Source: Escherichia phage Bp7. From it: DNA of 64,000 nt. The DNA lies in sequence record NC_019500.1; one strand, written 5' to 3'. The notes beneath the pieces were generated by a model. It made no database searches and was not told where the DNA came from. It worked only from the letters and a program-made list of their open reading frames with translations. The translations under genes were made by a program, and so were the position numbers. Positions 1 to 64,000 of the stretch are shown piece after piece. Every line of letters starts with the position of its first letter. Positions within the stretch are counted from its first letter, which is position 1.

Positions 1-586
1 AAAGTATTAATCGACCAAGCAGCTGCTGAGTTCGTAAGTAATGCCGAAGAGATTGCCGCGCTTCAAGCAGAGCTTGATAAAATCGTCTCTACCAAATCCA
101 CATTGGTAATGGAAAAATATCATCGTGGAATTCTGACAGAATGTTGAAGGATACTGGTATTAAAGGTTCCATTATTAAGAAATACATCCTATCTTTAATA
201 AGCAGATAAATTCTTATTTGAAGATTATGGAAGCCGACTACGTCTTTACACTAGACGAAGAGTTCAATGAGACGATTAAATCACGTGGACGTGAAGACTT
301 TAGTTATGCTTCATTTTCACAGGGTGAGAAAGCACGTATTGATATCGCACTACTTTTTACATGGCGTGATATTGCTGAAAAAGTCAGTGGAGCCACATTA
401 GTACATTAGTGTTGGATGAAGTTTTGATGAGCAGTTGACGCTGAGGCTGTTAAGGCGATTGCAAGTATTCTTAATAATCTTGAAGACAGTAATGTTTTTA
501 TAATCAGCCACAGGGACCATGACCATCAAGCATATGGCCAGCATTTACAAATGAAAAAGGTTGGTCGATTTACAATTATGGAATAA
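1..586 (+). pseudogene. 46: gene 46 recombination endonuclease subunit (SbcC/Rad50-like ATPase), 3' end; reading frame interrupted at about 141, 189, 395-410 and 420-430
   Basis: Conserved segments HRGILTE / MLKDTGIKGSIIKKYI / PIFNKQINSYLKIMEADY / SQGEKARIDIALLF (signature motif) / LVLDEV (Walker B) / NVFIISHRDH lie in three different frames, with stops in every frame around 407-430. Confidence 0.6.
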
Positions 587-591
587 GCCTC

Positions 592-1308
592 TTATTGAGG
601 CTTCATTTTACAGTTATCGAAATGCCAACGATTCATATTACCGGAATTCCCTTGTTTACCACAATGAGGGCATTCTACCTTCTTTTCTGATTTTTTGCGC
701 CCGTTAGGATTTTTCTTACAAAAAACTTTATGAGCCGCAATAACACAGGATTTTCCTGAAAGGCCGCAGAATTCACATTCCACAATTTTATAGACCATGT
801 TTTCTAGGCCTTTCTTTATTTTTAATTTTTGCTCCTCAGATATAGAGCGGTCCACTTTATTAGGGCCTTTAGGGCAGTTATCGAAATGCCATCTGTTCAT
901 ATTGCCTACCAATCCAGTTTTACCGCAGTGTGGACAGGTAACTCTAGGCTTTTTTAAAGCGGAAATTGACATTTTCTTTCTGGTTTCTTCCGAGAATTCT
1001 TTATCCTTTTGGACTTCTGAATTCTTACGACGAAGCCATCCAAATAATTTATTTTTAGACCTATCAGCTTTTGGTGAGCTAACTGTCATCATTCTTGCTG
1101 CATAGACTAACGATGCATTATCTGGATGGATTTTAACTAACAACTGATGAGCCAAGTAATGTTCTTCAGGTGTTAAGTCTACCAAGTTTAAAGCGTCGTC
1201 CGTTCCACCCATGCATTGTGGTATAATGTGATGACGTTCTTTATAGGTAGTTAAATTTCTATTAACTGCTCGTTGAATAAGCTTTTCGTATATTGATTTA
1301 TAATTCAT
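592..1308 (-). CDS. HNH homing endonuclease (Mob-like) with repeated C-terminal CPHCGK...NMNRWHFDNC zinc-finger-like motifs
   Basis: ORF track 592..1314 begins on TTG; the first ATG is at 1308 behind an AAGGA RBS; HHIIPQCMGG motif; inserted between 46 and 45.2. Confidence 0.65.
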   Translation of the reverse strand: MNYKSIYEKLIQRAVNRNLTTYKERHHIIPQCMGGTDDALNLVDLTPEEHYLAHQLLVKIHPDNASLVYAARMMTVSSPKADRSKNKLFGWLRRKNSEVQKDKEFSEETRKKMSISALKKPRVTCPHCGKTGLVGNMNRWHFDNCPKGPNKVDRSISEEQKLKIKKGLENMVYKIVECEFCGLSGKSCVIAAHKVFCKKNPNGRKKSEKKVECPHCGKQGNSGNMNRWHFDNCKMKPQ

Positions 1309-1344
1309 TATCAAATCCTTATTTGATACAGCGACCGATAAAGA

Positions 1345-1352
1345 TATTTATA
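1345..1352 (-). promoter_or_regulatory. T4-type late promoter (TATAAATA) upstream of the minus-strand HNH gene
   Basis: Reverse complement of tatttata at 1345-1352, about 35 nt upstream of the ATG at 1308. Confidence 0.35.
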
Positions 1353-1546
1353 TGGCTTCCAATTTTATAACAGGCCAGCATTTGTTGGCCGTTCCTGAAC
1401 TAAAGCGGTATGTTTTAGTTAATAACTTCTCTGGAGACGAACATCTTGTTACTGAAGATTATCTCCGAAATGCTTTTAAGTCAGAGTATGATAGAATCAT
1501 GTCGAACAGGAATCCTGCCTGGTTCGTTTATGAATACTTTGATTAA
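1352..1546 (+). CDS. small hypothetical protein, positional equivalent of T4 45.2
   Basis: 64-aa ORF between gene 46 and rpbA. Confidence 0.4.
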   Translation: MASNFITGQHLLAVPELKRYVLVNNFSGDEHLVTEDYLRNAFKSEYDRIMSNRNPAWFVYEYFD

Positions 1547-1552
1547 ATTAAG

Positions 1553-1576
1553 TGCTTTAAAATATTGATTTATAAT
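1553..1576 (+). promoter_or_regulatory. MotA-dependent middle promoter (MotA box TGCTTTA, 11-bp spacer, TATAAT)
   Basis: tgcttta at 1553-1559 and tataat at 1571-1576, upstream of rpbA/45. Confidence 0.4.
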
Positions 1577-1606
1577 ACATCTACCAACCAAATGAGAGAA
1601 AATATT

Positions 1607-2020
1607 ATGTTTGCTAACGCTATTACTGTTAAAGATATCCAAGTTAAAACCATTCGTACTGATTCCAACCCACATAATCAAAACCGTATCCGTAAATCAT
1701 GGGTACTGAATATTGATACCGACTCTGCACGTCGTCTGCAGTCTCTTCCACAAGAAACTAAGTTCATGCTCTACGGTATCATTGATAACGACGTATCCGA
1801 TAAGTGGGTAGAAATTATGCGTCGCCACTATAATGATTCACTGGCCGCAGGTGCTAAACTGGTTATCGACCGTGATGGTTCTGAACGTCTCGAAGATGAT
1901 TATTGTGTAGATTTTGACGAACAACTGCTTGAAGCTGGTGCTATTGTTGCTTCCCAGATTCCAGAGTATATTGAATCTCTGCCTGAATCCATTCGTAAAC
2001 AAATGATCGTTATTGCTTAA
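1607..2020 (+). CDS. rpbA: RpbA RNA polymerase-binding protein
   Basis: MFANAITVKDIQVKTIRTD N-terminus resembles T4 RpbA; sits immediately upstream of gene 45. Confidence 0.6.
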   Translation: MFANAITVKDIQVKTIRTDSNPHNQNRIRKSWVLNIDTDSARRLQSLPQETKFMLYGIIDNDVSDKWVEIMRRHYNDSLAAGAKLVIDRDGSERLEDDYCVDFDEQLLEAGAIVASQIPEYIESLPESIRKQMIVIA

Positions 2021-2048
2021 TTAATTTTTGACTTGATAAGGAAACATT

Positions 2049-2747
2049 ATGAAATTCTCTAAAGAAACTCTGAACATTCTGAAAAACTTCTCCGGTATTA
2101 ACCCAGGTATCATGCTTAAACCTGGTAACACTATTCTAACTCGTTCAGTAACGGGTGCAAGTTATGGTGAAGCTACTGTAAATGACACCTTTGATATCGA
2201 AGCCGCAATCTACGACCTGAACGGCTTCTTAAGTATTCTGTCATTGGTATCTGATAGTGCTGAAGTTTCGGTAAGTGAAGACCAAACCACCTTAATTATT
2301 AAAGACCAACGTTCAACTATTAAATGGCCTATTGCCGACCCAAGTACAATTGCATTCCCAAGCAAAGCTATTCCATTCCCGGTGGCTGAAGTTATTTTCG
2401 ACCTTAAAGCCGAAGATTACCAACAGTTGATGCGTGTGTCCTCTGGATTGAGTATTGATACATTTGCTATCACTGTAGACAACGGTAAAATTGTAATCAA
2501 TGGCTACAAACAAGTTGATGATAAGGACCTGGCACGTCCATTGTATTCCTTAGTGGTTGCAGACCATGATGGTCCTGAATTCAAATTCATTATCAACAAA
2601 ACTAATATGAAAATGATGCCTGCCGATTACCATGTATTGTTATGGGCTCGTGGTGAAGGTCAGGACGCTCGTTTCGCAGCCAAGTTTGAAGGTTCACAAG
2701 CTTCTTATGTATTGGCTATGGAAGCAGGCTCAAGCCACTCGTTCTAA
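2049..2747 (+). CDS. 45: gp45 sliding clamp
   Basis: 232-aa ORF alignable along its length with T4 gp45 (T4 is 228 aa). Confidence 0.9.
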   Translation: MKFSKETLNILKNFSGINPGIMLKPGNTILTRSVTGASYGEATVNDTFDIEAAIYDLNGFLSILSLVSDSAEVSVSEDQTTLIIKDQRSTIKWPIADPSTIAFPSKAIPFPVAEVIFDLKAEDYQQLMRVSSGLSIDTFAITVDNGKIVINGYKQVDDKDLARPLYSLVVADHDGPEFKFIINKTNMKMMPADYHVLLWARGEGQDARFAAKFEGSQASYVLAMEAGSSHSF

Positions 2748-3325
2748 TGTATATATGTTATCATAATACGATAACCAACACTAAAACCAAGTGTGTCTAT
2801 CATTATTTTGGTAGACACCGTGTTACTGCTGAAGAATACTACGGTACAGGTAAGTTTGTTAAGAAATGCAAACGAGAAAATGCTATTACTCCAGGTCTTT
2901 GGGAGTTTTGTGTTGAAGTTATCCATACAGTGGATACGTTTAAAGAAGCCAAGATTATTGAAGAAGAGCTTGTTAAAGAAGGCATATCAAAATATGGTAT
3001 CCTTTGTGTTAATAAGAATCCTGGTGGTGATGGCGGTGTGGATTACCACACCGAAGAATCTAAACGTAAAATGTCAGAAACTAGAACAGGAAAATCAAGA
3101 ATATTTTCCGAAAGTCATAAAGAAAATTTAAGTAAACGAGCCAGAAAATACTCTGATGTTTGGTCCGAACCTGTATATTCAAATCTTAAAACCATTTGGC
3201 TGGAAACAGGTATGTTAAAACGCGGACGGTTTAGTACGCTTTTACAAAAATATGGGTATAATTATTCTGCGAATGAATTGAATAAAATTGTTAAACATTT
3301 TAATGAGGAAAATAATAATGAGTAA
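2747..3325 (+). CDS. GIY-YIG homing endonuclease (Seg-like) with NUMOD3-type repeats
   Basis: N-terminal YICYHNTITNTKTKCVYHYFG; repeats SKRKMSETRTGK and SHKENLSKRARK; start overlaps the gp45 stop (TAATG); inserted between 45 and 44. Confidence 0.55.
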   Translation: MYICYHNTITNTKTKCVYHYFGRHRVTAEEYYGTGKFVKKCKRENAITPGLWEFCVEVIHTVDTFKEAKIIEEELVKEGISKYGILCVNKNPGGDGGVDYHTEESKRKMSETRTGKSRIFSESHKENLSKRARKYSDVWSEPVYSNLKTIWLETGMLKRGRFSTLLQKYGYNYSANELNKIVKHFNEENNNE

Positions 3326-4295
3326 AGTAGTAAATGGTTTAACTATTAATGAAAACGACTTCATGTGGGAACAGAAATATCGTCCAGGTACTTTATCTGA
3401 GTGTATTCTGCCAGCGCATGATAAAGAAACCCTCCAAGCCATTGTTAATAAGGGTCTAATCCCTAACATTATCCTAGTCTCTGCTTCACCAGGCACAGGT
3501 AAAACTACCGTAGCTAAAGCATTGTGTGCTGATACAAATTCAGATATGCTTTTTGTTAACGGTTCCGACTGCCGTATTGATTTCGTTCGTAATGAACTTA
3601 CTCGTTTTGCATCTTCCAAATCTATCGAAGGTAAACGTAAGGTAATTGTTATCGACGAATTCGACCGCGCCGGTGTTGCTGAAGCTCAACGTCACCTTCG
3701 TTCGTTCTTAGAAGCCTATTCCTCAAACTGTTCTGTAATTATTACAGCAAACAATATTGATGGTATTATCGGTCCACTTCAATCCCGTTGTCGTGTTATT
3801 AAATTTGGTGAAGCCACTCCGGCCGACCAAACAACCATGATGAAAGAAATGATTCATCGTGCTGTAGCAATCTGTAAAAACGAAAATATCGAAGTCGAAG
3901 ACCTTAAAGTTATTGCTGCCTTAGTTAAACAAAACTTTCCTGACTTCCGTAAAACAGTTAACCAACTGGACCGTTACTCATCCAGTGGTAAAATCGATAC
4001 AGGCATTTTGAGTATTGTAATGAATACCAATTCGCCTATCGATGAAGTAGTGGCTGCACTTAAAGATAAAAACTTTAAAGAACTCCGTGCATTAGCTCCA
4101 CGTCATGTCAACGATTATTCCAACTTTATTATGTCGCTGGCTAACGAACTCTATGGTAAATTGCCTGGGCCAAGCATTGTTAGAATGTACGAAATTGTCG
4201 GTGAAAATAACCAATACCACGGTATTGCGGCTAACCCAGAAATTCACATGACTTATCTGTTCATCCAACTTGCTCTGGAGCTCCAATGGCTATAA
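3318..4295 (+). CDS. 44: gp44 clamp-loader large subunit (AAA+)
   Basis: Walker A SPGTGKTT, VIVIDEFDR, SRC motif; matches T4 gp44; ATG at 3318 after a GAGGAAA RBS. Confidence 0.9.
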   Translation: MSKVVNGLTINENDFMWEQKYRPGTLSECILPAHDKETLQAIVNKGLIPNIILVSASPGTGKTTVAKALCADTNSDMLFVNGSDCRIDFVRNELTRFASSKSIEGKRKVIVIDEFDRAGVAEAQRHLRSFLEAYSSNCSVIITANNIDGIIGPLQSRCRVIKFGEATPADQTTMMKEMIHRAVAICKNENIEVEDLKVIAALVKQNFPDFRKTVNQLDRYSSSGKIDTGILSIVMNTNSPIDEVVAALKDKNFKELRALAPRHVNDYSNFIMSLANELYGKLPGPSIVRMYEIVGENNQYHGIAANPEIHMTYLFIQLALELQWL

Positions 4296-4858
4296 GTCTT
4301 TTTGATGATGACGTTGAACTGAACGAACATGAAGTTGCTTGGAAATCACGTAACGACGCTGCAATTCAAGCCTTGGCCGATTCATTTAAAGAAAAGGCTG
4401 AAAACGAACTGTTCGCCATTATGAACGATATCACATATGGTAAAAACCAACGTAACTTGGCTCAATCGGAAAACTACAATCAATTTTGGCTCGATAATAG
4501 TTTGAGCCAACATGTGGATTGCATTATGCAAGCTGCAATGGTTAACTGTCTGAAACTTGATGACCAAAGTCATTTCAACTATCTTTTACATGCTGTTCCT
4601 AAGGGTAAGAGATTTGGTAAATGGGCTAAGGCCCATGATGATGAAGTTAGTGTAGTTTTTATTACTCGTTTATTGATGAAATACCATTCAATTAATAATG
4701 ATGACGCTTATCGTTATCTCGAGACTTATAAAATTAAAGGCCATCTTCCGGCGGTGCTTAAGAAGATGAAAGGGTTGGTTACTGACGAGTTCCTGAAATC
4801 CGTAACCAAAAATGTTAAAGAACAAAAAGACTTGAAAAAGAAAGCATTGGAATGGTAA
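4286..4858 (+). CDS. 62: gp62 clamp-loader small subunit
   Basis: 190 aa; MAISLFDDDVELNEHEVAW ... KNVKEQKDLKKKALEW resembles T4 gp62. Confidence 0.85.
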   Translation: MAISLFDDDVELNEHEVAWKSRNDAAIQALADSFKEKAENELFAIMNDITYGKNQRNLAQSENYNQFWLDNSLSQHVDCIMQAAMVNCLKLDDQSHFNYLLHAVPKGKRFGKWAKAHDDEVSVVFITRLLMKYHSINNDDAYRYLETYKIKGHLPAVLKKMKGLVTDEFLKSVTKNVKEQKDLKKKALEW

Positions 4859-4863
4859 ATTAA

Positions 4864-5226
4864 ATGATTGAAATTACTCTGAAACAACCTGAAGACTTCT
4901 TGAAAGTGAAAGAGACCCTAACTCGTATGGGTATCGCTAATAATAAAGAAAAGAAACTATATCAATCCTGCCACATTCTGCAAAAGCAAGGGCTGTATTA
5001 TATAGTCCACTTTAAAGAGATGTTACGTATGGATGGTCGCCAAGTTGATATCGATGGTGAAGACTATCAACGTCGAGATTCAATTGCCCAGCTTCTTAAG
5101 GAGTGGGGACTGATTGATATTGTAGATGAATCTGAACTGTTCGAAATCACCAATAACTTCCGTGTCATTTCCTTTAAGCAGAAAAATGACTGGGAACTAC
5201 TGTCTAAGTACACCATTGGTAATTAA
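4864..5226 (+). CDS. regA: RegA translational repressor
   Basis: 120 aa; MIEITLKQPEDFLKVKETLTRMGIANNK is near-identical to T4 RegA. Confidence 0.9.
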   Translation: MIEITLKQPEDFLKVKETLTRMGIANNKEKKLYQSCHILQKQGLYYIVHFKEMLRMDGRQVDIDGEDYQRRDSIAQLLKEWGLIDIVDESELFEITNNFRVISFKQKNDWELLSKYTIGN

Positions 5227-5227
5227 T

Positions 5228-5443
5228 ATGATTCTTGAAATTGAAACGTGTGAACGTCTTAAAGAGGTATACGGACTTTCTCCAACTCAAACTGTTTTTG
5301 ACCTTTCCGAAGAGCTCCAAATAGAATTTCAAAAGGACCTCCATAAGTTGCTACATCCAGGTCAGAAAGTCTTCCAGGCTATGATTAAAACTAAAGACGA
5401 AGATGGTAATTCAACCATTAAACGTCAAACAATAGAAATTTAA
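5228..5443 (+). CDS. small hypothetical protein between regA and 43
   Basis: 71-aa ORF with its ATG directly after the regA stop. Confidence 0.3.
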   Translation: MILEIETCERLKEVYGLSPTQTVFDLSEELQIEFQKDLHKLLHPGQKVFQAMIKTKDEDGNSTIKRQTIEI

Positions 5444-5446
5444 GCA

Positions 5447-5468
5447 AAGGGACTTCGGTCCCTTTTGG
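5447..5468 (+). terminator. UUCG-tetraloop hairpin followed by a U-run (intrinsic terminator or gene 43 leader structure)
   Basis: aagggacTTCGgtccctttt. Confidence 0.45.
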
Positions 5469-5524
5469 AGTATAATGATTCATCAACAAACAAAAGACAA
5501 TCACTCGTCTATAAAGGAAATGAA

Positions 5525-8236
5525 ATGCAAGAATTCTATTTGACAGTCGAACAAATCGGTGATAATATTCTCGAACGTTACATCGATAAAAATGGTAACG
5601 AACGTAGTCGTGAAGTTCCATACAAGCCTACAATGTTTATGCATGCTAATCCAGAGCAAGCCGTAAAATACATTGATATCTACGGTAAGGGTTGTGTTAA
5701 GAAAGAATTCGACTCTATGCGTGATGCATCCCAATGGATGAAACGTATGGACGATATGGGTCTCGAAGCCCTGGGTATGGACGACTATAAATTAGCCTAT
5801 TTGTCTGATACCTATCGTAAAGAAATCAGATATGATTCTTCTAAGATTCGTATTGCTAACTTCGACATCGAGGTAACATCTCCTGATGGATTCCCTGAAC
5901 CAGCTCAGGCTAAACATCCTATCGATGCCATTACCCACTACGACTCGATTGACGATAAATTCTATGTATTCGACCTTTTAGTTTCGCCTTATGGTACTGT
6001 TGAAGAGTGGTCGATTAAAATCGCTGAGAAACTCCAAGACGAAGGCGGTGACGAAGTTCCACAAGAAATCATTGACAAAATCGTTTATCTTCCGTTTAAT
6101 TCTGAAGAAGAAATGATGCTTGAGTACTTGAATTTCTGGCAACAGAAAACTCCTGTGATTTTGACTGGATGGAACGTTGAGTCGTTTGACGTACCATACG
6201 TTTATAACCGTCTGAAAAATCTGTTCGGTGAGAACACTGCTAAGCGATTAAGCCCACATCGTAAAACTCGTGTTAAAGTTATCGAGAACATGTACGGTGC
6301 TCGTGAAATCATTACATTGTTCGGTATCTCTGTTCTGGATTATATCGACCTGTATAAAAAATTCAGCTTTACCAACCAGCCTTCTTATTCTCTGGATTAT
6401 GTTTCTGAATATGAATTGAAAGTAGGTAAGTTGAAATATGATGGCCCAATCTCCAAGTTACGTGAGACGAACCACCAACGATATATTTCCTATAACATTA
6501 TCGACGTATATCGTGTAGTGCAGATTGATATGAAGCGTCAGTTCATTCTTCTGAGTTTGGACATGGGTTATTATGCCAAGATGCAGATTCAGTCGGTGTT
6601 CAGCCCAATTAAGACTTGGGACGCTATTATCTTTAATAGCCTTAAAGAACAAGGCAAGGTAATTCCACAAGCTCGCTCACACGTGGTCCAACCTTATCCT
6701 GGTGCTTTCGTTAAGGAACCGATTCCTAACGCTTACAAATATGTAATGAGTTTCGACCTTACATCTCTGTATCCGAGTATCATTCGACAAGTGAATATAA
6801 GCCCAGAGACCATCGCAGGGACATTCGCTAACGCACCGATACATGAATATATTGCCGGAACTGCTCAGCGTCCTAGCGACACCTACAGTTGCTCTCCTAA
6901 CGGCATGATGTACTATAAAGACCGTGAAGGTGTGATTCCGACAGAAATCACCAAGGTATTCTTGCAGCGTAAAGAACATAAAGGTTACATGCTTGCAGCT
7001 CAACGTAATGGTGAGTTAATTAAAGAAGCATTGGAAAATCCTAATCTCTCAGTTGATAGTCCACTGGATATCGATTATCGTTTTGACTTCTCTGACGAAA
7101 TCAAAGCCCAGATTAAAGCACTGTCAGCGCCTTCTTTAAGAGAAATGTTGAAGAAAGCCGAGCTCACTGAAGTTGCAGGTAACACTGCTCAGATTAACCG
7201 TAAGTTGCTTATCAACTCCCTTTACGGTGCACTTGGTAACGTATGGTTCCGTTACTATGACCTCAGGAACGCAACTGCAATCACACTGTTTGGTCAAATG
7301 GCCCTCCAATGGATTGAACGTAAGGTTAACGAATATCTGAATAGCGTGTGTAAGACTGAAAATCAGAAGTTCGTGCTCTATGGTGATACTGACTCCATTT
7401 ATGTTAAGGCAGATGCAATCATCAATAAAGTAGGCGAAGATAAATTCCGTGACACTAACCACTGGGTCGACTTCTTAGATAAATTTGCACGTGAACGTAT
7501 GGAACCAGCTATTGATGCAGGCTTCCGTGAGATGTGTGAGTACATGAACAACAAACAACACTTGATGTTCATGGACCGAGAAGCTATCGCTGGTCCTCCA
7601 CTTGGTTCTAAAGGCCTTGGTGGATTCTGGACAGGCAAGAAACGTTATGCACTTAACGTTTGGGACATGGAAGGTACTCGTTATGCCGAACCACACTTGA
7701 AAATCATGGGTCTCGAAACTCAGAAATCAAGTACACCTAAAGCAGTTCAGAAAGCTCTGAAGGAATGTATCCGTCGTATGCTTCAGGAAGGCGAGGCATC
7801 TTTGCAAGAATATTTCAAACAGTTTAATAAGGAATTTAACGAACTCGATTATGTAAGCATTGCAGCAGTATCCAGTGCTAACAACATCGAGAAATATAAT
7901 GAAGGTGGATTCCCTGGCTCTAAATGTCCGTACCACATCAAAGGTTGCTTAGCTTACATGCGTGCTTCTGCAGGTGATTTGACTATGCCTCGTATCGTTG
8001 ATGGTGAAAAGGTATATGTACTGCCGCTTAAAGAAGGCAACCCGTTCGGTGAAGCTTGTATGGCATGGCCGTCAGGTATTGAACTTCCGGTTCAGATTCG
8101 TGACCAAGTCCTCCGTTGGATGGACTACAACGTACTGTTCCAAAAGACCTTTATCAAGCCTCTGACTGGTTTTACTGAGTCCGCTAAAATCGACTACGAG
8201 AAAAAAGCAACATTATTTGACATGTTTGACTTTTAA
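5525..8236 (+). CDS. 43: gp43 DNA polymerase (family B) with 3'-5' exonuclease
   Basis: 903 aa; Exo motifs FDIE and YNIIDV, polymerase motifs DLTSLYPSI, KILINSLYG, YGDTDS; start chosen at MQEFYLTVEQ (5525), not the upstream ORF-track ATG. Confidence 0.95.
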   Translation: MQEFYLTVEQIGDNILERYIDKNGNERSREVPYKPTMFMHANPEQAVKYIDIYGKGCVKKEFDSMRDASQWMKRMDDMGLEALGMDDYKLAYLSDTYRKEIRYDSSKIRIANFDIEVTSPDGFPEPAQAKHPIDAITHYDSIDDKFYVFDLLVSPYGTVEEWSIKIAEKLQDEGGDEVPQEIIDKIVYLPFNSEEEMMLEYLNFWQQKTPVILTGWNVESFDVPYVYNRLKNLFGENTAKRLSPHRKTRVKVIENMYGAREIITLFGISVLDYIDLYKKFSFTNQPSYSLDYVSEYELKVGKLKYDGPISKLRETNHQRYISYNIIDVYRVVQIDMKRQFILLSLDMGYYAKMQIQSVFSPIKTWDAIIFNSLKEQGKVIPQARSHVVQPYPGAFVKEPIPNAYKYVMSFDLTSLYPSIIRQVNISPETIAGTFANAPIHEYIAGTAQRPSDTYSCSPNGMMYYKDREGVIPTEITKVFLQRKEHKGYMLAAQRNGELIKEALENPNLSVDSPLDIDYRFDFSDEIKAQIKALSAPSLREMLKKAELTEVAGNTAQINRKLLINSLYGALGNVWFRYYDLRNATAITLFGQMALQWIERKVNEYLNSVCKTENQKFVLYGDTDSIYVKADAIINKVGEDKFRDTNHWVDFLDKFARERMEPAIDAGFREMCEYMNNKQHLMFMDREAIAGPPLGSKGLGGFWTGKKRYALNVWDMEGTRYAEPHLKIMGLETQKSSTPKAVQKALKECIRRMLQEGEASLQEYFKQFNKEFNELDYVSIAAVSSANNIEKYNEGGFPGSKCPYHIKGCLAYMRASAGDLTMPRIVDGEKVYVLPLKEGNPFGEACMAWPSGIELPVQIRDQVLRWMDYNVLFQKTFIKPLTGFTESAKIDYEKKATLFDMFDF

Positions 8237-8238
8237 GT

Positions 8239-8268
8239 GTTTACATACCACAAGGAACGTGGTAGTAT
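8239..8268 (+). promoter_or_regulatory. early promoter cassette
   Basis: gtttac, 18 bp, tagtat, then cctatcaact and gaggaa RBS. Confidence 0.4.
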
Positions 8269-8298
8269 CCTTCCTATCAACTACATGAGGAAATTACA

Positions 8299-8535
8299 AT
8301 GGAAGCTTTAATCGTTAGTGCTGGTGTTTTAGGATTCGGTTCTCTGGTTATTATGTTCATCGGTTACTTTTTACCATGGATTCTGGCTCTTCTGCGAGGC
8401 ACTCGTAGTAATGTCGGAATTTTCTTCCTTAATCTCCTGTTAGGCTGGACGATGATTGGTTGGGTAGTGGCTTTAATCTGGGCCATCGTCGCTGAACGTA
8501 AATCAAACGCTCAAATCATTATTGTTAAACAATGA
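8299..8535 (+). CDS. imm: small two-helix membrane protein, Imm-like superinfection immunity candidate
   Basis: 78 aa, hydrophobic, GW...GW pattern; located between 43 and the 42-like gene as T4 imm is. Confidence 0.4.
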   Translation: MEALIVSAGVLGFGSLVIMFIGYFLPWILALLRGTRSNVGIFFLNLLLGWTMIGWVVALIWAIVAERKSNAQIIIVKQ

Positions 8536-8669
8536 AAATAATTATTTTATTTCTTATAATGGCCGCCTTTACCATTTACTGGGCAGTGGCAATTCCACCA
8601 ATGATTCCGACACTAATCATCGGATGGATTATTCTTATAGCACAAATTAAGTATAACTGTTTTAATTGA
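8532..8669 (+). CDS. small hydrophobic membrane peptide (45 aa)
   Basis: ATG overlaps the upstream stop (ATGA); MKIIILFLIMAAFTIYWAVAIPPMIPTLIIGWIILIAQ. Confidence 0.3.
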   Translation: MKIIILFLIMAAFTIYWAVAIPPMIPTLIIGWIILIAQIKYNCFN

Positions 8670-8676
8670 GGATATT

Positions 8677-9177
8677 ATGAAAAAGTTAATTATCGCAATG
8701 AGTATGCTCCTATCAGGTTGCGCAGTCCAGTACGGTGATGCAGTTTCGGCTGATGAAGTTGGTAAAGCTCGTATCGCAGCTGAACAGAAACAATTCGATG
8801 GCGAAATGAAATTCCGTGCAGGTTCAGGACTTGTGTATACCCGAGCTAATAATCAATGTGGTAATAACTGTGCAAAATATGCTCAACGAGAAATTGAATT
8901 CCAACGTGAACAAGAGTCTAAGCGTGAAGCGGTACTAGCCAAACGCCAGGCAGAAATGAAGCGCCAAGATGATTTGTATAAAAAGCAGAAACTGTATGCG
9001 ATGTGCGTAAACCATATCAATCTACAGATTTCTATCCATGAGGCTCGTTATTACGAAATGCTCGAAACCGAAAGCTTTGATAAGGCCCGTGATTATAAGA
9101 AACAAATCAATAAGCTCAAGACCAAAGTGCCGGCAGCAATAGAACAGTGCATCGAAATCGGTAAAGATAAGATTTAA
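8677..9177 (+). CDS. lipoprotein (signal peptide plus lipobox LSGC) with coiled-coil C-terminal part
   Basis: MKKLIIAMSMLLSGCAVQ. Confidence 0.45.
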   Translation: MKKLIIAMSMLLSGCAVQYGDAVSADEVGKARIAAEQKQFDGEMKFRAGSGLVYTRANNQCGNNCAKYAQREIEFQREQESKREAVLAKRQAEMKRQDDLYKKQKLYAMCVNHINLQISIHEARYYEMLETESFDKARDYKKQINKLKTKVPAAIEQCIEIGKDKI

Positions 9178-9180
9178 GCA

Positions 9181-9209
9181 GTATCAATTTATTAAAAATA
9201 GTGTATAAT
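9181..9209 (+). promoter_or_regulatory. sigma70-type promoter with extended -10
   Basis: gtatca, 17 bp, tgTATAAT, upstream of the nucleotidyltransferase-kinase gene. Confidence 0.35.
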
Positions 9210-9237
9210 GTACCTACATTCACTTGAGGAACAGATA

Positions 9238-10911
9238 ATGAAAAAGGTTGTTATTTTAGGCGCAGGTCTTGGCTCACGGTTGTATCCAATTACTAACGAA
9301 ATCCCGAAGGTATTGGTTAACTACAAACAACATACAGTACTAAAACATTTGTATGATTTGTATAGTAACCAATCAGATGAAATCATTTTGGTAATTCATA
9401 GCAAATTTAATGACCTTGTTAAGGGTTACATTAAATCCATTAACATGATTACCAGTGATAAGCCTAAATTCATTATTCGTAACGTAGATGTTGCCAATGG
9501 TTCAGCTCATGCTATCGATTGCATTGCTGAAGATATCATCGGGCACAACGTCCTGTTTAACTGGTGTGACATCATTCCTGAGGGTCATAAAGTTGAGTGG
9601 GATAACGACTACTGTTATACCTACGGGACTGACTGTCGTTTTACATTTGAAGAACCGTATTTGCGTGAAATTGGTACCGGCGGTGGTGTGGTTGGTTTGT
9701 ATCAGGTGGCTAATTGGACAGGTTTCGACCGTTCTAATTATGGTGAAGACCTTGCCGACAACCTGGATTCGATGGTCTATTTGACTGAACGTAAGCTGGA
9801 CTTTGTAGTTGATGTAGGTGACAAACTGAAACTGGCTAAGGCCCATGAAGATTCCGAAATTAACCGTGAATTTAATAAATTAGAGTTCACTGAGAATCTG
9901 GCTATTAAAGTACCAACTAACGAATTAGGTAAAGAAATCCAATCTAAAGAAATCAATTGGTACAATTCTATTGATTCTGAATTCGTTCCGAGCATTGTAG
10001 ACTTTGCTCCAGGTGAATTCATTAAAATGGAACGTATCTTTGGACGCACCATGGCAGATGCCTACCGGTTTATGTCTAAAGAAACTAAAGTCCTCATGGT
10101 TTATAAGGTCATTAGTGCATTACGTTCATTTGGTGGAACCATCGATAATCCATCTGATGAGCAATGGTATTCTGATGTTAAGAAAGAAGTATTGGACAAG
10201 GTCCTTATTCGTAATGCTTCTATTGCTGGATTGATTGAAGGCTTTGCTCCACAGGGCATTACCCATGTCAATGACTTTAAGGTAGGCGACCCGGAAAAAC
10301 TTCTTCGTCACGCCTTAGAAATTCTGTCTGAACATAAAGAACCGTACCAACTTATTCATGGCGACCCGCACTACAGTAATATTATGTTGTCGGACGAAGG
10401 TAATATTAAAATCATCGACCCACGTGGTTATTTTGGTAATAGTTCTAAAGGCCCTGCGATTTATGATGAAGCTAAGGTGCTTTATTCTATCGATGGCTAT
10501 GACAAATTTAACTCTGACCCTCTATGGGGTGGCTTAACTCGTAACGGAACTCGTGTATTCGTTGATATTGAAAAGGTTATGCCTTTAGATGATATTCCAA
10601 TGTGTACATTTAAGCACAAGCTCTGGATTGCTGTTATCTGGATGGCACTGGCAGGTTACTTTAAAAATAACCCTCTGAAAGCTCTGGGTGCTTATTACAA
10701 TGGGCTATATCAACTGAGTGTGCTGCTGAAGCGGCATCCTCGTAAGCGTAAGCTTATCACAGGTGAATTCGTCGATGAAGTTCGCGACCCTATCACGGCT
10801 CAAATTATCACTCGTTGTCCTGATAAGTGGGTTTTGCTTGACCAGGAAACTGGTGTAAAATATAAACCTACAGGTTCTACCGAACTCCACAAACAATGGA
10901 AGAAAATTTAA
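9238..10911 (+). CDS. bifunctional nucleotidyltransferase (N-terminal) / APH-like kinase (C-terminal) fusion
   Basis: N-terminal ILGAGLGSRL (G-x-G-x-R-L sugar-phosphate nucleotidyltransferase motif); C-terminal HGDPHYSNIMLSDEGNIKIIDPRG (Brenner-type kinase catalytic loop). Confidence 0.55.
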   Translation: MKKVVILGAGLGSRLYPITNEIPKVLVNYKQHTVLKHLYDLYSNQSDEIILVIHSKFNDLVKGYIKSINMITSDKPKFIIRNVDVANGSAHAIDCIAEDIIGHNVLFNWCDIIPEGHKVEWDNDYCYTYGTDCRFTFEEPYLREIGTGGGVVGLYQVANWTGFDRSNYGEDLADNLDSMVYLTERKLDFVVDVGDKLKLAKAHEDSEINREFNKLEFTENLAIKVPTNELGKEIQSKEINWYNSIDSEFVPSIVDFAPGEFIKMERIFGRTMADAYRFMSKETKVLMVYKVISALRSFGGTIDNPSDEQWYSDVKKEVLDKVLIRNASIAGLIEGFAPQGITHVNDFKVGDPEKLLRHALEILSEHKEPYQLIHGDPHYSNIMLSDEGNIKIIDPRGYFGNSSKGPAIYDEAKVLYSIDGYDKFNSDPLWGGLTRNGTRVFVDIEKVMPLDDIPMCTFKHKLWIAVIWMALAGYFKNNPLKALGAYYNGLYQLSVLLKRHPRKRKLITGEFVDEVRDPITAQIITRCPDKWVLLDQETGVKYKPTGSTELHKQWKKI

Positions 10912-11270
10912 TGCATCTGTGTTTTGATATCGATAATACCATTACTCACTGGCAAGATGACCGTGATTACGAAAACTTTAAACCGGACACCGAAATGGTG
11001 TCCATGATTAATAAGCTTTATGATGAAGGGTACGAGATTACCTTGTTCACTGCCCGTGGTATGACTTCATGCGGCCCAGGTCGAATCTTGGTTGAAGTAG
11101 TTCCTGCATTAGTTAAGAACCTTGAAAAGATTGGATTGAAATATCACAATCTGCTTACACATAAGCCGAGTTATACTTTTATCATCGATGACCGAGCAAT
11201 CCGTCCTGACCACTTTAAAGAAATGGTTCGTGAAGGAACTCTTGAAACCTATAAGGCATATCATCCGTGA
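10911..11270 (+). CDS. HAD-superfamily phosphatase (small)
   Basis: DxDxT motif in MHLCFDIDNTI, FTARG and IIDDR motifs; alternative start at 10896. Confidence 0.5.
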   Translation: MHLCFDIDNTITHWQDDRDYENFKPDTEMVSMINKLYDEGYEITLFTARGMTSCGPGRILVEVVPALVKNLEKIGLKYHNLLTHKPSYTFIIDDRAIRPDHFKEMVREGTLETYKAYHP

Positions 11271-11803
11271 AACCAAAAATCATTGTTATCGACGGCCCGG
11301 ATAATTCCGGGAAGTCTACTTTAATTGAATCACTTTTATCTGATAAGAAATATCGTCTTATTGATTTCCCTAAAAAGATTAATGGCAAATGCATTTCATT
11401 AGGGACTGATAATGACAAGGCTTTAGTCGAGACGTTGTATAAGTTTTTAGACCCTAATTTTGTCTACATCTTAGACCGTGGGTATCCTAGTAATATTGTT
11501 TACTCTGGATTCCTTCGTGGTGAAATGGACCCTTATGTAGAACTGGAAGATTGGAAAGGGTTTAAATCTGAATTCAATATTATTGAGGTTATTTTAACCC
11601 GTAATCCACTGGATAAAGACTTTGAAGATGACCTTATTAAATTAACCAAAGATGAGTTCAACCTAACTATCCGGCAATATGAAACATGTTTTGAAAACGT
11701 GTTTAAAATCTTAAATCACGACGGCCATAATAACTTGCTTAACGTCGATATGGTAGAATTAAAACGTCTGAATGAATATATTGAAAATAAGGTGAATAAA
11801 TGA
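11267..11803 (+). CDS. P-loop nucleoside/nucleotide kinase, thymidylate-kinase-like
   Basis: Walker A IVIDGPDNSGKST and a DRGY...S motif (TMPK DRY-like). Confidence 0.5.
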   Translation: MKPKIIVIDGPDNSGKSTLIESLLSDKKYRLIDFPKKINGKCISLGTDNDKALVETLYKFLDPNFVYILDRGYPSNIVYSGFLRGEMDPYVELEDWKGFKSEFNIIEVILTRNPLDKDFEDDLIKLTKDEFNLTIRQYETCFENVFKILNHDGHNNLLNVDMVELKRLNEYIENKVNK

Positions 11804-12498
11804 AACACATTACCGCTGTTAGTTTTGAAAACGCGTTTAAGCAAATGAACGAAGAAATCCTGGAAGCTCCACAGTTTGCAGTTGATTCTCGTATCGGCCG
11901 TTGTTATGAAATTGGTTCTGCTTCGGTAGAAGTACTGGATGCAAGCACCTATAAATTCACCGACCCTCGTATTAATCGTATCAACTATGATTATGCCGAA
12001 TCTTTCTGGAAGTTTATGATTTCTGGTGGTACTGACGCCACCGAAGCATTTAAGGAATACCCTAATGTTGCTAAGTTCATTGATAAGCCGAAAAGTGACG
12101 TATTGCCTGCAAACTTCAACACTTTCTATGGACCTAGAATTGTGGCCCAACTCCCAGCCCTACTTAAAGAGCTTAAAGAAAAGCCTAACTCGAGACGAGT
12201 TGTGTTCCAAATTCTCCAAGAACAAGACCAAGCCCTCCTTGATTCTGACGAATCCTTAGAATATCCATGTACCGATTCGGTGACATATTATATTCGTGAT
12301 GGACGTCTGTATGCACACACCCATATGCGTTCACAGAACTGTGCTATCGTTATGCAGCTGGATTTCTATCTGCAGGGTAAACTGATGGCCTTTATTGCTG
12401 AACAGTGTGGTGTTGGTCTGGGTACATATTCCCATACTATGGTTAGTGCACATGTATTTGAACGTGATTTTGACTACGTTCGAGGATTCCTGAAATGA
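11800..12498 (+). CDS. 42: pyrimidine hydroxymethylase, gene-42-like (thymidylate synthase fold)
   Basis: YPCTDSVTYYIRD and HMRSQNCAIVMQLDFYLQ resemble the T4 gp42 catalytic Cys region; lies between 43 and uvsX. Confidence 0.6.
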   Translation: MKHITAVSFENAFKQMNEEILEAPQFAVDSRIGRCYEIGSASVEVLDASTYKFTDPRINRINYDYAESFWKFMISGGTDATEAFKEYPNVAKFIDKPKSDVLPANFNTFYGPRIVAQLPALLKELKEKPNSRRVVFQILQEQDQALLDSDESLEYPCTDSVTYYIRDGRLYAHTHMRSQNCAIVMQLDFYLQGKLMAFIAEQCGVGLGTYSHTMVSAHVFERDFDYVRGFLK

Positions 12499-13388
12499 GT
12501 TTGTTTATCGTTCCTATTTTCAGTATGCGTAGTTACGAAACAGGTGAATATGCCGTCCTTAAGGACGGTAATTTTCAACTCCATTTAAACCGTGCTTGCC
12601 CAGGTGATTATCTGGCTTATCCTAGAAATTCGAGCGATATCAAAGAATGCATTGAATTATTTCCTGAACTGAATTTTGTACCTCTTTGGTATAAAGAAAA
12701 TGCTTATGAAACTCGTAAACATTTTTGGTCTGAAAATGAGTTCGTTGTTGATTCGTTAATCGAATACTATGACTGCTCAGGATTGGTAACCGATATCACA
12801 GGTTATGAGGGTACCCAGACTGTACAATTCAACTTTAACATTACAATGGACCCTGAAGTTCCTCGTTATTATATTGATGAGTTCATTGATATCGACGTGT
12901 CTTCAGTTGAACGTTCGATTTATACTACAGTCTTGAATCAATGTCAGAAAGACGTCCTGGTGACACGAGGTGCGTCCTCTGATAAGATTTTTGTAGACCA
13001 AAAGGTAATTAATCCGGCAGTAATTGAGCGTTACTCTGAAGGTCTAGCGCCTATTAAAATTGATGGTATTTTCCATCCATTCCGTATCTCTGATAAATGC
13101 TATCAATTCGAAAGAGTTGTAGACCAAGCTGCGGCTGAAGGTTCTCGCCTTTATATCACCGATCCGAATGATTCATTTAAACGTGAAGACTATCGTCCTG
13201 ATGTAGAGATTATTAAATTCAAACCGAGTAAGGTTGAATATTATCAGATTCTGAAATCAAGACCTCATATCATTTATCATGAGAATCCTGGTTTAGTATT
13301 CCATCCAGGTCTAGCCGAATTCATTTATTTCGGTGCCCATATCCATTCTGAGCACGAAATGCCAAGTTATGAGGACGTGGTCCTTTAA
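12495..13388 (+). CDS. hypothetical protein at the position of T4 beta-glucosyltransferase; candidate DNA sugar transferase
   Basis: 297 aa, start overlaps the 42-like stop (ATGA); no motif recognised, assignment is positional only. Confidence 0.3.
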   Translation: MSLFIVPIFSMRSYETGEYAVLKDGNFQLHLNRACPGDYLAYPRNSSDIKECIELFPELNFVPLWYKENAYETRKHFWSENEFVVDSLIEYYDCSGLVTDITGYEGTQTVQFNFNITMDPEVPRYYIDEFIDIDVSSVERSIYTTVLNQCQKDVLVTRGASSDKIFVDQKVINPAVIERYSEGLAPIKIDGIFHPFRISDKCYQFERVVDQAAAEGSRLYITDPNDSFKREDYRPDVEIIKFKPSKVEYYQILKSRPHIIYHENPGLVFHPGLAEFIYFGAHIHSEHEMPSYEDVVL

Positions 13389-13413
13389 CGCTGTAAATGT
13401 GAAGTGATATAAT
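13384..13413 (+). promoter_or_regulatory. promoter upstream of uvsX
   Basis: tttaac, 18 bp, tgaTATAAT, then ccctatc. Confidence 0.3.
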
Positions 13414-13465
13414 TACCCTATCTTAAAACGTGAGTAAAATATAATGATGCCTATGGAAAAATATA

Positions 13466-14647
13466 ATGTCTGATTTAAAATCCCGTTTGATTAAAGCTTC
13501 TACTTCTAAAATGACCGCCGACCTGACCAAATCTAAATTGTTTAATGGTCGTGACGAAGTTCCTACTCGTATCCCTATGCTGAATATTGCATTGGGCGGT
13601 GCGTTGAATGCAGGCTTACAATCAGGTTTGACAATCTTTGCTGCTCCATCTAAACACTTTAAAACGTTGTTTGGACTTACCATGGTTGCGGCATATATGA
13701 AGAAATATCCAGACGCAATTTGTTTGTTCTATGACTCTGAGTTTGGTGCTTCAGAATCTTATTTCCGTTCGATGGGTGTTGATTTGGAACGTGTGGTTCA
13801 TACACCAATCCAGTCAGTCGAACAGCTTAAAGTTGATATGACCAACCAGTTAGAAGAAATTACTCGTGGCGAAAAGGTTATTATCTTTATCGACTCCATT
13901 GGTAACACTGCTTCTAAGAAAGAAACCGAAGATGCTTTGAACGAGAAAGTTGTAGGTGATATGACTCGTGCTAAATCACTGAAATCTCTGTTCCGTATCG
14001 TAACACCTTATCTGACCATCAAAGATATCCCTTGTGTAGCAATTAACCACACGGCTATGGAAATTGGTGGAATGTACCCTAAAGAGATTATGGGTGGTGG
14101 TACTGGTATTCTGTACTCTGCTTCTACCGTGTTCTTTATCTCTAAACGTCAGGTTAAAGATGGTACTGAGCTCACTGGTTATGACTTCACACTGAAGGCC
14201 GAGAAATCTCGTACGGTTAAAGAGAAATCAACGTTCCCGATTACAGTGAACTTCGAAGGTGGTATCGACCCATTCAGTGGATTGCTTGAAATGGCTACTG
14301 ATATTGGCTTTGTCGTGAAACCTAAAGCTGGCTGGTATAATCGTGCATTCCTTGACGAAACCACAGGCGAAATGGTTCAAGAAGAAAAAGCATGGCGTGC
14401 TAAAGCTACCGATTGTGTTGAGTTCTGGGGACCGCTGTTTAAACATGCTCCGTTCCGTGAAGCAATCGAGAATAAGTATAAGCTTGGTGCAATTAATTCT
14501 ATTAAAGAAGTTGACGATGCGGTAAATGACCTTATTAACTCTCGTGTCTCTAAGAACGTTGCTGTTAAATTAAGCGGAAATACCCAAAGCGCCGCTGATA
14601 TCGAAAACGATTTAGAAAATATGAATTTTGTGAGCGACCATGACTGA
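13466..14647 (+). CDS. uvsX: UvsX recombinase (RecA-like)
   Basis: MSDLKSRLIKASTSKMTADLTKSKLFNGRDEVPTRIPMLNIALGG is near-identical to T4 UvsX. Confidence 0.95.
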   Translation: MSDLKSRLIKASTSKMTADLTKSKLFNGRDEVPTRIPMLNIALGGALNAGLQSGLTIFAAPSKHFKTLFGLTMVAAYMKKYPDAICLFYDSEFGASESYFRSMGVDLERVVHTPIQSVEQLKVDMTNQLEEITRGEKVIIFIDSIGNTASKKETEDALNEKVVGDMTRAKSLKSLFRIVTPYLTIKDIPCVAINHTAMEIGGMYPKEIMGGGTGILYSASTVFFISKRQVKDGTELTGYDFTLKAEKSRTVKEKSTFPITVNFEGGIDPFSGLLEMATDIGFVVKPKAGWYNRAFLDETTGEMVQEEKAWRAKATDCVEFWGPLFKHAPFREAIENKYKLGAINSIKEVDDAVNDLINSRVSKNVAVKLSGNTQSAADIENDLENMNFVSDHD

Positions 14648-14969
14648 TTTATCTGATTTAGATAATTTTGTTAAAGATACCGAAGAGGGTCCTAGTGACC
14701 CTCGTTATTATGAGAAATCGTTAGATATAATCCGTAAGTCAATGGGTTCTGTTAAGCAGGAAATTATGCTTACTTTACCCGATGGCACTGCTCACATCGT
14801 TTATGTGATGAATATTGTTATTGAGAAAGATGGAAAAGTGTCGGTTGATTTCGGAACACCTTCCGAAGACCGAAAAGAAGAGCTAGCGCTTCATGTAGAA
14901 AAATGTGTTACAATGCAAATACAAGAAGAACTGGATAAAATTAAATCTAAGAGGTGGTGGAAGTGGTAG
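14640..14969 (+). CDS. 40: gp40-like head assembly protein
   Basis: 109-aa ORF between uvsX and 41. Confidence 0.5.
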   Translation: MTDLSDLDNFVKDTEEGPSDPRYYEKSLDIIRKSMGSVKQEIMLTLPDGTAHIVYVMNIVIEKDGKVSVDFGTPSEDRKEELALHVEKCVTMQIQEELDKIKSKRWWKW

Positions 14970-16393
14970 AAACTATTTTGGCTCAACTGCTAGGCAATAG
15001 TGATTATTTCACTAAGGTCTGGCCTTATATGAATGATTCTTATTTTGACCAGGGTCCTGCAAAGACCCTTTTCAAAGAAATTAAAAAACACGTCAATGAA
15101 TATAATGCAGTGCCTTCTAAGAACGCGCTGAGCATTGCATTAGATAACAGTACGCTTTCAGAAGTTGAACATCAAGGCGCTAAAGAGCTTTTAAGTTCAC
15201 TGAATGCCGGACCTGAAGACCAAGAATGGTTGGTTAAAGAGACGGAGAAATACGTTCAGAAAGCAGCGATGTATAATGCAACTTCAAAAATCATTGAAAT
15301 CCAAACTAATGCCGACCTTCCGGTTGAGCAACAAAATAGAAAACTTCCAGGTATTGGTGCTATTCCGGATATCATGCGTGATGCATTATCGATTTGTTTC
15401 GATTCTGAATTAGGTCATGACTGGATGGATGACTATGAAGAACGTTTCAAAAGTTATTCTGATAAAGCACGTAAGGTTCCGTTCCGTCTTAATATTCTGA
15501 ATAAGATTACCAAAGGTGGTGCCGAGTTTGGTACTGAAAACGTATTGTTGGCAGGAACAAACGTAGGTAAGTCTCTTGGTCTTTGTTCATTGGCTGCTGA
15601 TTATCTTCAATCTGGTTACGATGTTCTTTATATCTCCATGGAGATGGCAGAGGAAGTATGTGCTAAGCGTATCGATGCCAACCTTCTGGATGTATCACTG
15701 GATGATATCGATGATGGCCACGTCTCTTGGCCTGAATATAAAGCTAAGATGGATAAATGGCGTTCAACTGCTACTTTAGGTCGTTTAAAGATTAAACAGT
15801 ATCCTACTGGTGGTGCTAATGCCGATACATTCCGTGCATTATTAAACGAATACAAGCTCAAACAAAACTTTGTCCCTCAGGTTGTTATCGTCGACTACTT
15901 GGCTATCTGCGCATCGTCTCGTACGAAAGTTTTCTCTGAAAACAGTTACGGATTGATTAAGATGGTTGCTGAAGAACTACGTGGACTTGCAGTAGAGAAG
16001 AAATTATTGCTGTGGACAGCCGCCCAGACTACTCGTGGTGCAAACGTTGCAGCCGAAATCGATATGGCTGATATTGCTGAATCATTTGGTATTGCACATA
16101 CTGCAGACTTCATGTTGGGTGTGGTCGAGACAGAAGAGTTTGCTCAGATGGGTATGCAGATGGTTAAGCAGCTTAAATCTCGTTATGGTGATAAGAGCTA
16201 CTACAACAAATTTAAGATTGGTGTTAAGAAAGGAAATCAGCGTTGGTACGAAGTTGAAGATGATTCCAACCCGGGCCCAGTGAACACTGTTCGTGAGGCC
16301 ACAGGTGAGATGAATCGTCAAGCCGAGGTCAATCGACAGACGCGTGTTAATAGAAGTGATTTGGACGATTTAGCAGCATCTATCAAATTTTAA
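14954..16393 (+). CDS. 41: gp41 replicative DNA helicase (DnaB-like)
   Basis: 479 aa; LAGTNVGKSLGLCSLAADYL Walker A; co-linear with T4 gp41. Confidence 0.95.
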   Translation: MVEVVETILAQLLGNSDYFTKVWPYMNDSYFDQGPAKTLFKEIKKHVNEYNAVPSKNALSIALDNSTLSEVEHQGAKELLSSLNAGPEDQEWLVKETEKYVQKAAMYNATSKIIEIQTNADLPVEQQNRKLPGIGAIPDIMRDALSICFDSELGHDWMDDYEERFKSYSDKARKVPFRLNILNKITKGGAEFGTENVLLAGTNVGKSLGLCSLAADYLQSGYDVLYISMEMAEEVCAKRIDANLLDVSLDDIDDGHVSWPEYKAKMDKWRSTATLGRLKIKQYPTGGANADTFRALLNEYKLKQNFVPQVVIVDYLAICASSRTKVFSENSYGLIKMVAEELRGLAVEKKLLLWTAAQTTRGANVAAEIDMADIAESFGIAHTADFMLGVVETEEFAQMGMQMVKQLKSRYGDKSYYNKFKIGVKKGNQRWYEVEDDSNPGPVNTVREATGEMNRQAEVNRQTRVNRSDLDDLAASIKF

Positions 16394-16417
16394 GGAGCTT
16401 CGGCTCCTTTTTTGTTT
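16393..16417 (+). terminator. intrinsic terminator with UUCG tetraloop
   Basis: aggagcTTCGgctcc followed by tttttgtttt. Confidence 0.6.
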
Positions 16418-16422
16418 TAAGG

Positions 16423-16451
16423 GTTTACATCTCCTGTAGGCGTGATACTAT
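16423..16451 (+). promoter_or_regulatory. early promoter cassette
   Basis: gtttac, 17 bp, tgaTACTAT, tagacctatcaact. Confidence 0.5.
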
Positions 16452-16475
16452 AGACCTATCAACTTGGAGAACAAA

Positions 16476-16793
16476 ATGAAAACCATCGACTGTAAAGCAG
16501 AATACAAAGTATATTATCACGGAAGTTGTAGTGTCGCTAATATCGGTAATATGCTTTGTCCTCCTGAGGAAACAGGAGTTCTGTCTGAAACCGGTCGTAA
16601 GAAAAACCTAAATCGTGTGTTCTTTACTGAAGATATCGGTTTGGCTAAGATTTATGCTGGACGTGCAGCTCGTTCAGTGGGAGGAGAACCTCGTCTTTAT
16701 CGTGTAATTGCTCCGGTAGATGTGGTTTGTTTAAATGATACTAAAGGCGCTACGGTTTATCATGCTGAATGGGCCTTCTGTGAGGAAATCTAA
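16476..16793 (+). CDS. small protein with Arr-like (rifampin ADP-ribosyltransferase-like) motif pattern
   Basis: YYHGS ... KIYAG ... LYRVIAPVD in a 105-aa protein; carried on its own promoter-terminator cassette between 41 and dmd. Confidence 0.3.
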   Translation: MKTIDCKAEYKVYYHGSCSVANIGNMLCPPEETGVLSETGRKKNLNRVFFTEDIGLAKIYAGRAARSVGGEPRLYRVIAPVDVVCLNDTKGATVYHAEWAFCEEI

Positions 16794-16988
16794 ATGTCTG
16801 AATCAATTAAAGTAAAATTTGTCGGCCATTTCGCCAACGGTGATACCGCTACCAAAGAAGCTTCAGTGCGTGAAAACGATATTGTGTGGGTGGCTACCCA
16901 ATTCGCTGAAGTCAATAGTATTCTAGTCAAGGCCTATGTCGACGACGTAGAAGTTTATGAACACGATGCTCGCATTGAGGAAATCTAA
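16794..16988 (+). CDS. dmd: Dmd-like antitoxin (inhibitor of RnlA/LsoA)
   Basis: 64 aa; VKFVGHFANG...VWVATQFAEVNSILVKAYVDD resembles T4 Dmd; position next to 41. Confidence 0.5.
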   Translation: MSESIKVKFVGHFANGDTATKEASVRENDIVWVATQFAEVNSILVKAYVDDVEVYEHDARIEEI

Positions 16989-17129
16989 ATGGAAGAATTT
17001 GAATGTGTAGTATGTGGTTGTTCGGTCTGTGAAGACCAGGCAGTATTTGATGCTTGGGACAACGCAACCTGTTTAGACTGTGACAGCGAATTCGAAGAAA
17101 TTGCCCATAAACATGAAGGTGAGGAATAA
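16989..17129 (+). CDS. small Cys-rich (CxxC...CxxC) zinc-ribbon-like protein
   Basis: 46 aa, MEEFECVVCGCSVCED...CLDCD; start overlaps the dmd stop. Confidence 0.3.
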   Translation: MEEFECVVCGCSVCEDQAVFDAWDNATCLDCDSEFEEIAHKHEGEE

Positions 17130-17369
17130 ATGAATATTACCTTAATGAAACCAACTCCTAGTTCTTTTTGGAATAAATCTTTCGGTAAGCATAATATGTT
17201 TATCCAACGTACCGTAAACAACTGGGAACTAGTTCTTTCAGTCGGTCACAACGATTATGAACAAGAATACGTAGAGTTCTTCGAATTTCCTGTGAAGCCC
17301 ACTAAGCGTCAGATTCGTCAGACAAAACGTAAATTCCGTAAAATTTCTTTGGAAGATTCATTAAAATAA
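17130..17369 (+). CDS. hypothetical protein
   Basis: 79-aa ORF. Confidence 0.35.
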   Translation: MNITLMKPTPSSFWNKSFGKHNMFIQRTVNNWELVLSVGHNDYEQEYVEFFEFPVKPTKRQIRQTKRKFRKISLEDSLK

Positions 17370-17370
17370 A

Positions 17371-17400
17371 GTTTACAACGGTCTATGGTAGTGATACTAT
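17371..17400 (+). promoter_or_regulatory. early promoter cassette
   Basis: gtttac, 18 bp, tgaTACTAT, ggacctatcaact, gaggag. Confidence 0.45.
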
Positions 17401-17428
17401 GGACCTATCAACTACCGAGGAGAACATT

Positions 17429-17722
17429 ATGAAAAAGTTATTAATCGCAGCAATCCTTACAGTAGCATCATGTGGCACAGCTCCAGTTACGGCTGGATTG
17501 GATAAAGACCTGTGTGAATGGTCTATGACTGCAGACCAAGAATCAGTCGAACATCAGATTTATGCCGATATCATGAACATCACTAAACGCGACCGCCCTG
17601 ATATGGTTAAAGAAGTGTCAGACCAATTGGCTTCAAGCGGTGTTATGCAATATAACTATGTTTTGTATTGCGATGCCAATTTCGATAACAAAAATATCGT
17701 TAAAGAGGTGACAGGTGAATAA
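17429..17722 (+). CDS. sp: Spackle (Sp) periplasmic superinfection-exclusion protein
   Basis: 97 aa; signal/lipobox MKKLLIAAILTVASC; DKDLCEWSMTADQ and QYNYVLYCD resemble T4 Sp. Confidence 0.6.
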   Translation: MKKLLIAAILTVASCGTAPVTAGLDKDLCEWSMTADQESVEHQIYADIMNITKRDRPDMVKEVSDQLASSGVMQYNYVLYCDANFDNKNIVKEVTGE

Positions 17723-18155
17723 GATTAACAGAAATTTAGTTATCAAAAAACTTCGTTGTAAAAATCCAAATGCACAAGCATACAGGATGTTTTGGAGCGA
17801 CGACCACCAGTACCTAGGTTATTTTCTTGTTGATAGTGATAATATAATTACGTTTGCTCATAAACTTCTTAACAAAGAATTAAACCATTGGCAAGAACTT
17901 ATTGCAGTGAGGTCTAAATTGTTTTCACGTAATGCAATGCACCAATTGGTTTATTTTTTCGCTGAAGGTATTCCTGACAAGGTCGAGTTTGATGGATTCG
18001 AATTTAAAGATATCCTCCCGGACAACGAATTGAACGACTGCATTAATATAGATGTCCCTAGCAAGTATATCAAAAATAGCCTGTTGAAAATTCTGGAAGC
18101 CCCAGTTTATTCAATTGACGACCAGATTTTTAATGCCTTTATGAATCGAGGTTAA
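17715..18155 (+). CDS. hypothetical protein (61.2 position)
   Basis: 146-aa ORF; GTG start overlapping the sp stop. Confidence 0.35.
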   Translation: MNKINRNLVIKKLRCKNPNAQAYRMFWSDDHQYLGYFLVDSDNIITFAHKLLNKELNHWQELIAVRSKLFSRNAMHQLVYFFAEGIPDKVEFDGFEFKDILPDNELNDCINIDVPSKYIKNSLLKILEAPVYSIDDQIFNAFMNRG

Positions 18156-18156
18156 T

Positions 18157-18348
18157 ATGAGTGCAATGTGTACGGGCTCTAAGATTTCTGTATTCGAATT
18201 ATTCGAAGAGTATGAAATCGTATCAAAGGACCAAGAAGCTATCCATATTATTGCCGGTGATGGTGTGACTTGGATTATCCCACTGTATCATGAAGATACC
18301 TATGAAGTCACTGATGCGAATGGTGATAAAGCTATTTTCGTAATATAA
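18157..18348 (+). CDS. hypothetical protein
   Basis: 63-aa ORF. Confidence 0.3.
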   Translation: MSAMCTGSKISVFELFEEYEIVSKDQEAIHIIAGDGVTWIIPLYHEDTYEVTDANGDKAIFVI

Positions 18349-18364
18349 ATAAGGCCAGGAGCCT

Positions 18365-18526
18365 ATGAAATCTTTTAAAGAAGTTATGAACGAAGATATG
18401 GTCGCAGGCGATGCAGGTGGTAACCCATCTAATATTGCCTCCGGAACTACCTCAGGCGTGGTCGTCAACAAAGGGCCTGAACAAATCCCATCTAAAAAGC
18501 GTAAAGAAAAATCCGAAAACGAATGA
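18365..18526 (+). CDS. small hypothetical protein
   Basis: 53-aa ORF with ATG after an AGGAG RBS. Confidence 0.25.
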   Translation: MKSFKEVMNEDMVAGDAGGNPSNIASGTTSGVVVNKGPEQIPSKKRKEKSENE

Positions 18527-18564
18527 TATAATGGCTCTATTAATTTAGAGCCCAAGGAAAAATA

Positions 18565-19593
18565 ATGTCATATGTCGATAAAGAATTTGCTGTACGTGCC
18601 TTGAATTACCAACCTAAATTCAGACAAGTAACTGGTAGTGATTTTAAATTAAACTGTCGTTGTCGTGTATGCGGTGACTCTCAAAAAGATGAGAACAAAG
18701 CTCGTTTTTGGGCCTATCCGGCTAATGACGGCTCTGTAATGCTGCACTGTTTTAACTGTGACTATTCAGCAGGAATTAAGAAGTATCTATACGAATACGA
18801 GCCTGATTTATATCGCGAATATATTCTTGAGAAACATAAAGAGCAATCGTTCGGGAGACAAGCTGCACCTAAGGTGGAGATATCTGAAAAAATTAAAGCT
18901 AAGATGCCTGTCATCGAAAAGCTTAATTTCTGTGAACGATTAGATAGGATGCCGAAGGACCATCCTATTATCAAATATGTGACGTTACGTTGCATTCCTG
19001 AAAACAAATGGAACCGGCTGTGGTTTACTAAAGAATGGCCTGCATTAGTTAACTCTGTGAATCCAGGGACCTATTCTAAAGAAATGCCTGAGCCTCGTTT
19101 GGTTATTCCAATTTTCAATAAGAATAAACAAATTGAAAGTTTTCAGGGTCGAGCCTTACGTAAAGATGCTCCACAAAAATATATTACAATAAAAGCTCAC
19201 GACCAAGCTACAAAAATATATGGAATGGATACAGTTGACGAACGTCAGTTGGTGTGGGTAATGGAAGGCCCTATTGACTCTTTGTTTGTTCCGAATGCAA
19301 TAGCAATTACTGGCGGGTCGTTGGACTTGGCTATGGTTCCGTGCAAAGAAACTAGGGTTTGGGCCCTTGATAGCGAAAGCCGCCACCCAGATACTATTTC
19401 AAGAATGAAAAAGCTTATCGAGGCTGGTGAAAAAGTAGTGTTTTGGGATAAGGTCCCTTGGCCTTCTAAAGATATTAACGATATGATTAGAAAAGACGGG
19501 GCGTCGCCGGAAGCAATACTAGAATATATGAAAAGTAATTACAGTCAAGGATTAATGGCTAAATTGAGATTACAACGGTATGCTAAAATATGA
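18565..19593 (+). CDS. 61: gp61 DNA primase
   Basis: 342 aa; zinc ribbon CRCRVCGD...CFNC; FQGRALRKDAPQKYITI resembles T4 gp61. Confidence 0.9.
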   Translation: MSYVDKEFAVRALNYQPKFRQVTGSDFKLNCRCRVCGDSQKDENKARFWAYPANDGSVMLHCFNCDYSAGIKKYLYEYEPDLYREYILEKHKEQSFGRQAAPKVEISEKIKAKMPVIEKLNFCERLDRMPKDHPIIKYVTLRCIPENKWNRLWFTKEWPALVNSVNPGTYSKEMPEPRLVIPIFNKNKQIESFQGRALRKDAPQKYITIKAHDQATKIYGMDTVDERQLVWVMEGPIDSLFVPNAIAITGGSLDLAMVPCKETRVWALDSESRHPDTISRMKKLIEAGEKVVFWDKVPWPSKDINDMIRKDGASPEAILEYMKSNYSQGLMAKLRLQRYAKI

Positions 19594-20345
19594 ATTATAA
19601 TAAAATTTATGACGATTTGGTTAATAGGGCCCTTGAAAGGGGTCTTATTAAAGAAAATTTAAAATACTATACAGAATCTCATCATATTATACCTGAATGT
19701 ATAGGTGGGCCTGATATAGATTCAAACAAAGTATTATTTACGGCAAGAGAGCATTTTATAGCTCACATATTATTGTATAAGATTTATAAGTTGCCTAAAT
19801 TAATATATGCTGTGCATATGATGTGCAATTCTAGTGAAAAGCACCAAAGAAATTCTAAGATGTATGACTGGCTTAGAAAGGACCATAAAGCAGCCTTAAG
19901 TAAGAAAATGACCGATGCTTGGAAAGCCCCTGAATTTAGGACCAAAATGGTGGCGGCCTTATACCAAAGGCACAAAGATAAGCCCGTCACAGAGGAGACT
20001 AGGGAAAAACAGTCTAATTCTCTAAAGAGGTATTATAAAGAAAATCCTATCTCTGAAGAAGCAAAAAAGAAAAATTCAGAAGCCCAAAAACAAAGGTTTA
20101 AAGATAGGCCTCAAACAGAAGAAACAAAAAGATTAAGGAAGGACTCATGCAGAAAAACCCAAGGCACCCCTATATGGTTATGTAATTCGAATGGGGTAGG
20201 AATAGAAAAGTTTTCTTCTGCGGCAGAAGCTAAAGAAATCTTAGGATTGTCCGGGCACACCCAAAATATATACACCGCTTGTAAGCGAAACAAAGAAACC
20301 GGGAGATTGTATAAATCCTCCGGTTTAATTTGGAAATATCAATAA
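19590..20345 (+). CDS. HNH homing endonuclease (Mob-like), paralogous to the 592-1308 gene
   Basis: HHIIPECIGGPD; N-terminus MNYNKIYDDLVNRALERG parallels MNYKSIYEKLIQRAVNR; AT-rich with AGA/AGG/ATA codons; start overlaps the gp61 stop (ATGA). Confidence 0.7.
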   Translation: MNYNKIYDDLVNRALERGLIKENLKYYTESHHIIPECIGGPDIDSNKVLFTAREHFIAHILLYKIYKLPKLIYAVHMMCNSSEKHQRNSKMYDWLRKDHKAALSKKMTDAWKAPEFRTKMVAALYQRHKDKPVTEETREKQSNSLKRYYKENPISEEAKKKNSEAQKQRFKDRPQTEETKRLRKDSCRKTQGTPIWLCNSNGVGIEKFSSAAEAKEILGLSGHTQNIYTACKRNKETGRLYKSSGLIWKYQ

Positions 20346-20351
20346 TGGCAT

Positions 20352-20552
20352 TTAAACCTGCATACCTGTAAAGAATCCAATGATGCTCAACACGTGTTCC
20401 ATAGTAACCGCAGGGAGAGTAATACCCTGACTAGCCGCAACAGGTACAACTAAAAGATTCCATAGGAACACATCTAAAGCAAGGAAGCCCATCATGAGCT
20501 TTTTATCTTTCTTGCTGGTTAATTTCCAAATTTGGTAAAATATACTACCCAT
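20352..20552 (-). CDS. small membrane protein with a late promoter (minus strand)
   Basis: 66 aa with two hydrophobic segments; GGAGGA RBS; reverse-complement TATAAATA upstream. Confidence 0.4.
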   Translation of the reverse strand: MGSIFYQIWKLTSKKDKKLMMGFLALDVFLWNLLVVPVAASQGITLPAVTMEHVLSIIGFFTGMQV

Positions 20553-20573
20553 GTTATCCTCCTGTTAAATTAA

Positions 20574-20581
20574 TATTTATA
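20574..20581 (-). promoter_or_regulatory. T4-type late promoter TATAAATA
   Basis: tatttata on the plus strand, about 22 nt upstream of the minus-strand ATG at 20552. Confidence 0.4.
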
Positions 20582-20584
20582 GCT

Positions 20585-20608
20585 TGCTTTACAAATTAAT
20601 GATATAAT
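20585..20608 (+). promoter_or_regulatory. MotA-dependent middle promoter
   Basis: TGCTTTA at 20585-20591, 11-bp spacer, TATAAT at 20603-20608; upstream of gene 56. Confidence 0.45.
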
Positions 20609-20651
20609 TATCTAACTTATTACCTAATATGAATCGAAAAGGAAAAATATA

Positions 20652-21167
20652 ATGGCTCATTTTAACGAATGTAGTGGTTTGATTGCAGGTGTTGATAAAG
20701 CTGAGGAAGCTTATGTTAGTGCAATTACCAAAGGTATCGACCCACTGCAGGTTATGCTTGATATGCAGAAATCTTTACAGGTTCGTCTGGCTAATGACCG
20801 TGATTATTGTTACCACCCGGATAAACTGGCTACTGCAGGTGATGTTGTTGGATGGATGCGCGAACAGAAAGACTGCATCGATGATGAATTCCGTGAACTT
20901 CTGACTTCACTTGGTGAAATGTCTAAAGGTGAGAAAGATGCTTCTGCCGTCTGGAAAAAATGGAAGGCACGTTACCCAGAAGCTCAGTCTAAACGTATTG
21001 ATGAAATGAGCCCTGAAGACCAGTTGGAAATTAAATTTGAACTTGTGGACATAATCCATTTCGTATTAAACATGGTTACAGGTCTTGGTATGACTTCTGA
21101 AGAATTGTTCAAACTTTATTATCTGAAAAATCTTGAAAATTTCAAACGTCAGGACAATGGGTATTAA
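20652..21167 (+). CDS. 56: gp56 dCTPase (dCTP/dCDP pyrophosphatase)
   Basis: 171 aa; MAHFNECSG...VMLDMQKSLQVRLAND...CIDDEFRELLTSLGEMS resembles T4 gp56. Confidence 0.6.
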   Translation: MAHFNECSGLIAGVDKAEEAYVSAITKGIDPLQVMLDMQKSLQVRLANDRDYCYHPDKLATAGDVVGWMREQKDCIDDEFRELLTSLGEMSKGEKDASAVWKKWKARYPEAQSKRIDEMSPEDQLEIKFELVDIIHFVLNMVTGLGMTSEELFKLYYLKNLENFKRQDNGY

Positions 21168-21170
21168 TCA

Positions 21171-21178
21171 GTATAAAT
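21171..21178 (+). promoter_or_regulatory. T4-type late promoter TATAAATA upstream of soc
   Basis: gTATAAATAc about 33 nt upstream of the soc ATG. Confidence 0.45.
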
Positions 21179-21210
21179 ACACCTGTAATTAAACAACAAA
21201 GGAGTTAATT

Positions 21211-21444
21211 ATGGGTGGTTTCGTTAATATCAAAACCTTTACGCATCCGGCTGGTGAAGGTAAAGAAGTTAAAGGTGTTGAAGTATCTGTTCCGTTTGAA
21301 ATCTATTCAAACGAGCATCGTATTGCGAATGCACACTATCAGACATTTCCTTCTGAAAAGGCGGCATACACTACTGTAGTAACTGATGCAGCCGATTGGC
21401 GAACTAAGAACGCGGCGATGTTTACGCCTACCCCAGTAGTTTAA
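21211..21444 (+). CDS. soc: Soc small outer capsid protein
   Basis: 77 aa; VNIKTF...AHYQTFPSEKAAYTTV resembles T4 Soc. Confidence 0.6.
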   Translation: MGGFVNIKTFTHPAGEGKEVKGVEVSVPFEIYSNEHRIANAHYQTFPSEKAAYTTVVTDAADWRTKNAAMFTPTPVV

Positions 21445-21449
21445 TTATA

Positions 21450-21477
21450 AGGAACCTTCGGGTTCCTTTTTTGGTTT
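21450..21477 (+). terminator. intrinsic terminator with UUCG tetraloop
   Basis: aggaaccTTCGggttcc followed by ttttttggtttt. Confidence 0.6.
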
Positions 21478-21482
21478 TAAGG

Positions 21483-21512
21483 GTTTACTTTCTAGGAAGG
21501 CCGTGTTAAGAT
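21483..21512 (+). promoter_or_regulatory. early promoter cassette
   Basis: gtttac, 18 bp, tgtTAAGAT, then gaggag RBS. Confidence 0.4.
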
Positions 21513-21538
21513 GGTCTTATCTTATAGAGGAGAACACT

Positions 21539-21736
21539 ATGTTAAATCGTTGGATTAAACCTAATAATGCAGTAGGTGCTTTGATTGCTCAAGAAGTTTC
21601 GCTTAAATACGGGTTAGGGTATCATGACGATGTTATTACGCATTCTTTTATGATGTATGAAGATAATTCTGTAGAATTTAATGCAGAAATCCGCTTAGAC
21701 AATGGCGATGTAAAATTTGTGAGAGGTTTCCTATGA
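21539..21736 (+). CDS. hypothetical protein
   Basis: ORF starting MLNRWIKPNN after a GAGGAG RBS. Confidence 0.3.
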   Translation: MLNRWIKPNNAVGALIAQEVSLKYGLGYHDDVITHSFMMYEDNSVEFNAEIRLDNGDVKFVRGFL

Positions 21737-22062
21737 TTCAGTGGCTTAAGAATTTATTCAAAATTACCCCAGGCGAAGGTCCGGTTCCTATTAGTCCATC
21801 AGACGTTAAGTTAAGGGAATATGTTTACGTGGGCGATGGTATGATGGAAGAAGTTATCAGGCAACCTGAAAAAGCTGGTAATGTGGGGCCAGGCGCTCTT
21901 CCTTTGAATTCTAAAAAGTTTAAAGAACATCTAGAAGCTCGTCGCACGAGCCATATTGATACCACTCCTATTATGGTTGCGGCGGCTGTTAGTTCATGGA
22001 CCGGTGATTCGTCTTATTCTGACTCAGGAAGCTGTGGCTCATCGTCCAGCTCGTGTGATTAA
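21733..22062 (+). CDS. hypothetical protein
   Basis: 109-aa ORF, overlapping start. Confidence 0.3.
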   Translation: MIQWLKNLFKITPGEGPVPISPSDVKLREYVYVGDGMMEEVIRQPEKAGNVGPGALPLNSKKFKEHLEARRTSHIDTTPIMVAAAVSSWTGDSSYSDSGSCGSSSSSCD

Positions 22063-22262
22063 TGAAACCTTTATCATGGCTTAAAGATTGGCTAGACCGT
22101 CCTGGCGATTATCTTGATGACGGATGGTTAGACCAAGCCAATGCAGAAATGAAACGTGACTCCGAAGAATGGATTCTTAAAGGTATCCGTGAAGAACGCG
22201 AAAAGAAATTAGAACGCAAAGCTCTTAGAATTATGCGTGACATCTATGGGGATAAATCATGA
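22062..22262 (+). CDS. hypothetical protein
   Basis: 66-aa ORF. Confidence 0.3.
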
Positions 22263-22426
22263 CTACTGAAGAGGCCGAAAAACAAGCTAAAGAGGCATTG
22301 GATTTGCTTCTTAAAATTGGTAGTAAAATGATGGAAGAAAACGAGAAATACATCCAAGAAAATAAAATTCCGGATGGTCCTTTAGCGGGTAAACTAAAAA
22401 GAGGAAAACATAATGAAAGTTTATGA
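22259..22426 (+). CDS. small hypothetical protein
   Basis: 55-aa ORF with ATGA overlap to the upstream gene. Confidence 0.25.
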
Positions 22427-22901
22427 ACTAGAATTCTTTGTTCGTGATTCTGCCGGACAAACGCGACCTTATGATGCTACGGCGTGTCTTATCCTTGTCG
22501 ATAATGGTACGAATTCTATAACCCAGTTAGAAACACGATTAAAAGATATTAAGCTTCCAGAAAATATTATGATGAAGGCTTACCATAACAAAAATGTTGA
22601 TGTTGCTGAAGATTGTCCTTTTAGCCTGGCTGAAGCATTGCATATCAAGGGTTATCGCCATCCGGACCCGGATGGCGAAGGAACAATGGACATTTTCTAT
22701 AAAGATACCGATAGAATGTCCAACGAACGTCTTAAAGGTCGTACTTATCTTATTTCCGCTACCGAAGACCTTATTGAAGTTGAACGTCAGATTTGGAAGC
22801 ACTTTGATATTGGATTGCGCTTTACCATGACTGAAGACGCTATTCGTGATGCTAAGTTACGAGCTCGTATGTACGGTTATGGTCCTATCGGTGGTTACTA
22901 A
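22413..22901 (+). CDS. hypothetical protein
   Basis: 162-aa ORF. Confidence 0.35.
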
Positions 22902-23089
22902 TGGACTTATTTGATATGTTTGTCATTCCGGACCCTGAGCCTGAAACAACTCAGGAGCCGCCTGTTGACCTTGTCAACGAACTTGATATGATTATACAGA
23001 AGCACGGTTTTAAGTTGCCTAAAGAGGTCCTTAGTGACCTTGCTTCTTATTACTTAGACCCTCCACCCTGGGCCCCTTGGGTAAAATAA
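22901..23089 (+). CDS. hypothetical protein
   Basis: 62-aa ORF. Confidence 0.3.
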   Translation: MDLFDMFVIPDPEPETTQEPPVDLVNELDMIIQKHGFKLPKEVLSDLASYYLDPPPWAPWVK

Positions 23090-23090
23090 A

Positions 23091-23120
23091 GTTTTACACC
23101 TCCTCCCTTCATGTTATAAT
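23091..23120 (+). promoter_or_regulatory. early promoter with RBS-pairing inverted repeat
   Basis: ttttac, 17 bp, TATAAT; acctcc (23097-23102) is complementary to the ggaggt RBS (23137-23142). Confidence 0.4.
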
Positions 23121-23144
23121 GACCTCTAAATCACTGGAGGTCAT

Positions 23145-23714
23145 ATGAACATCGAACAAAAATGTCTTTATCAAGACCGAATCAATTCCAAATTCTCAAA
23201 ACACGAACAGAATCTTTTAGAAAAATGTCTGGATGCTAAAAAAGACCCTAACTTCCATTACGACCTTGACAAACTGGTTCGCAAGCATGTTACTTCAGCG
23301 GTTCCAGTAGAGTTGTATCGTGGGATTACCACCAGAGAACTTGAGCAATTAGAGCTCCTTTCAGTAGGGTGTCAATGGTCTCCTGGTCGAGTTACTTCTT
23401 TTAGTACACAATACTCTCAGGCTCGTCAGTTCGCAGGGGCGTGGGAATATGGAACCAAAACCATTTTAAGTCTCAGGAATGCACCGTTCATTTTCGACTA
23501 CTACAACCATGCTATAGACCTTGTTCTTGCAGGGAATGTAGACGCCCTTGAAATTGATGAAACTCGTATTGACCTCTATGATATGGTCGAAACTGAATGT
23601 GAGTTCATGGTCTCTAGCCAATCGCGATTTGAGATTGTTGCAATCGAAACCGTCAAAAGAGACCCGTATGAAATCGAGTACAAAACAATTCATTTAAAAA
23701 TGTTGGATTTTTAG
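23145..23714 (+). CDS. ADP-ribosyltransferase, ModA/ModB family (R-S-E type)
   Basis: LYRG, SFSTQ and ECEF motifs. Confidence 0.55.
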   Translation: MNIEQKCLYQDRINSKFSKHEQNLLEKCLDAKKDPNFHYDLDKLVRKHVTSAVPVELYRGITTRELEQLELLSVGCQWSPGRVTSFSTQYSQARQFAGAWEYGTKTILSLRNAPFIFDYYNHAIDLVLAGNVDALEIDETRIDLYDMVETECEFMVSSQSRFEIVAIETVKRDPYEIEYKTIHLKMLDF

Positions 23715-23743
23715 TTTACAAGCAAGGATGCTTGTGGTACTAT
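23714..23743 (+). promoter_or_regulatory. early promoter cassette
   Basis: gtttac, 18 bp, TACTAT, ctttctatcaact, gaggag. Confidence 0.4.
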
Positions 23744-23768
23744 CTTTCTATCAACTGAGGAGAATAAT

Positions 23769-24383
23769 ATGTTATATCCAAGCCACCGATTATCAGAGTT
23801 CTATGACAATGTTAAGTGTGATGATTTCCGTGAAAACATCCAGTGCGAAATCAACCAGCAGTATTCTGATTTAGAACAGAGTACCCTCTGGCAGTGCATG
23901 GAAAATAAACCAGATTGTATCCAGGAAACTCTGAACAAAATTATTCGTAAGAACCTGACTTCTGTAGTGCCTGATAAGCTCTATCGAGGCATATCTAAAA
24001 AGACTATGAAGTATCTAGAGTCCACAATGTGTGTAGGTGCGGTAATTGAATTCGACCGCGTGATGAGCTTCTCTAAAGACTTCAACGTGGCAAGGAATTT
24101 CGCGTCTTATAACTTCTACGGCACATTTAATATCTTTTGTATTAATGATGCACCATTTGTGTACAATTATCAGGAAGAAATCTTTAAAATGTTATGTGCC
24201 GCGCCCCCTGAAGAGTTCCCAGGTGCATTTCCTGAATCTACCCGTGTAGCAAACTTACAATTAATCAATGATGAAGATGAGATGATGTTCCCTGCGGGAA
24301 CTACGCTGCGCGTAGACTCTATTGAGAGAAATCCTAAATGGAATAATTACACCATTTGGAATCTTTCCGTTCTTTCTTACTGA
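23769..24383 (+). CDS. ADP-ribosyltransferase, ModA/ModB family (R-S-E type), tandem paralogue
   Basis: LYRG, MSFSKDF and EDEMMF motifs. Confidence 0.55.
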   Translation: MLYPSHRLSEFYDNVKCDDFRENIQCEINQQYSDLEQSTLWQCMENKPDCIQETLNKIIRKNLTSVVPDKLYRGISKKTMKYLESTMCVGAVIEFDRVMSFSKDFNVARNFASYNFYGTFNIFCINDAPFVYNYQEEIFKMLCAAPPEEFPGAFPESTRVANLQLINDEDEMMFPAGTTLRVDSIERNPKWNNYTIWNLSVLSY

Positions 24384-24452
24384 ACCACCTGGTTTAATTG
24401 AAAGGCAAAGTCCTTGATTCATTATACCGTCGAAAATTTAAAGCAAAAAAGT

Positions 24453-24481
24453 GTTTACTTTACCGAGCAACATGATACTAT
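24453..24481 (+). promoter_or_regulatory. early promoter cassette
   Basis: gtttac, 17 bp, tgaTACTAT, tagacctatcagct. Confidence 0.45.
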
Positions 24482-24521
24482 AGACCTATCAGCTAATCGT
24501 CCGTAAGATGAGAAAAATATT

Positions 24522-25270
24522 ATGCCTACTATTAAAACTAACGATGAATTTGAGTTAAAGGTTTACAAACGTCGCGAACACACTAAAGCCTCTGCCAAAA
24601 AACGTGGTAAGGACTTTAACCTGTCTAGTAAGTACGTTCGTAGACTTCTTGAACAAAAAGTGTGTGCATATTCAGGCGAGCGCTTTGATGAGAATTCAGA
24701 TAAAGATAAGATTTCGTTTGAACGCTTTAACAACGATATAGGTTATATCGAAGGTAATGTAATCCCGGTTAAAGTTAAGTACAACGGGTTGCGAGCTGAT
24801 TTGTCTTTAGATGAATTGAAACGTGCACAGACTCGTTTAGCGTCCCGTATTTCAGGTGGTTCTAAAATGCCTAATAGTTTTAAAGTTACCCCAGATAATT
24901 ATTATAAAATTCGTAAAATAGTTAAAAATATTAAAGATACCCAAAGAGGTCTTAAAAAGCGTGAAAAACGTCTTAAGGACCTTATTAAATCAGGAGCCAC
25001 TGATAATACCCCTTCTGTCATCGCGGTTAAGGCCCGTATCCATGGTTCTAACGCTTCAATAGGTACTATGGAAAAGGGTCTCAAATCTATATTGGTGGGC
25101 CTGATTGGCGTGTCAAGTTTAAATTGTCTGAAGCAGAAACGCGTTACTATATGTATGATAAAATTATTCAAGGTCTGGAGCGTTTAGAACACCTTTCTTT
25201 TATTGACAAAATGAAGTTGAAAAAAGGTCTTCCGCTGAATGCTTCAATTTTTTCACTGATTAGAGGTTAA
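24522..25270 (+). CDS. hypothetical protein (srd position) with an apparent single-base frameshift near 25074-25079
   Basis: Frame-0 ORF 24522..25187 and an ATG-less frame-2 ORF 25052..25270 overlap; they join if one base is added in gaaaaggg. Confidence 0.3.
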
Positions 25271-25274
25271 CGTG

Positions 25275-25571
25275 ATGTACTATGCATACGTATTAGTTCA
25301 CAAGGACAAAGACGGGTACGAAATTCCATTAGAAGAGGCCGGTGAAGTGACTTTGTATTCGACAAAGATTGGAGCCGATACCGCTCTATCCGTTTATGAA
25401 ATGTCAACAAAAAGATATCTTCGGCTTGGACGCCTTGAAACGGTGTGCACACCTAGAAAATGGTGGTTTGATAAGTGGGAAACTAAAACAGTATATCCTA
25501 CCGAAGAACGAGCCCGAGAACTTAAATTAGTTTTAGACACTTTATATGTTAAGCGAGTAAAATTGGCATGA
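25275..25571 (+). CDS. hypothetical protein (dda.1 position)
   Basis: 98-aa ORF upstream of dda. Confidence 0.35.
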   Translation: MYYAYVLVHKDKDGYEIPLEEAGEVTLYSTKIGADTALSVYEMSTKRYLRLGRLETVCTPRKWWFDKWETKTVYPTEERARELKLVLDTLYVKRVKLA

Positions 25572-26899
25572 TTACATTTGAAGACTTGAACAACGGCCAG
25601 AGGACGGCCTTTAAAGAAATCATTGAAGCTATTAAACGACGTAAGGGCGAATGGATTACATTGAATGGTCCGGCCGGTACAGGTAAAACAACCCTTACCA
25701 AATTTATTCTTGACCATCTAGTCAAGAATGGTGAACTCGGAGTTATTTTGACTGCACCCACTCATGCGGCCAAAAAGGTGTTGTCGAAACTCGCAGGTCA
25801 AGAAGCATCAACAATTCACAGAATTCTAAAGATTAACCCTACTACATACGAAGACCAGGACATCTTTGAACAACGCGAAGCTCCTGACTTGAGCAAATGC
25901 AATGTGTTAGTTGTTGATGAAGGCTCGATGATTGATGGTAAGTTGTTTAAGATTATTGAATCTTCCGTGCCACCATGGTGTACTGTATTAGGGATTGGCG
26001 ACAGAGCTCAGCTACAACCGGTAGAACCTGGCTGTGATGGTAGTCCGCAGTTATCTCCGTTCTTTACTCATCCAAAAATCAAACAATTACATTTGACTGA
26101 AGTGATGCGTAGTAATGCTCCTATCATTGAGGTGGCTACTGAAATCCGTAATGGTGGATGGTTTAGAGATTGTATATTCGAAGACCACGGTGTCCATGGT
26201 TTTAAATCTCAGACTGCTTTAAAAGATTTTATGATGAATTATTTTTCCATTGTAAAAGATGCTGATGCTCTGTTTGAGAATAGGATGTTTGCTTATACAA
26301 ATAAATCGGTTGAAAAGCTGAATAGCATTATTCGTAAAAAGCTTTATGAAACCGATGCACCTTATATCAAGGGTGAAATCCTAGTAATGCAAGAGCCTTT
26401 TATGAAGGAACTTGAATACGATGGTAAGAAATTCTCTGAAACCATTTTTAATAACGGTCAAATGGTTCGTATTCTGGATGTGAACCATACCTCATTGTTT
26501 TTGTCTGCTAAGGATGTAGGCACTCGTCAAATGATTAATTACTGGGACCTGCAAGTAGAATCTGTTGATGAAGACGATGAGTACTATGTAGAGCATTTAA
26601 AGGTTATCGATGAGACTTCGGTCGAGAAGTTCCATTATTTCTTGGCTAAGGTTGCTACTGAGTACAAAGCCATGCGTGGTAGTGGTAAGAAACCTAAGTG
26701 GGCTGATTTCTGGAAAGCCAAGCGAATGTTCAGTAAGGTTCGAGCTCTTCCAGTGAGCACTGTTCATAAATCCCAAGGACTTACAGTCCAAAACAGCTTC
26801 ATCTATACTCCGTGTATGCACATGGCTGATGCGAATTTAGCTTCACAGCTGGCTTATGTTAGTATTACGCGTGCTCGTACCGACGCTTACTACGTTTGA
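25568..26899 (+). CDS. dda: Dda DNA helicase (SF1B)
   Basis: 443 aa; Walker A GPAGTGKTT; co-linear with T4 Dda. Confidence 0.9.
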   Translation: MITFEDLNNGQRTAFKEIIEAIKRRKGEWITLNGPAGTGKTTLTKFILDHLVKNGELGVILTAPTHAAKKVLSKLAGQEASTIHRILKINPTTYEDQDIFEQREAPDLSKCNVLVVDEGSMIDGKLFKIIESSVPPWCTVLGIGDRAQLQPVEPGCDGSPQLSPFFTHPKIKQLHLTEVMRSNAPIIEVATEIRNGGWFRDCIFEDHGVHGFKSQTALKDFMMNYFSIVKDADALFENRMFAYTNKSVEKLNSIIRKKLYETDAPYIKGEILVMQEPFMKELEYDGKKFSETIFNNGQMVRILDVNHTSLFLSAKDVGTRQMINYWDLQVESVDEDDEYYVEHLKVIDETSVEKFHYFLAKVATEYKAMRGSGKKPKWADFWKAKRMFSKVRALPVSTVHKSQGLTVQNSFIYTPCMHMADANLASQLAYVSITRARTDAYYV

Positions 26900-26906
26900 G
26901 GAAAAT

Positions 26907-27146
26907 ATGATTAAAGTAACTAAAGACCAATTTTATAAGTTGAAATTTGAAACCGAATATATTATTAAGGTCGACCAAGACGATACAAATATTCGTGGCA
27001 AGGCCCATAAGGTCTTGCATTCTCTTAAAGAGATTGAATACGATTTTATTGCAATACAGCGTCTAATGGACGACAATATCTCTTCGGTTTATATTGAAGA
27101 CTACATCGTTGGCCAAATCCGAGACCTTATGAGGTATGTTAAATGA
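26907..27146 (+). CDS. hypothetical protein
   Basis: 79-aa ORF with ATG after a GAGGAAA RBS. Confidence 0.35.
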   Translation: MIKVTKDQFYKLKFETEYIIKVDQDDTNIRGKAHKVLHSLKEIEYDFIAIQRLMDDNISSVYIEDYIVGQIRDLMRYVK

Positions 27147-27817
27147 AAGATATAATTATTGACTTCGAAACCTTTGCTACTACCCAAAATGCTGCGGTTA
27201 TCGACCTTGCAGTAATTGCTTACGACCCTAATCCAGAGGTTGTAGAAACGTTTGAAGAGCTTACTCAACGAGGCCTTCGTATTAAATTTGACCTCGCTTC
27301 TCAACGTGATAAACGTCTGTTTTCTAAAAGCACGTTGCAGTGGTGGAAAGAGCAAGGGCCTGAAGCACGTAAAAACCTGGCCCCATCCGAAATTGATGTG
27401 AGCACTTCTATCGGCCTTGGTAATTTCCTGGAATACTGCCGTAAAAACGAAGTGGACCAATGGAAATCACAGATGTGGTGTCGTGGAATGTCATTTGACT
27501 TTCCTATCTTAGTCGACCTTATTCGCGATGCTTATCGTTCTGAAGGTGTTCCTGAGAATGAAATTGATACCAGTAAATTAGAACCGGTTAAATTCTGGAA
27601 CCAACGTGATATCCGTACGGCCATCGAAGCATATTCATTGACTCGCGGATTGAGCATGTGTCCTCTGCCTAACGGAACATTGAGTGGGTTTGTAGCCCAT
27701 GACTCCATCCATGACTGTGCCAAGGATATCTTGATGCTGAAATATGCTCAACGTTATGCCTTGGGCCTGGAAGATGTCCCTGAGAATCCTGACCCGTTAA
27801 GTGTAAAAAATCGATAA
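27143..27817 (+). CDS. dexA: DexA exonuclease A
   Basis: 224 aa; IIDFETFATTQNAAVIDLAVIAYDPNPEVVETF is near-identical to T4 DexA. Confidence 0.85.
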   Translation: MKDIIIDFETFATTQNAAVIDLAVIAYDPNPEVVETFEELTQRGLRIKFDLASQRDKRLFSKSTLQWWKEQGPEARKNLAPSEIDVSTSIGLGNFLEYCRKNEVDQWKSQMWCRGMSFDFPILVDLIRDAYRSEGVPENEIDTSKLEPVKFWNQRDIRTAIEAYSLTRGLSMCPLPNGTLSGFVAHDSIHDCAKDILMLKYAQRYALGLEDVPENPDPLSVKNR

Positions 27818-27821
27818 AAGT

Positions 27822-27850
27822 GTTTACTTCTCCTCATGACATGATATTAT
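27822..27850 (+). promoter_or_regulatory. early promoter embedded in a 9-bp inverted repeat that includes the RBS
   Basis: gtttac, 17 bp, tattat; ctcctcatg (27830-27838) pairs with catgaggag (27863-27871). Confidence 0.45.
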
Positions 27851-27877
27851 CTACCCTATCAACATGAGGAGAACAAA

Positions 27878-28351
27878 ATGAAAATTTATCGAGTGGAGTC
27901 ATCGTTTAGTATCTTAGACAACAGCGATGTTATCACAATCACTCGTCATCAATGTCGCCAATTAACCCCGTATAGAGGCTCATTTGACGAATGGAGTGAA
28001 GGTTGGTTATTGGAAGTAGGTTTCGACAGACCTAATTTTAGACACCATCATACCAATAATAAAAATATTCCATTACCAAGTCAAGACGAATTGTTGGTTA
28101 AAAATTCTAATATGGTAATTAAAACCAAATTCGAACATGAAGATTATAAAGGTGTAGATAACTACATTCCAGGTTGGTTTGTCAATCTCTACCATTTTGC
28201 TTTTGCCAGCGAGTATGATATGATGCGCTGGTTCACTCGTGAAGAGCGTGCTGAATTATCTTCTAAAGGATTTTACCTTGCTGTTACGAAATACCTGAAG
28301 ATGAGTTGTCATTGGTGGCCGCCAAGTAAGGTTCCGCAAATCCCATGCTGA
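27878..28351 (+). CDS. hypothetical protein
   Basis: 157-aa ORF. Confidence 0.35.
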   Translation: MKIYRVESSFSILDNSDVITITRHQCRQLTPYRGSFDEWSEGWLLEVGFDRPNFRHHHTNNKNIPLPSQDELLVKNSNMVIKTKFEHEDYKGVDNYIPGWFVNLYHFAFASEYDMMRWFTREERAELSSKGFYLAVTKYLKMSCHWWPPSKVPQIPC

Positions 28352-28493
28352 ACTCGTAGATTTATGAATGAGAACAATATGAAATTTAATTACAACCCTA
28401 AATACACCCCGAATCCAGCAGCTAAACTGATTGATTTGATGTTTTAAGCACTTATGTATGCCTGTTAAACCACTGGAAATTAAGGAACCTGCT

Positions 28494-28928
28494 ATGAATA
28501 CTCAGACTATCGAAATCGGCAAAACCTACAAACTGGTTGAACGTGAAATTAAAACTAAGGCCTTGATTTCTGGCCATAAAACTCTGACTGAGGTTTTTGG
28601 CGAAGGCGAATTTATTGTTGAAGAATTTACCAAAAGTGACTGGTTTACTAAATCTTACGTCATCCACGGCCGTCGATTAGATAATAACAAAATAGAGAAA
28701 ATCTTGGTTTATGAAGCAGAGTTCATCCTGTTCCAAGAAGTTGAAGTCGAACAAGACCCTACTGACCTGCTGTGTGCTGCTGTGTCTATCCGTCGTCCTT
28801 TTGATAATCCTATCTGTGGATGGGTAACAGACCAATGGGTTGAAGATGGGGTTGAGCTGCTGAACGTTGTACATGCTGGTGATTTTAGTGTAGTACCTCG
28901 TAGTGCAGTGGTTAATGTATTGAATTAA
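28494..28928 (+). CDS. hypothetical protein, paralogue A (shared C-terminal WVEDGVELLNVVHAGDFSVVP module)
   Basis: C-terminus matches that of the 29002 ORF. Confidence 0.35.
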   Translation: MNTQTIEIGKTYKLVEREIKTKALISGHKTLTEVFGEGEFIVEEFTKSDWFTKSYVIHGRRLDNNKIEKILVYEAEFILFQEVEVEQDPTDLLCAAVSIRRPFDNPICGWVTDQWVEDGVELLNVVHAGDFSVVPRSAVVNVLN

Positions 28929-28930
28929 TA

Positions 28931-28959
28931 GTTTACTTTATCGAGGGCCATGTTATAAT
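28931..28959 (+). promoter_or_regulatory. early promoter cassette
   Basis: gtttac, 17 bp, tgtTATAAT flanked by gagggccat / atggctctc. Confidence 0.45.
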
Positions 28960-29001
28960 GGCTCTCATGGAGAATAAACCTTTAACCAAGAGAGAAAAAT
29001 T

Positions 29002-29568
29002 ATGATTACTATTTCCGATATCGGCGGTATTGTTCGTGTATCCAAAAAGTCTCGTTCAAAAGCTGCAGGCTGTTTAGTTGAAGTTGTTAGTATCCAACTT
29101 AAAGAAGGTGTCAGTGTAGAAAATTCTGAAGTAAAAGTGCGTATCATTCCTAAAAATGGTCAAACTGAAACTCAATTCGCTTATGTGCGTGCTAAATTCT
29201 TGGAATCGACTGAATTTACCGGATACATCGCTCCTGTAGTTGAAGAAGTTGAATCCCATGATGGGTATGTATGTGAAAGCAATGATATCCGTGGCGTAGT
29301 AGCTCAAGACGTTGAAACTATTGACCAATCTCATGTTGGTGTTGATTTCAAATGGAAATTAGGTAAAGGTGTCTTTTTCGTTTCACCTAAACCGTTTGAA
29401 TACAATTGCAAGTATGGTCCGACTTATGAAACCACTAGTATGTCCGGTTACATCACAGACCAATGGGTTGAAGAAGGTGTTAAGCTGTATAACATCGTGT
29501 TCCTTGGCACCTTTAAAGTAGTTCCTGAAAGTTTTATTGTTGAGTATGCTGATATTCATTTTGCATAA
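29002..29568 (+). CDS. hypothetical protein, paralogue B (C-terminal WVEEGVKLYNIVFLGTFKVVP)
   Basis: C-terminus matches that of the 28494 ORF. Confidence 0.35.
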   Translation: MITISDIGGIVRVSKKSRSKAAGCLVEVVSIQLKEGVSVENSEVKVRIIPKNGQTETQFAYVRAKFLESTEFTGYIAPVVEEVESHDGYVCESNDIRGVVAQDVETIDQSHVGVDFKWKLGKGVFFVSPKPFEYNCKYGPTYETTSMSGYITDQWVEEGVKLYNIVFLGTFKVVPESFIVEYADIHFA

Positions 29569-29580
29569 AGTTTAAAAACA

Positions 29581-29610
29581 GTATACAACAGGGTAGTAGT
29601 GTGATACTAT
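29581..29610 (+). promoter_or_regulatory. early promoter cassette
   Basis: gtatac, 18 bp, tgaTACTAT flanked by gggtagtag / ctattaccc. Confidence 0.4.
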
Positions 29611-29640
29611 TACCCTATCAACAAATGAGAGGAAAATAAA

Positions 29641-29865
29641 ATGGCTAAAGTTACTGTGAACTCTACTCGTGAAGAATTTGAAGATGTTCTGTTCAACCCT
29701 GATTTAATCGTGGTTCAAAAGGAACATTCTGATACGTTTTCTCATTTATCGTCAGTTTATGTATACGAAAATCAAGGCGATAAAAATCCTATCTATGCAG
29801 TGTTCCGTGAAATCACTGCTGAAGGCACCGACTTCTGGAAGGAAACTTACAATGCCACTTTATGA
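29641..29865 (+). CDS. hypothetical protein
   Basis: 74-aa ORF. Confidence 0.3.
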   Translation: MAKVTVNSTREEFEDVLFNPDLIVVQKEHSDTFSHLSSVYVYENQGDKNPIYAVFREITAEGTDFWKETYNATL

Positions 29866-30028
29866 TTACAAATGCCAATCTGAAGACTGTGCGAAAGAAT
29901 ACGAAAAAATCAAGAAAATCTCTGAAAGAGATAATGATGTTTGCCCTGATTGCCATCGGCTGGCTGTTCGGTTAGTCTCGGCTCCTAAACATGTTAATGG
30001 CGGTTTTTACGACCTGCTGACTAAGTGA
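29852..30028 (+). CDS. FmdB-type zinc-ribbon protein
   Basis: MPLYDYKCQSEDC...CPDCH. Confidence 0.4.
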   Translation: MPLYDYKCQSEDCAKEYEKIKKISERDNDVCPDCHRLAVRLVSAPKHVNGGFYDLLTK

Positions 30029-30034
30029 GAAATT

Positions 30035-30295
30035 ATGAAATATATTAATCGTTCTATTGCAGCTCTCGTATTAGCAGTTTCTTTGGTTGGATGTACTGAT
30101 GCCGATAATGCCACCCGTGTATTGGATGCAAATGGCTACGAACAAATCCAAATCACAGGATACAACCTATTTGGCTGCTCTGAAGATGATTTCCAACGTA
30201 CAGGCTTTATTGCTGTCGGTCCGACGGGTAAAAGGGTTGAAGGAACCGTTTGTTCTGGATTATTCTTTAAAAAGTCGACCATTCGATTTGATTAA
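30035..30295 (+). CDS. lipoprotein (lipobox LVGC)
   Basis: MKYINRSIAALVLAVSLVGCTD. Confidence 0.4.
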   Translation: MKYINRSIAALVLAVSLVGCTDADNATRVLDANGYEQIQITGYNLFGCSEDDFQRTGFIAVGPTGKRVEGTVCSGLFFKKSTIRFD

Positions 30296-30313
30296 GGGCT
30301 TCGGCCCTTTTCT
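30295..30313 (+). terminator. UUCG-tetraloop hairpin with a short U-run
   Basis: aagggcTTCGgccctttt. Confidence 0.45.
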
Positions 30314-30361
30314 TGTTAAGCAAAGTATCCAAATCCTTAAATCTATGTTATAATACATATT

Positions 30362-31042
30362 ATGAAATATATAACATACTTAACAATATATGATGGAACA
30401 AAGCTACCTCCATTTTATATAGGCTCCACTTATTTGGATAAACACCTAGCTGGATATCATGGTTCGGTTACATCCAAAAAGTACGAAGACCTATATAATA
30501 AAGAGCTTGAGGAACACCCTGAATTATTTGATAGCATGATTTTGGGTGAATTTGAAACCAGAGAAGAAGCTACATTTTGTGAGCTTTATTACCAAAAACT
30601 TTATAACGTTGTTAAAAGTAATTTATTTTTCAATATGGCATATGCTACCGTTGACGGATGTTTTGGTATGGATGTTTGTAAAGAAAATAATCCATTTTGG
30701 AACCATAAACATTCTGAAAGTACATTAAAAGCCCAATCTGATGCTAAGATTGGAGAGCTTAATCCTATGTACGGGACTAAACGCCCTGAGCATTCTAAAG
30801 CAATGTCAAAAGAAAATAATCCTTTTTATGATAAGAAACACACCGAAGAAGGATTGGTTAAGTGTGGAATTAAAAATCGTAAAAGTCCGGTATGGGAATA
30901 TGAATCTGCTTTAGAAAAATTATGGTTAGAATTAGATAAACCTAAATTGGCTATGTTTATGCGAGAAAGTATTAAACGCGGTTTTCCTGAAGGTTCATAC
31001 AAAAATATTTTACGACAATTCGAGAGAAGACATAATGATTGA
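30362..31042 (+). CDS. GIY-YIG homing endonuclease (Seg-like) with NUMOD3 repeats
   Basis: FYIGSTYLDKHLAGYHGS; NPFWNHKHSESTLKAQSD, NPMYGTKRPEHSKAMS, NPFYDKKHTEEG. Confidence 0.6.
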   Translation: MKYITYLTIYDGTKLPPFYIGSTYLDKHLAGYHGSVTSKKYEDLYNKELEEHPELFDSMILGEFETREEATFCELYYQKLYNVVKSNLFFNMAYATVDGCFGMDVCKENNPFWNHKHSESTLKAQSDAKIGELNPMYGTKRPEHSKAMSKENNPFYDKKHTEEGLVKCGIKNRKSPVWEYESALEKLWLELDKPKLAMFMRESIKRGFPEGSYKNILRQFERRHND

Positions 31043-32855
31043 TAATAAAATTGAAATGCTTAGTATTAAAGAACACGTTATTAAACGCCCTGGAATGTAC
31101 ATAGGAAGTGTATCATTCGAGGACCATGAACGTTTTCTCTTTGGTGAATTTAAAAAAATTCGTTATGTTGCGGGTGTTCTCAAATTAGTAGATGAAATCA
31201 TTGATAACTCTGTTGATGAAGCCATTCGTACCAATTTTAAATTTGCAAATAAAATCTCAGTTGATATTGATTTAAAAACTAATAAAGTTACTGTAGAAGA
31301 TAATGGTCGTGGCATTCCACAGGCTATGGTTATTACTCCTGAAGGTGAAGAAATCCCAGGACCTGTGGCGGCCTGGACCAAGACTATGGCAGGTGGTAAC
31401 TTTGGCGACGATAAAGAACGAGTCACGGGTGGGCAAAACGGTGTAGGCTCGAGCTTAACAAATATTTTCTCTACATTGTTTACAGGTGTAACTTCAGATG
31501 GCAAAAATGAGCTATCAGTAAATTGTTCTAATAACGCTGATAACGTTTCTTGGAAAACCAAAGCATCTAAAGCCAATGGAACAAAGGTTGAATTTATTCC
31601 AGATTTTACCCACTTCGAAATGTCAGCTTTTGACCAAATCTATTTAGATGTTACTTTAGACCGTTTGCAAACCTTGTCAGTGGTTTATCCCGACATAGAA
31701 TTTAAATTTAACGGTAAAAAGGTTCAAGGCCAGTTTAAAAAATATGCTAAGCAGTTTGATGAAGAAGTTGTAACTCAAGAACAAGAAACATGCTCTATTG
31801 CAATAGGTCGAAGCCCTGACGGATTCCGTCATTTAACTTATGTGAACAATATTCATACTAAAAATGGTGGCCATCACATTGAATGCGTAATGGATGATAT
31901 GTGTGATGAATTGATTCCAGCTATTAAAAAGAAATATAAAATCGAAGTAACTAAGGCTCGCGTTAAAGAATGTCTAACTATGTTGATGTTTGTCCGTGGA
32001 ATGAAAAACCTTCGTTTTGATTCCCAGACTAAAGAGCGTTTGACTAGCCCTTATGGCGAAATCCGTAGTCATATTAAGTTAGATACTAAAAAGTTGGCCA
32101 AAAGCATTCTGAATTCTGAAGCGGTATTGATGCCCATTATCGAAGCTGCTTTAGCACGTAAATTAGCAGCTGAAAAGGCAGCTGAAACTAAAGCCGCTAA
32201 GAAAGCTTCTAAAGCCAAGGTCCATAAGCATATTAAAGCCAACTTATACGGCAAAGATGCTGATACAACCCTGTTCCTAACCGAAGGTGATTCCGCTATG
32301 GGTCCTTTCATTGAAGTCCGTAATAAAGACCTTCAAGGTGGCTATCCATTACGTGGTAAGGTTATGAATACCTGGGGAATGACAGCAACAGATATCATGA
32401 AGAACAAGGAACTATTTGATATCTGTGCAATCACTGGATTGATTATTGGTGAACCTGCAGAGAAAACTAACTATCGTAATATTGCTATTATGACTGATGC
32501 TGATGTGGATGGTACTGGTTCGATTTATCCATCATTGCTAGCCTTCTTTAGCCAATGGCCTGAATTGTTCAAACAAGGCCGAGTACGTTTCTGTAAAACT
32601 CCGGTAATTATTGCCCAGGTCGGTAAAGAACAGGAATGGTTCTATGATGTTCCTAGTTATACCAAAGCTAAGGACTCTCTACCAAAACATTCTATTCGGT
32701 ATATCAAAGGACTAGGTTCTCTTGAGAAAGCTGAATACCGCCGAATGATTCAAGACCCTAAATTTGATGTTGTTCAATTACCTGAAGATTGGAAAGAACA
32801 GTTCGAAATGCTCCTTGGTAATGACCCTCAACTCCGTAAGGCCTGGATGTCGTAA
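31035..32855 (+). CDS. 39: DNA topoisomerase II large subunit, single fused gene equivalent to T4 39 plus 60 (GyrB-like ATPase)
   Basis: 606 aa, continuous; GHKL ATPase and TOPRIM motifs. Confidence 0.9.
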   Translation: MIDNKIEMLSIKEHVIKRPGMYIGSVSFEDHERFLFGEFKKIRYVAGVLKLVDEIIDNSVDEAIRTNFKFANKISVDIDLKTNKVTVEDNGRGIPQAMVITPEGEEIPGPVAAWTKTMAGGNFGDDKERVTGGQNGVGSSLTNIFSTLFTGVTSDGKNELSVNCSNNADNVSWKTKASKANGTKVEFIPDFTHFEMSAFDQIYLDVTLDRLQTLSVVYPDIEFKFNGKKVQGQFKKYAKQFDEEVVTQEQETCSIAIGRSPDGFRHLTYVNNIHTKNGGHHIECVMDDMCDELIPAIKKKYKIEVTKARVKECLTMLMFVRGMKNLRFDSQTKERLTSPYGEIRSHIKLDTKKLAKSILNSEAVLMPIIEAALARKLAAEKAAETKAAKKASKAKVHKHIKANLYGKDADTTLFLTEGDSAMGPFIEVRNKDLQGGYPLRGKVMNTWGMTATDIMKNKELFDICAITGLIIGEPAEKTNYRNIAIMTDADVDGTGSIYPSLLAFFSQWPELFKQGRVRFCKTPVIIAQVGKEQEWFYDVPSYTKAKDSLPKHSIRYIKGLGSLEKAEYRRMIQDPKFDVVQLPEDWKEQFEMLLGNDPQLRKAWMS

Positions 32856-32899
32856 TAAATATGTATGGTACTAATTGGTGCCATACAAAAGGAGACTTT

Positions 32900-33061
32900 A
32901 TGAGAAAGTACTGGGTTACGCTCGTCACAGGTGAATATGGTTATCTCTGGACAGATACACGTCCTCTTTTTGCAGAGTACGTTACTATCACAGTTGAAAC
33001 ATGGGACGGCGAAGTTTACCAAACCCGCGGACAAGTCTATAAGGTCGATTCAAGTAACTAA
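32900..33061 (+). CDS. small hypothetical protein
   Basis: 53-aa ORF after an AGGAG RBS. Confidence 0.3.
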   Translation: MRKYWVTLVTGEYGYLWTDTRPLFAEYVTITVETWDGEVYQTRGQVYKVDSSN

Positions 33062-33063
33062 TA

Positions 33064-33083
33064 AGGGCCTTCGGGCCCTTTTC
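33064..33083 (+). terminator. UUCG-tetraloop hairpin
   Basis: aagggccTTCGggccctttt. Confidence 0.45.
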
Positions 33084-33134
33084 GGGGTTTACAACTGATT
33101 AAAAGTATGATACGATTCTCTAAGAGGTGAGAAT

Positions 33135-33458
33135 ATGATTATGCAAGATAACAGTATAGTGAACACTGACAACCTGGCTCTATCCTTTATGGAAACAGCC
33201 ATTCGTAACTGTAACGACGAAGGAGTAGTGACTACAAGCGGTAAGGGACTTGAATACCTTAAGGCTGTAAAATCTATTGCCTTAAAGATTAAAGATAACC
33301 AGGCGCTCTCTCCTGTTGTCCAGGAAAAGGTTTTAGAGATAATGTATCGCCACAGAGAGCACAAAAGTACAATAGGTTCTATGAGAAGAATTCTGGCTGA
33401 ACTAGGTTCTACCAGAGAATATGTTCAACATGAGGTAGTTAAAAATGACAAACTTTAA
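33135..33458 (+). CDS. hypothetical protein
   Basis: 107-aa ORF. Confidence 0.3.
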   Translation: MIMQDNSIVNTDNLALSFMETAIRNCNDEGVVTTSGKGLEYLKAVKSIALKIKDNQALSPVVQEKVLEIMYRHREHKSTIGSMRRILAELGSTREYVQHEVVKNDKL

Positions 33459-33648
33459 AGTGAATATTGATTTGTTCGATAAAGCCGTCCATAAAGAATT
33501 CCGGTTAATCCAGCGATTTTTTGATATCAATGCGGCTGAGGATTTTAAAGAACGCTTTAAAGAAATCAGATATAAAATACTCAACGACATCGCTACTAAG
33601 GACGAGCTCCTTGAAGTGGCAGACATTTTTAAACGTAACCTGAATTGA
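33445..33648 (+). CDS. hypothetical protein
   Basis: 67-aa ORF. Confidence 0.3.
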   Translation: MTNFKVNIDLFDKAVHKEFRLIQRFFDINAAEDFKERFKEIRYKILNDIATKDELLEVADIFKRNLN

Positions 33649-33655
33649 GAAAAAT

Positions 33656-35866
33656 ATGATTATTGAAACCGAAAAAGAACAAATCATTGGTAATGGTGCT
33701 AAGTCCACAGGCTTTACTATTCAGGCATCGCCTAAGGTCTTTAAAATTTTGTCATCAGACCTTTATAGTAATAAAGTACGTGCCGTAGTTCGTGAACTAA
33801 TTACCAACATGATTGATGCCCATATTCTAAATGGTAATAAAGAACGTTGGAAAGTACAGGTTCCTGGTAAACTGGACCCTCGCTTTGTATGCCGTGACTT
33901 CGGGCCGGGTATGAGTGATTTCCAAATTCGTGGTGATGAAAACGAAACAGGTTTGTATAACTCTTATTTCGCGTCGTCCAAAACCGCTTCTAACGATTTC
34001 ATCGGCGGCTTTGGCCTTGGTTCAAAATCTCCGTTCAGTTATACCGAAACGTTTAATATTACCTCATGGCACAATGGCGAAGTTCGCGGTTATGTAGCAT
34101 ATATGGATGGTGATGGCCCGCAGATTAAACCTACTTTCGTAGAACCTATGCAGCCAGGTGATAAAACAGGTATCGAAATCACGGTTCCTGTTGATGAAGA
34201 AGATTTCCGTAAGTTTGAAACTGAAGTTCGTTATATCATGCGGCCTTTCATTGGTCTTGGTGATGTAGACGGTGTTGAAGTTGATTATTTCCCTGAATTT
34301 GATGATTACTATCCTGTAACCACTACAAATTATGGCAGCTTCGAACGTTCAGGACTTTATGCAGTTTATGGTGGTATTGTTTATCCATTGGATTCCGCCT
34401 ATAATAAAGGCACGTGGATGCGTACTCGCCATGATGTAGTTTATATTAAATTCCCTATGGGTTCACTGGATATTGCTCCTTCTCGTGAAGTGTTGTCTCT
34501 TGATAAACGTACGATGGAAAATATTTCAACCCGTATCGAAGCACTGGATGCAGTGGTCTTTAAAAATGATACGAAGGAATGGGTTGAATCTGATAATCCA
34601 CGCCATGTTTATCGTGACCTTTCTAACCTTGGTTACAGTGCTCGTGACTATCTTACCAAAAAAGGTGGAACTAGCCTGTTTACTACAGAAAAATTGACAT
34701 ATGAGAAATTATACCAGCGTTATACCCTTCAAAACGACCTTATTAATTTAGGTGTGGTTTACGAAATCATTTCAGACCCACGTTTGAAACGAATTAAGTC
34801 AAGTGGTAATACTTCTTCGGTAGCAGGACTTAGTAATTTATTAGGCATTAATAAGAAAGAAATCCATGTTGTTTATGATGATGAAAAGGGTCGTGTGCCA
34901 CTAGTTCGAGGACTTTGGGCTCTAGCAATGGACAACAGTGCTTCGGCTAAGAAAATTGTTAAAGAGAACAATATTCCTAAATACGGAACTGACCTTATTT
35001 TTGTCGACCCAAATTCAATGTTGCAAATGCAACAACTTGAAAAGGTTAAAGAACTTTTTAAAGGTGACACAATTCATTTTTATAAAGTCTCTGAACTGAA
35101 TAAAATTGTTAAGCCATGGATTCCGGTTACTGTCCGTTCATCAGAACCGCGTCCTAAAACACCGAGTGCTTATCGTTGGTTCATTAAAGACGGGCGCTGG
35201 CAACAAGAGACCATGTATTTGACTGCTGCCGAAGCAGAAGAAATTACAGGTTATGTTCTGTTTGGCAGTCGTTCTGATATTATGGGAATGGATGAAGCTT
35301 ATGGTATCTTTGACATCAATACCACTACCATGTGTCGTATGGCTAATTTGATTGGTGCTACCGAATTCCATATCATTCGCCCTCAGATTGCCAAAAAGAT
35401 TAAAAAGTTAGGCCAATGCGAATGCTTGATGGAAGCTACATTAGAAGCTTATGCTGAAGCCTTAGACGCGGTAGATGTTGATGACTACCTTGGTAGCAAT
35501 ACTCGAGCTCGGTATTACCTTGAAATCATTGCTAAGTTCCCTCAGCTTAATTTCATGACCAAGTATTTCAGTGATAAGCCGGTAACTGAAGCATATACTC
35601 GTCTGAGTAATTTCTATGATATATTCCGTTATATGAATTTCCATGGTTATATCACTGATGATAAGCTTTCCGTTATCAAGAAAATTTGTAACAATACTTT
35701 TTTTAAGTTGACTGATAATGCTTCAAGCAACAATGATAAAATGACTGTACAGTTTGAATCTGATTACCATTTAGTTTCGGACTACATGTATCGTCGTGGA
35801 ACATCCATTACCGAGGCTTCTGTAGCTCAAATTGTTAAATTCATGAAAGCCGTGGAAGCGGCTTAA
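33656..35866 (+). CDS. rIIA: rIIA protein
   Basis: 736 aa; MIIETEKEQIIGNGAKSTGFTIQASPKVFKILSSDLYSNKVRAVVRELITNMIDAH resembles T4 rIIA. Confidence 0.9.
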   Translation: MIIETEKEQIIGNGAKSTGFTIQASPKVFKILSSDLYSNKVRAVVRELITNMIDAHILNGNKERWKVQVPGKLDPRFVCRDFGPGMSDFQIRGDENETGLYNSYFASSKTASNDFIGGFGLGSKSPFSYTETFNITSWHNGEVRGYVAYMDGDGPQIKPTFVEPMQPGDKTGIEITVPVDEEDFRKFETEVRYIMRPFIGLGDVDGVEVDYFPEFDDYYPVTTTNYGSFERSGLYAVYGGIVYPLDSAYNKGTWMRTRHDVVYIKFPMGSLDIAPSREVLSLDKRTMENISTRIEALDAVVFKNDTKEWVESDNPRHVYRDLSNLGYSARDYLTKKGGTSLFTTEKLTYEKLYQRYTLQNDLINLGVVYEIISDPRLKRIKSSGNTSSVAGLSNLLGINKKEIHVVYDDEKGRVPLVRGLWALAMDNSASAKKIVKENNIPKYGTDLIFVDPNSMLQMQQLEKVKELFKGDTIHFYKVSELNKIVKPWIPVTVRSSEPRPKTPSAYRWFIKDGRWQQETMYLTAAEAEEITGYVLFGSRSDIMGMDEAYGIFDINTTTMCRMANLIGATEFHIIRPQIAKKIKKLGQCECLMEATLEAYAEALDAVDVDDYLGSNTRARYYLEIIAKFPQLNFMTKYFSDKPVTEAYTRLSNFYDIFRYMNFHGYITDDKLSVIKKICNNTFFKLTDNASSNNDKMTVQFESDYHLVSDYMYRRGTSITEASVAQIVKFMKAVEAA

Positions 35867-35880
35867 TCTAAGGAAATATT

Positions 35881-36849
35881 ATGTACAATATTAAGTGTTT
35901 GACCTCCGCTGAGCAAGTTGAAATCGTTAAGTTATATATTTCTGGTAATTATACTCAGAATGAGTTGGCTGACTGGTACAGTGTATCAGTTGATACAATC
36001 CGTAAAGTCCTGAAAAATGCTAAAGGAGCTGGACAGGCCCAGGTAGTTATTACCGGAAATATCAAAGTAACAGTTCCTAACGAGCCTCGTGAAGTTCCCG
36101 TTGAAGTTACTATTGGCGGCTCTCGCCCTGAAATTATCTGGAACGCGAGTTCTAAATTCGTATCCATCACTGAAGGTCGTACAGTATGGAACACCACTAA
36201 TAAGAACAAACATTTTGATGCCATCGTACAGGCTCTTAAAGAATCTCGTTTCGATGACGCGATTAAACTGATTTCCATTAAAGAAGCCGTTAAGGCCTTT
36301 GTTAAAGGCAACGTTCGTATTGAAGGTGGACGTCTGGTTTACCAAGGCATTGAATTGCGTTCAGGGTTGATTGACCGTATTATCACTTCAATGGAAAACG
36401 GTGAAGACTTCGAATTCTACCTGCCGTTCCTTGAGAACCTGTTAGAAAACCCAAGCGAAAAAGCTGTACAACGTTTGTTCGACTTCTTGGTGGCAAACGA
36501 CATCAAAATTACTGAAGATGGTCACTTTATTACGTGGAAGGTGGTTAACTCCGATTACACCGACTGCCGTACCGGTACGTTTGATAACTCACCAGGCAAA
36601 CCGGTTAAAATGCCTCGTTCTCGTGTAAATGACGATGATGAAGTAACCTGTTCAAGTGGTCTGCACGTTTGCTCTCGTAGTTATATCGGTCATTTTGGTA
36701 ACTCAAGCTGTAAAGTGGTTTCATGTAAAGTTAACCCACGTGATGTTGTTAGTATTCCGGTCGATTACGGTGATGCTAAAATGCGTGTATGTTATTATGA
36801 AGTTCTAGAAGACGTCACCGAACAGTTCGCAAACGAATACAAATACTAA
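35881..36849 (+). CDS. rIIB: rIIB protein
   Basis: 322 aa; MYNIKCLT...EFYLPFLENLLENPSEKAVQRLFDFLVANDI resembles T4 rIIB. Confidence 0.9.
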   Translation: MYNIKCLTSAEQVEIVKLYISGNYTQNELADWYSVSVDTIRKVLKNAKGAGQAQVVITGNIKVTVPNEPREVPVEVTIGGSRPEIIWNASSKFVSITEGRTVWNTTNKNKHFDAIVQALKESRFDDAIKLISIKEAVKAFVKGNVRIEGGRLVYQGIELRSGLIDRIITSMENGEDFEFYLPFLENLLENPSEKAVQRLFDFLVANDIKITEDGHFITWKVVNSDYTDCRTGTFDNSPGKPVKMPRSRVNDDDEVTCSSGLHVCSRSYIGHFGNSSCKVVSCKVNPRDVVSIPVDYGDAKMRVCYYEVLEDVTEQFANEYKY

Positions 36850-36858
36850 ATCAATAAC

Positions 36859-36874
36859 GGAGGCTTCGGCCTCC
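36859..36874 (+). other. UUCG-tetraloop hairpin directly abutting a TAATGAGGAA RBS (no U-run)
   Basis: ggaggcTTCGgcctcc then taatgaggaattATG. Confidence 0.35.
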
Positions 36875-36886
36875 TAATGAGGAATT

Positions 36887-37084
36887 ATGTTAGGTTACCA
36901 AGCACGTGTAGTTGAAGAATACGACCAGTTGGTTCTTAAAATTAACGCACTAGAAACCTTTATTGAAGGTGGTGTTTTTGAAACTCTTGATATCCGTCAA
37001 CAAGGGTTACTGATTGCACAACTGGATGCGATGGGCGCTTATGCTCATTGTTTAGAGGTTCGTATTTCTTATTTCGGTGAGTAA
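36887..37084 (+). CDS. hypothetical protein
   Basis: 65-aa ORF. Confidence 0.3.
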   Translation: MLGYQARVVEEYDQLVLKINALETFIEGGVFETLDIRQQGLLIAQLDAMGAYAHCLEVRISYFGE

Positions 37085-37385
37085 AATGATTAATTACCTG
37101 AATGTCGGTGAACGTGATATCAAGATTTCTAATTTGCGTGGATTCCATAAAGCAGGTACTGTTTATTGTGCTAAGCTCGTTAAACACCCGGGTGATGTTC
37201 ATTACGCTTTTCTAGAATGCGATGAGGTGGTCGAAGGCGAATTTCCTTTAGCAGATTCTGATACTTTAGAACCCGACGACCGAATTTATTACGGTGAACT
37301 TCATATTCGAGGCATTTATGGTGAAGACGAACCCGGGACTACTCCGATTGGCAGCGATGCCGACATTTACCCTGAAGACATCTGA
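37077..37385 (+). CDS. hypothetical protein
   Basis: 102-aa ORF. Confidence 0.3.
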   Translation: MSKMINYLNVGERDIKISNLRGFHKAGTVYCAKLVKHPGDVHYAFLECDEVVEGEFPLADSDTLEPDDRIYYGELHIRGIYGEDEPGTTPIGSDADIYPEDI

Positions 37386-37398
37386 TTTAACAGGTGAA

Positions 37399-37875
37399 AT
37401 GAAGGTTAAGATTAAGGATACCGTATTGTATTCCTTAAGCCAAGACCCGTCCCAAGATAAGAAAGAAGTATTGACTCGGTGTGTCATTGCAACGTATGCC
37501 GAGTACATGGTTGCTGATTGGTTGAAAGGATATGTTAACAGTGGTCTGGAAGACCATGACGACCCTTATACCTATGCATGGGATGTTTTAGCTCATCCTA
37601 TGTATTGTGGACTACGTGTAGAGGTCAAGACCCATCAGTCGGATTCTAAGTGGATTTCCTGCACTACAGGATACTCCGGTGACTTCCCTTATGGAACAGG
37701 GATTAACCTGGGGCCGCTCTTGAATCATAAAGTTGCAGATTGTATAATTATATTCGACACTTCGGTAAATGAGGCAGGCGATGTCCTGTTCACTCCTAAG
37801 TTCTCTGGTGACAGAGAAGCCATCACAAAGCTAGTCCGTAAGAGCAATTACAACGGCTGGTATCTCGCCTTATAA
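37399..37875 (+). CDS. hypothetical protein (denB position; not verified)
   Basis: 158-aa ORF from the ATG at 37399 inside ORF-track 37294..37875. Confidence 0.3.
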   Translation: MKVKIKDTVLYSLSQDPSQDKKEVLTRCVIATYAEYMVADWLKGYVNSGLEDHDDPYTYAWDVLAHPMYCGLRVEVKTHQSDSKWISCTTGYSGDFPYGTGINLGPLLNHKVADCIIIFDTSVNEAGDVLFTPKFSGDREAITKLVRKSNYNGWYLAL

Positions 37876-37890
37876 TTTTTTAAAATAAGT

Positions 37891-37920
37891 GTTTACATAC
37901 GCCATGGATGGTGTTACTAT
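37891..37920 (+). promoter_or_regulatory. early promoter cassette
   Basis: gtttac, 18 bp, TACTAT, cttcctatcaact, aatgaggag. Confidence 0.45.
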
Positions 37921-37948
37921 CTTCCTATCAACTAATGAGGAGAACAAA

Positions 37949-38215
37949 ATGGATATCAAATTATATTACGCTAAACACAAAGTTACAGGTATGGTTGTTG
38001 CCGCTATGTATGACGCGTCGGGTGAAGGTGATGATGTTACTACAGAGTTATCTCTTTCTGATTGTAAATTTCTCCGTCCCTTAATCGCATCAAAGGAAGA
38101 TTTAGAAAAGCTTATTGATGGAAAACTGGATAATGTTGACGGCATAGATATTCTTTATGACCTCCGCACGGCATTGTACAGGGGATTGATTGAGATAAAA
38201 GAGGTGGTGTTTTGA
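37949..38215 (+). CDS. hypothetical protein
   Basis: 88-aa ORF starting MDIKLYYAK after a GAGGAG RBS. Confidence 0.3.
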   Translation: MDIKLYYAKHKVTGMVVAAMYDASGEGDDVTTELSLSDCKFLRPLIASKEDLEKLIDGKLDNVDGIDILYDLRTALYRGLIEIKEVVF

Positions 38216-38305
38216 GTAGCAAAACGTGGTGCCTTATTTGGATGGCCTGTATCCCAGTGATTTGCGTGTGTTTTAGTTTATTGTTGTGGAAATTGGCATA
38301 AATCA

Positions 38306-38334
38306 GTATACATCTCCATTAATCATGATATTAT
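38306..38334 (+). promoter_or_regulatory. early promoter within a 10-bp inverted repeat that contains the RBS
   Basis: gtatac, 17 bp, tattat; atctccatta (38312-38321) pairs with taatggagat (38347-38356). Confidence 0.4.
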
Positions 38335-38360
38335 AGACCTATCAACTAATGGAGATGATT

Positions 38361-38471
38361 ATGAAAAACTTACTTAAAGCAATTTGGAACATGTTTGTGT
38401 TGTTAATGGTATTGAGCATTTTCCCAATCGTTTTTATGATTGACCATGTACGTGTATTCTTTAACTTCTGA
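38361..38471 (+). CDS. small hydrophobic membrane peptide (36 aa)
   Basis: MKNLLKAIWNMFVLLMVLSIFPIVFMIDH. Confidence 0.3.
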   Translation: MKNLLKAIWNMFVLLMVLSIFPIVFMIDHVRVFFNF

Positions 38472-38481
38472 GGAAAATATT

Positions 38482-38661
38482 ATGAAACTTTTTAAAGATG
38501 TGGTAGTCGGCGAGAGCTTTGTATTGCATAATGGCCAACAACTGATTCGCATTTCTCCTTTGCAAGTTGGGACCGAATTACAACCTGTTAATGCTACAGA
38601 CCTTTATGATTCAACTAAGCGGTTTTTGTGTAGGGCCAAGTGTACAGTGCCTTACTGTTGA
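38482..38661 (+). CDS. hypothetical protein
   Basis: 59-aa ORF. Confidence 0.3.
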   Translation: MKLFKDVVVGESFVLHNGQQLIRISPLQVGTELQPVNATDLYDSTKRFLCRAKCTVPYC

Positions 38662-38704
38662 TGAACTGATGGAATTTCTGTTGACGCTGAATAAGGAAAA
38701 TATT

Positions 38705-39049
38705 ATGTCTAAATTATTTTTTGGTAATCGCAACATTATGTTCTTTAAACAGATTAGCATGTCAGAAACATTTGATTTAAGTTATTCGGGTGACACAAAA
38801 GCTGTTAACCTTAAAAATTTGGTGTCTGCAGAATTTGCATTCTATCAGGACCCTGAAACTGGTTTCTATAAATTTATTAAGTTCCGCATGACTATGGACC
38901 GCGATTATCGCGATGTTTATTATACAAGTTATGAGAGTGCTATCAATGCAATTCGCGAAGCTTATGGATTGGATTCGTTGTCTCTTGACCGCCTGTATAA
39001 TGCAAGCCTTTACACCAGCGGATTTATTTTAGAACAACTTCAAAAATAG
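38705..39049 (+). CDS. hypothetical protein
   Basis: 114-aa ORF from the ATG after an AAGGAAA RBS. Confidence 0.3.
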   Translation: MSKLFFGNRNIMFFKQISMSETFDLSYSGDTKAVNLKNLVSAEFAFYQDPETGFYKFIKFRMTMDRDYRDVYYTSYESAINAIREAYGLDSLSLDRLYNASLYTSGFILEQLQK

Positions 39050-39077
39050 TTTACAACCTCGAGAATCATGTTATAAT
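39049..39077 (+). promoter_or_regulatory. early promoter cassette
   Basis: gtttac, 17 bp, tgtTATAAT flanked by cgagaatcat / atggttctcg. Confidence 0.45.
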
Positions 39078-39126
39078 GGTTCTCGTTGACTGGATAACAA
39101 AACATTAATCTACTGAGGAAATTGAT

Positions 39127-39576
39127 ATGAATACTTATATGACTCGCCGTAACGTTCTGTCTGCTGGTGCTACTACTGTTGCTTATGTTAAGAACGGTGA
39201 ATACCAAAATGGTAAACCTTCTAAAGAAATCTCTGCTCAGCCAGGCTTCTACTTCTTTGTTAAAGGTGGAGCTGATTCTCGTGTCGTAGCGGCTCGTTTT
39301 TATGTCGGTAATCAACGTTCGGCCCAAGGGCTCGACGGTATCGTGGCTAACATTCGTAAGAAACGTTCTCAATCAGCTCGCACTATGGCAGTGAACGGTG
39401 TTGTGTATGAAGTTCTTTATGTACCGGCTTCTAAGATGAAACCCCTGACTACAGGTTTTGGTAAGGGTCAAATTGCAATGGCTTTCACACGTAATCATAG
39501 TTCCGACCTCCAGACACTGGAAGAAATGAACCGTATGTTGGCTGATAACTTTAAATTCATCCTTCAGGCTTACTAA
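39127..39576 (+). CDS. ndd: Ndd nucleoid disruption protein
   Basis: 149 aa; C-terminal [43 protein letters not shown] resembles T4 Ndd. Confidence 0.75.
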
Positions 39577-39635
39577 TGAGTAATTTCCATAACGAACATG
39601 TGATGCAGTTCTATCGTAACAATCTTAAAACTAAA

Positions 39636-39650
39636 GGCGTCTTCGGACGC
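39636..39650 (+). other. UUCG-tetraloop hairpin abutting a TAATGAGGAA RBS
   Basis: ggcgtcTTCGgacgc then taatgaggaaaatATG. Confidence 0.3.
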
Positions 39651-39663
39651 TAATGAGGAAAAT

Positions 39664-39825
39664 ATGATTATCGTAGTTTTTATTGAACTTATTACGGCTA
39701 TAGTCTGTTCGGTTTGCTTCTTTTTAGGTGTGTGGACCCCTGGTCCGATATTCTTAAGTTTTCTGCTTATTGGTTGGGTTCTTTCTACTTTTGTCGGTTT
39801 ACTTAAGACGATTAAAAATGATTAA
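39664..39825 (+). CDS. small membrane protein (53 aa)
   Basis: MIIVVFIELITAIVCSVCFFLGVWTPGPIFLSFLLIGWVL. Confidence 0.3.
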   Translation: MIIVVFIELITAIVCSVCFFLGVWTPGPIFLSFLLIGWVLSTFVGLLKTIKND

Positions 39826-39958
39826 TAAAATCCTGGGCTACTCGTTAGCCCTTGCTGCTTTATTAGTAGCGCTGTATTACGGAGTAATGTTCGGACTTAT
39901 CCAAGTTGTGCTTTTTATTTCCGATGTTATTATGGCTATTCATTCACTAGTATGGTAA
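39818..39958 (+). CDS. small membrane protein (46 aa)
   Basis: MINKILGYSLALAALLVALYYGVMFGLIQVVLFISD. Confidence 0.3.
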   Translation: MINKILGYSLALAALLVALYYGVMFGLIQVVLFISDVIMAIHSLVW

Positions 39959-39962
39959 AATT

Positions 39963-41291
39963 ATGGAATTAACATCTCGTGGTTTAAAAAGTATTATCGA
40001 CAACGAAGCATTGGCTTATGCAATGTATACTGTCGAAAACCGAGCCATTCCGAATATGATTGATGGCTTTAAACCTGTACAACGGTTTGTAGTTGCTCGT
40101 TGTCTTGATATGGCTCGTGGTAATAAAGAAAAATTCCACAAACTAGCTTCTATTGCTGGCGGCGTAGCCGACCTTGGATATCACCACGGTGAAGGTTCTG
40201 CTCAGGAAGCAGGGGCTTTGATGGCTAACACATGGAACAACAACTATCCATTGTTAGACGGTCAAGGTAACTTTGGTTCCCGATTGGTTCAAAAAGCTGC
40301 AGCCTCTCGTTATATCTTTGCACGTATTGGAAGTAACTTTGCAAAAGTTTATAAGGACACAGAATATGCTCCGGTTCATGCGGATGTCGAACATAAGCCA
40401 CCGGCTTTTTATCTGCCTATTATTCCTACTGTTCTTCTTAATGGCGTTTCCGGTATTGCAACTGGCTATGCAACTAATATTCTTCCTCATAGTTTTGATT
40501 CTGTTAAGAAAGCTGTATTGCAAGTTCTTCAGGAAAAACGAGTAACCAAACCCAAAGTGGCTTATCCTGAATTCCGTGGTGAAGTTGTTGAGATTGAACC
40601 TGGTAGTTATGAGATTCGTGGAACGTATAAGTTCACATCCCGAACCCAAATGCATATCACGGAAATCCCATACAAATACGACCGTGAAACATATGTGGCT
40701 AAGGTATTAGACCCTCTGGAAGACAAAGGGTATATCACATATGATGATGACTGTGACGAGAACGGTTTTGGCTTCAAGGTTAAGATTCGTAAAGAATACG
40801 AATTGCCTACTGATGAAAACAAGAAGCATGAAAAAATCATGAAGGACTTCGGGTTAATCGAACGTCGTTCACAAAACCTGACTGTCATTAATGAAAAAGG
40901 TAAACTTAAGGTTTACGAAGATGCAGTTGAACTGATTCGTGATTTCGTTGAGGTCCGTAAGACCTTTGTACAGAAACGTATTGATGGTAAAATCATCGAA
41001 ACTGAAGAAGCTTTCAAACTGGCATTGGCTAAAGCCACATTTATCAAAGATGTTATTGATGGTGTAGTGGTTATCCAAGGTAAGACCCGTAAGGTTTTAA
41101 CCGAAGAATTGACCGGTAATAAAGTCTATGGCGAATATGCCGATAAACTAGTGGCCATGAACATTTTCCATATCACTTCTGACGAAGCCAAGAAACTGGC
41201 CCTCGAAGCCAAGGCTAAGAAAGAAGAGCATCAATATTGGAAAACCACTGATGTTGTAACTGAGTATGTTAAAGATTTGGAGGCTCTATGA
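39963..41291 (+). CDS. 52: gp52 DNA topoisomerase II medium subunit (GyrA-like)
   Basis: 442 aa; SIIDNEALAYAMYTVENRAIPNMIDGFKPVQRF is near-identical to T4 gp52. Confidence 0.9.
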   Translation: MELTSRGLKSIIDNEALAYAMYTVENRAIPNMIDGFKPVQRFVVARCLDMARGNKEKFHKLASIAGGVADLGYHHGEGSAQEAGALMANTWNNNYPLLDGQGNFGSRLVQKAAASRYIFARIGSNFAKVYKDTEYAPVHADVEHKPPAFYLPIIPTVLLNGVSGIATGYATNILPHSFDSVKKAVLQVLQEKRVTKPKVAYPEFRGEVVEIEPGSYEIRGTYKFTSRTQMHITEIPYKYDRETYVAKVLDPLEDKGYITYDDDCDENGFGFKVKIRKEYELPTDENKKHEKIMKDFGLIERRSQNLTVINEKGKLKVYEDAVELIRDFVEVRKTFVQKRIDGKIIETEEAFKLALAKATFIKDVIDGVVVIQGKTRKVLTEELTGNKVYGEYADKLVAMNIFHITSDEAKKLALEAKAKKEEHQYWKTTDVVTEYVKDLEAL

Positions 41292-41391
41292 GCCTTGGAG
41301 TCGAGTTCTTGTTACTCTGTATCTTTGCTGTTATCCTAGGCCTGGCGACAGGCTTAGCTATAGGTTTAATAGCAGCCAACTTTAAAAAGTA

Positions 41392-41417
41392 AGGAACCTT
41401 CGGGTTCCTTTTTTGGG
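41392..41417 (+). terminator. intrinsic terminator with UUCG tetraloop
   Basis: aggaaccTTCGggttcc followed by ttttttgggttt. Confidence 0.6.
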
Positions 41418-41432
41418 TTTAGTGCAAAAAGA

Positions 41433-41461
41433 GTTTACATCTGCTTTAAACATGATACTAT
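41433..41461 (+). promoter_or_regulatory. early promoter cassette
   Basis: gtttac, 17 bp, tgaTACTAT, tagacctatca. Confidence 0.45.
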
Positions 41462-41499
41462 AGACCTATCAAAACAACAGAGTGAAATGGAGATACAAA

Positions 41500-41715
41500 A
41501 TGAACAAGATGAAAAATACCCAAAACGCTACCGTCCGTTTCGGTAAAGTTAAACCTGGCATGAATGCTAAACGTAAAGAACTAGTTGAAAAACTAAATTG
41601 GTTGGAAGTAGAGATAAATTCCTTAGTAGTTCGCGGCTCTAATGGTCGTGAACTGGAAAAACTCCGTGAAGGAAAAGCTGCTTTAATCGCCGAGATTAAA
41701 GACCTATCAATCTAA
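41500..41715 (+). CDS. hypothetical basic protein
   Basis: 71-aa ORF. Confidence 0.35.
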   Translation: MNKMKNTQNATVRFGKVKPGMNAKRKELVEKLNWLEVEINSLVVRGSNGRELEKLREGKAALIAEIKDLSI

Positions 41716-41726
41716 GTAATTTTTAC

Positions 41727-41747
41727 CAGAGCTCTTGAAAAAGAGCT
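41727..41747 (+). other. GNRA-loop hairpin (8-bp stem) between two cassettes
   Basis: gagctctt GAAA aagagctc. Confidence 0.3.
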
Positions 41748-41755
41748 CAAAATAA

Positions 41756-41784
41756 AGTTTACTTCTGCTTTAAACATGATACTA
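41756..41784 (+). promoter_or_regulatory. early promoter cassette
   Basis: gtttac, 17 bp, tgaTACTAT, tagacctatca. Confidence 0.45.
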
Positions 41785-41820
41785 TAGACCTATCAAATAA
41801 ATGGTTATCGGAGATACAAA

Positions 41821-42455
41821 ATGTCTAAAATTACTTATATCATCAAAGCTTCTGAAGACGCCCTGAATGAAAAAACGGCTTCGATCTTAGTACATATCAT
41901 CAAGCATAACTTCATCACTTCAGGCGAAGTCCGTGAAGCCCTGAGTGAGCAATTTAGTGCTGCGGTAGTTAACTCTAATATCGGTGTATTAATTAAGAAA
42001 GGATTCATCGAAAATCTGGTGACGGACTAGTGGCTACAGGTGAAGCAATGGACCTAGTTCAAAAAGCTGCTGACTTGTTCGCTTCTGAAAATGCTCCAGA
42101 GATGTTGGAAAAACGTAAAACGCGTAGTTCACGTGGTGTTACTCCTGAAATGGTAACACTGGCTGATGAAGTTAAAGCTTTATTAGAAGACCGTATCGAG
42201 ATTCGTGAAATTGCTGAAAACCGTAGCAACCTTGAAGTTCGATTCGCTAAACGTACCAACGGTATTCGTCAAATCGAAGTCCGTCGTGATGGAATGATGC
42301 GTATCTTCGGTTATAATATGACTGATAAAGAAAAACAAGTGTTTACTTCCTTGAATCTTGATGTTAAGATTAAGACTGGTGGTAAGAATACTTATATCGA
42401 CTTCCAAAACGTATCATCTGAAGTTATCAAAACCGTAACCAACGCAATTATCTGA
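41821..42455 (+). CDS. motA: MotA middle-transcription activator, split by a -1 frameshift in an A4 run at 42011-42014
   Basis: N-terminal part MSKITYIIKASEDALNEKTASILVHI...GVLIKKGFIE, then KSGDGLVATGEAMDLV... in the -1 frame; C-terminal part RIFGYNMTD; T4 MotA is 211 aa. Confidence 0.6.
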
Positions 42456-42469
42456 CTGAGGAAATTATT

Positions 42470-42799
42470 ATGAACAAGCTGAATATTGTTAATGAACTTC
42501 GTCGTTGTGCAGAACCTACTCAAGAAGGTTGGGACATTTGGTACCATGGCGCTTATCTTGGAACTATTGTCAAGGTTAAAGCAGGTAAATACTTAATCAT
42601 CCGTGGTGGTTCTGAAGCTTCTATGGGAATTCGCAAAAACTTTATGGCGGCAATCAGCACCTTTGTCCCAGCGGCTTATGAAGTCTATAAAGCGGACTAC
42701 AAAGAATACCAAGAATCACAACCGGTTATCCGTTCAATTGGTGTTAATAAAGCTCAACAGAAATCTTTATGGCAGCGTATTAAAGGATGGTTCAAATGA
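42470..42799 (+). CDS. hypothetical protein
   Basis: 109-aa ORF. Confidence 0.35.
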   Translation: MNKLNIVNELRRCAEPTQEGWDIWYHGAYLGTIVKVKAGKYLIIRGGSEASMGIRKNFMAAISTFVPAAYEVYKADYKEYQESQPVIRSIGVNKAQQKSLWQRIKGWFK

Positions 42800-43134
42800 T
42801 TCCGATGGAACTTAACTGGGACGGTGAAGGTCATTCCCTTAAATTGATTGAAGAACAACGTAATGATTGGGACGAGCGTGTAGCTTTGGTAAGCGGTATT
42901 AAGAAAATTTACCAACTCGATCTCCAGATTGATAACGTTTATCTTGAATTTGGTATGCAGTTATTACGATTTCTTGAGATTATTTTTATTGAAAAGGTAA
43001 ATATAACTTCGTATGGCGAGGGCCAAACAGTTAATATTAAATTATCATCCTATTATAAAGGTGATTTAATTGAAACTGCCACCAAAATTCAAGAATTTGC
43101 TAAAGATAACGGCCATAAGGTGATTTTCAAATGA
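42796..43134 (+). CDS. hypothetical protein
   Basis: ORF with ATGA overlap to the upstream gene. Confidence 0.3.
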
Positions 43135-43619
43135 ATCTATTAAAAGGTAAAGCATTATCCTTTAAAGACCGTATGGCTTTATTAGATAAAGCTCTTTCTC
43201 GTGAGACGCCTGAAAGTCTAGCAGCTAAATTACGGGCATATGGTGATTACACCGAATATACAGAAGAGGATGTTTTAGAAGAGGTTCCTGAAATATGTTG
43301 GCAGATTGCTTATTGGAACAACAATGAAAAATATCAGCGCAGGATTGTGTGTGCAGCCAACCGCTTTAAGTTAAAAGACGGTGGGACTCTGGTTATTCCT
43401 GGTGCTCGTCATTATTCTAAAGATATGGCTGAAGTTCTCGACCAGGTAAGTGATAAACTTGTATCAGACCATGTTTGTGGTGATGACCAAGGATTTATTG
43501 ACCAATATTCAAACTATTGGACTCGCGAAGAAGCAATGATTATTGCGACTTATGCTAATCAAGTTCGTATTGAACGTGGCGGTAGTGAAAAAGAACTTTA
43601 CTCTGAGGACCTTTACTAA
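43131..43619 (+). CDS. hypothetical protein
   Basis: 162-aa ORF. Confidence 0.35.
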
Positions 43620-43900
43620 TGAATCTTAAACAACTCCAAATTGATGCAATCGAAGCCCATATTAATCATGTTAAACGACTGAATGTTATGGTGGAAGACA
43701 ACTGGGGAACTTATGTCAACCAGCCGGCTTGGGATGCCTTAGACCATGAATATATAAAGAATATTAGTTCTAAGACAATCCATGGTAATATGGAAGGGTT
43801 GAAGCCATTCCTACGTGATATGTATATTGCAACTAATAAAGAAATTATCAGCTCTCTTGAATATCAACTAAGGAAATTACGTGAACAATCTGGTAGCTAA
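43619..43900 (+). CDS. hypothetical protein, possible Arn-like anti-restriction protein (size and position only)
   Basis: 93-aa ORF between motA and asiA. Confidence 0.25.
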   Translation: MNLKQLQIDAIEAHINHVKRLNVMVEDNWGTYVNQPAWDALDHEYIKNISSKTIHGNMEGLKPFLRDMYIATNKEIISSLEYQLRKLREQSGS

Positions 43901-43989
43901 GCACGATTTCAATAAGGCTTCTGTCCATAAGGATAAGAAGAAAAATCTTAAAGAGTCTAAACGTAAACAGAAACATAAGGGTAAAGGCT

Positions 43990-44148
43990 ATGAGTCATAA
44001 CTTAGAGAATACCGTAACAGGCATGCGTACACGTGAGCAGGAGTGCTTTGAGGAATTCCTGGGAGCTGATTTTAAGTTCCAGGAACCAATAGAAGAGATG
44101 TATCAGGAATATGTTAAAAAGAACGAAGAACATGTTTACAATCCCTAA
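43990..44148 (+). CDS. small hypothetical protein
   Basis: 52-aa ORF. Confidence 0.25.
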   Translation: MSHNLENTVTGMRTREQECFEEFLGADFKFQEPIEEMYQEYVKKNEEHVYNP

Positions 44149-44162
44149 GGATATGTTAGTAT
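44134..44162 (+). promoter_or_regulatory. early promoter upstream of asiA
   Basis: gtttac, 17 bp, TAGTAT, agccctatcag. Confidence 0.35.
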
Positions 44163-44203
44163 AGCCCTATCAGATAATGACGTACTGAATTGAAGAGAAT
44201 ATT

Positions 44204-44479
44204 ATGACTAAAATTGAAATTGTTTCCGAAATTGCTACTATTGTTTCCATTTTGATTAAAACGGATTGTGAAGACATCATGCAACGTCGTGATGAGTTTA
44301 TTGCCTTTTTGAATGAGTTAGGTATTCGTAATGAACATGGAAAGGAACTTAATGGTTTGTCTTATAACAAATTATTTAAGTCATTAACTGAAGATGAACG
44401 TGATACTCTTATTGAGCAATTTAATGAAGGGTATGAAGATATACACCGCTATCTAATGATGTATACCTCCAATTTTTAA
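44204..44479 (+). CDS. asiA: AsiA anti-sigma70 factor
   Basis: 91 aa; EFIAFLNELGI...LIEQFNEGYEDIHRYLMMYT resembles T4 AsiA. Confidence 0.7.
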   Translation: MTKIEIVSEIATIVSILIKTDCEDIMQRRDEFIAFLNELGIRNEHGKELNGLSYNKLFKSLTEDERDTLIEQFNEGYEDIHRYLMMYTSNF

Positions 44480-45129
44480 CGAGTTCGACCTAATGTCCTC
44501 CCGGCTTGACCACACATAGACGAAAGTCTAGGAAATCCTAAATCCGGTTTGACATCGTACCAGTACAACGATATCGAGCCGGAGTAGACGTTATCCAAAT
44601 TAAAAAACGGGCACGAAAACATATACGTGAATTGTGTTTTCTTCTTTGTAGGAAGGAACACAGTTTCGGTACTTGATTCAAAATAGTTCCCGTTAACTCC
44701 CGCCATATATTCTATTGACGTTTTGTCAATTGGAAACCCTCCCGTGTTTTTTGCGTCTACCGTTTCCGGTAATTTACCCTCATAAGCCACCATATCCACA
44801 AAATAATTCATGTTGGTCGGCCTAAAAGAATATATTGCTGTGAAGTCTGCACCTGAAGAAGAATGCACTATTCGGAGCTGCTCGATAGCCGCAATTTTAA
44901 ATCTATTGTCCTGGTCTTGTCTAATCATTTCAGTATAAGAGGCATAAGTAGTCTCTTTATAAAAGTTTAGAATATACTCGCCTTTATACCAAACCAATGC
45001 CATAAAGAACAATAATATTACGACTAGGACCCGGGAAAAAACTACTTTCCCGGAAGAAGTATCTTTAAAAATTCTATCAAGAAGTCCAAAAAGTAGGTCT
45101 GATAATGAAAATCCTACTTTTGGTTCCAT
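44476..45129 (-). CDS. t: holin T
   Basis: 217 aa; SDLLFGLLDRIFKD, one N-terminal TM, FAVYSFRP-like and ICAQAARILGR-like motifs resembling T4 gpt. Confidence 0.85.
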   Translation of the reverse strand: MEPKVGFSLSDLLFGLLDRIFKDTSSGKVVFSRVLVVILLFFMALVWYKGEYILNFYKETTYASYTEMIRQDQDNRFKIAAIEQLRIVHSSSGADFTAIYSFRPTNMNYFVDMVAYEGKLPETVDAKNTGGFPIDKTSIEYMAGVNGNYFESSTETVFLPTKKKTQFTYMFSCPFFNLDNVYSGSISLYWYDVKPDLGFPRLSSMCGQAGRTLGRTR

Positions 45130-45157
45130 ACTTTTCTCCTTTAAAGATATTTATAAT

Positions 45158-45949
45158 TTAATACTTTCGTATTATAACCAAGAGCCATAGATAGCGCCTG
45201 TAGCGCCCCACGTTGGAGACTTCCGAATACCGCTCTACCAGGAGCACCACCGCCAGATCTAGATAAGTGATTATCCCATCCTCTCCGCCCCGACCTCCAG
45301 CATCACCGCCATTGCCTCCGCCGAATTGGGAAGTGTAACCGGCACCACCCGGGGCGTCATAACTAGCATTACCACCCGGCCAATTAACGCCGCCTCCACC
45401 GATGCCAAATGGTCTACCACCACCGCCACCTGCTGTAGCATTTGGCGCCCAGCTATTCTGTAATGACACTGCACCACCACCGCCGCCGCCTGATGCAATA
45501 ACGCCATAGTTCCAAATACGAAGTCTTCCGCCGATATCATTTTGGATTACATCGCCGCCATTTGTGCCAGGGTTTCCGTTTACAGTACCGTTACCACCTC
45601 GTCCCCACATATGAACTCCACCATGAATATTCAAAGTAACATATTCGTTAGGGGTATCACCGTACATAAAGAACAATGGAACATCTTTAGTATATGATAC
45701 TAAGTTGCCTGTGATATTAAACACTATAGGAGCACCACCAGCTTCAAAACAACGGTCTCTAAACCACTGCCCGTTAAAGTTATGGTCTGCTCCGAGCGTG
45801 TGAATAATCTCACGAGACCGACCTGCAAATTGAGACATCCAAGATGGGTTACCAAGACGCAATTCTCTAGAAGCGGCCGTCATCCAACGTTGACCTGTTT
45901 CAGCCACTGCTGATGTTCCAATCCAACCAGGAATTCCTACTACTGCCAT
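45158..45949 (-). CDS. 38: gp38 receptor-recognising adhesin, T2-type with glycine-rich repeats
   Basis: 263 aa; multiple GGGGG tracts separated by short variable segments; immediately downstream of gene 37. Confidence 0.7.
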
Positions 45950-45959
45950 AAAAACCTCC

Positions 45960-45975
45960 AGGGCCCGAAGGCCCT
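45960..45975 (-). other. intercistronic UUCG hairpin between 37 and 38, directly before the gp38 RBS
   Basis: minus strand agggccTTCGggccct then ggaggtttttATG. Confidence 0.35.
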
Positions 45976-45978
45976 TTC

Positions 45979-48900
45979 TTATAATAATGATTTAATTAAT
46001 GCTTTCAATTCAGCAATTTCAGATTTCAATTCCTTGATTTCGTCAGTATGCTCATTGATAGTAGCAGTATTTAAACCGATAATACCGTTATAGTTTAAAC
46101 GAAGTAAGCCAGTCTCTTTATCTTCGGTCACAAGTTCAGGCAATACTTCTTGAACTTCCTGAGCAATTAAACCTGCTGACGGTTTAACTTCGTCAGTAAC
46201 AGAGTTTTTAAGCAGATAAGTATAACCACCTAAGAGTTTGGATTTCTCTTGAGCGTTATCAATAAGCTTAATTTCAGACTTACAACGAATATCAGAACGA
46301 ATATAAACGTCGTTAACATCAATGTTATCACGAACATACATACCAGCGTTAACGTTAAGGGCCACGTCGCCAAATGTCTGGGCAAGTCCGGCTCGAATAC
46401 TGAATACACCTTGGCCATTAGCATACATGTTGTATATACCATCGGATTCCCAGACCAATCCAGTGTCAGCGTCACCAATTGCTATGCATGGCCCAGTCCA
46501 GGCGGGTTCAACACCTACGCCAATACCCGCCCAACCCGAAACAATTCTTCCCGGGGAAGTAAACTGCCCGTTGGCCAAAAATTGATAAATCGCCGCAGGA
46601 TGACCACTTTCCGGGGTATTTTCTGATGAACGGACAATTATACAACCAGTACCCCAGTCAGCATTACCACTGCGTAACGAGCCTAGTTCTACGCTTGTGT
46701 GATATCCATGCCCTGCTGAAGAACTTCGTCCTTTAATAATAGGATAGTACACGTTCCCGTTTAATTCGCCGTGTTCTACAAATATAGGGGCTTCAAGGCC
46801 ATACTGTGGATTAATAGCCCCAGCGTTTTGAGAGACCCATCTAGTAGCATTAACGTACATGCGGTTTTGGCTCATATTAACCAAACCAAACCCGCCCGGG
46901 CTAAATCCGATTGTCCTGTTATCTGATAAATCAATACCGGTAGTTGTTTTGTAGTTATAAAAAGATACTGAACCGCTTTCACCACCTTTACCAACAAACC
47001 AACTATTAGCACCACCAACTTCTGAACGAATATGCGAACTATTAGTGGCATTAGGTGCTCTAATTACTAAAGCATCATCGGCCGCAGCAATAGTCAGCTT
47101 ACCGGTCATCGTGTCACCTTCTTTAGAAACACGAGTAGCTATTGCATCACGAATGTTAGTTATATTACCTGCACCATTAAATCCGTTCCAAATGTCAGAG
47201 AAAATATTACCATTTCCAGCAATAATAGCTTTGCCGCCGCCGACCTCCACGTGTTCCGGGAAGTTAACTGTACCGTCAGCATTAAATCTTGAGGTATGAC
47301 CTCCGGTCCCGTCTTCTTTTAAATGATGTAAAACAAAAGTACCAGATTCTATTTCAGTACCTAAAGACCAAACTGCTTTTCCTTGTAAGAATTTCTGCTT
47401 GACAATAGGATAATATTTACTTACTGCGTCATCATCGATTTCCTGGAAAATAGGAGCTGCTTGAACATATTGAATATCATATCCACCGGCACCGGCGCCG
47501 TGACCAGTAAATTTAATATACCCGTTTGCTGCGAACGTATTGTAACTTGATTGTAAATCTGGAATAGTAACTTTACCAGTATCTAAAGCCAAACTAAATG
47601 GACGAAGTGGTCCGATATCACCAGTTTTACCTTCGCCAAAGGCGGTAGGAATAATATGAAGACTTCCTTCCGAACGGCGGAAAATGGCACCGTAGTCGTC
47701 GTTCCAAATTCTAAGGGCATTGACAGCATTACCAGCAATAGTACCGGATACGTTAACTTCTTCACCTACATTTATGCTTTCGTTTACACCTAAGGTGCCG
47801 TTTAAATGGCTTTGAATAGCACCTGAAGTCAGACGTTGATAATATTGAATCCAACTAGTGGCATCAGATATTTCCATTACGTTTTTGCGGTCACCTGCGA
47901 CATTAGTAAACGTATTACCCCATACAGAAATTGTCATATTATCAACTGAACTGCTACCAGTTGTGTTACCTCTAAACATCAGCGTAGAAGCATTATTTCG
48001 ACCATCAATATTAACCGAACCACCAACAACATCAATATTACCAGGAGTAACTAACAAACCGCCGTGAGTATTAACGTTTGTAGTACCTTTACCACGGAAA
48101 TAGTGGTGATAATTACCGCCTTGATAATAACCTAAAAGAGTTTGTCCGTCACCTACCGCGTTATTATCATGATAAGTGACAACTGTCGCCAAAGCATAGT
48201 TTTCCGACGGAGGAGTGGTTAAATCGGTACCGTTTACAGAATAACCCATAACCATTTTTCTAAGACTGGTGGTTTCTGCCGGGCCGCTCAGGAAAGTTCT
48301 TGTGCCGTTGTTTACACTAAAGAAATAACCATCTTGGTGCCATTGTAAGCCGGTATCATTATCACCAAGAGCAATTGAAGCCGTTCCTAATTCAGAATAT
48401 CCTTTAGAGCCACCTGGAAGACCTACAGAAATAGAATGACCTGCTTTCAATCCGCCCGACCATGTAAATGACCAAAGATAGGCGTCTAATCCATCTCCAG
48501 CATACCAGGTTATTCCATCATTATCTTTAACTTCATGGAAAATGCCCGAACCAACTGCATTTCGCATAACACGGAGATGGTTAATAGCTGTTTCACTTTC
48601 TGCCAATGGGGTATTATCGGCCAATGAATAGATATCATAATCTCCTGCAACTTTACCGTTGGTAATAACTTTATTGGTATAAATTACCGGAGTTGATACA
48701 GATTTCCATCCAAAAACTTCAGGAGAAGAAAACACACCATTGCCTGAAAACGCATAAGTGCTTTCGCCACTTGTCGCATAATCTTGTACGCGAATATTAA
48801 CTACCTGAGTGGTCGCTCCAGCATTATTTGGCGAAAAGATAATGCCACGTTCGCGGTTATTGCCATCGAAAAAACGAACATGTGATGTACTTGAACTTTT

Positions 48901-49239
48901 TGTAATAAGTTCTCCACCCTCAGTCATAATCTGCCCGGCGGCAATAATGTCACGAGTTACACGAGCAATACCGGTTAAATTAAAATCACCGGTTTGGGTA
49001 AAGGTACCATTTAGGGTGTAATCGCCTGTCTGGTTATAGTTACCGTTATGAATAACATTGCCGTCAATATTACCACCTTTAGCAAAGCCAAGGTCGATAA
49101 TCGCTCCGGTATCGTCTTTAGTAAAAAGTAATCGGTCCTTTAAGTTAATAGCCAGTTCGCCTTCAGCCAACTGTGCCGGTGTCGGACGTACACCGGCTAC
49201 TTTACTTCTTTTAAATTGGATTTGCTTTAAAGTAGCCAT
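45979..49239 (-). CDS. 37: gp37 long tail fibre distal subunit
   Basis: 1086 aa; N-terminus [36 protein letters not shown] typical of gp37; gene order 34-35-36-37-38. Confidence 0.8.
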
Positions 49240-49247
49240 AATGCCTC

Positions 49248-49895
49248 TTAATAATAACCAAAATCTTGAATAGAATCTTTAATAACAATCTGGTCAAAAC
49301 GAGGAACGTGTCCTGCGTCAGAGGCCGGATTCAGCGAAATAAAGTTAGGAGCAGCAAGTACTCCGGTCATTGTTTGCATGTTAGTATTATTTATTTGGAC
49401 CTGTTTTGCGTTATCTACTAACGATAATCCTACTTGAGCTTTAGTAGGGGTGTTGCCTGGGCTGAATACACGACCTGATTCGTCATAAACTTGACGGAAT
49501 AATGAATCACCCATTACTGTAAGGCGTTTAGCACCTACTACTGTACTTGGGTTGAATATTATGAACGGAGTAGCGTCTTCCGTTTCATATCCAAAAGCGC
49601 CTTTAATACGGAAAGAAGCCGTGAACGGTGCTCCGCCAGTTCTTGCTCCTAATTTAATACCGTATCCATTAGTATCATTAAAGGTCAGCCCTTTTTCAAA
49701 ATACACGTTATTCTTATAATTACCACCATTTGCTTTTGAAACAAAGTCGTTATCAGTGGCTTGTGGTTTATTATATTCTGTGTAAACTTTATATGTTTTG
49801 TAAAGAAGGTCATTTGATACAGGCGTTAAGGGGAAATTACCTTGGTGCCATAATACTGAACCTCCTGCTGTAGAACCTAATTTTAAATCTGCCAT
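49248..49895 (-). CDS. 36: gp36 tail fibre hinge connector
   Basis: 215 aa; MADLKLGSTAGGSV...; position between 35 and 37. Confidence 0.65.
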   Translation of the reverse strand: MADLKLGSTAGGSVLWHQGNFPLTPVSNDLLYKTYKVYTEYNKPQATDNDFVSKANGGNYKNNVYFEKGLTFNDTNGYGIKLGARTGGAPFTASFRIKGAFGYETEDATPFIIFNPSTVVGAKRLTVMGDSLFRQVYDESGRVFSPGNTPTKAQVGLSLVDNAKQVQINNTNMQTMTGVLAAPNFISLNPASDAGHVPRFDQIVIKDSIQDFGYY

Positions 49896-49940
49896 TTGAG
49901 TTTCCTTTGGGAGTTATAGCCTTTTATATATTTATGGCTG

Positions 49941-49970
49941 TAAAAACGAAAAAGGAACCCGAAGGTTCCT
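49941..49970 (-). terminator. intrinsic terminator (UUCG tetraloop) after gene 35
   Basis: minus strand aggaaccTTCGggttcct followed by ttttcgttttt. Confidence 0.5.
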
Positions 49971-51091
49971 TAATATTTTTCTCTAAATTCGGCGACCCAA
50001 ACCTGACCAGGTTTAGTGCCTGTTTTATCATATAGCTGGGCTATGGTAGTACCCATATTTTTAGTTTCTGTACCAAAGTTCATACGAATACCGTTAACAC
50101 CAAATTCAGCAGGTTTTGGCTGAGGTTCTGATTCAGATATCTCACCGAACATAACATTTCGAACTCCGCCTTGGCCAGCCGAAGCTGTTTTTCTGGCATA
50201 AAGGGTAAAGTCTGTAGTACCTTCAGGAACCATTACTACCCGTTCAAATGTCATCCATGCACCAGCAGGAACATTGGAAGGAACTTCCATATTAACTGTC
50301 CCGGTTAAAGCACCTGAGGCATTAAAAAATCTAACAGACATCTGAGAGGTCCCGACGTCTTTTAAAGCTTGGTCACACATTAATTGAAACTTAAGGTAAA
50401 AGAATTCACCTGGCTTCATGTTATAATCTGTTAATGGGGTGGTAGGAGATTCGGTAGGAAATCGCTTAATTTCATCTCCCTCATTGCTTAGATAAGTGCT
50501 TTCGTCTTCAACAATTCTGACAGGATATCCTGTACCGCCAACGTCGCTGATATCATCAAATACCACTTCTAATGGAGTAGAAACATCTTCGACCAATACC
50601 CCATCATTATAAAGCACATGTTCCATTACTATAGCATTCCTTCCTGAAACATAAAATGCAGAATAAGATGGCTCAAACCGGTCTATTAACCATTTAGTCG
50701 GGAATGCGGTACTTCCTGCTGCACGGAACCAATCGATAAGTTTTTGTGAAGCATTTAATCTACCAGAAGATACTAAACAAACTATTCTATTGGCCGGTAT
50801 AGAATTTATATACATTATAAAAGCTTCAGAAATAACATCAAAATCTTTTGTAAAACTATAAGTTTTGTTAGCCACTATTTTAGGTTCAGCACTAACATCA
50901 ATTTCTATAAGGTTTAATCCATTTTGAAAATTCTGGGAACCGAAGTTCCCATCTTGAAATTTAACATATGCTTTTGTGGTAGACTTAGTACAACTACCCG
51001 CTATACTAAGTTTATACCTTACAGCATTGTTTTCAGATAATGTAGGAACCTGGACATATCCTTGTCCAAATTCTGCCATAAATCTTTCCAT
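49970..51091 (-). CDS. 35: gp35 tail fibre hinge
   Basis: 373 aa; position between 34 and 36. Confidence 0.65.
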   Translation of the reverse strand: MERFMAEFGQGYVQVPTLSENNAVRYKLSIAGSCTKSTTKAYVKFQDGNFGSQNFQNGLNLIEIDVSAEPKIVANKTYSFTKDFDVISEAFIMYINSIPANRIVCLVSSGRLNASQKLIDWFRAAGSTAFPTKWLIDRFEPSYSAFYVSGRNAIVMEHVLYNDGVLVEDVSTPLEVVFDDISDVGGTGYPVRIVEDESTYLSNEGDEIKRFPTESPTTPLTDYNMKPGEFFYLKFQLMCDQALKDVGTSQMSVRFFNASGALTGTVNMEVPSNVPAGAWMTFERVVMVPEGTTDFTLYARKTASAGQGGVRNVMFGEISESEPQPKPAEFGVNGIRMNFGTETKNMGTTIAQLYDKTGTKPGQVWVAEFREKY

Positions 51092-51102
51092 AATACCTCC
51101 TC

Positions 51103-54100
51103 TTATTCAATCCACTCAAACTTAACGGATTTAGTGACCGGGTCAGGAATAATACGAACGTTACCAATACGTAACCAATCAAGGATTGTAATGTTACCCA
51201 TTGTAGCGTTATCAGCAGGCAATGCACCAACCTCTTCCGCAGAAGGAGGGTTATCTGCCGTATAGACCATAGAGAACGTAGTCCATGCGTTTTTATTTTT
51301 CTGCCAGGTACGTGTATAACGAATAGTACCACCATTCAGTCCTGTAGGATAGCACACCCAATCTTGATAACATGAATCCAATGTATTACCAAACTGAGTT
51401 AACGTACCAGGATATTTAACTTCCTTATCACGAACAGAATAATCAAACCAAGTACCACGTAATTTCTGACCCGTCGTACTGAGAACTTCGTCACCAAAAC
51501 TACCGTCTTCGTTACGATAACGAATAGCCGGAGAACTAAATGCACCCGTTTCTGTCAACCAACCAGAAGCATTCCATATCTCATCAGAAACACCGGCAGG
51601 TTTAGTTTGGACCGTATCGATATTAACCTGACGTTTAGTTTTCATCGTCCAATAACCAGGGAACAGGTTAAATGTAGCCGAATCATTGATATCGACAGAC
51701 CAGAAGCCAACGGTTTCTGCAGTAGGGGCCTGGGATGCTAATGTAGGTTTAACACCAACAGAACGGACGTATTTTTGAGCAACCAAACCATTATTTGCCG
51801 ATACCTGCCCGGTAGAAACGATAGTACCTGAAGTAGTTACGTTTTGTAATGAAGACAGAGCAGAAGCATTTAATGTAGTTGTAGAAACACCGTTAGAAGT
51901 AGTTGTACCGGTGATATTAGCGTTCTTGGAAATACTAATAGAACCACTATTAACAGCAAAATCACCGGTCGTATTAAAGGTCCAGTAGAAAGATTCTAAA
52001 GAACCCGGCGATGGAAGATAATGTATTTTAAAATCACGAGTTCCGTCGTTTACAGTGCCTAAAGAGAATGTACCTTGCCCTAAACGTTGTTTAACAATAG
52101 GATGGAACTTGGCATCCGGGGTCGAATTTATCTCGGCAAAAATCGGAGCTAAAGTATCACCTTGAGAGTTCCAAGTACCTGCACCAGATTGGGGTCCTAC
52201 AAATTTAATAGATTTACCTGAGCTAACAGATACATCATTTTTAAAAGTAGAATTTCCAGTTACTTCTAGAGAACCTAAAATAGTGTTGCCGGTAATATTA
52301 GCCGTACTAGAAGACACCAGAGGAGCGGCCAGGTTCAATTGTTTTGTCAACGTTAAAGAACCATTAACCGTTTGGTCAACGTCTCTACGAATGAACTGGA
52401 GTGAATCTAGGCCATCCAATTTCTCGGAGTTCACAGCCGTAGCATTTATAGGTAAAAAGTTCTGTAAAGTTTTATTCATCTCGTAAGATGAAACAGCATA
52501 ACCTGTTTTAGGGTAGTTAGCTGCGTTCAGAACAGTATCGTCGTTCTCATAAAGGCCTGTACCTGAGTTAAATTTAACACCAGAACCGGTAACTTTATTT
52601 CCTGAATAGGTTAAAGCACCTTCGGTTAATTTAACAAATCCACGACGAAGTGCAGTAGCTTCCCAAGTGGTTTCGGTCTGTACTACATATTTTAAACCAG
52701 AAGGGCTTACAGCCAGAACTTTAGAAGTTCCTGCGGTTGTTTCGGTATTCGTTGCAACACGAATAATACCTTCAGAACTTTCAGTAGATTTTTTAGAATG
52801 TAATTTCAAAGGAGTGACGATAGTTTTATCATCAGTACCAACGTTGACTTCGGTCTGGGTCGCCAGGCGAGCAGTACCACGTTGAGTCTCATTTGCTTCT
52901 CTAATATCTAGTGTATAATGGTTCCATAAGGTTCCTGATTCAACCAAACCACTGGCTGCTGAGACAGAAGTTCTAGCGGTATCATTAAATCTTGTTTTAA
53001 TTTTCAACGGAGTTGAAATAACATTATCTAATACACCTGCATCAAATTCTACCTGTGTTGCAATTCTAGCAATACCAGTCAATCTTTCCGTAGCTTTCCT
53101 ATCATTTAACGTCTTAGGCGTTACCGCACGAGTATAATCTGTTCCAGTATCAGTCTCTGTTTGCGTAGCAATTTCAATTAACCCTGTACGAGTATCAAGA
53201 GCCACACGAGCATGTAATGTTTCAGGAGAAACAGCACTGTTGGCAAATCCACTTGCAGTTTGACCTGCGTTAACTTCAGATTGGTTAGAAAGATATACTG
53301 TACCCTGTTGAACTTGGGTAGCTTTATACTGGTCGAGAGCTTTAGGAGAAATAACCAAATTGCCTACGTTCTTATTATAAACGTTAGTACCTACAGTGTC
53401 TCTAGCAGTCGCAGGAGTGGTTCCTACAGTAGAGGTATATGTTACAATACCTGAAAGACTTTCCGAACCCTGGCGTGCTTGTAGCTTCTTAGGAGTGATG
53501 ATTGTAGTATCATCTGTACCCGTGTTAGTTTCAACTTGCGTAGCAATTTCAGCAACACCACGGCGAGTTTCGGTTGCAGTACGTTCGTTTAATTTCTTAG
53601 GAGAAATAATCAAATCGTCCTGGAATGCGAAGGTTGTGTCCTGGTTCACCTGAGCAGTAGTAGCAATACGAGCAATACCACGACGAGATTCAGTCGCTAC
53701 ACGATTAGCTAAAGTCTGTGGAGTAATTGCAAGTTCTTTCTCAGGGTTATTTTCATGGTCAACGTTTGCCTGAGTCTGCGACGCAAGGGCAATAACACCT
53801 AAACGAGCACGAGTTAAATCATCTTTAGAATCTACACGTTCTATAGTAGGAACGTTCTGAGCAACAACCCAATATTTGCCACCTGTAGTGGTGTCTTCGA
53901 TATAACTCAGTTCAATAACCGGAGTATAACTTATATCGCCATTAAAGGTCAGTACATCATTCAACACCCATTCAGTATCCGGCGGATATTCAGAACGTTT
54001 AGGGAACTGGAGCAATTGAACTGAAGAAGCAATTTTATATCCTACAGCAGCCTTAATATTTACCGTCTGAGCTTTACGGAGATAGTTCAGAGCAATCTTA

Positions 54101-55152
54101 ACGACATCACCCTGGGCTACGCCTGTAGGTAATGTGATATTAATCGTCTGCGGCGTTGTATTATTAGGACCAAAAACAATAATACTTTCGTTAGCCAAGA
54201 GTTCAACATCATCGCGAATTACACGTAAACGGGTTTTAAGGTCACCGTCCCAAACATACCATAATTTTTCGGTAGAGTTATAAACAAAGAATCCATCACC
54301 GGAGGTACGGAATTCCATGCTATGCTGTCCGGGTTTACCTAATGCAGACGAAGCATCAAACGTTTCAACGATTAAATGGAATTTACTTCCTAAACCATCG
54401 ATATCAGCGGTTTTAATAATATCGCCTTGGTTCGCATACTTAGGAAGAGTAAACTTAATTACTGCACCTGAAGTATAACGACGGAGGATGTTATCACCAG
54501 CTTGAGCTTGGAACTGGGCGGTGTTAGGTTCTACACGGATACCACGTTCTTCGTTACCTGATTCCCAGAAATGCCATAAACGGTTGGCAAAGATAATCAT
54601 ATTATAGGAAAAAGGCTTCGTAATTAAGGTCTCAGTGAACTGGTTACCGAAACGGACAATTTTCTGGTTACCACCGCCCGGAGCAGAACTAGACTGAACC
54701 TTGATTTCATTATAACCAACACGTCCACCGATATCTTTAATTACAACGGTATCGCCATCTGTAGGGTTAGGAGGCAGGGTAAATGTAGTAAAGCTAGCAG
54801 CAGAATCCACTGCAATATATTCACCAGAAGCCAGTTGGCGTGTAGGAGATGCTACGGTAATCCATTTAGGGTCAGTACGGGTAGCAGTCCAATAACCAGG
54901 TACAAAGGTTCCTGCTGGAGCATTGATATCACGTTGAGCAACCCAGATACGTTGGTCATGGATTACGGCAAACCCTTTCTTATATCCGCGCGTCTCGTCG
55001 TACGCCTGGATGGTGTTCTCATCTATAAAGAATTCAACGTTGACGCCGTCGTCTAATACATTGTAATCGGCTTTGGCAACATTGATAACTTTCTCGCCTG
55101 CAGCATCGAGTCCGGATGTAGCACGGAAGGCAGGTTTTAAAATATCGGCCAT
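51103..55152 (-). CDS. 34: gp34 long tail fibre proximal subunit
   Basis: 1349 aa; MADILKPAFRATSGLDAAGEKVINVAKADY; adjacent to rnh as in T4. Confidence 0.85.
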   Translation of the reverse strand: MADILKPAFRATSGLDAAGEKVINVAKADYNVLDDGVNVEFFIDENTIQAYDETRGYKKGFAVIHDQRIWVAQRDINAPAGTFVPGYWTATRTDPKWITVASPTRQLASGEYIAVDSAASFTTFTLPPNPTDGDTVVIKDIGGRVGYNEIKVQSSSAPGGGNQKIVRFGNQFTETLITKPFSYNMIIFANRLWHFWESGNEERGIRVEPNTAQFQAQAGDNILRRYTSGAVIKFTLPKYANQGDIIKTADIDGLGSKFHLIVETFDASSALGKPGQHSMEFRTSGDGFFVYNSTEKLWYVWDGDLKTRLRVIRDDVELLANESIIVFGPNNTTPQTINITLPTGVAQGDVVKIALNYLRKAQTVNIKAAVGYKIASSVQLLQFPKRSEYPPDTEWVLNDVLTFNGDISYTPVIELSYIEDTTTGGKYWVVAQNVPTIERVDSKDDLTRARLGVIALASQTQANVDHENNPEKELAITPQTLANRVATESRRGIARIATTAQVNQDTTFAFQDDLIISPKKLNERTATETRRGVAEIATQVETNTGTDDTTIITPKKLQARQGSESLSGIVTYTSTVGTTPATARDTVGTNVYNKNVGNLVISPKALDQYKATQVQQGTVYLSNQSEVNAGQTASGFANSAVSPETLHARVALDTRTGLIEIATQTETDTGTDYTRAVTPKTLNDRKATERLTGIARIATQVEFDAGVLDNVISTPLKIKTRFNDTARTSVSAASGLVESGTLWNHYTLDIREANETQRGTARLATQTEVNVGTDDKTIVTPLKLHSKKSTESSEGIIRVATNTETTAGTSKVLAVSPSGLKYVVQTETTWEATALRRGFVKLTEGALTYSGNKVTGSGVKFNSGTGLYENDDTVLNAANYPKTGYAVSSYEMNKTLQNFLPINATAVNSEKLDGLDSLQFIRRDVDQTVNGSLTLTKQLNLAAPLVSSSTANITGNTILGSLEVTGNSTFKNDVSVSSGKSIKFVGPQSGAGTWNSQGDTLAPIFAEINSTPDAKFHPIVKQRLGQGTFSLGTVNDGTRDFKIHYLPSPGSLESFYWTFNTTGDFAVNSGSISISKNANITGTTTSNGVSTTTLNASALSSLQNVTTSGTIVSTGQVSANNGLVAQKYVRSVGVKPTLASQAPTAETVGFWSVDINDSATFNLFPGYWTMKTKRQVNIDTVQTKPAGVSDEIWNASGWLTETGAFSSPAIRYRNEDGSFGDEVLSTTGQKLRGTWFDYSVRDKEVKYPGTLTQFGNTLDSCYQDWVCYPTGLNGGTIRYTRTWQKNKNAWTTFSMVYTADNPPSAEEVGALPADNATMGNITILDWLRIGNVRIIPDPVTKSVKFEWIE

Positions 55153-55186
55153 TTTATTTCCTTTTCGTTTTCAGGGTATAGAACTA

Positions 55187-55194
55187 TTTATAGC
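55187..55194 (-). promoter_or_regulatory. T4-type late promoter TATAAATA for gene 34
   Basis: reverse complement of tatttata, about 35 nt upstream of the gene 34 ATG. Confidence 0.45.
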
Positions 55195-55199
55195 AAGAT

Positions 55200-55228
55200 G
55201 TTTACTTCCTTAAAACCCATGATATAAT
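55200..55228 (+). promoter_or_regulatory. early promoter upstream of rnh
   Basis: gtttac, 17 bp, tgaTATAAT, ggacctctcaact. Confidence 0.45.
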
Positions 55229-55259
55229 GGACCTCTCAACTACTTGAACAGAGGTTCAT

Positions 55260-56207
55260 ATGAACGATTTAGATTTTTTACTTCCTGAAGAAGACCAACA
55301 AAAAGATGGATTTTTACTCCTAGATTTCAGCCAAATCATTATGGCGGCGGCTTTCCAAGAGTTTGGTGAGAATGCTGGATTTCCTAAAGTAACTACCGCA
55401 ATGCTTCGACACCTCGTGTTGAATTCAATTAAGAAAAACATTAAAGACTTCCGTAAACAAGGTTACAACCAATTAATTATTTGTGTTGATAACTCCAAAT
55501 CAGGTTATTGGCGTCGTCGTTATTCTTCTTATTATAAGAAAAACCGTGCTAAGGCTCGTGACGAATCACCATTTGATTGGGAAGGTTTATTCACAGCAAT
55601 GCATATTATTGTTGATGAACTGGAACAAAACATGCCTTATATTGTTATGAATATCGATACAATCGAAGCTGACGACCATATTGCTGTTTTAACCCGAATC
55701 CTTACGGCTTTAGGCCACCCTGTTATGATTGGTTCTTCTGATGGTGACTTTACCCAACTTCATAAATTCCCTGGTGTAAAACAATGGTCCCCAATGCAGA
55801 AAAAATTCGTCAAAACAAAATCTGGTGATGCATTGCTTGATTGCGTGACTAAGGTTGTTAAAGGTGACCGTAAAGATAACGTCGCGAGTATTAAAGTTCG
55901 TGGTGATTATTGGTTGACCATGGTTGAAGGCGAGCGTACTCCTAGCACTCGTGCCAAGGAACTTGAAGCAATTGCTCTTAATTATTATGACCATGATATA
56001 ATTAAAACACTTCTTACTGAAGAACAATATGAACGTTTCTGTGAAAACCAAATCTTAATTGATATGGACTTTATTCCGGATGATATTGTTGCTTTAATTA
56101 CTGAAAGATATAATACGTATAACAAACCTTCGAAATCTAAAGTTTATCCTTATTTCGTTAAATCGGGTTTGTCTAAACTAACCGCTACAGTAGCTGATTT
56201 TTATTAA
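55260..56207 (+). CDS. rnh: RNase H (FEN-1-like 5'-3' exonuclease)
   Basis: 315 aa; LLDFSQI..., CVDNSKSGYWRR, IGSSDGDFTQLHK resemble T4 RNase H. Confidence 0.85.
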   Translation: MNDLDFLLPEEDQQKDGFLLLDFSQIIMAAAFQEFGENAGFPKVTTAMLRHLVLNSIKKNIKDFRKQGYNQLIICVDNSKSGYWRRRYSSYYKKNRAKARDESPFDWEGLFTAMHIIVDELEQNMPYIVMNIDTIEADDHIAVLTRILTALGHPVMIGSSDGDFTQLHKFPGVKQWSPMQKKFVKTKSGDALLDCVTKVVKGDRKDNVASIKVRGDYWLTMVEGERTPSTRAKELEAIALNYYDHDIIKTLLTEEQYERFCENQILIDMDFIPDDIVALITERYNTYNKPSKSKVYPYFVKSGLSKLTATVADFY

Positions 56208-56217
56208 GGTGAATATA

Positions 56218-56487
56218 ATGGCTAAAGAAAAAGTGAAAGTTGAATTCAATCAAGAAGAACATGGTAACACATTGGCACAACTGATTAAGTCTGCTTCCGA
56301 TACTAAATTAAAAATGGAAGCTTACGGCGACGAAATTAAAGATATCAAAGACCGTGCTAAGACTGAACTTGGCGTAGACGGTAAAATGTTTAACCAACTG
56401 TTCTCTCTGTACCATAAAGGCACTCGTGAACGTTTCGAAGACGAAAAAACTGAAGTGGTAGAACTGTATGACACAATCTTTGAATGA
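56218..56487 (+). CDS. dsbA: DsbA double-stranded DNA-binding protein
   Basis: 89 aa from ATG 56218; position between rnh and 33. Confidence 0.55.
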   Translation: MAKEKVKVEFNQEEHGNTLAQLIKSASDTKLKMEAYGDEIKDIKDRAKTELGVDGKMFNQLFSLYHKGTRERFEDEKTEVVELYDTIFE

Positions 56488-56770
56488 TTTTGATGGAGCG
56501 GTTAATACCGCTTCCGAACCTGTCCATGTGCTCGTAAACAAACAACAGAACGGTCTTGATATTGAGGCCTTTGTTGAAGCTGAAGGTTGTAGCTATCTCG
56601 AAGCGGCTACCGCATGGTTGGAAGAGAACAGCATCCCTGAAGGTAACTTTGCTCGTTATTTGCCTGCAGGAATTATTGATAAAATTATGAACGAAGCCAT
56701 TGATGATAACTTGCTTCGACCTTCAATGGCTCGAACGCAAAAAACTAATACTCTGGATTTCTTGTTATGA
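56468..56770 (+). CDS. 33: gp33 late-transcription co-activator
   Basis: 100 aa; LDIEAFVEAEGCSYLEAATAWLEENSIPE and C-terminal LLRPSMARTQKTNTLDFLL. Confidence 0.6.
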   Translation: MTQSLNDFDGAVNTASEPVHVLVNKQQNGLDIEAFVEAEGCSYLEAATAWLEENSIPEGNFARYLPAGIIDKIMNEAIDDNLLRPSMARTQKTNTLDFLL

Positions 56771-57420
56771 TTAAGATTCGCATGCCACCAAACAATAACC
56801 GTATGGTGAACGGCAAAAGTGTATATTCCCTATATTTGATGTTAAAGCATCATTTCAACGCCAAATACGACGTTATCAAATACAACTGGGTCATGCGAAT
56901 CTCTGATACGGCTTATCAAAAACGTCGTGACAAATATTTCTTTGAGAAATTGAGTGATAAATACACTTTGAAAGAGCTTGCTCTTATATTCATGAGTAAC
57001 TTGGTAGCTAACCAAGACGCATGGATTGGCGACATCAGTGATGCTGACGCCTTAGTCTTTTACCGAGAATATATCGGTAGACTTAAAAGAATAAAACAAG
57101 TTTTTGAGGATGATATCAAAAACATTTATTATTTTAGTAAGAAAGTGGAAGTTCAAGCGCTTTCTGAAATTTTTGATTATAATAAAAAAGTTAACTCGAG
57201 CTATATTTTTAAGCTCCTTCAATCGAATGTTATTTCATTCGAAACGTTTATTTTGCTTGATTCATTTATGGATATAATTGATAAGCACGATGAAAAGACT
57301 AACGATTTAGTGTGGTCTAAGTATTCGACTAAATTAAATGCTTACAAAAAAATTCTTATAGTAGATTCTATTGAGGCTCGTAAATTGTTCATTGAAACAA
57401 TTAAGGGTTGTAAATTTTGA
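56767..57420 (+). CDS. 59: gp59 helicase loader
   Basis: 217 aa; MIKIRMP...KYDVIKYNWVMRISDTAYQKRRDKYFF is near-identical to T4 gp59. Confidence 0.85.
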   Translation: MIKIRMPPNNNRMVNGKSVYSLYLMLKHHFNAKYDVIKYNWVMRISDTAYQKRRDKYFFEKLSDKYTLKELALIFMSNLVANQDAWIGDISDADALVFYREYIGRLKRIKQVFEDDIKNIYYFSKKVEVQALSEIFDYNKKVNSSYIFKLLQSNVISFETFILLDSFMDIIDKHDEKTNDLVWSKYSTKLNAYKKILIVDSIEARKLFIETIKGCKF

Positions 57421-58052
57421 ATATAGTTTATAAAATGACTTGGCTTAATCGTCAGGCTAATAATATTAAGCCGTTTTCGTACATAGGTTCTAAAACTAAT
57501 TGTACTTTTGAAAATGGCGTGATTATTGACTGTAAAGGTAAAGAGTATTGGACCTCTTGCGAGCAATCAAGATTTAAAGAGGCCATCGAAGAAGAAAAAC
57601 CTATTGTTGAAATTTTGGCTATAACGCCATTTGATATTGTTATTAATATTGAACGTTCAGAACAATTGGAAGTTCAAGCTAGAGATAATGATGATTATTT
57701 TAATTTGGTTTATGCCGGTGGCGGATTTGGAGTCTTTGGATGCACTCACCCAGCCAAACGTCCTGAAGTTAGAGCCCATATGAAAGCTGCTAACTATATG
57801 AATCAACCCGATTACCGTCCTTGGAAAACTTCTAGAGCAAACCCTTTAGATTGGATGCTTAGTGATATTGCTTATACTAATTATTGTATAATTAATTCTA
57901 GTGGAAGAGCTTGTGGATGGAGGCGTCTCATTAACTCTGGTATAAATGTTAGTGAAACTACATCAAAGAGTATGATTAAACAATTTAATGAGGGTTGGGT
58001 TCCTAATGATGACCCTGAATTCATTAAGTTAAAAATGCTTTATTCGAAGTGA
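57417..58052 (+). CDS. possible GIY-YIG homing endonuclease, SegG-like by position (between 59 and 32)
   Basis: N-terminal IVYKMTWLNRQANNIKPFSYIGSKTN; TTG start overlapping the gp59 stop. Confidence 0.35.
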   Translation: MNIVYKMTWLNRQANNIKPFSYIGSKTNCTFENGVIIDCKGKEYWTSCEQSRFKEAIEEEKPIVEILAITPFDIVINIERSEQLEVQARDNDDYFNLVYAGGGFGVFGCTHPAKRPEVRAHMKAANYMNQPDYRPWKTSRANPLDWMLSDIAYTNYCIINSSGRACGWRRLINSGINVSETTSKSMIKQFNEGWVPNDDPEFIKLKMLYSK

Positions 58053-58060
58053 TATATAAT
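58036..58060 (+). promoter_or_regulatory. MotA-dependent middle promoter for gene 32
   Basis: TGCTTTA at 58036-58042, 12-bp spacer, TATAAT at 58055-58060. Confidence 0.4.
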
Positions 58061-58080
58061 TACTTCATCTTCAAAACCTA

Positions 58081-58150
58081 GTTATCAAGGTAAACGTGAT
58101 AACAACAACTGTTAATAAATTTATTAAATATATCAAATAAGGTAAATAAT
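58081..58150 (+). promoter_or_regulatory. gene 32 5' leader: hairpin plus AU-rich unstructured tract, candidate autoregulatory translational operator
   Basis: gttatca-aggtaaacg-tgataac hairpin, then ttaataaatttattaaatatatcaaataaggtaaataatATG. Confidence 0.3.
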
Positions 58151-59062
58151 ATGTCTATGTTTAAACGCCGTAATCCTGCTGAACTTGCTGCTCAACTGTC
58201 TGCAATGAAAGGTGGCTCTTCTTTCTCGTCTGATGACAAATCCGAATGGAAATTGAAAGATGACAATGGCGTAGGAACCGCAGTTATTCGATTCCTTCCT
58301 TCGAAAAACGAAGCTAATCCATCCCCATTCGTTAAGCTTGTTAACCATGGTTTTAAGAAAAATGGTCAGTGGTATATCGAATCATGTACGTCTACTCATG
58401 GTGATTTCGATTCATGTCCTGTATGTAAATACATGAACCAGAATGATACCTTTAATACTAATAATGCCGAATACAAACTGATGAAACGTAAAACTTCCTT
58501 CTGGGCTAACATCCTTGTTATTAAGGATAGTGCAGTGCCTGCTAACGAAGGTAAAGTGTTTAAATTCCGTTTCGGTCAGAAAATTATGGATAAAATCAAC
58601 CAGATGGTTGAAGTTGATACTGATATTGGTGAAGTGCCGGTTGACGTAACATGTCCGTTTGATGGTGCGAACTTCGTACTGAAATCTAAGAAAGTTGGCG
58701 ACTTCAAAAACTACGACGATTCCAAATTCATGGGTCAGTCTGAAATTCCTAACATCAATGATGAAGCTTACCAAGCTAAATTGATGGAAGAAATGCACGA
58801 CCTTTCTAAACTGCTCGATTTCAAATCATTCGAAACTAACGAAGCCAAGTTTAAGAAAGTTGTTGGTACAGCTGCTCTTGGTGGTGCTGCCGCTAAAGCT
58901 TCTGCTGCCGCTGATAAGATTGGTGATGACCTGGACGCATTCAGTGCAGACCTTGATGCATATGATTCCAAACCGTCTACACCTGCTCGTTCCACCACTC
59001 CTGAGCCGTCAGTAAGTCCTTCTGATGACGATGGTCTGGACGACCTGTTAGCTGGTCTATAA
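58151..59062 (+). CDS. 32: gp32 single-stranded DNA-binding protein
   Basis: 303 aa; [37 protein letters not shown], acidic C-terminal tail. Confidence 0.9.
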
Positions 59063-59077
59063 GTTATTGATTTATAA

Positions 59078-59104
59078 TGGGAAGACTTCGGTCTTCCCTT
59101 TTTG
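59078..59104 (+). terminator. intrinsic terminator with UUCG tetraloop after gene 32
   Basis: gggaagacTTCGgtcttccc followed by tttttgg. Confidence 0.6.
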
Positions 59105-59113
59105 GCATTTAAT

Positions 59114-59142
59114 GGTTTACAATGCCTTTAAACATGATACTA
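59114..59142 (+). promoter_or_regulatory. early promoter cassette
   Basis: gtttac, 17 bp, tgaTACTAT, tagaccttatcaact. Confidence 0.45.
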
Positions 59143-59173
59143 TAGACCTTATCAACTACATGAGGAAATAAAA

Positions 59174-59536
59174 ATGGAAACTGGTAAAACTTACGCATTA
59201 GACCCTTCTTCTAAAAGAAAATTCATTGAGGGTAGTCCTGACGATAACTCACGTATGGTCAAACTGATGGAACAACACGGTGGTTCCTTTAAAGTCCTGG
59301 ATATGTGTTATATCGACGGTGATTATTTTGTTGAAAAAGTTGAAATGAAAGACGGTACTATCTTAGATAGCCTAGATAATGCTGATGAATATTTTGAACT
59401 CGCTGAATGGGAATTCAAACACTTCATAGAAGTAGATGATACCCCTGTAATAGATATCCAAACCATTCATGTACAAGTCAATCATAAAAATGCGGCAGAA
59501 GTTGTTGCCTTGATTAAAGCTACCTTTGGAATTTAA
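59174..59536 (+). CDS. hypothetical protein
   Basis: 120-aa ORF. Confidence 0.35.
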   Translation: METGKTYALDPSSKRKFIEGSPDDNSRMVKLMEQHGGSFKVLDMCYIDGDYFVEKVEMKDGTILDSLDNADEYFELAEWEFKHFIEVDDTPVIDIQTIHVQVNHKNAAEVVALIKATFGI

Positions 59537-59537
59537 C

Positions 59538-59798
59538 ATGACTAAAGATGATTTCCTGGATGCAGTAGAAAAAGCCAGCGAACAATTCGAAGTTATGGGT
59601 GTACGAGTCCATAAAGACAGAAATTACGGGCTCGATATCCAAACGTATTCATTATGGCTTGTAGGTGAACATAGTCTTGTAACCACCTTAGTTATGGGTG
59701 TTGATGCACAACCTTTACTGGTTAAATTCAGAAGTATGGAAAAAGCTACCAAAGAAATGATTAAACTTGGTAAATGGCTCGATAAAATTCAAAAATAA
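59538..59798 (+). CDS. hypothetical protein
   Basis: ORF starting MTKDDFLDAV. Confidence 0.35.
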   Translation: MTKDDFLDAVEKASEQFEVMGVRVHKDRNYGLDIQTYSLWLVGEHSLVTTLVMGVDAQPLLVKFRSMEKATKEMIKLGKWLDKIQK

Positions 59799-59800
59799 GC

Positions 59801-59829
59801 GTTTACATCTGCTTTAAACATGATACTAT
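59801..59829 (+). promoter_or_regulatory. early promoter cassette
   Basis: gtttac, 17 bp, tgaTACTAT, tagacctatcaact. Confidence 0.45.
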
Positions 59830-59861
59830 AGACCTATCAACTAATGAGTGAGGAAAATAAA

Positions 59862-60089
59862 ATGGCTAAGGTTAATATTGATATCGTTGATTTTGAATAC
59901 ACTTACGAAGTTATCCGTAATCGTTATCCTTCTTTAGTTATGACCCATATTAAAGATACTCAATTCTGTAGTATGCAAATTGAAGTCCAAGGTCCTCTTG
60001 AAGACCTTACCCGCTTTATGGCTGACGAGTATTGTGACGGTATGCACCCGGAAGACGCTAAATTTTATACGGGCTTAATTCAAAAATAA
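59862..60089 (+). CDS. hypothetical protein
   Basis: ORF starting [13 protein letters not shown]. Confidence 0.35.
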
Positions 60090-60119
60090 GTTTACACCAG
60101 GCTATGGTAGTGATACTAT
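60090..60119 (+). promoter_or_regulatory. early promoter cassette
   Basis: gtttac, 18 bp, tgaTACTAT flanked by aggctat / atagcct. Confidence 0.45.
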
Positions 60120-60144
60120 AGCCTTATCAACTAAGGAGAATAAA

Positions 60145-61830
<1,686 letters not shown>

Positions 61831-61891
61831 AAATTCAAATAATCTGTACTCTGTTTTTGGTTATTATGGTTGGGCTGAATTTGGTGCTATA

Positions 61892-62185
61892 ATGAGAGTT
61901 TGCAGAGTTGTTAACAAGTATAAAGAAGACTTTGATGTCAATATCCAACGTGGAACTATGTGGGGTAATCCATTTAAAGTTGGAACCCGCGAGGAAAACA
62001 TCAAGAACTTTAAAGAATACTTTATTGCTAAAATAAAATCGGGCGAAATTAAAAGAGAACATCTTGAAACCCTTAGAGGTATGCGTATAGCGTGTACCTG
62101 TAAACCTAAGGACTGTCATGGGGATGTGATAGCCCTGGTTGTTAACAAACTTTTCAAAGACACGTTCTCATTAGAAGACCTATAA
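61892..62185 (+). CDS. DUF4326-like protein
   Basis: WGNPF ... LRGMRIACTCKPKDCHGDV pattern. Confidence 0.4.
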   Translation: MRVCRVVNKYKEDFDVNIQRGTMWGNPFKVGTREENIKNFKEYFIAKIKSGEIKREHLETLRGMRIACTCKPKDCHGDVIALVVNKLFKDTFSLEDL

Positions 62186-62251
62186 ATATCAGTCCATGCT
62201 TAACAGGTTCTATGATAGAATAATTATAGAACCTAACATATTGAGGAAATT

Positions 62252-64000
62252 ATGCAAGTACAAAAAAGTAGTGGTGTATCCCAAGATTTTGACGCACAAA
62301 AAATTATTAAAGTTCTGACTTGGGGCTGTGAAGGAACCCAAATCGACCCCTATGAATTATACGAAGAAATCAAATCCCATCTTCGTGACGGTATGACTAC
62401 CAAAGATATCCAAAATCTGACTGTTAAGGTAGCAGCCAACCTTATCTCGGTTGAAGAGCCTGATTACCAATATGTTGCTGCAAAAGAATTGATGTTTGCA
62501 CTGCGTAAAGAAGTTTATGGGCAGTTCGAACCACGTAGCTTTATCGACCATATTTCCTATTGTGTTAACGAAGGTAAATATGACCCTGAATTGTTGTCTC
62601 GATATTCTGCAGAAGAAATTACTTTCTTAGAATCTCATATAAAGCATGAACGCGATTTCGAATTGACTTATGCTGGTGCGATGCAGCTTAAAGAGAAATA
62701 TCTGGTTAAAGATAAAACAACCGGTAAAATCTACGAAACCCCTCAGTTCGCTATCATGTGTATTGGTATGGCCTTACACCAAGACGAGCCAGGTAATCGT
62801 TTAGCACATATTATTCGTTTTTATGATGCTGTAAGTACCCGTCAGGTTTCATTACCAACTCCTATTATGGCTGGAGCACGTACACCAACCCGTCAATTTA
62901 GTTCTTGTGTGGTTATTGAAGCAGGCGACTCACTGAAATCTATTAACAAAACTGCTAACTCAATAATTGAATACATTTCTAAACGTGCCGGTATTGGTAT
63001 CAACGTTGGTATGATTCGTGCTGAAGGTTCTCGTATTGGCATGGGCGAAGTCAAGCATACCGGTGTTATTCCATTCTGGAAACATTTCCAGACTGCTGTT
63101 AAATCATGTTCACAAGGTGGAATCCGTGGCGGCGCTGCTACTGCTTATTATCCTATTTGGCATTTGGAAGTTGAAAATCTGCTCGTTCTGAAAAACAACA
63201 AAGGTGTCGATGAGAACCGTATTCGCCATATGGACTACGGAATCCAGATGAACGACCTTATGATGGAACGTTTCGGTAAAAATGATTACATCACGTTGTT
63301 TAGTCCTCATGAAATGGGTGGTGAGCTTTACTATTCTTATTTCGAAGACCAAGACCGTTTCCGTGAATTGTATGAAGCCGCAGAAAAAGACCCTAGTATT
63401 CGTAAGAAACGTATTAAGGCACGCGACCTTTTCGAATTGTTCATGACTGAACGTTCAGGCACTGCACGAATTTATCCTCAGTTCGTTGATAACACTAACA
63501 ACTTCACACCATTTATTCGTGAAAAAGCTCCTATTCGTCAGAGCAACTTGTGTTGTGAAATTGCTATCCCGACTACTGACGTGAATAGTCCTGACGCTGA
63601 AATTGGTTTGTGTACGTTGTCTGCATTCGTATTGGATAACTTCGATTGGCAGGACCAAGACAAAATCAACGAGCTGGCTGAAGTACAAGTACGTGCACTT
63701 GATAACCTGTTGGACTATCAAGATTATCCTGTTCCTGAAGCTCTGAAGGCTAAGAAACGTCGTAACCTGGGTGTTGGTGTTACGAACTACGCCGCTTGGT
63801 TAGCAAGCAACTTTGCTTCTTATGAAGACGCTAACGATTTAACTCATGAATTGTTTGAGAGATTACAATATGGACTTATCCGAGCATCCATCAAGCTGGC
63901 CGAAGAAAAAGGACATTGCGAGTATTATTCAGACACTAAATGGTCTCGAGGCGAATTACCTATCGACTGGTACAATAAAAAGATTGACCAAATCGCAGCC
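62252..64000 (+). CDS. nrdA: NrdA aerobic ribonucleotide reductase large subunit (5' part; continues beyond the window)
   Basis: ATP-cone N-terminus VQKSSGVSQDFDAQKI; open frame to the window end. Confidence 0.9.
   Translation, partial: MQVQKSSGVSQDFDAQKIIKVLTWGCEGTQIDPYELYEEIKSHLRDGMTTKDIQNLTVKVAANLISVEEPDYQYVAAKELMFALRKEVYGQFEPRSFIDHISYCVNEGKYDPELLSRYSAEEITFLESHIKHERDFELTYAGAMQLKEKYLVKDKTTGKIYETPQFAIMCIGMALHQDEPGNRLAHIIRFYDAVSTRQVSLPTPIMAGARTPTRQFSSCVVIEAGDSLKSINKTANSIIEYISKRAGIGINVGMIRAEGSRIGMGEVKHTGVIPFWKHFQTAVKSCSQGGIRGGAATAYYPIWHLEVENLLVLKNNKGVDENRIRHMDYGIQMNDLMMERFGKNDYITLFSPHEMGGELYYSYFEDQDRFRELYEAAEKDPSIRKKRIKARDLFELFMTERSGTARIYPQFVDNTNNFTPFIREKAPIRQSNLCCEIAIPTTDVNSPDAEIGLCTLSAFVLDNFDWQDQDKINELAEVQVRALDNLLDYQDYPVPEALKAKKRRNLGVGVTNYAAWLASNFASYEDANDLTHELFERLQYGLIRASIKLAEEKGHCEYYSDTKWSRGELPIDWYNKKIDQIAA

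What the first reader, a model, noticed from the sequence alone, without database searches (positions are those of the whole stretch)
28494..29568. Tandem paralogous ORFs sharing a conserved C-terminal module
Adjacent ORFs 28494-28928 and 29002-29568 end in nearly the same about 30-aa segment (GWVTDQWVEDGVELLNVVHAGDFSVVP versus GYITDQWVEEGVKLYNIVFLGTFKVVP) but have unrelated N-terminal parts, and each has its own promoter cassette. This looks like duplication followed by N-terminal diversification.
Basis: seen in the sequence. Interest (0 to 1): 0.35.

Follow-up and report, generated by a model that had tools for sequence, protein, structure and literature searches.

The report
Phage motB.1 and motB paralogs
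The two neighbouring genes are the T4-type phage early genes motB.1 and motB, whose shared C-terminal domain and different N-terminal domains were already described in 2021, so the finding is real but ordinary.

Summary
ORF1 (28494-28928) and ORF2 (29002-29568) share a C-terminal segment: BLASTP gives 19/34 identical residues, E=1e-11. A profile-profile comparison extends the match to 51 columns (98.6% probability, E=5e-16).

The window is Escherichia phage Bp7 (Dhakavirus). Its gene order, dda-dexA-motB.2-motB.1-motB-cef-39, matches T4. ORF2 is MotB (Pfam PF17613, 3e-61). ORF1 is MotB.1 (phrog_2333, 6e-65).

This relationship is already published. Patterson-West et al. 2021 (PMC7827196) described the same C-terminal domain, different N-terminal domains and a proposed duplication, and included Dhakavirus. 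Kim et al. 2025 (PMC12152347) assigned the MotB.1 N-terminal domain to an LSm-like family with GoF.

- Only motB has its own promoter-like site. ORF1 lies downstream of motB.2 with no promoter match.
- The N-terminal domains belong to different domain families, so they are not diverged copies. A single-gene form in Klebsiella phage Marfa (KOW-type N-terminal domain plus MotB.1-type C-terminal domain) points to duplication followed by N-terminal domain replacement.

Side observations:
- Bp7 carries seven clustered 1-nt deletions that cut a conserved N-terminal motif off ORF1.
- The T4 reference motB.1 is a +1 frameshifted allele that lacks the last part of the shared domain.

Novelty: already known. 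Interest is low.

The parts
27823..27850 (+). Early-type (sigma-70-like) promoter match upstream of motB.2. It is the likely promoter for the motB.2-motB.1 transcription unit.
   Evidence: TTTACT-16-TATTAT with TG, 9/12 matches. It lies inside a stable hairpin (27828-27873, z=-5.2).
27878..28351 (+). motB.2 homologue. Its C-terminal ~20 residues are out of frame relative to T4, IME08 and QL01.
   Evidence: phrog_1106 at 8e-34. The alignment with T4 and IME08 MotB.2 breaks after ...GFYLAV. The window alone has 1-nt deletions at 28284 and 28305.
28364..28448 (+). Remnant small ORF (MNENNMKFNYNPKYTPNPAAKLIDLMF*). It corresponds to the N-terminal extension of the ~180-aa MotB.1 proteins of relatives and is cut off from ORF1 by 1-nt deletions at 28435 and 28461.
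   Evidence: DNA alignment with IME08, phage 04086, a Logan contig and QL01. The extension is conserved in 113 or more family members.
28494..28928 (+). ORF1 = motB.1 (144 aa from the ATG with a good AAGGA Shine-Dalgarno sequence; GenBank Bp7 annotates 156 aa starting at 28458).
   Evidence: phrog_2333 at 6.4e-65, the same family as T4 MotB.1 at 1.7e-46. The 156-aa form is an exact match to Bp7 YP_007004167.1 'motB.1'. Position is syntenic with T4.
28494..28748 (+). MotB.1 N-terminal domain (residues 1-85), predicted small beta-barrel with one helix, LSm-like/GoF-type.
   Evidence: AF2 strands 11-14, 39-47, 54-61, 67-73, 80-83, pLDDT about 81-89. phrog_622 (GoF family) hit at 7.7e-6 over residues 4-88. 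PMC12152347, section 2.2.
28767..28919 (+). Shared C-terminal module in ORF1 (residues 92-142), MotB.1-type, acidic (C-terminal domain pI 4.1).
   Evidence: hhalign. Pfam motB PF17613 hit on residues 104-139 at 6.4e-9. AF2 strands 96-99, 107-117, 120-127, 130-135, 139-141. Charge.
28932..28959 (+). Early-type promoter match for motB (GTTTAC-type -35, TG-extended TATAAT). The -10 box sits in the loop of a stable hairpin (28931-28979).
   Evidence: 10/12 match, the best in the region. Hairpin -21.7 kcal/mol, z=-4.3; the T4 counterpart has the same arrangement with a different stem sequence, z=-4.2.
29002..29568 (+). ORF2 = motB (188 aa).
   Evidence: Pfam PF17613 at 2.9e-61; phrog_1671 at 3.6e-71. 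Exact match to Bp7/QL01 MotB YP_007004168.1. Aligns end to end with T4 MotB.
29002..29211 (+). MotB N-terminal domain (residues 1-70), basic (pI 9.6), KOW/SH3-like beta domain with the conserved RVSxKSRSKAAG motif.
   Evidence: AF2 strands 10-13, 25-32, 43-48, 58-63, 67-69. Charge. KOW assignment from PMC7827196, section 3.1.
29212..29328 (+). Acidic linker (residues 71-109), predicted disordered. Part of it is an insertion absent from T4 MotB.
   Evidence: pLDDT below 50 for residues 71-109. Gap in T4 MotB in the alignment. Net charge -9.
29356..29547 (+). Shared C-terminal module in ORF2 (residues 119-182), MotB-type, with an 11-13 residue insertion relative to MotB.1.
   Evidence: hhalign. 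AF2 strands 123-135, 141-157, 160-167, 170-175, 179-182, pLDDT 80-94.
28827..28870 (+). Copy 1 of a 44-nt direct DNA repeat (82% identity, first 20 nt exact). Its partner is at 29455-29498 and encodes TDQWVE(D/E)GV.
   Evidence: codon-position identities.
29455..29498 (+). Copy 2 of the 44-nt direct DNA repeat.

Best explanation
The two ORFs are motB.1 (ORF1) and motB (ORF2) of a Dhakavirus T4-type phage; the window matches Escherichia phage Bp7. They are ancient paralogs with two domains each and share only the C-terminal domain, a five-stranded small beta-barrel of about 50-65 residues. Its core motif is G(W/Y)(V/I)(T/S)DQW(V/I)E(D/E)G(V)(E/K)L(L/Y)N(V/I)V.

MotB carries a basic KOW/SH3-like N-terminal domain. 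MotB.1 carries an LSm-like N-terminal domain of the GoF family. Both are early genes. motB has its own early promoter, and motB.1 most likely rides on the motB.2 transcript.

From experiments on T4, MotB binds DNA tightly and non-specifically, changes how the host nucleoid protein H-NS sits on DNA, de-represses H-NS-silenced host genes and doubles burst size. MotB.1 has no known phenotype.

My inference on mechanism (about 50% confidence): the shared acidic C-terminal barrel is not the DNA-binding surface. It is a common docking or dimerisation module that brings two different nucleic-acid-binding heads (basic KOW for DNA, LSm-like possibly for RNA) to the same partner or place.

My inference on origin: a single ancestral gene with a KOW N-terminal domain and a MotB.1-type C-terminal domain, still seen in Klebsiella phage Marfa, was duplicated. 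One copy kept the KOW domain and its C-terminal domain diverged (motB). The other kept the C-terminal domain and gained a GoF-type N-terminal domain (motB.1).
For: Identity: Pfam motB at 2.9e-61 for ORF2, and 6.4e-9 for the ORF1 C-terminus only. phrog_1671 and phrog_2333. T4 MotB.1 falls in the same phrog_2333. Exact matches to the Bp7 proteins annotated motB.1 and MotB. Synteny with T4 dda-dexA-motB.2-motB.1-motB-cef-goF-39.2-39.1-39.

Shared domain. AF2 gives the same strand order in both C-terminal domains. Foldseek hits for both models are two-barrel proteins (tandem Tudor, Agenet, Spt5 KOW, eIF5A), though weak. BFVD returns T4 MotB.1, MotB and a KOW protein.

Published basis: PMC7827196 sections 3.1-3.2 and discussion; PMC6070864; PMC12152347 section 2.2.

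Module independence: KOW + MotB.1-type C-terminal domain hybrids, tandem LSm N-terminal domains and other architectures. The Marfa single gene.

Charge argument: MotB N-terminal domain pI 9.6, ORF1 C-terminal domain pI 4.1, MotB.1-type C-terminal domains pI about 4.1-4.5 (one of seven near neutral).

Promoters.
Against: No experiment exists for the Bp7 proteins; every functional statement is transferred from T4. The published prediction treats the MotB C-terminal domain as an OB-fold nucleic-acid-binding domain, and several MotB-type C-terminal domains are mildly basic (pI 8.5-9.0), so a DNA-binding role for the C-terminal domain is not excluded. The fold assignments rest on AF2 models with weak Foldseek scores (best E=1.9e-3, TM about 0.3). 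I could not separate the domains, so SH3-like versus OB topology is unresolved. The ancestral-state inference rests on one examined outgroup genome plus unplaced metagenomic representatives. The apparent lack of a promoter before ORF1 comes from a consensus scan only.
Confidence: 0.85

Rival explanations
1. This is the first reader's version: a recent local tandem duplication of one gene, after which the N-terminal halves diverged in place beyond recognition.
For: The genes are adjacent, on the same strand, and share a C-terminal module. Both N-terminal domains are predicted small beta-barrels, so very remote common ancestry cannot be excluded. A 20-nt exact DNA match sits inside the module.
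Against: The two C-terminal domain types are only 30-45% identical to each other but 67-93% identical within the MotB.1 type across genera, so the split predates the T-even genera. The ORF1 N-terminal domain has its own relatives, the free-standing gene family GoF (PMC12152347). There is no N-terminal signal in BLASTP or hhalign. KOW + MotB.1-type C-terminal domain proteins exist. Third-codon identity in the module is 16/34, so there is no sign of recent conversion beyond the 20-nt block.
Confidence: 0.08
2. The shared C-terminal module is itself the nucleic-acid-binding domain, an OB-fold or cold-shock-like domain as suggested in the literature. On this view MotB and MotB.1 are two nucleoid or RNA binders that use the same binding domain with different accessory N-terminal domains.
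For: The HHpred assignment of the MotB C-terminal domain to SCOPe b.40.4.5 with eIF5A as closest hit (PMC7827196, section 3.1). eIF5A appears among the Foldseek hits (rank 44). Some MotB-type C-terminal domains are basic.
Against: The invariant core (D, Q, W, E, D/E, G) is acidic and aromatic, and six of the seven MotB.1-type C-terminal domains have pI 4.1-4.5. The conserved basic patch lies in the MotB N-terminal domain. T4 MotB.1, which carries only part of the C-terminal domain, showed no effect in the RNA reporter assay (PMC12152347 abstract).
Confidence: 0.3
3. The similarity is chance or compositional and the ORFs are unrelated.
For: None beyond the short length of the match.
Against: E=1e-11 pairwise and E=5e-16 profile-profile. 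The Pfam motB model hits both. An exhaustive profile search finds the module only in this family; 34 representative clusters out of 1.84 billion proteins matched, the weaker ones being repeat proteins.
Confidence: 0.01

Closest known systems
T4 MotB / MotB.1 pair (Patterson-West et al. 2021, Viruses 13:84, PMC7827196; MotB function in PMC6070864)
   Same: Same genes, same order and same neighbours (motB.2 upstream, cef downstream). The C-terminal domain is shared and the N-terminal domains differ. A duplication origin was proposed, and Dhakavirus members were included in their survey.
   Different: Bp7 MotB has a roughly 25-residue acidic, disordered insertion between its domains and is acidic overall (pI 5.05, against 9.23 reported for T4 MotB). 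Bp7 MotB.1 has the complete C-terminal domain, whereas the T4 reference MotB.1 is cut short by a +1 frameshift. The MotB.1 N-terminal domains of Bp7 and T4 are only weakly similar (E=0.004 over 19 residues), although both fall in phrog_2333.
GoF / Frd.2 / MotB.1 LSm-like fold family (Kim et al. 2025, PMC12152347)
   Same: The ORF1 N-terminal domain hits the GoF family profile (phrog_622, 7.7e-6). AF2 predicts a five-stranded beta domain for it.
   Different: GoF and Frd.2 have other C-terminal domains and lack the MotB-type module. The window itself lacks goF.
Single-gene KOW + MotB.1-type C-terminal domain proteins of more distant T4-like phages (for example Klebsiella phage Marfa YP_009850199.1)
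   Same: Same locus (between dexA and cef), with the same C-terminal module (MotB.1 type) and the same KOW-type N-terminal domain as MotB.
   Different: There is one gene instead of two, with no LSm-type N-terminal domain and no motB.2.
Tandem small-beta-barrel readers and adaptors (53BP1 and UHRF1 tandem Tudor, plant Agenet, Spt5 KOW6-7, eIF5A)
   Same: These are the best structural matches of both AF2 models; like them they consist of two consecutive small beta-barrels.
   Different: The matches are weak (E>=1.9e-3, TM about 0.2-0.35, 6-16% identity). This is resemblance of fold class only, with no evidence of shared function or ancestry.

Membership tests
MotB (Pfam PF17613; phrog_1671) | Full-length match to the family profile above the curated cut-off | tested here: met
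   ORF2 scores 206.5 bits against a cut-off of 25, E=2.9e-61. phrog_1671 at 3.6e-71 over residues 5-188.
MotB (Pfam PF17613; phrog_1671) | Two-domain architecture: basic KOW-like N-terminal domain plus C-terminal beta domain | tested here: met
   AF2 domains 1-70 and 110-188. N-terminal domain pI 9.6. Aligns with T4 MotB in both domains.
MotB (Pfam PF17613; phrog_1671) | Genomic position: early region between dexA/motB.1 and cef, with its own early promoter | tested here: met
   Synteny. Promoter match at 28932-28959.
MotB (Pfam PF17613; phrog_1671) | Non-specific DNA binding, effect on H-NS, toxicity, gain in burst size | not testable with these tools
   Known only for T4 MotB (PMC6070864, PMC7827196).
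MotB.1 (phrog_2333; categories 2-4 of Patterson-West 2021) | Profile match shared with T4 MotB.1 | tested here: met
   ORF1 hits phrog_2333 at 6.4e-65. T4 MotB.1 hits the same profile at 1.7e-46.
MotB.1 (phrog_2333; categories 2-4 of Patterson-West 2021) | MotB.1-type C-terminal core motif (DPTDLLC...GWVTDQW(I/V)EDGVELLNVVH...VVPRS) | tested here: met
   Present in full in ORF1.
MotB.1 (phrog_2333; categories 2-4 of Patterson-West 2021) | Gene immediately upstream of motB and downstream of motB.2 | tested here: met
MotB.1 (phrog_2333; categories 2-4 of Patterson-West 2021) | N-terminal extension carrying the LIDFDVxSTYVxPxKPL motif, present in most ~180-aa members | tested here: not met
   In the window, two 1-nt deletions (28435, 28461) put the motif out of frame. 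T4 MotB.1 also lacks it, so it is not strictly defining.
LSm-like fold family GoF/Frd.2/MotB.1 (Kim 2025) | N-terminal bent five-stranded antiparallel beta-sheet related to GoF | tested here: inconclusive
   AF2 gives five strands plus one helix in residues 11-83, and phrog_622 (GoF) matches at 7.7e-6. No domain-level structure comparison was possible.
OB-fold cold-shock DNA-binding domain (published prediction for the MotB C-terminal domain) | Five-stranded barrel with OB topology and a match to OB structures | tested here: inconclusive
   Five strands are predicted. Whole-chain Foldseek hits are mostly SH3-like tandem barrels, with eIF5A only at rank 44. The topology could not be checked.

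The most novel reading that the evidence does not exclude
The MotB.1-type C-terminal domain and a short peptide, (I/V)(I/V)DxD(V/I)x(S/H)xYxxPxxP(L/I), form a mobile partner-docking cassette. In the proteins I collected, the peptide occurs only alongside this C-terminal domain type, whether it sits at the extreme N-terminus or between the domains. Phages would attach this cassette to different nucleic-acid-binding heads (KOW, LSm-like, tandem LSm). The only MotB.1 studied experimentally, the T4 reference allele, is a natural +1 frameshift mutant that lacks both the last three strands of the domain and the peptide. The published 'no phenotype' results would therefore say little about the full-length protein found in most relatives.
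Probability: 0.25. Interest if true: 0.4.

Novelty: already known. Interest (0 to 1): 0.12.

Why it matters
The finding itself adds nothing new. It rediscovers the MotB/MotB.1 relationship published in 2021 and confirms that it holds in phage Bp7.

The wider family is of modest interest. MotB is one of the few T4 early proteins linked to counter-silencing of the host nucleoid protein H-NS. Working out what the shared C-terminal domain does (DNA binding, or docking and dimerisation) would show how T-even phages remodel the host nucleoid.

Two side observations could help people working on these proteins:
- The T4 reference motB.1 is a frameshifted allele.
- A short conserved peptide travels with the MotB.1-type C-terminal domain.

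Tried and rejected
- **PDB sequence search.** Neither protein gave a meaningful hit, so no solved structure of the family exists.
- **Rfam scan of 27000-30500.** Nothing significant; the best hit was the S15 leader at E=0.88.
- **More copies of the module in the window.** None found.
- **Exhaustive profile search for the module outside T4-like phages.** Only the family itself turned up, plus a few long tail-fibre or repeat proteins. These matched a 25-residue stretch several times each. I regard them as beta-hairpin look-alikes, not homologues.
- **Exact-pattern scans of IMG/VR for the frameshifted and intact T4 motB.1 alleles.** Neither pattern was found, so I could not measure allele frequencies.
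- **Recent gene conversion between the paralogs.** Considered because of the 20-nt exact repeat, but rejected as a general explanation: third-position identity over the module is only 16/34.

Full report
**Observation**

The two ORFs exist as described: 28494-28928 (144 aa) and 29002-29568 (188 aa), both on the + strand. A longer version of the first ORF, starting at 28458, is also open. The quoted peptides are exact.
- BLASTP of the two proteins gives a single alignment of 34 residues, with 19 identical and 26 similar, E=1e-11.
- tblastn of either C-terminal part against the whole window finds only the other copy; everything else has E above 0.3.
- With family profiles the match lengthens to 51 columns. 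ORF1 residues 92-142 align to ORF2 residues 119-182, with an 11-13 residue insertion in ORF2 (probability 98.6%, E=5.4e-16).
- The N-terminal parts show no similarity at all.

**What the genes are**

The window is a T4-type phage of the genus Dhakavirus.
- The best DNA matches are phages 04086, QL01 and IME08, at about 95% identity.
- The 156-aa form of ORF1 is identical to the Escherichia phage Bp7 protein annotated motB.1. ORF2 is identical to the MotB protein of Bp7 and QL01.
- The gene order is dda, a dexA.1-like ORF, dexA, motB.2, ORF1, ORF2, cef, 39.2, 39.1, 39. This is the T4 order.
- ORF2 matches Pfam motB (PF17613) at 2.9e-61 and phrog_1671 at 3.6e-71. It aligns with T4 MotB over both domains.
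- ORF1 matches phrog_2333 at 6.4e-65. T4 MotB.1 matches the same profile at 1.7e-46. The Pfam motB model hits only the ORF1 C-terminus, residues 104-139, at 6.4e-9.

ORF1 is therefore motB.1 and ORF2 is motB.

**What is already published**

Patterson-West et al. 2021 (PMC7827196, section 3.2 and discussion) make these points:
- T4 MotB and MotB.1 share a conserved C-terminal domain but have different N-terminal regions.
- One gene may have arisen by duplication of the other.
- 40 other phage genomes, including Dhakavirus, have both genes.
- MotB.1-type proteins come with at least two kinds of N-terminal region.

They predicted a KOW-like N-terminal domain and an OB-fold C-terminal domain for MotB. 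Kim et al. 2025 (PMC12152347, section 2.2) assigned the MotB.1 N-terminal domain to an LSm-like fold family together with GoF and Frd.2. They also found that a T4 motB.1 deletion has no phenotype under laboratory conditions. In my searches, ORF1 residues 4-88 hit the GoF family profile phrog_622 at 7.7e-6, which agrees with that assignment. The finding is thus a rediscovery of a documented relationship.

**Structure**

AF2 with family alignments gave these models:
- ORF1: mean pLDDT 82.8, with two beta-rich domains (residues 11-83 and 96-141).
- ORF2: mean pLDDT 73.6. It has a beta N-terminal domain (10-69), a linker with pLDDT below 50 (71-109) and a confident C-terminal domain (123-182, pLDDT 80-94).

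Both C-terminal domains have five strands in the same order. Foldseek against the PDB returned only weak matches for either model (best E=1.9e-3, TM about 0.2-0.35). Most were proteins made of two small beta-barrels: tandem Tudor, Agenet, Spt5 KOW6-7 and eIF5A. Against BFVD, the ORF1 model found other MotB.1 proteins, T4 MotB.1 (1e-7), a MotB and a KOW-domain protein. No relative has a solved structure. I could not test whether the C-terminal barrel has SH3-like or OB topology.

**Distribution and modularity**

An exhaustive HMM search of 1.84 billion representative proteins with a C-terminal domain profile found 34 clusters. About 25 of these are true family members, all small proteins. The long proteins at the bottom of the list are tail or repeat proteins and I do not consider them homologues.

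The family shows several architectures:
- LSm-type N-terminal domain + MotB.1-type C-terminal domain.
- Two tandem LSm-type N-terminal domains + C-terminal domain (for example phage VR25, 251 aa).
- An extra N-terminal domain + LSm N-terminal domain + C-terminal domain (about 248 aa).
- KOW N-terminal domain + MotB-type C-terminal domain (MotB).
- KOW N-terminal domain + MotB.1-type C-terminal domain.

The last form is the only homologue in Klebsiella phage Marfa, where one 125-aa gene sits between dexA and cef. The two C-terminal domain types are 30-45% identical to each other. Within the MotB.1 type, identity is 67-93% across genera.

I infer an old duplication of a KOW + MotB.1-type C-terminal domain gene. 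The N-terminal domain of one copy was then replaced, and the C-terminal domain of the other diverged and gained an insertion. It rests on few outgroup data.

**Expression signals**

The consensus scan finds + strand promoter-like sites upstream of motB.2 (27823-27850) and upstream of motB (28932-28959, 10/12 matches with TG). It finds none upstream of ORF1. In relatives the motB.2 stop overlaps the motB.1 start. ORF1 is therefore probably co-transcribed with motB.2, and only ORF2 has its own 'cassette'. The ATG at 28494 has an AAGGA sequence 7 nt upstream and corresponds to the T4 MotB.1 start. The GenBank start at 28458 has no such signal.

**Mechanism**

Shown for T4 only: MotB is an early protein that binds DNA tightly and non-specifically. 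It co-purifies with H-NS and StpA and changes the H-NS footprint. When overexpressed it up-regulates 75 host genes, about a third of them H-NS-regulated. It is toxic and doubles burst size (PMC6070864, PMC7827196).

Inferred here: the MotB N-terminal domain is basic (pI 9.6). The conserved core of the shared C-terminal domain is acidic and aromatic, and six of the seven MotB.1-type C-terminal domains examined have pI 4.1-4.5 (one is near neutral). I therefore favour the N-terminal domain as the DNA-binding head and the shared C-terminal domain as a common docking or dimerisation barrel (about 50%). The published alternative, that the C-terminal domain is a nucleic-acid-binding OB fold, gets about 30%. 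Several MotB-type C-terminal domains are mildly basic, so that alternative remains open.

Bp7 MotB differs from T4 MotB. It has an acidic disordered insertion in the linker and is acidic overall (pI 5.05, against 9.23 reported for T4).

**Things noticed on the way**

1. Compared with IME08, 04086, QL01 and a metagenomic contig, the window alone has seven uncompensated 1-nt deletions between 28284 and 28461. Most are in short homopolymer runs. Only three other candidates appear in 30 kb of comparison with QL01. The deletions frameshift the MotB.2 C-terminus. They also detach a 39-residue N-terminal extension that about 180-aa MotB.1 proteins carry. Local sequencing error in the Bp7 record is the simplest explanation, but I cannot prove it.
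2. That extension contains a short conserved motif (LIDFDVVSTYVCPVKPL). The motif also occurs between the N-terminal and C-terminal domains of KOW + MotB.1-type C-terminal domain proteins. Among the 269 proteins collected it never occurs with a MotB-type C-terminal domain.
3. The T4 reference motB.1 (119 aa) ends in ...GWVTDQWIGRWR*. The rest of the C-terminal domain (EDGVELLNVVHAGEYSVVPRSAVVAILN) is intact in the next reading frame. Full-length 144-aa versions exist in T4_ev151 and phage FL23. Neither paper that mentions motB.1 mentions a frameshift or truncation.
4. The window lacks goF, a clean 435-bp absence relative to QL01. It carries a 226-aa NUMOD3-containing ORF, probably a homing endonuclease, in front of gene 39.
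5. The early promoters of motB.2, motB and cef sit in stable hairpins with the -10 box in or next to the loop. T4 has the same arrangement at motB with a different stem sequence.
6. The two C-terminal domains share a 20-nt exact DNA match, 628 nt apart.

**Verdict**

The feature is real and correctly observed, but it is an already described pair of paralogs. Interest is low.

Noticed in passing
window 28284-28461: The window has seven uncompensated 1-nt deletions (28284, 28305, three at 28364-28369, 28435, 28461), mostly in short homopolymer runs. All four relatives compared lack them. They frameshift the MotB.2 C-terminus and detach the N-terminal extension of MotB.1. This may be a local sequencing error in the phage Bp7 record or a genuine mutant.
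   Followed up: partly
L002 (T4 NC_000866) 4222-4310, minus strand: The T4 reference motB.1 (119 aa) is a +1 frameshifted allele. After ...TDQWI the annotated frame reads GRWR*, while the remaining 28 residues of the shared domain (EDGVELLNVVHAGEYSVVPRSAVVAILN) are intact in the next frame. Full-length 144-aa alleles exist in T4_ev151 and phage FL23. Neither of the two papers that discuss motB.1 mentions this.
   Followed up: partly
window 28425-28475 (out of frame); proteins P0001, P0224, P0226, P0228, P0232, P0233, P0235, P0230: A short conserved peptide, (I/V)(I/V)DxD(V/I)x(S/H)xYxxPxxP(L/I), lies at the N-terminus of ~180-aa MotB.1 proteins. It also lies between the KOW N-terminal domain and the MotB.1-type C-terminal domain in other phages. 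Among the 269 collected proteins it never occurs with a MotB-type C-terminal domain. It may be a linear interaction motif coupled to that C-terminal domain.
   Followed up: partly
window 29852-29865 (junction between cef and 39.2): goF is absent. The 435 bp present in QL01 and IME08 between cef and 39.2 are cleanly missing, as in phage 04086.
   Followed up: partly
window 30362-31042: A 226-aa ORF with NUMOD3 motifs and a YIGS-type N-terminus, probably a Seg-like homing endonuclease, is inserted between 39.1 and gene 39. It is absent from QL01 and IME08. The first ~150 nt of gene 39 do not align with QL01.
   Followed up: partly
window 27828-27873, 28931-28979, 29590-29616; L002 4174-4208 (minus strand): The early-promoter regions before motB.2, motB and cef each form a stable RNA hairpin (z = -5.2, -4.3, -2.6) with the -10 box in or next to the loop. 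T4 has the same arrangement before motB with a different stem sequence. The motB.2 hairpin pairs the region around the -35/spacer with the Shine-Dalgarno sequence, so read-through transcripts could be translationally masked.
   Followed up: partly
window 28827-28846 and 29455-29474: A 20-nt exact direct repeat (ACAGACCAATGGGTTGAAGA) lies inside the two C-terminal domains, 628 nt apart. It is a possible substrate for recombination that would fuse the motB.1 N-terminal domain to the motB C-terminal end.
   Followed up: no
protein P0237 (phage BYEP01, 43 aa): This is a fusion of the first 14 residues of MotB.2 with the last 29 residues of MotB.1, apparently a deletion derivative. The '29-aa peptide' of RB69 in Patterson-West 2021 may be a similar remnant.
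   Followed up: no
window 29212-29328: Dhakavirus MotB has an acidic, predicted-disordered linker insertion (net charge -9). It makes the whole protein acidic (pI 5.05), unlike the basic T4 MotB (pI 9.23 reported).
   Followed up: no

Follow-up and report, generated by a model that had tools for sequence, protein, structure and literature searches.

The motA locus of Bp7

The window analyzed here, a 64,000-nt stretch of the Escherichia phage Bp7 genome (NC_019500.1), carries motA as two open reading frames on the plus strand. The first, at 41821-42030 and annotated in Bp7 as AEN93865.1, encodes 69 aa and stops at a TAG; its residues 1-64 are MotA sequence, and the final five (NLVTD) are an out-of-frame read-through to the stop codon. 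The second reading frame, which holds MotA residues 65-211, extends from 42012 to 42455 according to tblastn and Pfam and is annotated as AEN93866.1, the ORF as called being a 141-aa frame at 42030-42455 with a GTG start that overlaps the TAG by one base. Because (42030-41821) mod 3 is 2, the 141-aa ORF lies in the -1 frame relative to the 69-aa ORF. Both fragments are already named 'activator of middle period transcription' in the Bp7 record. The ORFs and the tblastn matches thus bear out a preliminary description of this DNA, according to which motA is divided into ORFs of 69 and 141 aa with a -1 shift from 42030; a single uninterrupted ORF of about 210 aa, present in every relative examined, is absent from the window.

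The frames part at a run of four A residues (42011-42014, plus strand, context GAAAAT) from which one A is missing, since the alignments show A5 in all relatives. Translation of frame 3 from 41991 gives KSGDGLVATGEAMDLV, which continues the T4 MotA sequence VEKSGDGLIITGEAQDII. When MotA from LHE83 was searched against the window with tblastn, query residues 1-64 matched in frame 1 (98.4% identity) and residues 65-211 in frame 3 (100%), with the junction at 42012, a two-frame match that is far above chance. Addition of one A to the run at 42011-42014 yields an uninterrupted MotA, as had been proposed for a protein of roughly 210 aa; the restored product has 211 aa and is 100% identical to the MotA of WG01 (AND75932.1).

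This restored protein contains a MotA_activ domain at residues 2-96 (Pfam, E = 2.3e-38; the pair PF09114 and PF09158 was tested) and the MotCF C-terminal double-wing DNA-binding domain at 125-206 (Pfam, E = 9.5e-14; 51.8 bits), and its C-terminal domain also aligns to 5JLT and 1KAF. In the deposited sequence, the 69-aa fragment covers positions 1-63 of the 95 in the MotA_activ profile, where the domain is cut, and the 3' frame carries the tail of MotA_activ together with MotCF.

These domain assignments bear on whether the A4 run could be real in a Bp7 that still grows well, with polypeptide 1-69 and a reinitiated 141-aa polypeptide reassembling non-covalently, or with low-level -1 frameshifting or transcriptional slippage at the A-run supplying some full-length MotA. 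Reinitiation is conceivable, in that the stop codon and the GTG overlap (TAGTG, 42028-42032) with a GGTGA located 7 nt 5' of the GTG, and the 141-aa product would keep a complete MotCF DNA-binding domain. However, the break at residue 64/65 falls inside the five-helix activation domain (Pfam, 2-96) and not in the inter-domain linker, and K3, K28 and Q76, which belong to the MotA cleft that binds H5 of sigma-70 (PMC2988021), would be parted between the two fragments, with the reinitiated product amounting to a DNA-binding domain without most of the activation domain. Moreover, no relative has a split arrangement, and nothing indicates selection for it. A functional split protein, which was among the three explanations first offered, is therefore disfavoured because the break lies within the activation domain; a split at a domain boundary was also considered and is rejected, the Pfam break being at position 63 of 95, in that same domain.

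Recoding fares no better. The site (C GAA AAT C) has neither a slippery heptamer of the form X XXY YYZ nor a homopolymer of at least 7 nt, and its four A residues are too short a run for efficient transcriptional slippage. No stimulatory downstream RNA structure was found in the 90 nt at 42016-42105 (minimum free energy -22.2 kcal/mol, z = -0.49 against shuffled sequences), and the frameshift arrangement is not conserved, as all relatives compared have a single ORF and A5. Programmed frameshifting and slippage are rejected on these four grounds. We consider a working split or recoded MotA very improbable; if it were true, it would mean that sigma appropriation tolerates a split activator.

The MotA system and the surroundings of motA

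The regulatory context of motA is intact. A T4-type early promoter region (GTTTAC-N17-TACTAT) lies 5' of the gene at 41750-41797 on the plus strand and repeats a 48-nt segment at 41426-41473, the first copy of this direct repeat, which is 94% identical and was scored as a promoter-like site. A Shine-Dalgarno GGAG follows at 41810-41813 on the same strand, within the sequence atcGGAGatacaaaATG; in T4, the GGAG of the motA mRNA is a RegB cleavage site (PMC2988021). The gene for AsiA, the co-activator partner of MotA, is located downstream at 44204-44479 (plus strand) and is intact, encoding a 91-aa protein that is 100% identical to LHE83 AsiA and matches Pfam PF09010 (window 44204-44476, E = 9.8e-22).

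The window is also enriched in MotA-box promoter sequences. A strict pattern, TGCTTTA-N11-12-TATAAT, has five matches against 0.03 expected, and a relaxed pattern has 13 against 3.3 expected. The plus strand, which is that of the early and middle genes, holds 11 of the 13 relaxed matches, and eight of these 11 sites are letter-for-letter the same in LHE83, in which motA is intact. Candidate middle promoters on this strand include those at 1553-1576, 5' of rpbA and gene 45 and exactly kept in LHE83, ABTNLS3 and PSD9; at 20585-20608, 5' of the dCTPase gene (the gene 56 homologue, which starts at 20652); at 56090-56114, within the end of rnh, 5' of dsbA and kept in LHE83; and at 58036-58060, 5' of gene 32 (start at 58151) and likewise kept in LHE83. 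The boxes at 1553, 20585 and 58036 are present exactly as the preliminary description gave them, and the MotA-box enrichment together with an intact AsiA supports its expectation of a functional MotA. Judging from the sequence, in which the promoter, Shine-Dalgarno sequence, AsiA and MotA boxes are all intact, Bp7 would indeed be expected to make a functional MotA.

Several further features of this neighbourhood are recorded as observations in their own right. The region between gene 52 and motA (41391-41797) contains a 77-aa ORF at 41482-41715 (plus strand) that is bracketed by the two 94%-identical 48-nt early-promoter segments, with a stem-loop before each. This ORF is present in JS98, ABTNLsp5 and C6 and absent from QL01 and LHE83. 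In T4-type genomes, it has been proposed that small ORFs are shuffled by cassettes consisting of a promoter and a stem-loop, which the arrangement at 41391-41797 appears to resemble. The preceding gene, which encodes gp52, the topoisomerase II medium subunit (39963-41291, plus strand), specifies 442 aa, as in JS98 and QL01, compared with 459 aa in LHE83, WG01 and ABTNLS3. A 48-nt stretch at the 5' end accounts for this; as it is in frame, it probably reflects genuine variation or the use of another start.

Comparison of the A-run with relatives

By BLAST, the window belongs to a Dhakavirus, a JS98-like relative of T4, and the closest phage records are 94-98% identical. All five Dhakavirus motA genes that were aligned have A5 and an ORF of 210 or 211 aa. 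JS98, ABTNLsp5, QL01 and C6 each read GAAAAAT in a single 633-nt motA ORF, and A5 is present as well in the motA genes of LHE83, ABTNLS3 and PSD9. It also occurs in three Logan contigs, which derive from independent public sequencing runs and all encode an arn.4 protein identical to that of the window. One of these contigs, L012 (SRR20950837), corresponds to 41927-42900 of the window and is identical to it at the 975 aligned nt, the extra A excepted.

In an exact-sequence look-up, the 69-aa and 141-aa fragments each occurred on one contig only, the Bp7 record itself, and the restored 211-aa protein was found on five contigs. The motA lesion is unique to the Bp7 record, and the sequence on either side has gathered no additional changes. 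A lineage-specific split common to the relatives of Bp7 is rejected, as no relative examined has the A4 arrangement.

Other frame-breaking lesions in the window

To survey frame-breaking differences, the whole window was aligned to LHE83 and all indels that are not a multiple of three were listed, and every LHE83 protein was searched against the window with tblastn. Beyond motA, at least 13 further one-base deletions were found in this 64-kb window that occur only in the Bp7 record. Five of 87 LHE83 proteins are split in the window (gp46, Srd, the products of two genes between dexA and motB, and MotA), compared with none of 76 and none of 74 in two other Dhakavirus genomes that served as controls. 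The frame-breaking differences are deletions in every case, nearly all of them shorten runs of two to five identical bases, and they are absent from the relatives checked.

The most heavily affected gene is that of gp46, an SbcC/Rad50-like recombination nuclease subunit whose 3' part occupies positions 1-590 of the window on the plus strand. Compared with MX01, five single bases are missing from its last 450 nt, at about positions 140, 187, 393, 427 and 431, where AAA has become AA, TT has become T, one lone T is lost, TTTTT has become TTTT, and GG has become G. The frame shifts repeatedly as a result, and stops arise. Gene 46 is essential in T4, and with five frameshifts in the deposited gene the lesions cannot be real in a plaque-forming phage. 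The Bp7 record is almost certainly of low quality across the gp46 3' region.

A second gene, srd (24522-25270, plus strand), is split by a one-base deletion at 25092, which changes TTTAATTGG to TATA-TTGG and is adjoined by two substitutions that are also unique. The missing base is present and the gene intact (244/249 aa) in all ten of the relatives retrieved through a neighbouring gene. The two genes between dexA and motB (27878-28928, plus strand), whose LHE83 counterparts encode 169 and 182 aa, have lost seven bases within 180 nt, at 28284, 28305, 28364 (two bases), 28369, 28435 and 28461, and both are broken as a result. All seven are homopolymer contractions (TTT to TT, GG to G, TTTT to TTT, TT to T twice, TTTT to TTT, and CCC to CC). 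Exact-protein look-up with the dexA and dda products of the window found no near-identical contigs; look-up with the smaller dda.1 product did succeed.

Two further places depart from the relatives. A one-base insertion at 38622 (plus strand), where G has become GG, is followed 52 nt on by a one-base deletion at 38674, both within a hypothetical gene of 70 aa. The two changes compensate for each other and are unique in comparison with three relatives; they may be a further pair of errors, or else a compensated frameshift that is real. At 4865 (plus strand), at the junction of gene 62 and regA, one A is missing, such that TAAATTAAAATGA in three relatives reads TAAATTAAATGA here. The loss breaks no frame because it is intergenic, and it is consistent with the same error process.

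The window also contains two homing-endonuclease-like ORFs that are 34-38% identical to an LHE83 homing endonuclease. One, at 601-1308 on the minus strand, lies between gene 46 and 45.2, as in MX01, and the other, at 19590-20126 on the plus strand, directly follows the gene for the primase; both positions lack an ORF in LHE83.

Origin of the motA frameshift

Deletions that run in one direction, fall nearly all in short homopolymers, are partly clustered and are confined to one record are the pattern that faulty base-calling or assembly gives rise to, and are unlike what a viable phage population carries. On this sequence evidence we judge the motA split to be a base-calling or assembly artefact of the deposited Bp7 sequence, with a probability of roughly 0.85. 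Under this explanation, one A of a genuine A5 run (GAAAAAT) would have been lost when the Bp7 genome was base-called or assembled. We infer that the physical phage DNA carries A5 and that living Bp7 most likely encodes an ordinary 211-aa MotA, which, as in T4, would carry out sigma appropriation jointly with AsiA and so direct the sigma-70 RNA polymerase of E. coli to middle promoters that have a MotA box. A homopolymer sequencing error had been listed earlier as one of three alternatives, and it is now strongly favoured by the uniqueness of the lesion, the identity of the restored protein with the MotA of a relative, the at least 13 similar deletions and the clean controls.

Counting against an artefact, the motA deletion stands alone in sequence that is otherwise perfect, the lesions in gp46 and at 28284-28461 being by contrast clustered and resembling low-quality patches; in addition, runs of five A are genuine hotspots of slippage during replication. 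A5 could have become A4 by such slippage in the sequenced Bp7 stock, leaving a phage that is motA-null or strongly hypomorphic. The flanks of motA match relatives at 100%, which would fit a real and very recent event. Phages with point or nonsense mutations in T4 motA survive, forming tiny plaques and showing delayed DNA synthesis, but these mutants are considered leaky, and T4 does not tolerate deletion of the gene, which is lethal (PMC2988021). A frameshift at codon 65 deprives the first product of its entire DNA-binding domain and of one third of the activation domain, and one would not expect an allele so strongly deleterious to prevail in a high-titre stock. Moreover, a real motA mutation would need to coincide with a record that drops bases elsewhere, and the approximately 13 other unique one-base deletions, five of them in gp46, cannot all be real in a viable phage. 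We therefore regard a genuine recent mutation as unlikely. Bp7 is a therapeutic phage that forms plaques, and a single laboratory has isolated and propagated it and put it to experimental use (PMC10987938); that it propagates, although deletion of motA is lethal in T4 and gene 46 is essential there, counts in favour of the artefact.

Implications and comparison with known systems

The main value of these observations is as a data-quality flag for the Bp7 reference record, which is also in RefSeq. Public annotation of Bp7 already shows motA in two pieces, and the evidence best supports the view that this split has no biological reality. In its present form the record lists two 'MotA' proteins, of 69 and 141 aa, along with shortened gp46, Srd and motB-dexA products, and these broken products have spread into UniRef and NCBI nr, where they stand as singletons or fragments. 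Wherever Bp7 serves comparative genomics, engineering or work that needs a reference for therapeutic phages, its frameshifts should be treated as probable errors. A real motA frameshift would have a bearing on how far phages other than T4 can dispense with MotA, but the evidence speaks against one.

The lesions of Bp7 resemble the homopolymer under-calling artefacts of older or low-coverage phage records, which likewise consist of single-base deletions in runs of two to five bases, are patchy, occur in a single record and disrupt conserved as well as essential genes, and from this pattern we infer that they belong to the same class. Compared with other members of Dhakavirus, the gene itself is much alike, with 91-98% DNA identity to the motA genes of WG01, LHE83, ABTNLS3, QL01 and JS98 in the aligned stretches around the site; the difference is that these have GAAAAAT (A5) and a single ORF of 210 or 211 aa, whereas the Bp7 window has A4 and two ORFs. 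The similarity extends to T4 MotA (PDB 6K4Y, 1I1S and 1KAF), to which the restored 211-aa product aligns from end to end (E = 3.4e-55 against 6K4Y), with a C-terminal domain that is fairly diverged from that of T4 MotA, as the 51.8 bits of its MotCF match indicate. As in T4, motA lies between gene 52 and arn.4, asiA is located downstream and MotA-box promoters are present; unlike T4 MotA, the ORF as written in the window is interrupted at codon 65 by the missing A. Apart from this interruption in the deposited ORF, Bp7 has an ordinary motA gene of the T4 MotA family.

Follow-up and report, generated by a model that had tools for sequence, protein, structure and literature searches.

The region studied here very probably represents the distal long-tail-fibre module of Escherichia phage Bp7 (Dhakavirus; NC_019500.1) in the arrangement found in phages T2 and S16, with the 263-amino-acid length of its gp38 being an artefact of two missing bases. 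Within the 64,000-nucleotide stretch analysed (the window), gene 37, coding for the 1086-amino-acid distal subunit of the long tail fibre, occupies positions 45979..49239, and the gene 38 ORF as read (263 amino acids) positions 45158..45949, both on the minus strand and both where an earlier note made from the sequence alone had placed them. The holin gene t (44476..45129, minus strand; Phage_holin_T, E 2e-65) is the downstream neighbour of gene 38. By exact look-up, the products of these three ORFs are identical to the Bp7 proteins AEN93875.1, AEN93874.1 (YP_007004198.1) and AEN93873.1, respectively. The gene order on the minus strand is 34-35-36-37-38-t, as it is in relatives, which places gene 38 immediately after gene 37 and ahead of the holin gene, as expected for the adhesin class. 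This T2-type gp37-gp38 arrangement is ordinary and already known, and the adhesin interpretation has, according to a citing paper (PMC10987938), already been established experimentally for Bp7; the same paper gives gp38 as the receptor-binding protein and LamB, OmpC and core LPS as the receptors (Chen et al. 2020, cited in PMC10987938). With 802 phage records containing a gp38 homologue, two solved structures and prior experimental work on Bp7 gp38 itself, the biological gain from the assignment is small.

Membership of gp38 in the T2/S16-type glycine-rich adhesins, as proposed in the earlier note, is supported by comparisons at the sequence level. The ORF as read matches the Pfam families GP38 (PF05268; E 1.6e-68, 231.3 bits against a cut-off of 25) and Gp38_N (PF21721; E 9.6e-21, 74 bits). 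Once the two bases are restored, residues 8-259 align with residues 6-249 of the 249 in S16 gp38 (6F45_D; E 1.5e-49), and the protein likewise matches the receptor-binding domain of PP01 gp38 (9V85; E 4e-73), while the accompanying gp37 carries an S74 domain as in S16. Several database records label homologues of this protein as 'distal long tail fiber assembly catalyst', which would make gp38 a T4-type chaperone missing from the virion and leave the role of adhesin to gp37. BLASTP comparison against T4 gp38, the outcome on which the earlier note had staked its class assignment, gave a best E value of 1.5 over 14 residues and hence no sequence similarity, in contrast to the strong matches to adhesin families and solved adhesin structures. 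Furthermore, Bp7 gp37 itself includes a chaperone domain, Pfam detects neither of the T4-type tip domains (Collar and Phage_fiber) in it, and a note in the RB69 record describes the gp38 of the T2 subfamily as an unrelated adhesin. The chaperone reading is refuted by these sequence comparisons, and the probability left to it is vanishingly small.

With the two missing bases restored, the domain layout of gp38 follows that of the adhesin class. The N-terminal attachment domain (aa 1-42; 45824..45949, minus strand; the Gp38_N match) includes the tryptophans W9, W22 and W37, which are invariant in two homologue alignments (16 and 7 sequences); in the S16 structure, the three tryptophans of the gp38 N-terminus have a role in docking on the gp37 tip (PMC6851490). 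Per-column conservation among 16 aligned gp38 proteins, the type of alignment recommended in the earlier note for locating the hypervariable segments, places the specificity region at approximately 45228..45607 on the minus strand. Five glycine-rich motifs (GRM1, aa 115-121; GRM2, 153-159; GRM3, 174-182; GRM4, 210-219; GRM5, 233-241) alternate with four hypervariable segments (HVS1, aa 122-131; HVS2, 160-173; HVS3, 183-209; HVS4, 220-232), the boundaries being our own delineation against the five-GRM/four-HVS scheme of Trojet 2011 (PMC3157838). The polyglycine tracts previously noticed in gp38 are present as runs at aa 154-159, 174-178, 184-187 and 210-212, and 35 % of the residues from aa 110 to 259 are glycine.

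The length of 263 amino acids given in the earlier note does not hold. Each of the 16 other full-length homologues examined has one base more than the window between positions 45282 and 45281 (codon 223) and one more between 45219 and 45218 (codon 245), and both single-nucleotide gaps are evident in DNA alignments with NHEP11 and RB69. The ORF as read thus leaves the homologous frame after codon 222; it contains GRM1-4 and HVS1-3, while residues 223-263 are out of frame. No homologue was found for this 41-residue tail: the Pfam and PDB matches end at aa 221-223, with the GP38 match covering aa 47-223 and only positions 1-182 of the 218 in the profile, and in a collection of about 15 billion proteins the as-read sequence clusters with no other. 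The homologous reading continues through the other two frames to a TAA stop at 45174-45172, and, as reconstructed by DNA alignment with two bases added, spans 45172..45949 on the minus strand and encodes 259 amino acids. The simplest restorations would be GAG-GGA or GAT-GGA at codon 223 and AGT-TCT at codons 244-245. Only with this repair does the protein acquire the greater part of HVS4, the entire GRM5 and, at the C-terminus, the motif G(S/A)(S/A)P.W..G.IYG..., in which 16 of the 16 other full-length homologues end. The repaired protein covers the whole GP38 profile (1-218 of 218; E 7.5e-82, 274.8 bits) and is 97.7 % identical in a single frame to KMB38 gp38, the closest real protein, although the exact 259-residue sequence, with either Asp or Glu at residue 223, is absent from the 15-billion-protein collection. 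Downstream of the second break, the repaired frame differs from VR5 almost exclusively by synonymous changes at third codon positions. The real protein is therefore most likely 259 amino acids long, and the 263-residue length is not biological.

Sequencing error is the best explanation for both frame breaks, since one-base deletions, mostly at homopolymers, also break gp46, srd and motA in the same window. Frame changes were found by tblastn inside these three and two other genes, with flanking identities of 81-100 %, and 17 of the 23 frame-shifting indels relative to LHE83 are one-base deletions in the window (one two-base), mostly in homopolymer runs. The suspect sites lie at about 42015 in motA, at 142 and 188 in gp46, at 25092 in srd and within 28284-28461. 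It is unlikely, by contrast, that the two deletions are real in the sequenced Bp7 stock, which would leave the last 41 residues of gp38 unrelated to the family and the adhesin defective or altered. The as-read sequence does provide an ORF that stays open for 41 codons, and the first missing base falls outside any obvious homopolymer in the alignment (GGAGA-GGATGG), where there would be a homopolymer only if the true base were G. Both breaks also adjoin the 3' recombination junction of the gp38 mosaic, so that a real lesion and an assembly problem look alike at this point. Against genuine deletions stands an amber mutation just before GRM5 in T6 gene 38, which gives normal-looking virions that, lacking GRM5 and the C-terminus, neither adsorb nor form plaques (PMC3157838), as well as the S16 structure, in which the gp38 chain, after the polyglycine sandwich, runs back into the beta-helix (PMC6851490). 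Bp7 is viable and forms plaques on numerous strains, and PMC10987938 gives its gp38 as the receptor-binding protein. The downstream frames retain family-typical residues and a synonymous substitution pattern, and breaks of the same kind in the conserved genes gp46 and motA would have to be real too.

Programmed recoding is less probable still. The homologous reading could be restored by two successive -1 ribosomal frameshifts along a path free of stop codons, but a slippery heptamer of the form X XXY YYZ is absent from both sites (GGA GAG GAT and GGA AGT CTC, respectively), no relative requires any shift, two sequential shifts would yield very little protein, and similar breaks are scattered over unrelated genes in the window. 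Programmed frameshifting in gene 38 was rejected on the first, second and last of these grounds, and is regarded as exceedingly improbable. Only a slight chance is given to the deletions being genuine and the adhesin nevertheless working, whether with a C-terminus that is unrelated to the family and lacks both GRM5 and the conserved strands at the end, or through two-frameshift recoding; were this so, the indispensability of GRM5 and the C-terminal motif for the gp38 fold would be overturned.

The practical value of these observations, with sequencing error as the preferred explanation, lies in curation. The deposited protein YP_007004198/AEN93874 carries a spurious 41-residue tail in place of most of HVS4, GRM5 and the C-terminal motif. 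HVS4 corresponds to loop-E of PP01, which contacts OmpC (PMC12892980), and Bp7 is in use as a reference genome for gp38 (PMC12032242). Any alignment, receptor-prediction model or recombinant construct derived from the deposited sequence is consequently wrong at the C-terminus. Given that motA, gp46 and srd are also broken in the record, the evidence suggests that the whole Bp7 genome needs resequencing.

Bp7 gp37 is 88.4 % identical to LHE83 gp37 across its full length and matches the Pfam families Gp34_trimer and gp37_trimer, both below the curated cut-offs. At its C-terminus it has an intramolecular chaperone domain of the Peptidase_S74 family (45982..46296, minus strand; PF13884, E 3.4e-12, aa 982-1038), which starts at the conserved Ser982 (codon 46296-46294) and includes Lys987 in the motif S-D-I-R-C-K. 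The protein aligns with S16 gp37 (6F45_A; E 8.7e-30), where SDRRIK is found at the same place, and the S74 domain also aligns with the self-cleaving domain of MYRF (7DC3). From what is known of the family, self-cleavage is predicted to release the 104 residues that follow Ser982. The gp37 C-terminus had been put forward, together with the variable segments of gp38, as a likely determinant of host range; this part of the proposal needs qualifying, as the last 104 residues are a chaperone domain that is predicted to be cleaved and would make no receptor contact. One citing paper does ascribe the binding of LPS to the C-terminal portion of Bp7 gp37 (PMC12323348). T4 differs in that its gp37 has the Collar and Phage_fiber tip domains and, by Pfam, no S74 domain, and its gp38, while occupying the same slot between gene 37 and gene t, has no sequence similarity to that of Bp7.

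A close structural counterpart is the S16 gp37-gp38 tip (PDB 6F45; Dunne et al. 2018). Repaired Bp7 gp38 aligns with its S16 counterpart from end to end, both ending in GSWL, and the two share the three N-terminal tryptophans and the alternation of glycine-rich motifs with variable loops, while the alignment of the gp37 proteins spans both tip and S74 chaperone, with an S-D-x-R-x-K motif in common. They differ in the hypervariable loops, in the two frame errors of the Bp7 window sequence and in receptor, this being OmpC of Salmonella for S16 as opposed to the E. coli LamB, OmpC and core LPS reported for Bp7. In Bp7, gp37 forms the trimeric distal half-fibre; by analogy with other members of the family, its last ~104 residues (S74 domain, with Ser982 and Lys987) would aid trimer folding before being cut off at the conserved serine. 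One gp38 molecule would then cap the exposed gp37 tip by means of its three-tryptophan N-terminal domain, and the HVS1-4 loops, held on the scaffold of glycine-rich motifs, would be displayed to outer-membrane porins and so set the host range. The gp38 proteins of the Tequatrovirus phages T2, T6 and PP01 belong to the same family and have the same domain order, with PP01 gp38 also comprising 259 amino acids and T6 gp38 being 77 % identical to that of Bp7 over aa 1-144. Their HVS sets and receptors differ from those of Bp7, the receptors being FadL for T2 (BASEL paper), Tsx for T6 (Trojet 2011, PMC3157838) and OmpC of O157 for PP01.

In sliding windows, the DNA of the Bp7 gp38 specificity cassette (aa ~100-222) shows 98-99 % identity to that of RB69-type Mosigvirus phages, and the gp37 body and gp38 N-terminus are of the Dhakavirus type. 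The Bp7 adhesin is thus a recombinant mosaic. Glycine-rich motifs have been proposed as the exchange points for adhesin mosaics of this kind. Identity to repaired Bp7 gp38 amounts to 97-98 % for Bas47 (AlbertHofmann), NHEP11 and KMB38 and to 89 % for RB69, which has a different N-terminal attachment subtype. HVS1-3 of RB69 and KMB38 are identical in protein sequence to those of Bp7, while Bas47 and NHEP11 each depart from them by one residue (I183L and Q164K, respectively). Within HVS4, residue 226 is Asp in Bp7 as opposed to Gly in all the Mosigvirus adhesins compared (RB69, Bas47, NHEP11 and KMB38), and residue 220 is Arg in Bp7 and Trp or Ala in some of them.

The receptors reported for these near-identical adhesins are in conflict, with OmpF given for Bas47 (PMC8594841) and OmpF, FhuA and the LPS core for RB69 (PMC3157838), as against LamB and OmpC for Bp7. 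A switch of an otherwise identical adhesin from OmpF to OmpC and LamB may be due to one or both of the residues Asp226 and Arg220 in the HVS4 region. The comparison of Bp7 with the 97 %-identical adhesin of Bas47, and with RB69 with its identical HVS1-3, bears on how few residues set the choice of porin.

In the spacer between gene 38 and gene t, a T4-type late-promoter consensus, TATAAATA, is located at 45148..45155 on the minus strand, and a second copy precedes gene 34 (55185-55192). The motif is not enriched in the window (7 found against 6.65 expected); the copies before gene t and gene 34 are presumed to be late promoters from their positions and, in part, from established knowledge of T4, rather than from motif counts.

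The stop codon of gene 37 is separated from the ribosome-binding site of gene 38 by a hairpin, AGGGCC-UUCG-GGCCCU, with a 6-bp stem (45960..45975, minus strand), so that the UUCG hairpin described in the earlier note is indeed found directly before the Shine-Dalgarno sequence GGAGG (45955..45959, minus strand), which is followed by five U and the AUG at 45949. The GGAG at gene 38 is conserved in all relatives. The hairpin folds at -12.3 kcal/mol in a 35-nt context and was also detected by a terminator-like scan. As its folding z-scores against shuffled sequences are modest (-0.86 in 61 nt and -1.63 in 35 nt), the case for it rests on conservation: 17 relatives have a hairpin at the corresponding position, and the fourth stem pair shows a compensatory change between the Bp7 type (C-G) and the RB69 type (G-C). 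The stem is conserved, while the loop is not strictly so (UUCA, CUCG, UUAG, AUU and AAC among the variants); the variants were folded one by one, the MAFFT alignment of the 37-38 spacers having put the stems out of register. It most likely acts as a stable RNA element between the two cistrons, such as one that blocks 3' decay, while leaving the ribosome-binding site of gene 38 free. A C(UUCG)G hairpin is also present at the 37-38 junction of T4; there it follows a distant GGAG and precedes the AUG, whereas that of Bp7 is upstream of a normally spaced GGAGG. The intercistronic C(UUCG)G hairpins of T4, reportedly described by Tuerk et al. in 1988, share with those of Bp7 a GC stem, a C-G pair closing the UUCG and an intergenic position, with no difference in kind. 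Across the window, CTTCGG is enriched (44 found against 19.2 expected, a count reached in 0 of 100 shuffles), and 13 C(UUCG)G hairpins with stems of 6-8 pairs occur, that at the 37-38 junction included.

Comparison of gp38, the tail-fibre tip adhesin of Bp7, with the Pfam database returned the GP38 (PF05268; E 1.6e-68) and Gp38_N (PF21721; E 9.6e-21) families, and the protein as read also matches two solved adhesins, the gp38 of Salmonella phage S16 (6F45_D) and the receptor-binding domain of PP01 gp38 (9V85), the latter determined as a GFP fusion (PMC12892980). BLASTP comparison with T4 gp38 (from NC_000866), the chaperone whose alignment the earlier note had named as counter-evidence to a T2-type adhesin, found no similarity (best E 1.5). 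In S16, gp38 docks into the gp37 trimer through three tryptophans (PMC6851490), and their counterparts in Bp7 (W9, W22 and W37) are invariant among the aligned homologues. On this sequence evidence Bp7 gp38 is classified as a T2-type adhesin, as had been claimed. The multiple polyglycine tracts described previously are likewise present, with four runs at residues 154-159, 174-178, 184-187 and 210-212, and glycine makes up 35 % of residues 110-259. Alignment of sixteen homologues, which the earlier note had called for, recovered the scheme of Trojet et al. 2011 (PMC3157838), with five glycine-rich motifs (GRMs) and four hypervariable segments (HVSs). Their approximate limits in Bp7 gp38 are residues 115-121 (GRM1), 122-131 (HVS1), 153-159 (GRM2), 160-173 (HVS2), 174-182 (GRM3), 183-209 (HVS3), 210-219 (GRM4), 220-232 (HVS4) and 233-241 (GRM5), followed by a conserved C-terminal motif (242-259); most of HVS4, all of GRM5 and the C-terminal motif appear only once the frame is repaired as described below. 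The arrangement, family, structure class and Bp7's own adhesin are already known in the literature, and the feature is an ordinary one.

The tail-fibre genes are all encoded on the minus strand, arranged 34-35-36-37-38-t, with gene 34 at 51103-55152 (-), gene 35 at 49970-51091 (-), gene 36 at 49248-49895 (-), gene 37 (1086 aa) at 45979-49239 (-), gene 38 as read (263 aa) at 45158-45949 (-) and the holin gene t (217-aa product) at 44476-45129 (-). Exact-sequence look-up identified the 263-, 1086- and 217-aa products as the deposited Bp7 proteins AEN93874/YP_007004198, AEN93875 and AEN93873, respectively. Bp7 is a Dhakavirus; among the genomes of the phage collection, LHE83 comes closest (~95 % identity over 24 kb). 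Copies of the late-promoter consensus of T4, TATAAATA, lie just 5' of gene 34 (55185-55192 (-)) and just 5' of holin t (45148-45155 (-)). Since no exact copy precedes genes 35-38 in the window, gene 38 is probably carried on a late transcript from further upstream. The product of gene 35 shows a weak Pfam match to the ILEI (interleukin-like EMT inducer) fold (E 8.5e-6; 26.6 bits, cut-off 27), probably through a shared small beta-fold or chance.

The length of 263 aa did not hold, very probably being an artefact of two one-base gaps; the repaired protein has 259 aa. The Pfam and PDB matches of the frame as read end at residues 221-223 and cover only positions 1-182 of 218 of the GP38 profile, while its 41-residue tail resembles nothing. 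DNA alignment with the Mosigvirus phages NHEP11 and RB69 places one missing base at 45282/45281 and one at 45219/45218. The homologous ending, present in all sixteen other full-length homologues, is read in the other two frames as 21 and then 15 residues, with a stop at 45174-45172. With one base restored per site, gp38 has the length of PP01 gp38, covers the whole GP38 profile (1-218 of 218; 274.8 bits, E 7.5e-82), aligns with S16 gp38 to the last residue (E 1.5e-49 vs 2.8e-42 as read) and, without any change of frame, shares 97.7 % identity with KMB38 gp38. Beyond the second break, differences from VR5 in the repaired frame are almost all third-position synonymous (CCA/CCG, ACG/ACA, GGC/GGT, GCT/GCA, TAT/TAC, TCT/TCC), so that the repaired frame is the one under selection.

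We consider it very probable that both breaks arose through sequencing error in the 2011 deposit. DNA comparison with LHE83 revealed 23 frame-shifting indels; in 17 of these the window is the sequence with the deletion (sixteen one-base, one two-base), mostly within short homopolymer runs (AAA to AA, TT to T, A5 to A4, CCC to CC). The two breaks in gene 38 likewise each lack a single base; the second is consistent with TT to T, and the first would be consistent with GGG to GG only if a G has been lost. A tblastn search with LHE83 ORFs also located frame changes in gp46, srd, two adjacent genes and motA, with flanks 81-100 % identical. Real mutations in the sequenced Bp7 stock are improbable. 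An amber mutation just 5' of GRM5 in T6 gene 38 yields particles that look normal and neither adsorb nor plaque (PMC3157838), and the S16 gp38 chain re-enters the beta-helix from the polyglycine sandwich (PMC6851490). Bp7 is viable with a broad host range, and gp38 is reported as its receptor-binding protein (PMC10987938). The protein as read forms a singleton cluster among ~15 billion sequences, and the exact repaired protein is absent from the same collection. Decoding via programmed frameshifting is extremely unlikely, because there are no slippery sites at the breaks and no relative requires the shift. The practical value of the frame finding lies in correction of the reference record.

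Elsewhere in the window, motA (activator of middle transcription; 41821-42455 (+)) is split into ORFs of 69 and 141 aa near 42012-42015, where one base is missing compared with LHE83 (A5 to A4), with 98-100 % flanking protein identity, and this split is probably a sequencing error. Gene 46, which encodes a recombination endonuclease subunit, has breaks in its 3' part (1-583 (+)) at 142 and 188, 46 nt apart (AAA to AA and TT to T), in the same double-deletion pattern as gene 38. The srd gene (24522-25267 (+)) contains one break at 25092, and two adjacent small genes (27854-28925 (+)) have six deletions within 28284-28461 (five one-base, one two-base). Over the latter two regions, the quality of the deposited sequence appears low.

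Sliding-window identities against relatives revealed a mosaic adhesin. Distal gp37 (47130-46300) is 83-100 % identical to LHE83 and ~20-84 % (mostly 40-65 %) to Mosigvirus phages, while the S74 domain, hairpin and gp38 N-terminus (46340-45800) are 89-100 % identical to LHE83/NHEP11/JS98, 82-99 % to VR5 and 41-73 % to RB69. The gp38 specificity cassette (45640-45300) is 98-99 % identical to RB69 and NHEP11 and 43-63 % to LHE83; from about 45225 the gp38 3' end and holin are again VR5/LHE83-like. The N-terminus is thus of Dhakavirus type, the cassette RB69-like and the 3' end VR5/LHE83-like, with breakpoints at about 45650 and about 45270-45230 (-); the two frame errors are near the 3' breakpoint. 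The mosaic, which keeps the gp38 N-terminal subtype together with the matching gp37 tip, corresponds to the exchange of modules already described in gp38, with the glycine-rich motifs as suggested recombination hotspots (Trojet 2011, PMC3157838).

Repaired gp38 shares 97 % identity with that of AlbertHofmann/Bas47 and has the same HVS1-3 as RB69 gp38. Bas47 reportedly needs OmpF and the LPS inner core (PMC8594841) and RB69 reportedly needs OmpF, FhuA and the full LPS core (PMC3157838), whereas Bp7 is reported to use LamB, OmpC and core LPS (PMC10987938). In the specificity region, three residues (183, 220 and 226) separate Bp7 from Bas47, and Asp226 alone separates it from RB69, which also has Arg220. 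Asp226 (HVS4) is found in Bp7 alone, at a position between the two sequence errors. The explanation is either a switch of porin choice through very few residues, an error at Asp226 itself or a lack of comparability between the assays.

The gp37 C-terminus incorporates a Peptidase_S74 intramolecular chaperone domain (residues 982-1038; Pfam E 3.4e-12), unlike T4 gp37, which has Collar and Phage_fiber domains and lacks S74. Alignment with S16 gp37 (6F45_A; E 8.7e-30) spans the tip and chaperone and sets Ser982 and Lys987 (S-D-I-R-C-K) opposite S-D-R-R-I-K. By family analogy, the last 104 residues would be freed once folded, so that the extreme C-terminus would be a folding device rather than a receptor contact. 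The earlier suggestion of the gp37 C-terminus as a host-range determinant has to be narrowed accordingly, although a citing paper attributes binding of K-12 LPS to the C-terminal part of Bp7 gp37 (PMC12323348).

A UUCG hairpin directly before the gp38 ribosome-binding site, as noted earlier, is present six bases 3' of the gene 37 stop (AGGGCC-UUCG-GGCCCU; 45975-45960 (-)), followed immediately by GGAGG and then UUUUU-AUG. Minimum-energy folding of the spacer gives this hairpin (-12.3 kcal/mol), and its z-scores are modest. All relatives examined carry a GC hairpin in the corresponding position, with GGGCC/GGCCC or GGGGC/GCCCC stems (a compensatory swap at the fourth pair) or longer G/C stems, and UUCG, UUCA, CUCG, UUAG, AUU or AAC loops. 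The 37-38 junction of T4 also has a hairpin (GGGGC-UUCG-GCCC) despite its unrelated gene 38, and therefore the element belongs to the junction and not to the adhesin class. In T4 a distant, Shine-Dalgarno-like GGAG precedes it and the AUG follows, whereas in Bp7 it is 5' of GGAGG, where it may act in RNA stability while keeping the ribosome-binding site accessible. The window contains 44 copies of CTTCGG, compared with an expectation of 19.2 (0/100 shuffles reach 44), and thirteen copies form 6-8-pair stems, mostly intergenic, including one at the gene 35/36 junction. These we take to be the known T-even C(UUCG)G hairpin population, reportedly described by Tuerk and colleagues in 1988. Examples occur at 5446-5465, 16392-16409, 21449-21468, 33063-33080 and 41391-41410 (+), and at 49971-49952 and 50951-50934 (-). 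Three of these, at 21449, 41391 and 49971(-), share one 20-nt sequence, AAGGAACCTTCGGGTTCCTT, with a T-rich stretch behind it; the last is the copy at the gene 35/36 junction.
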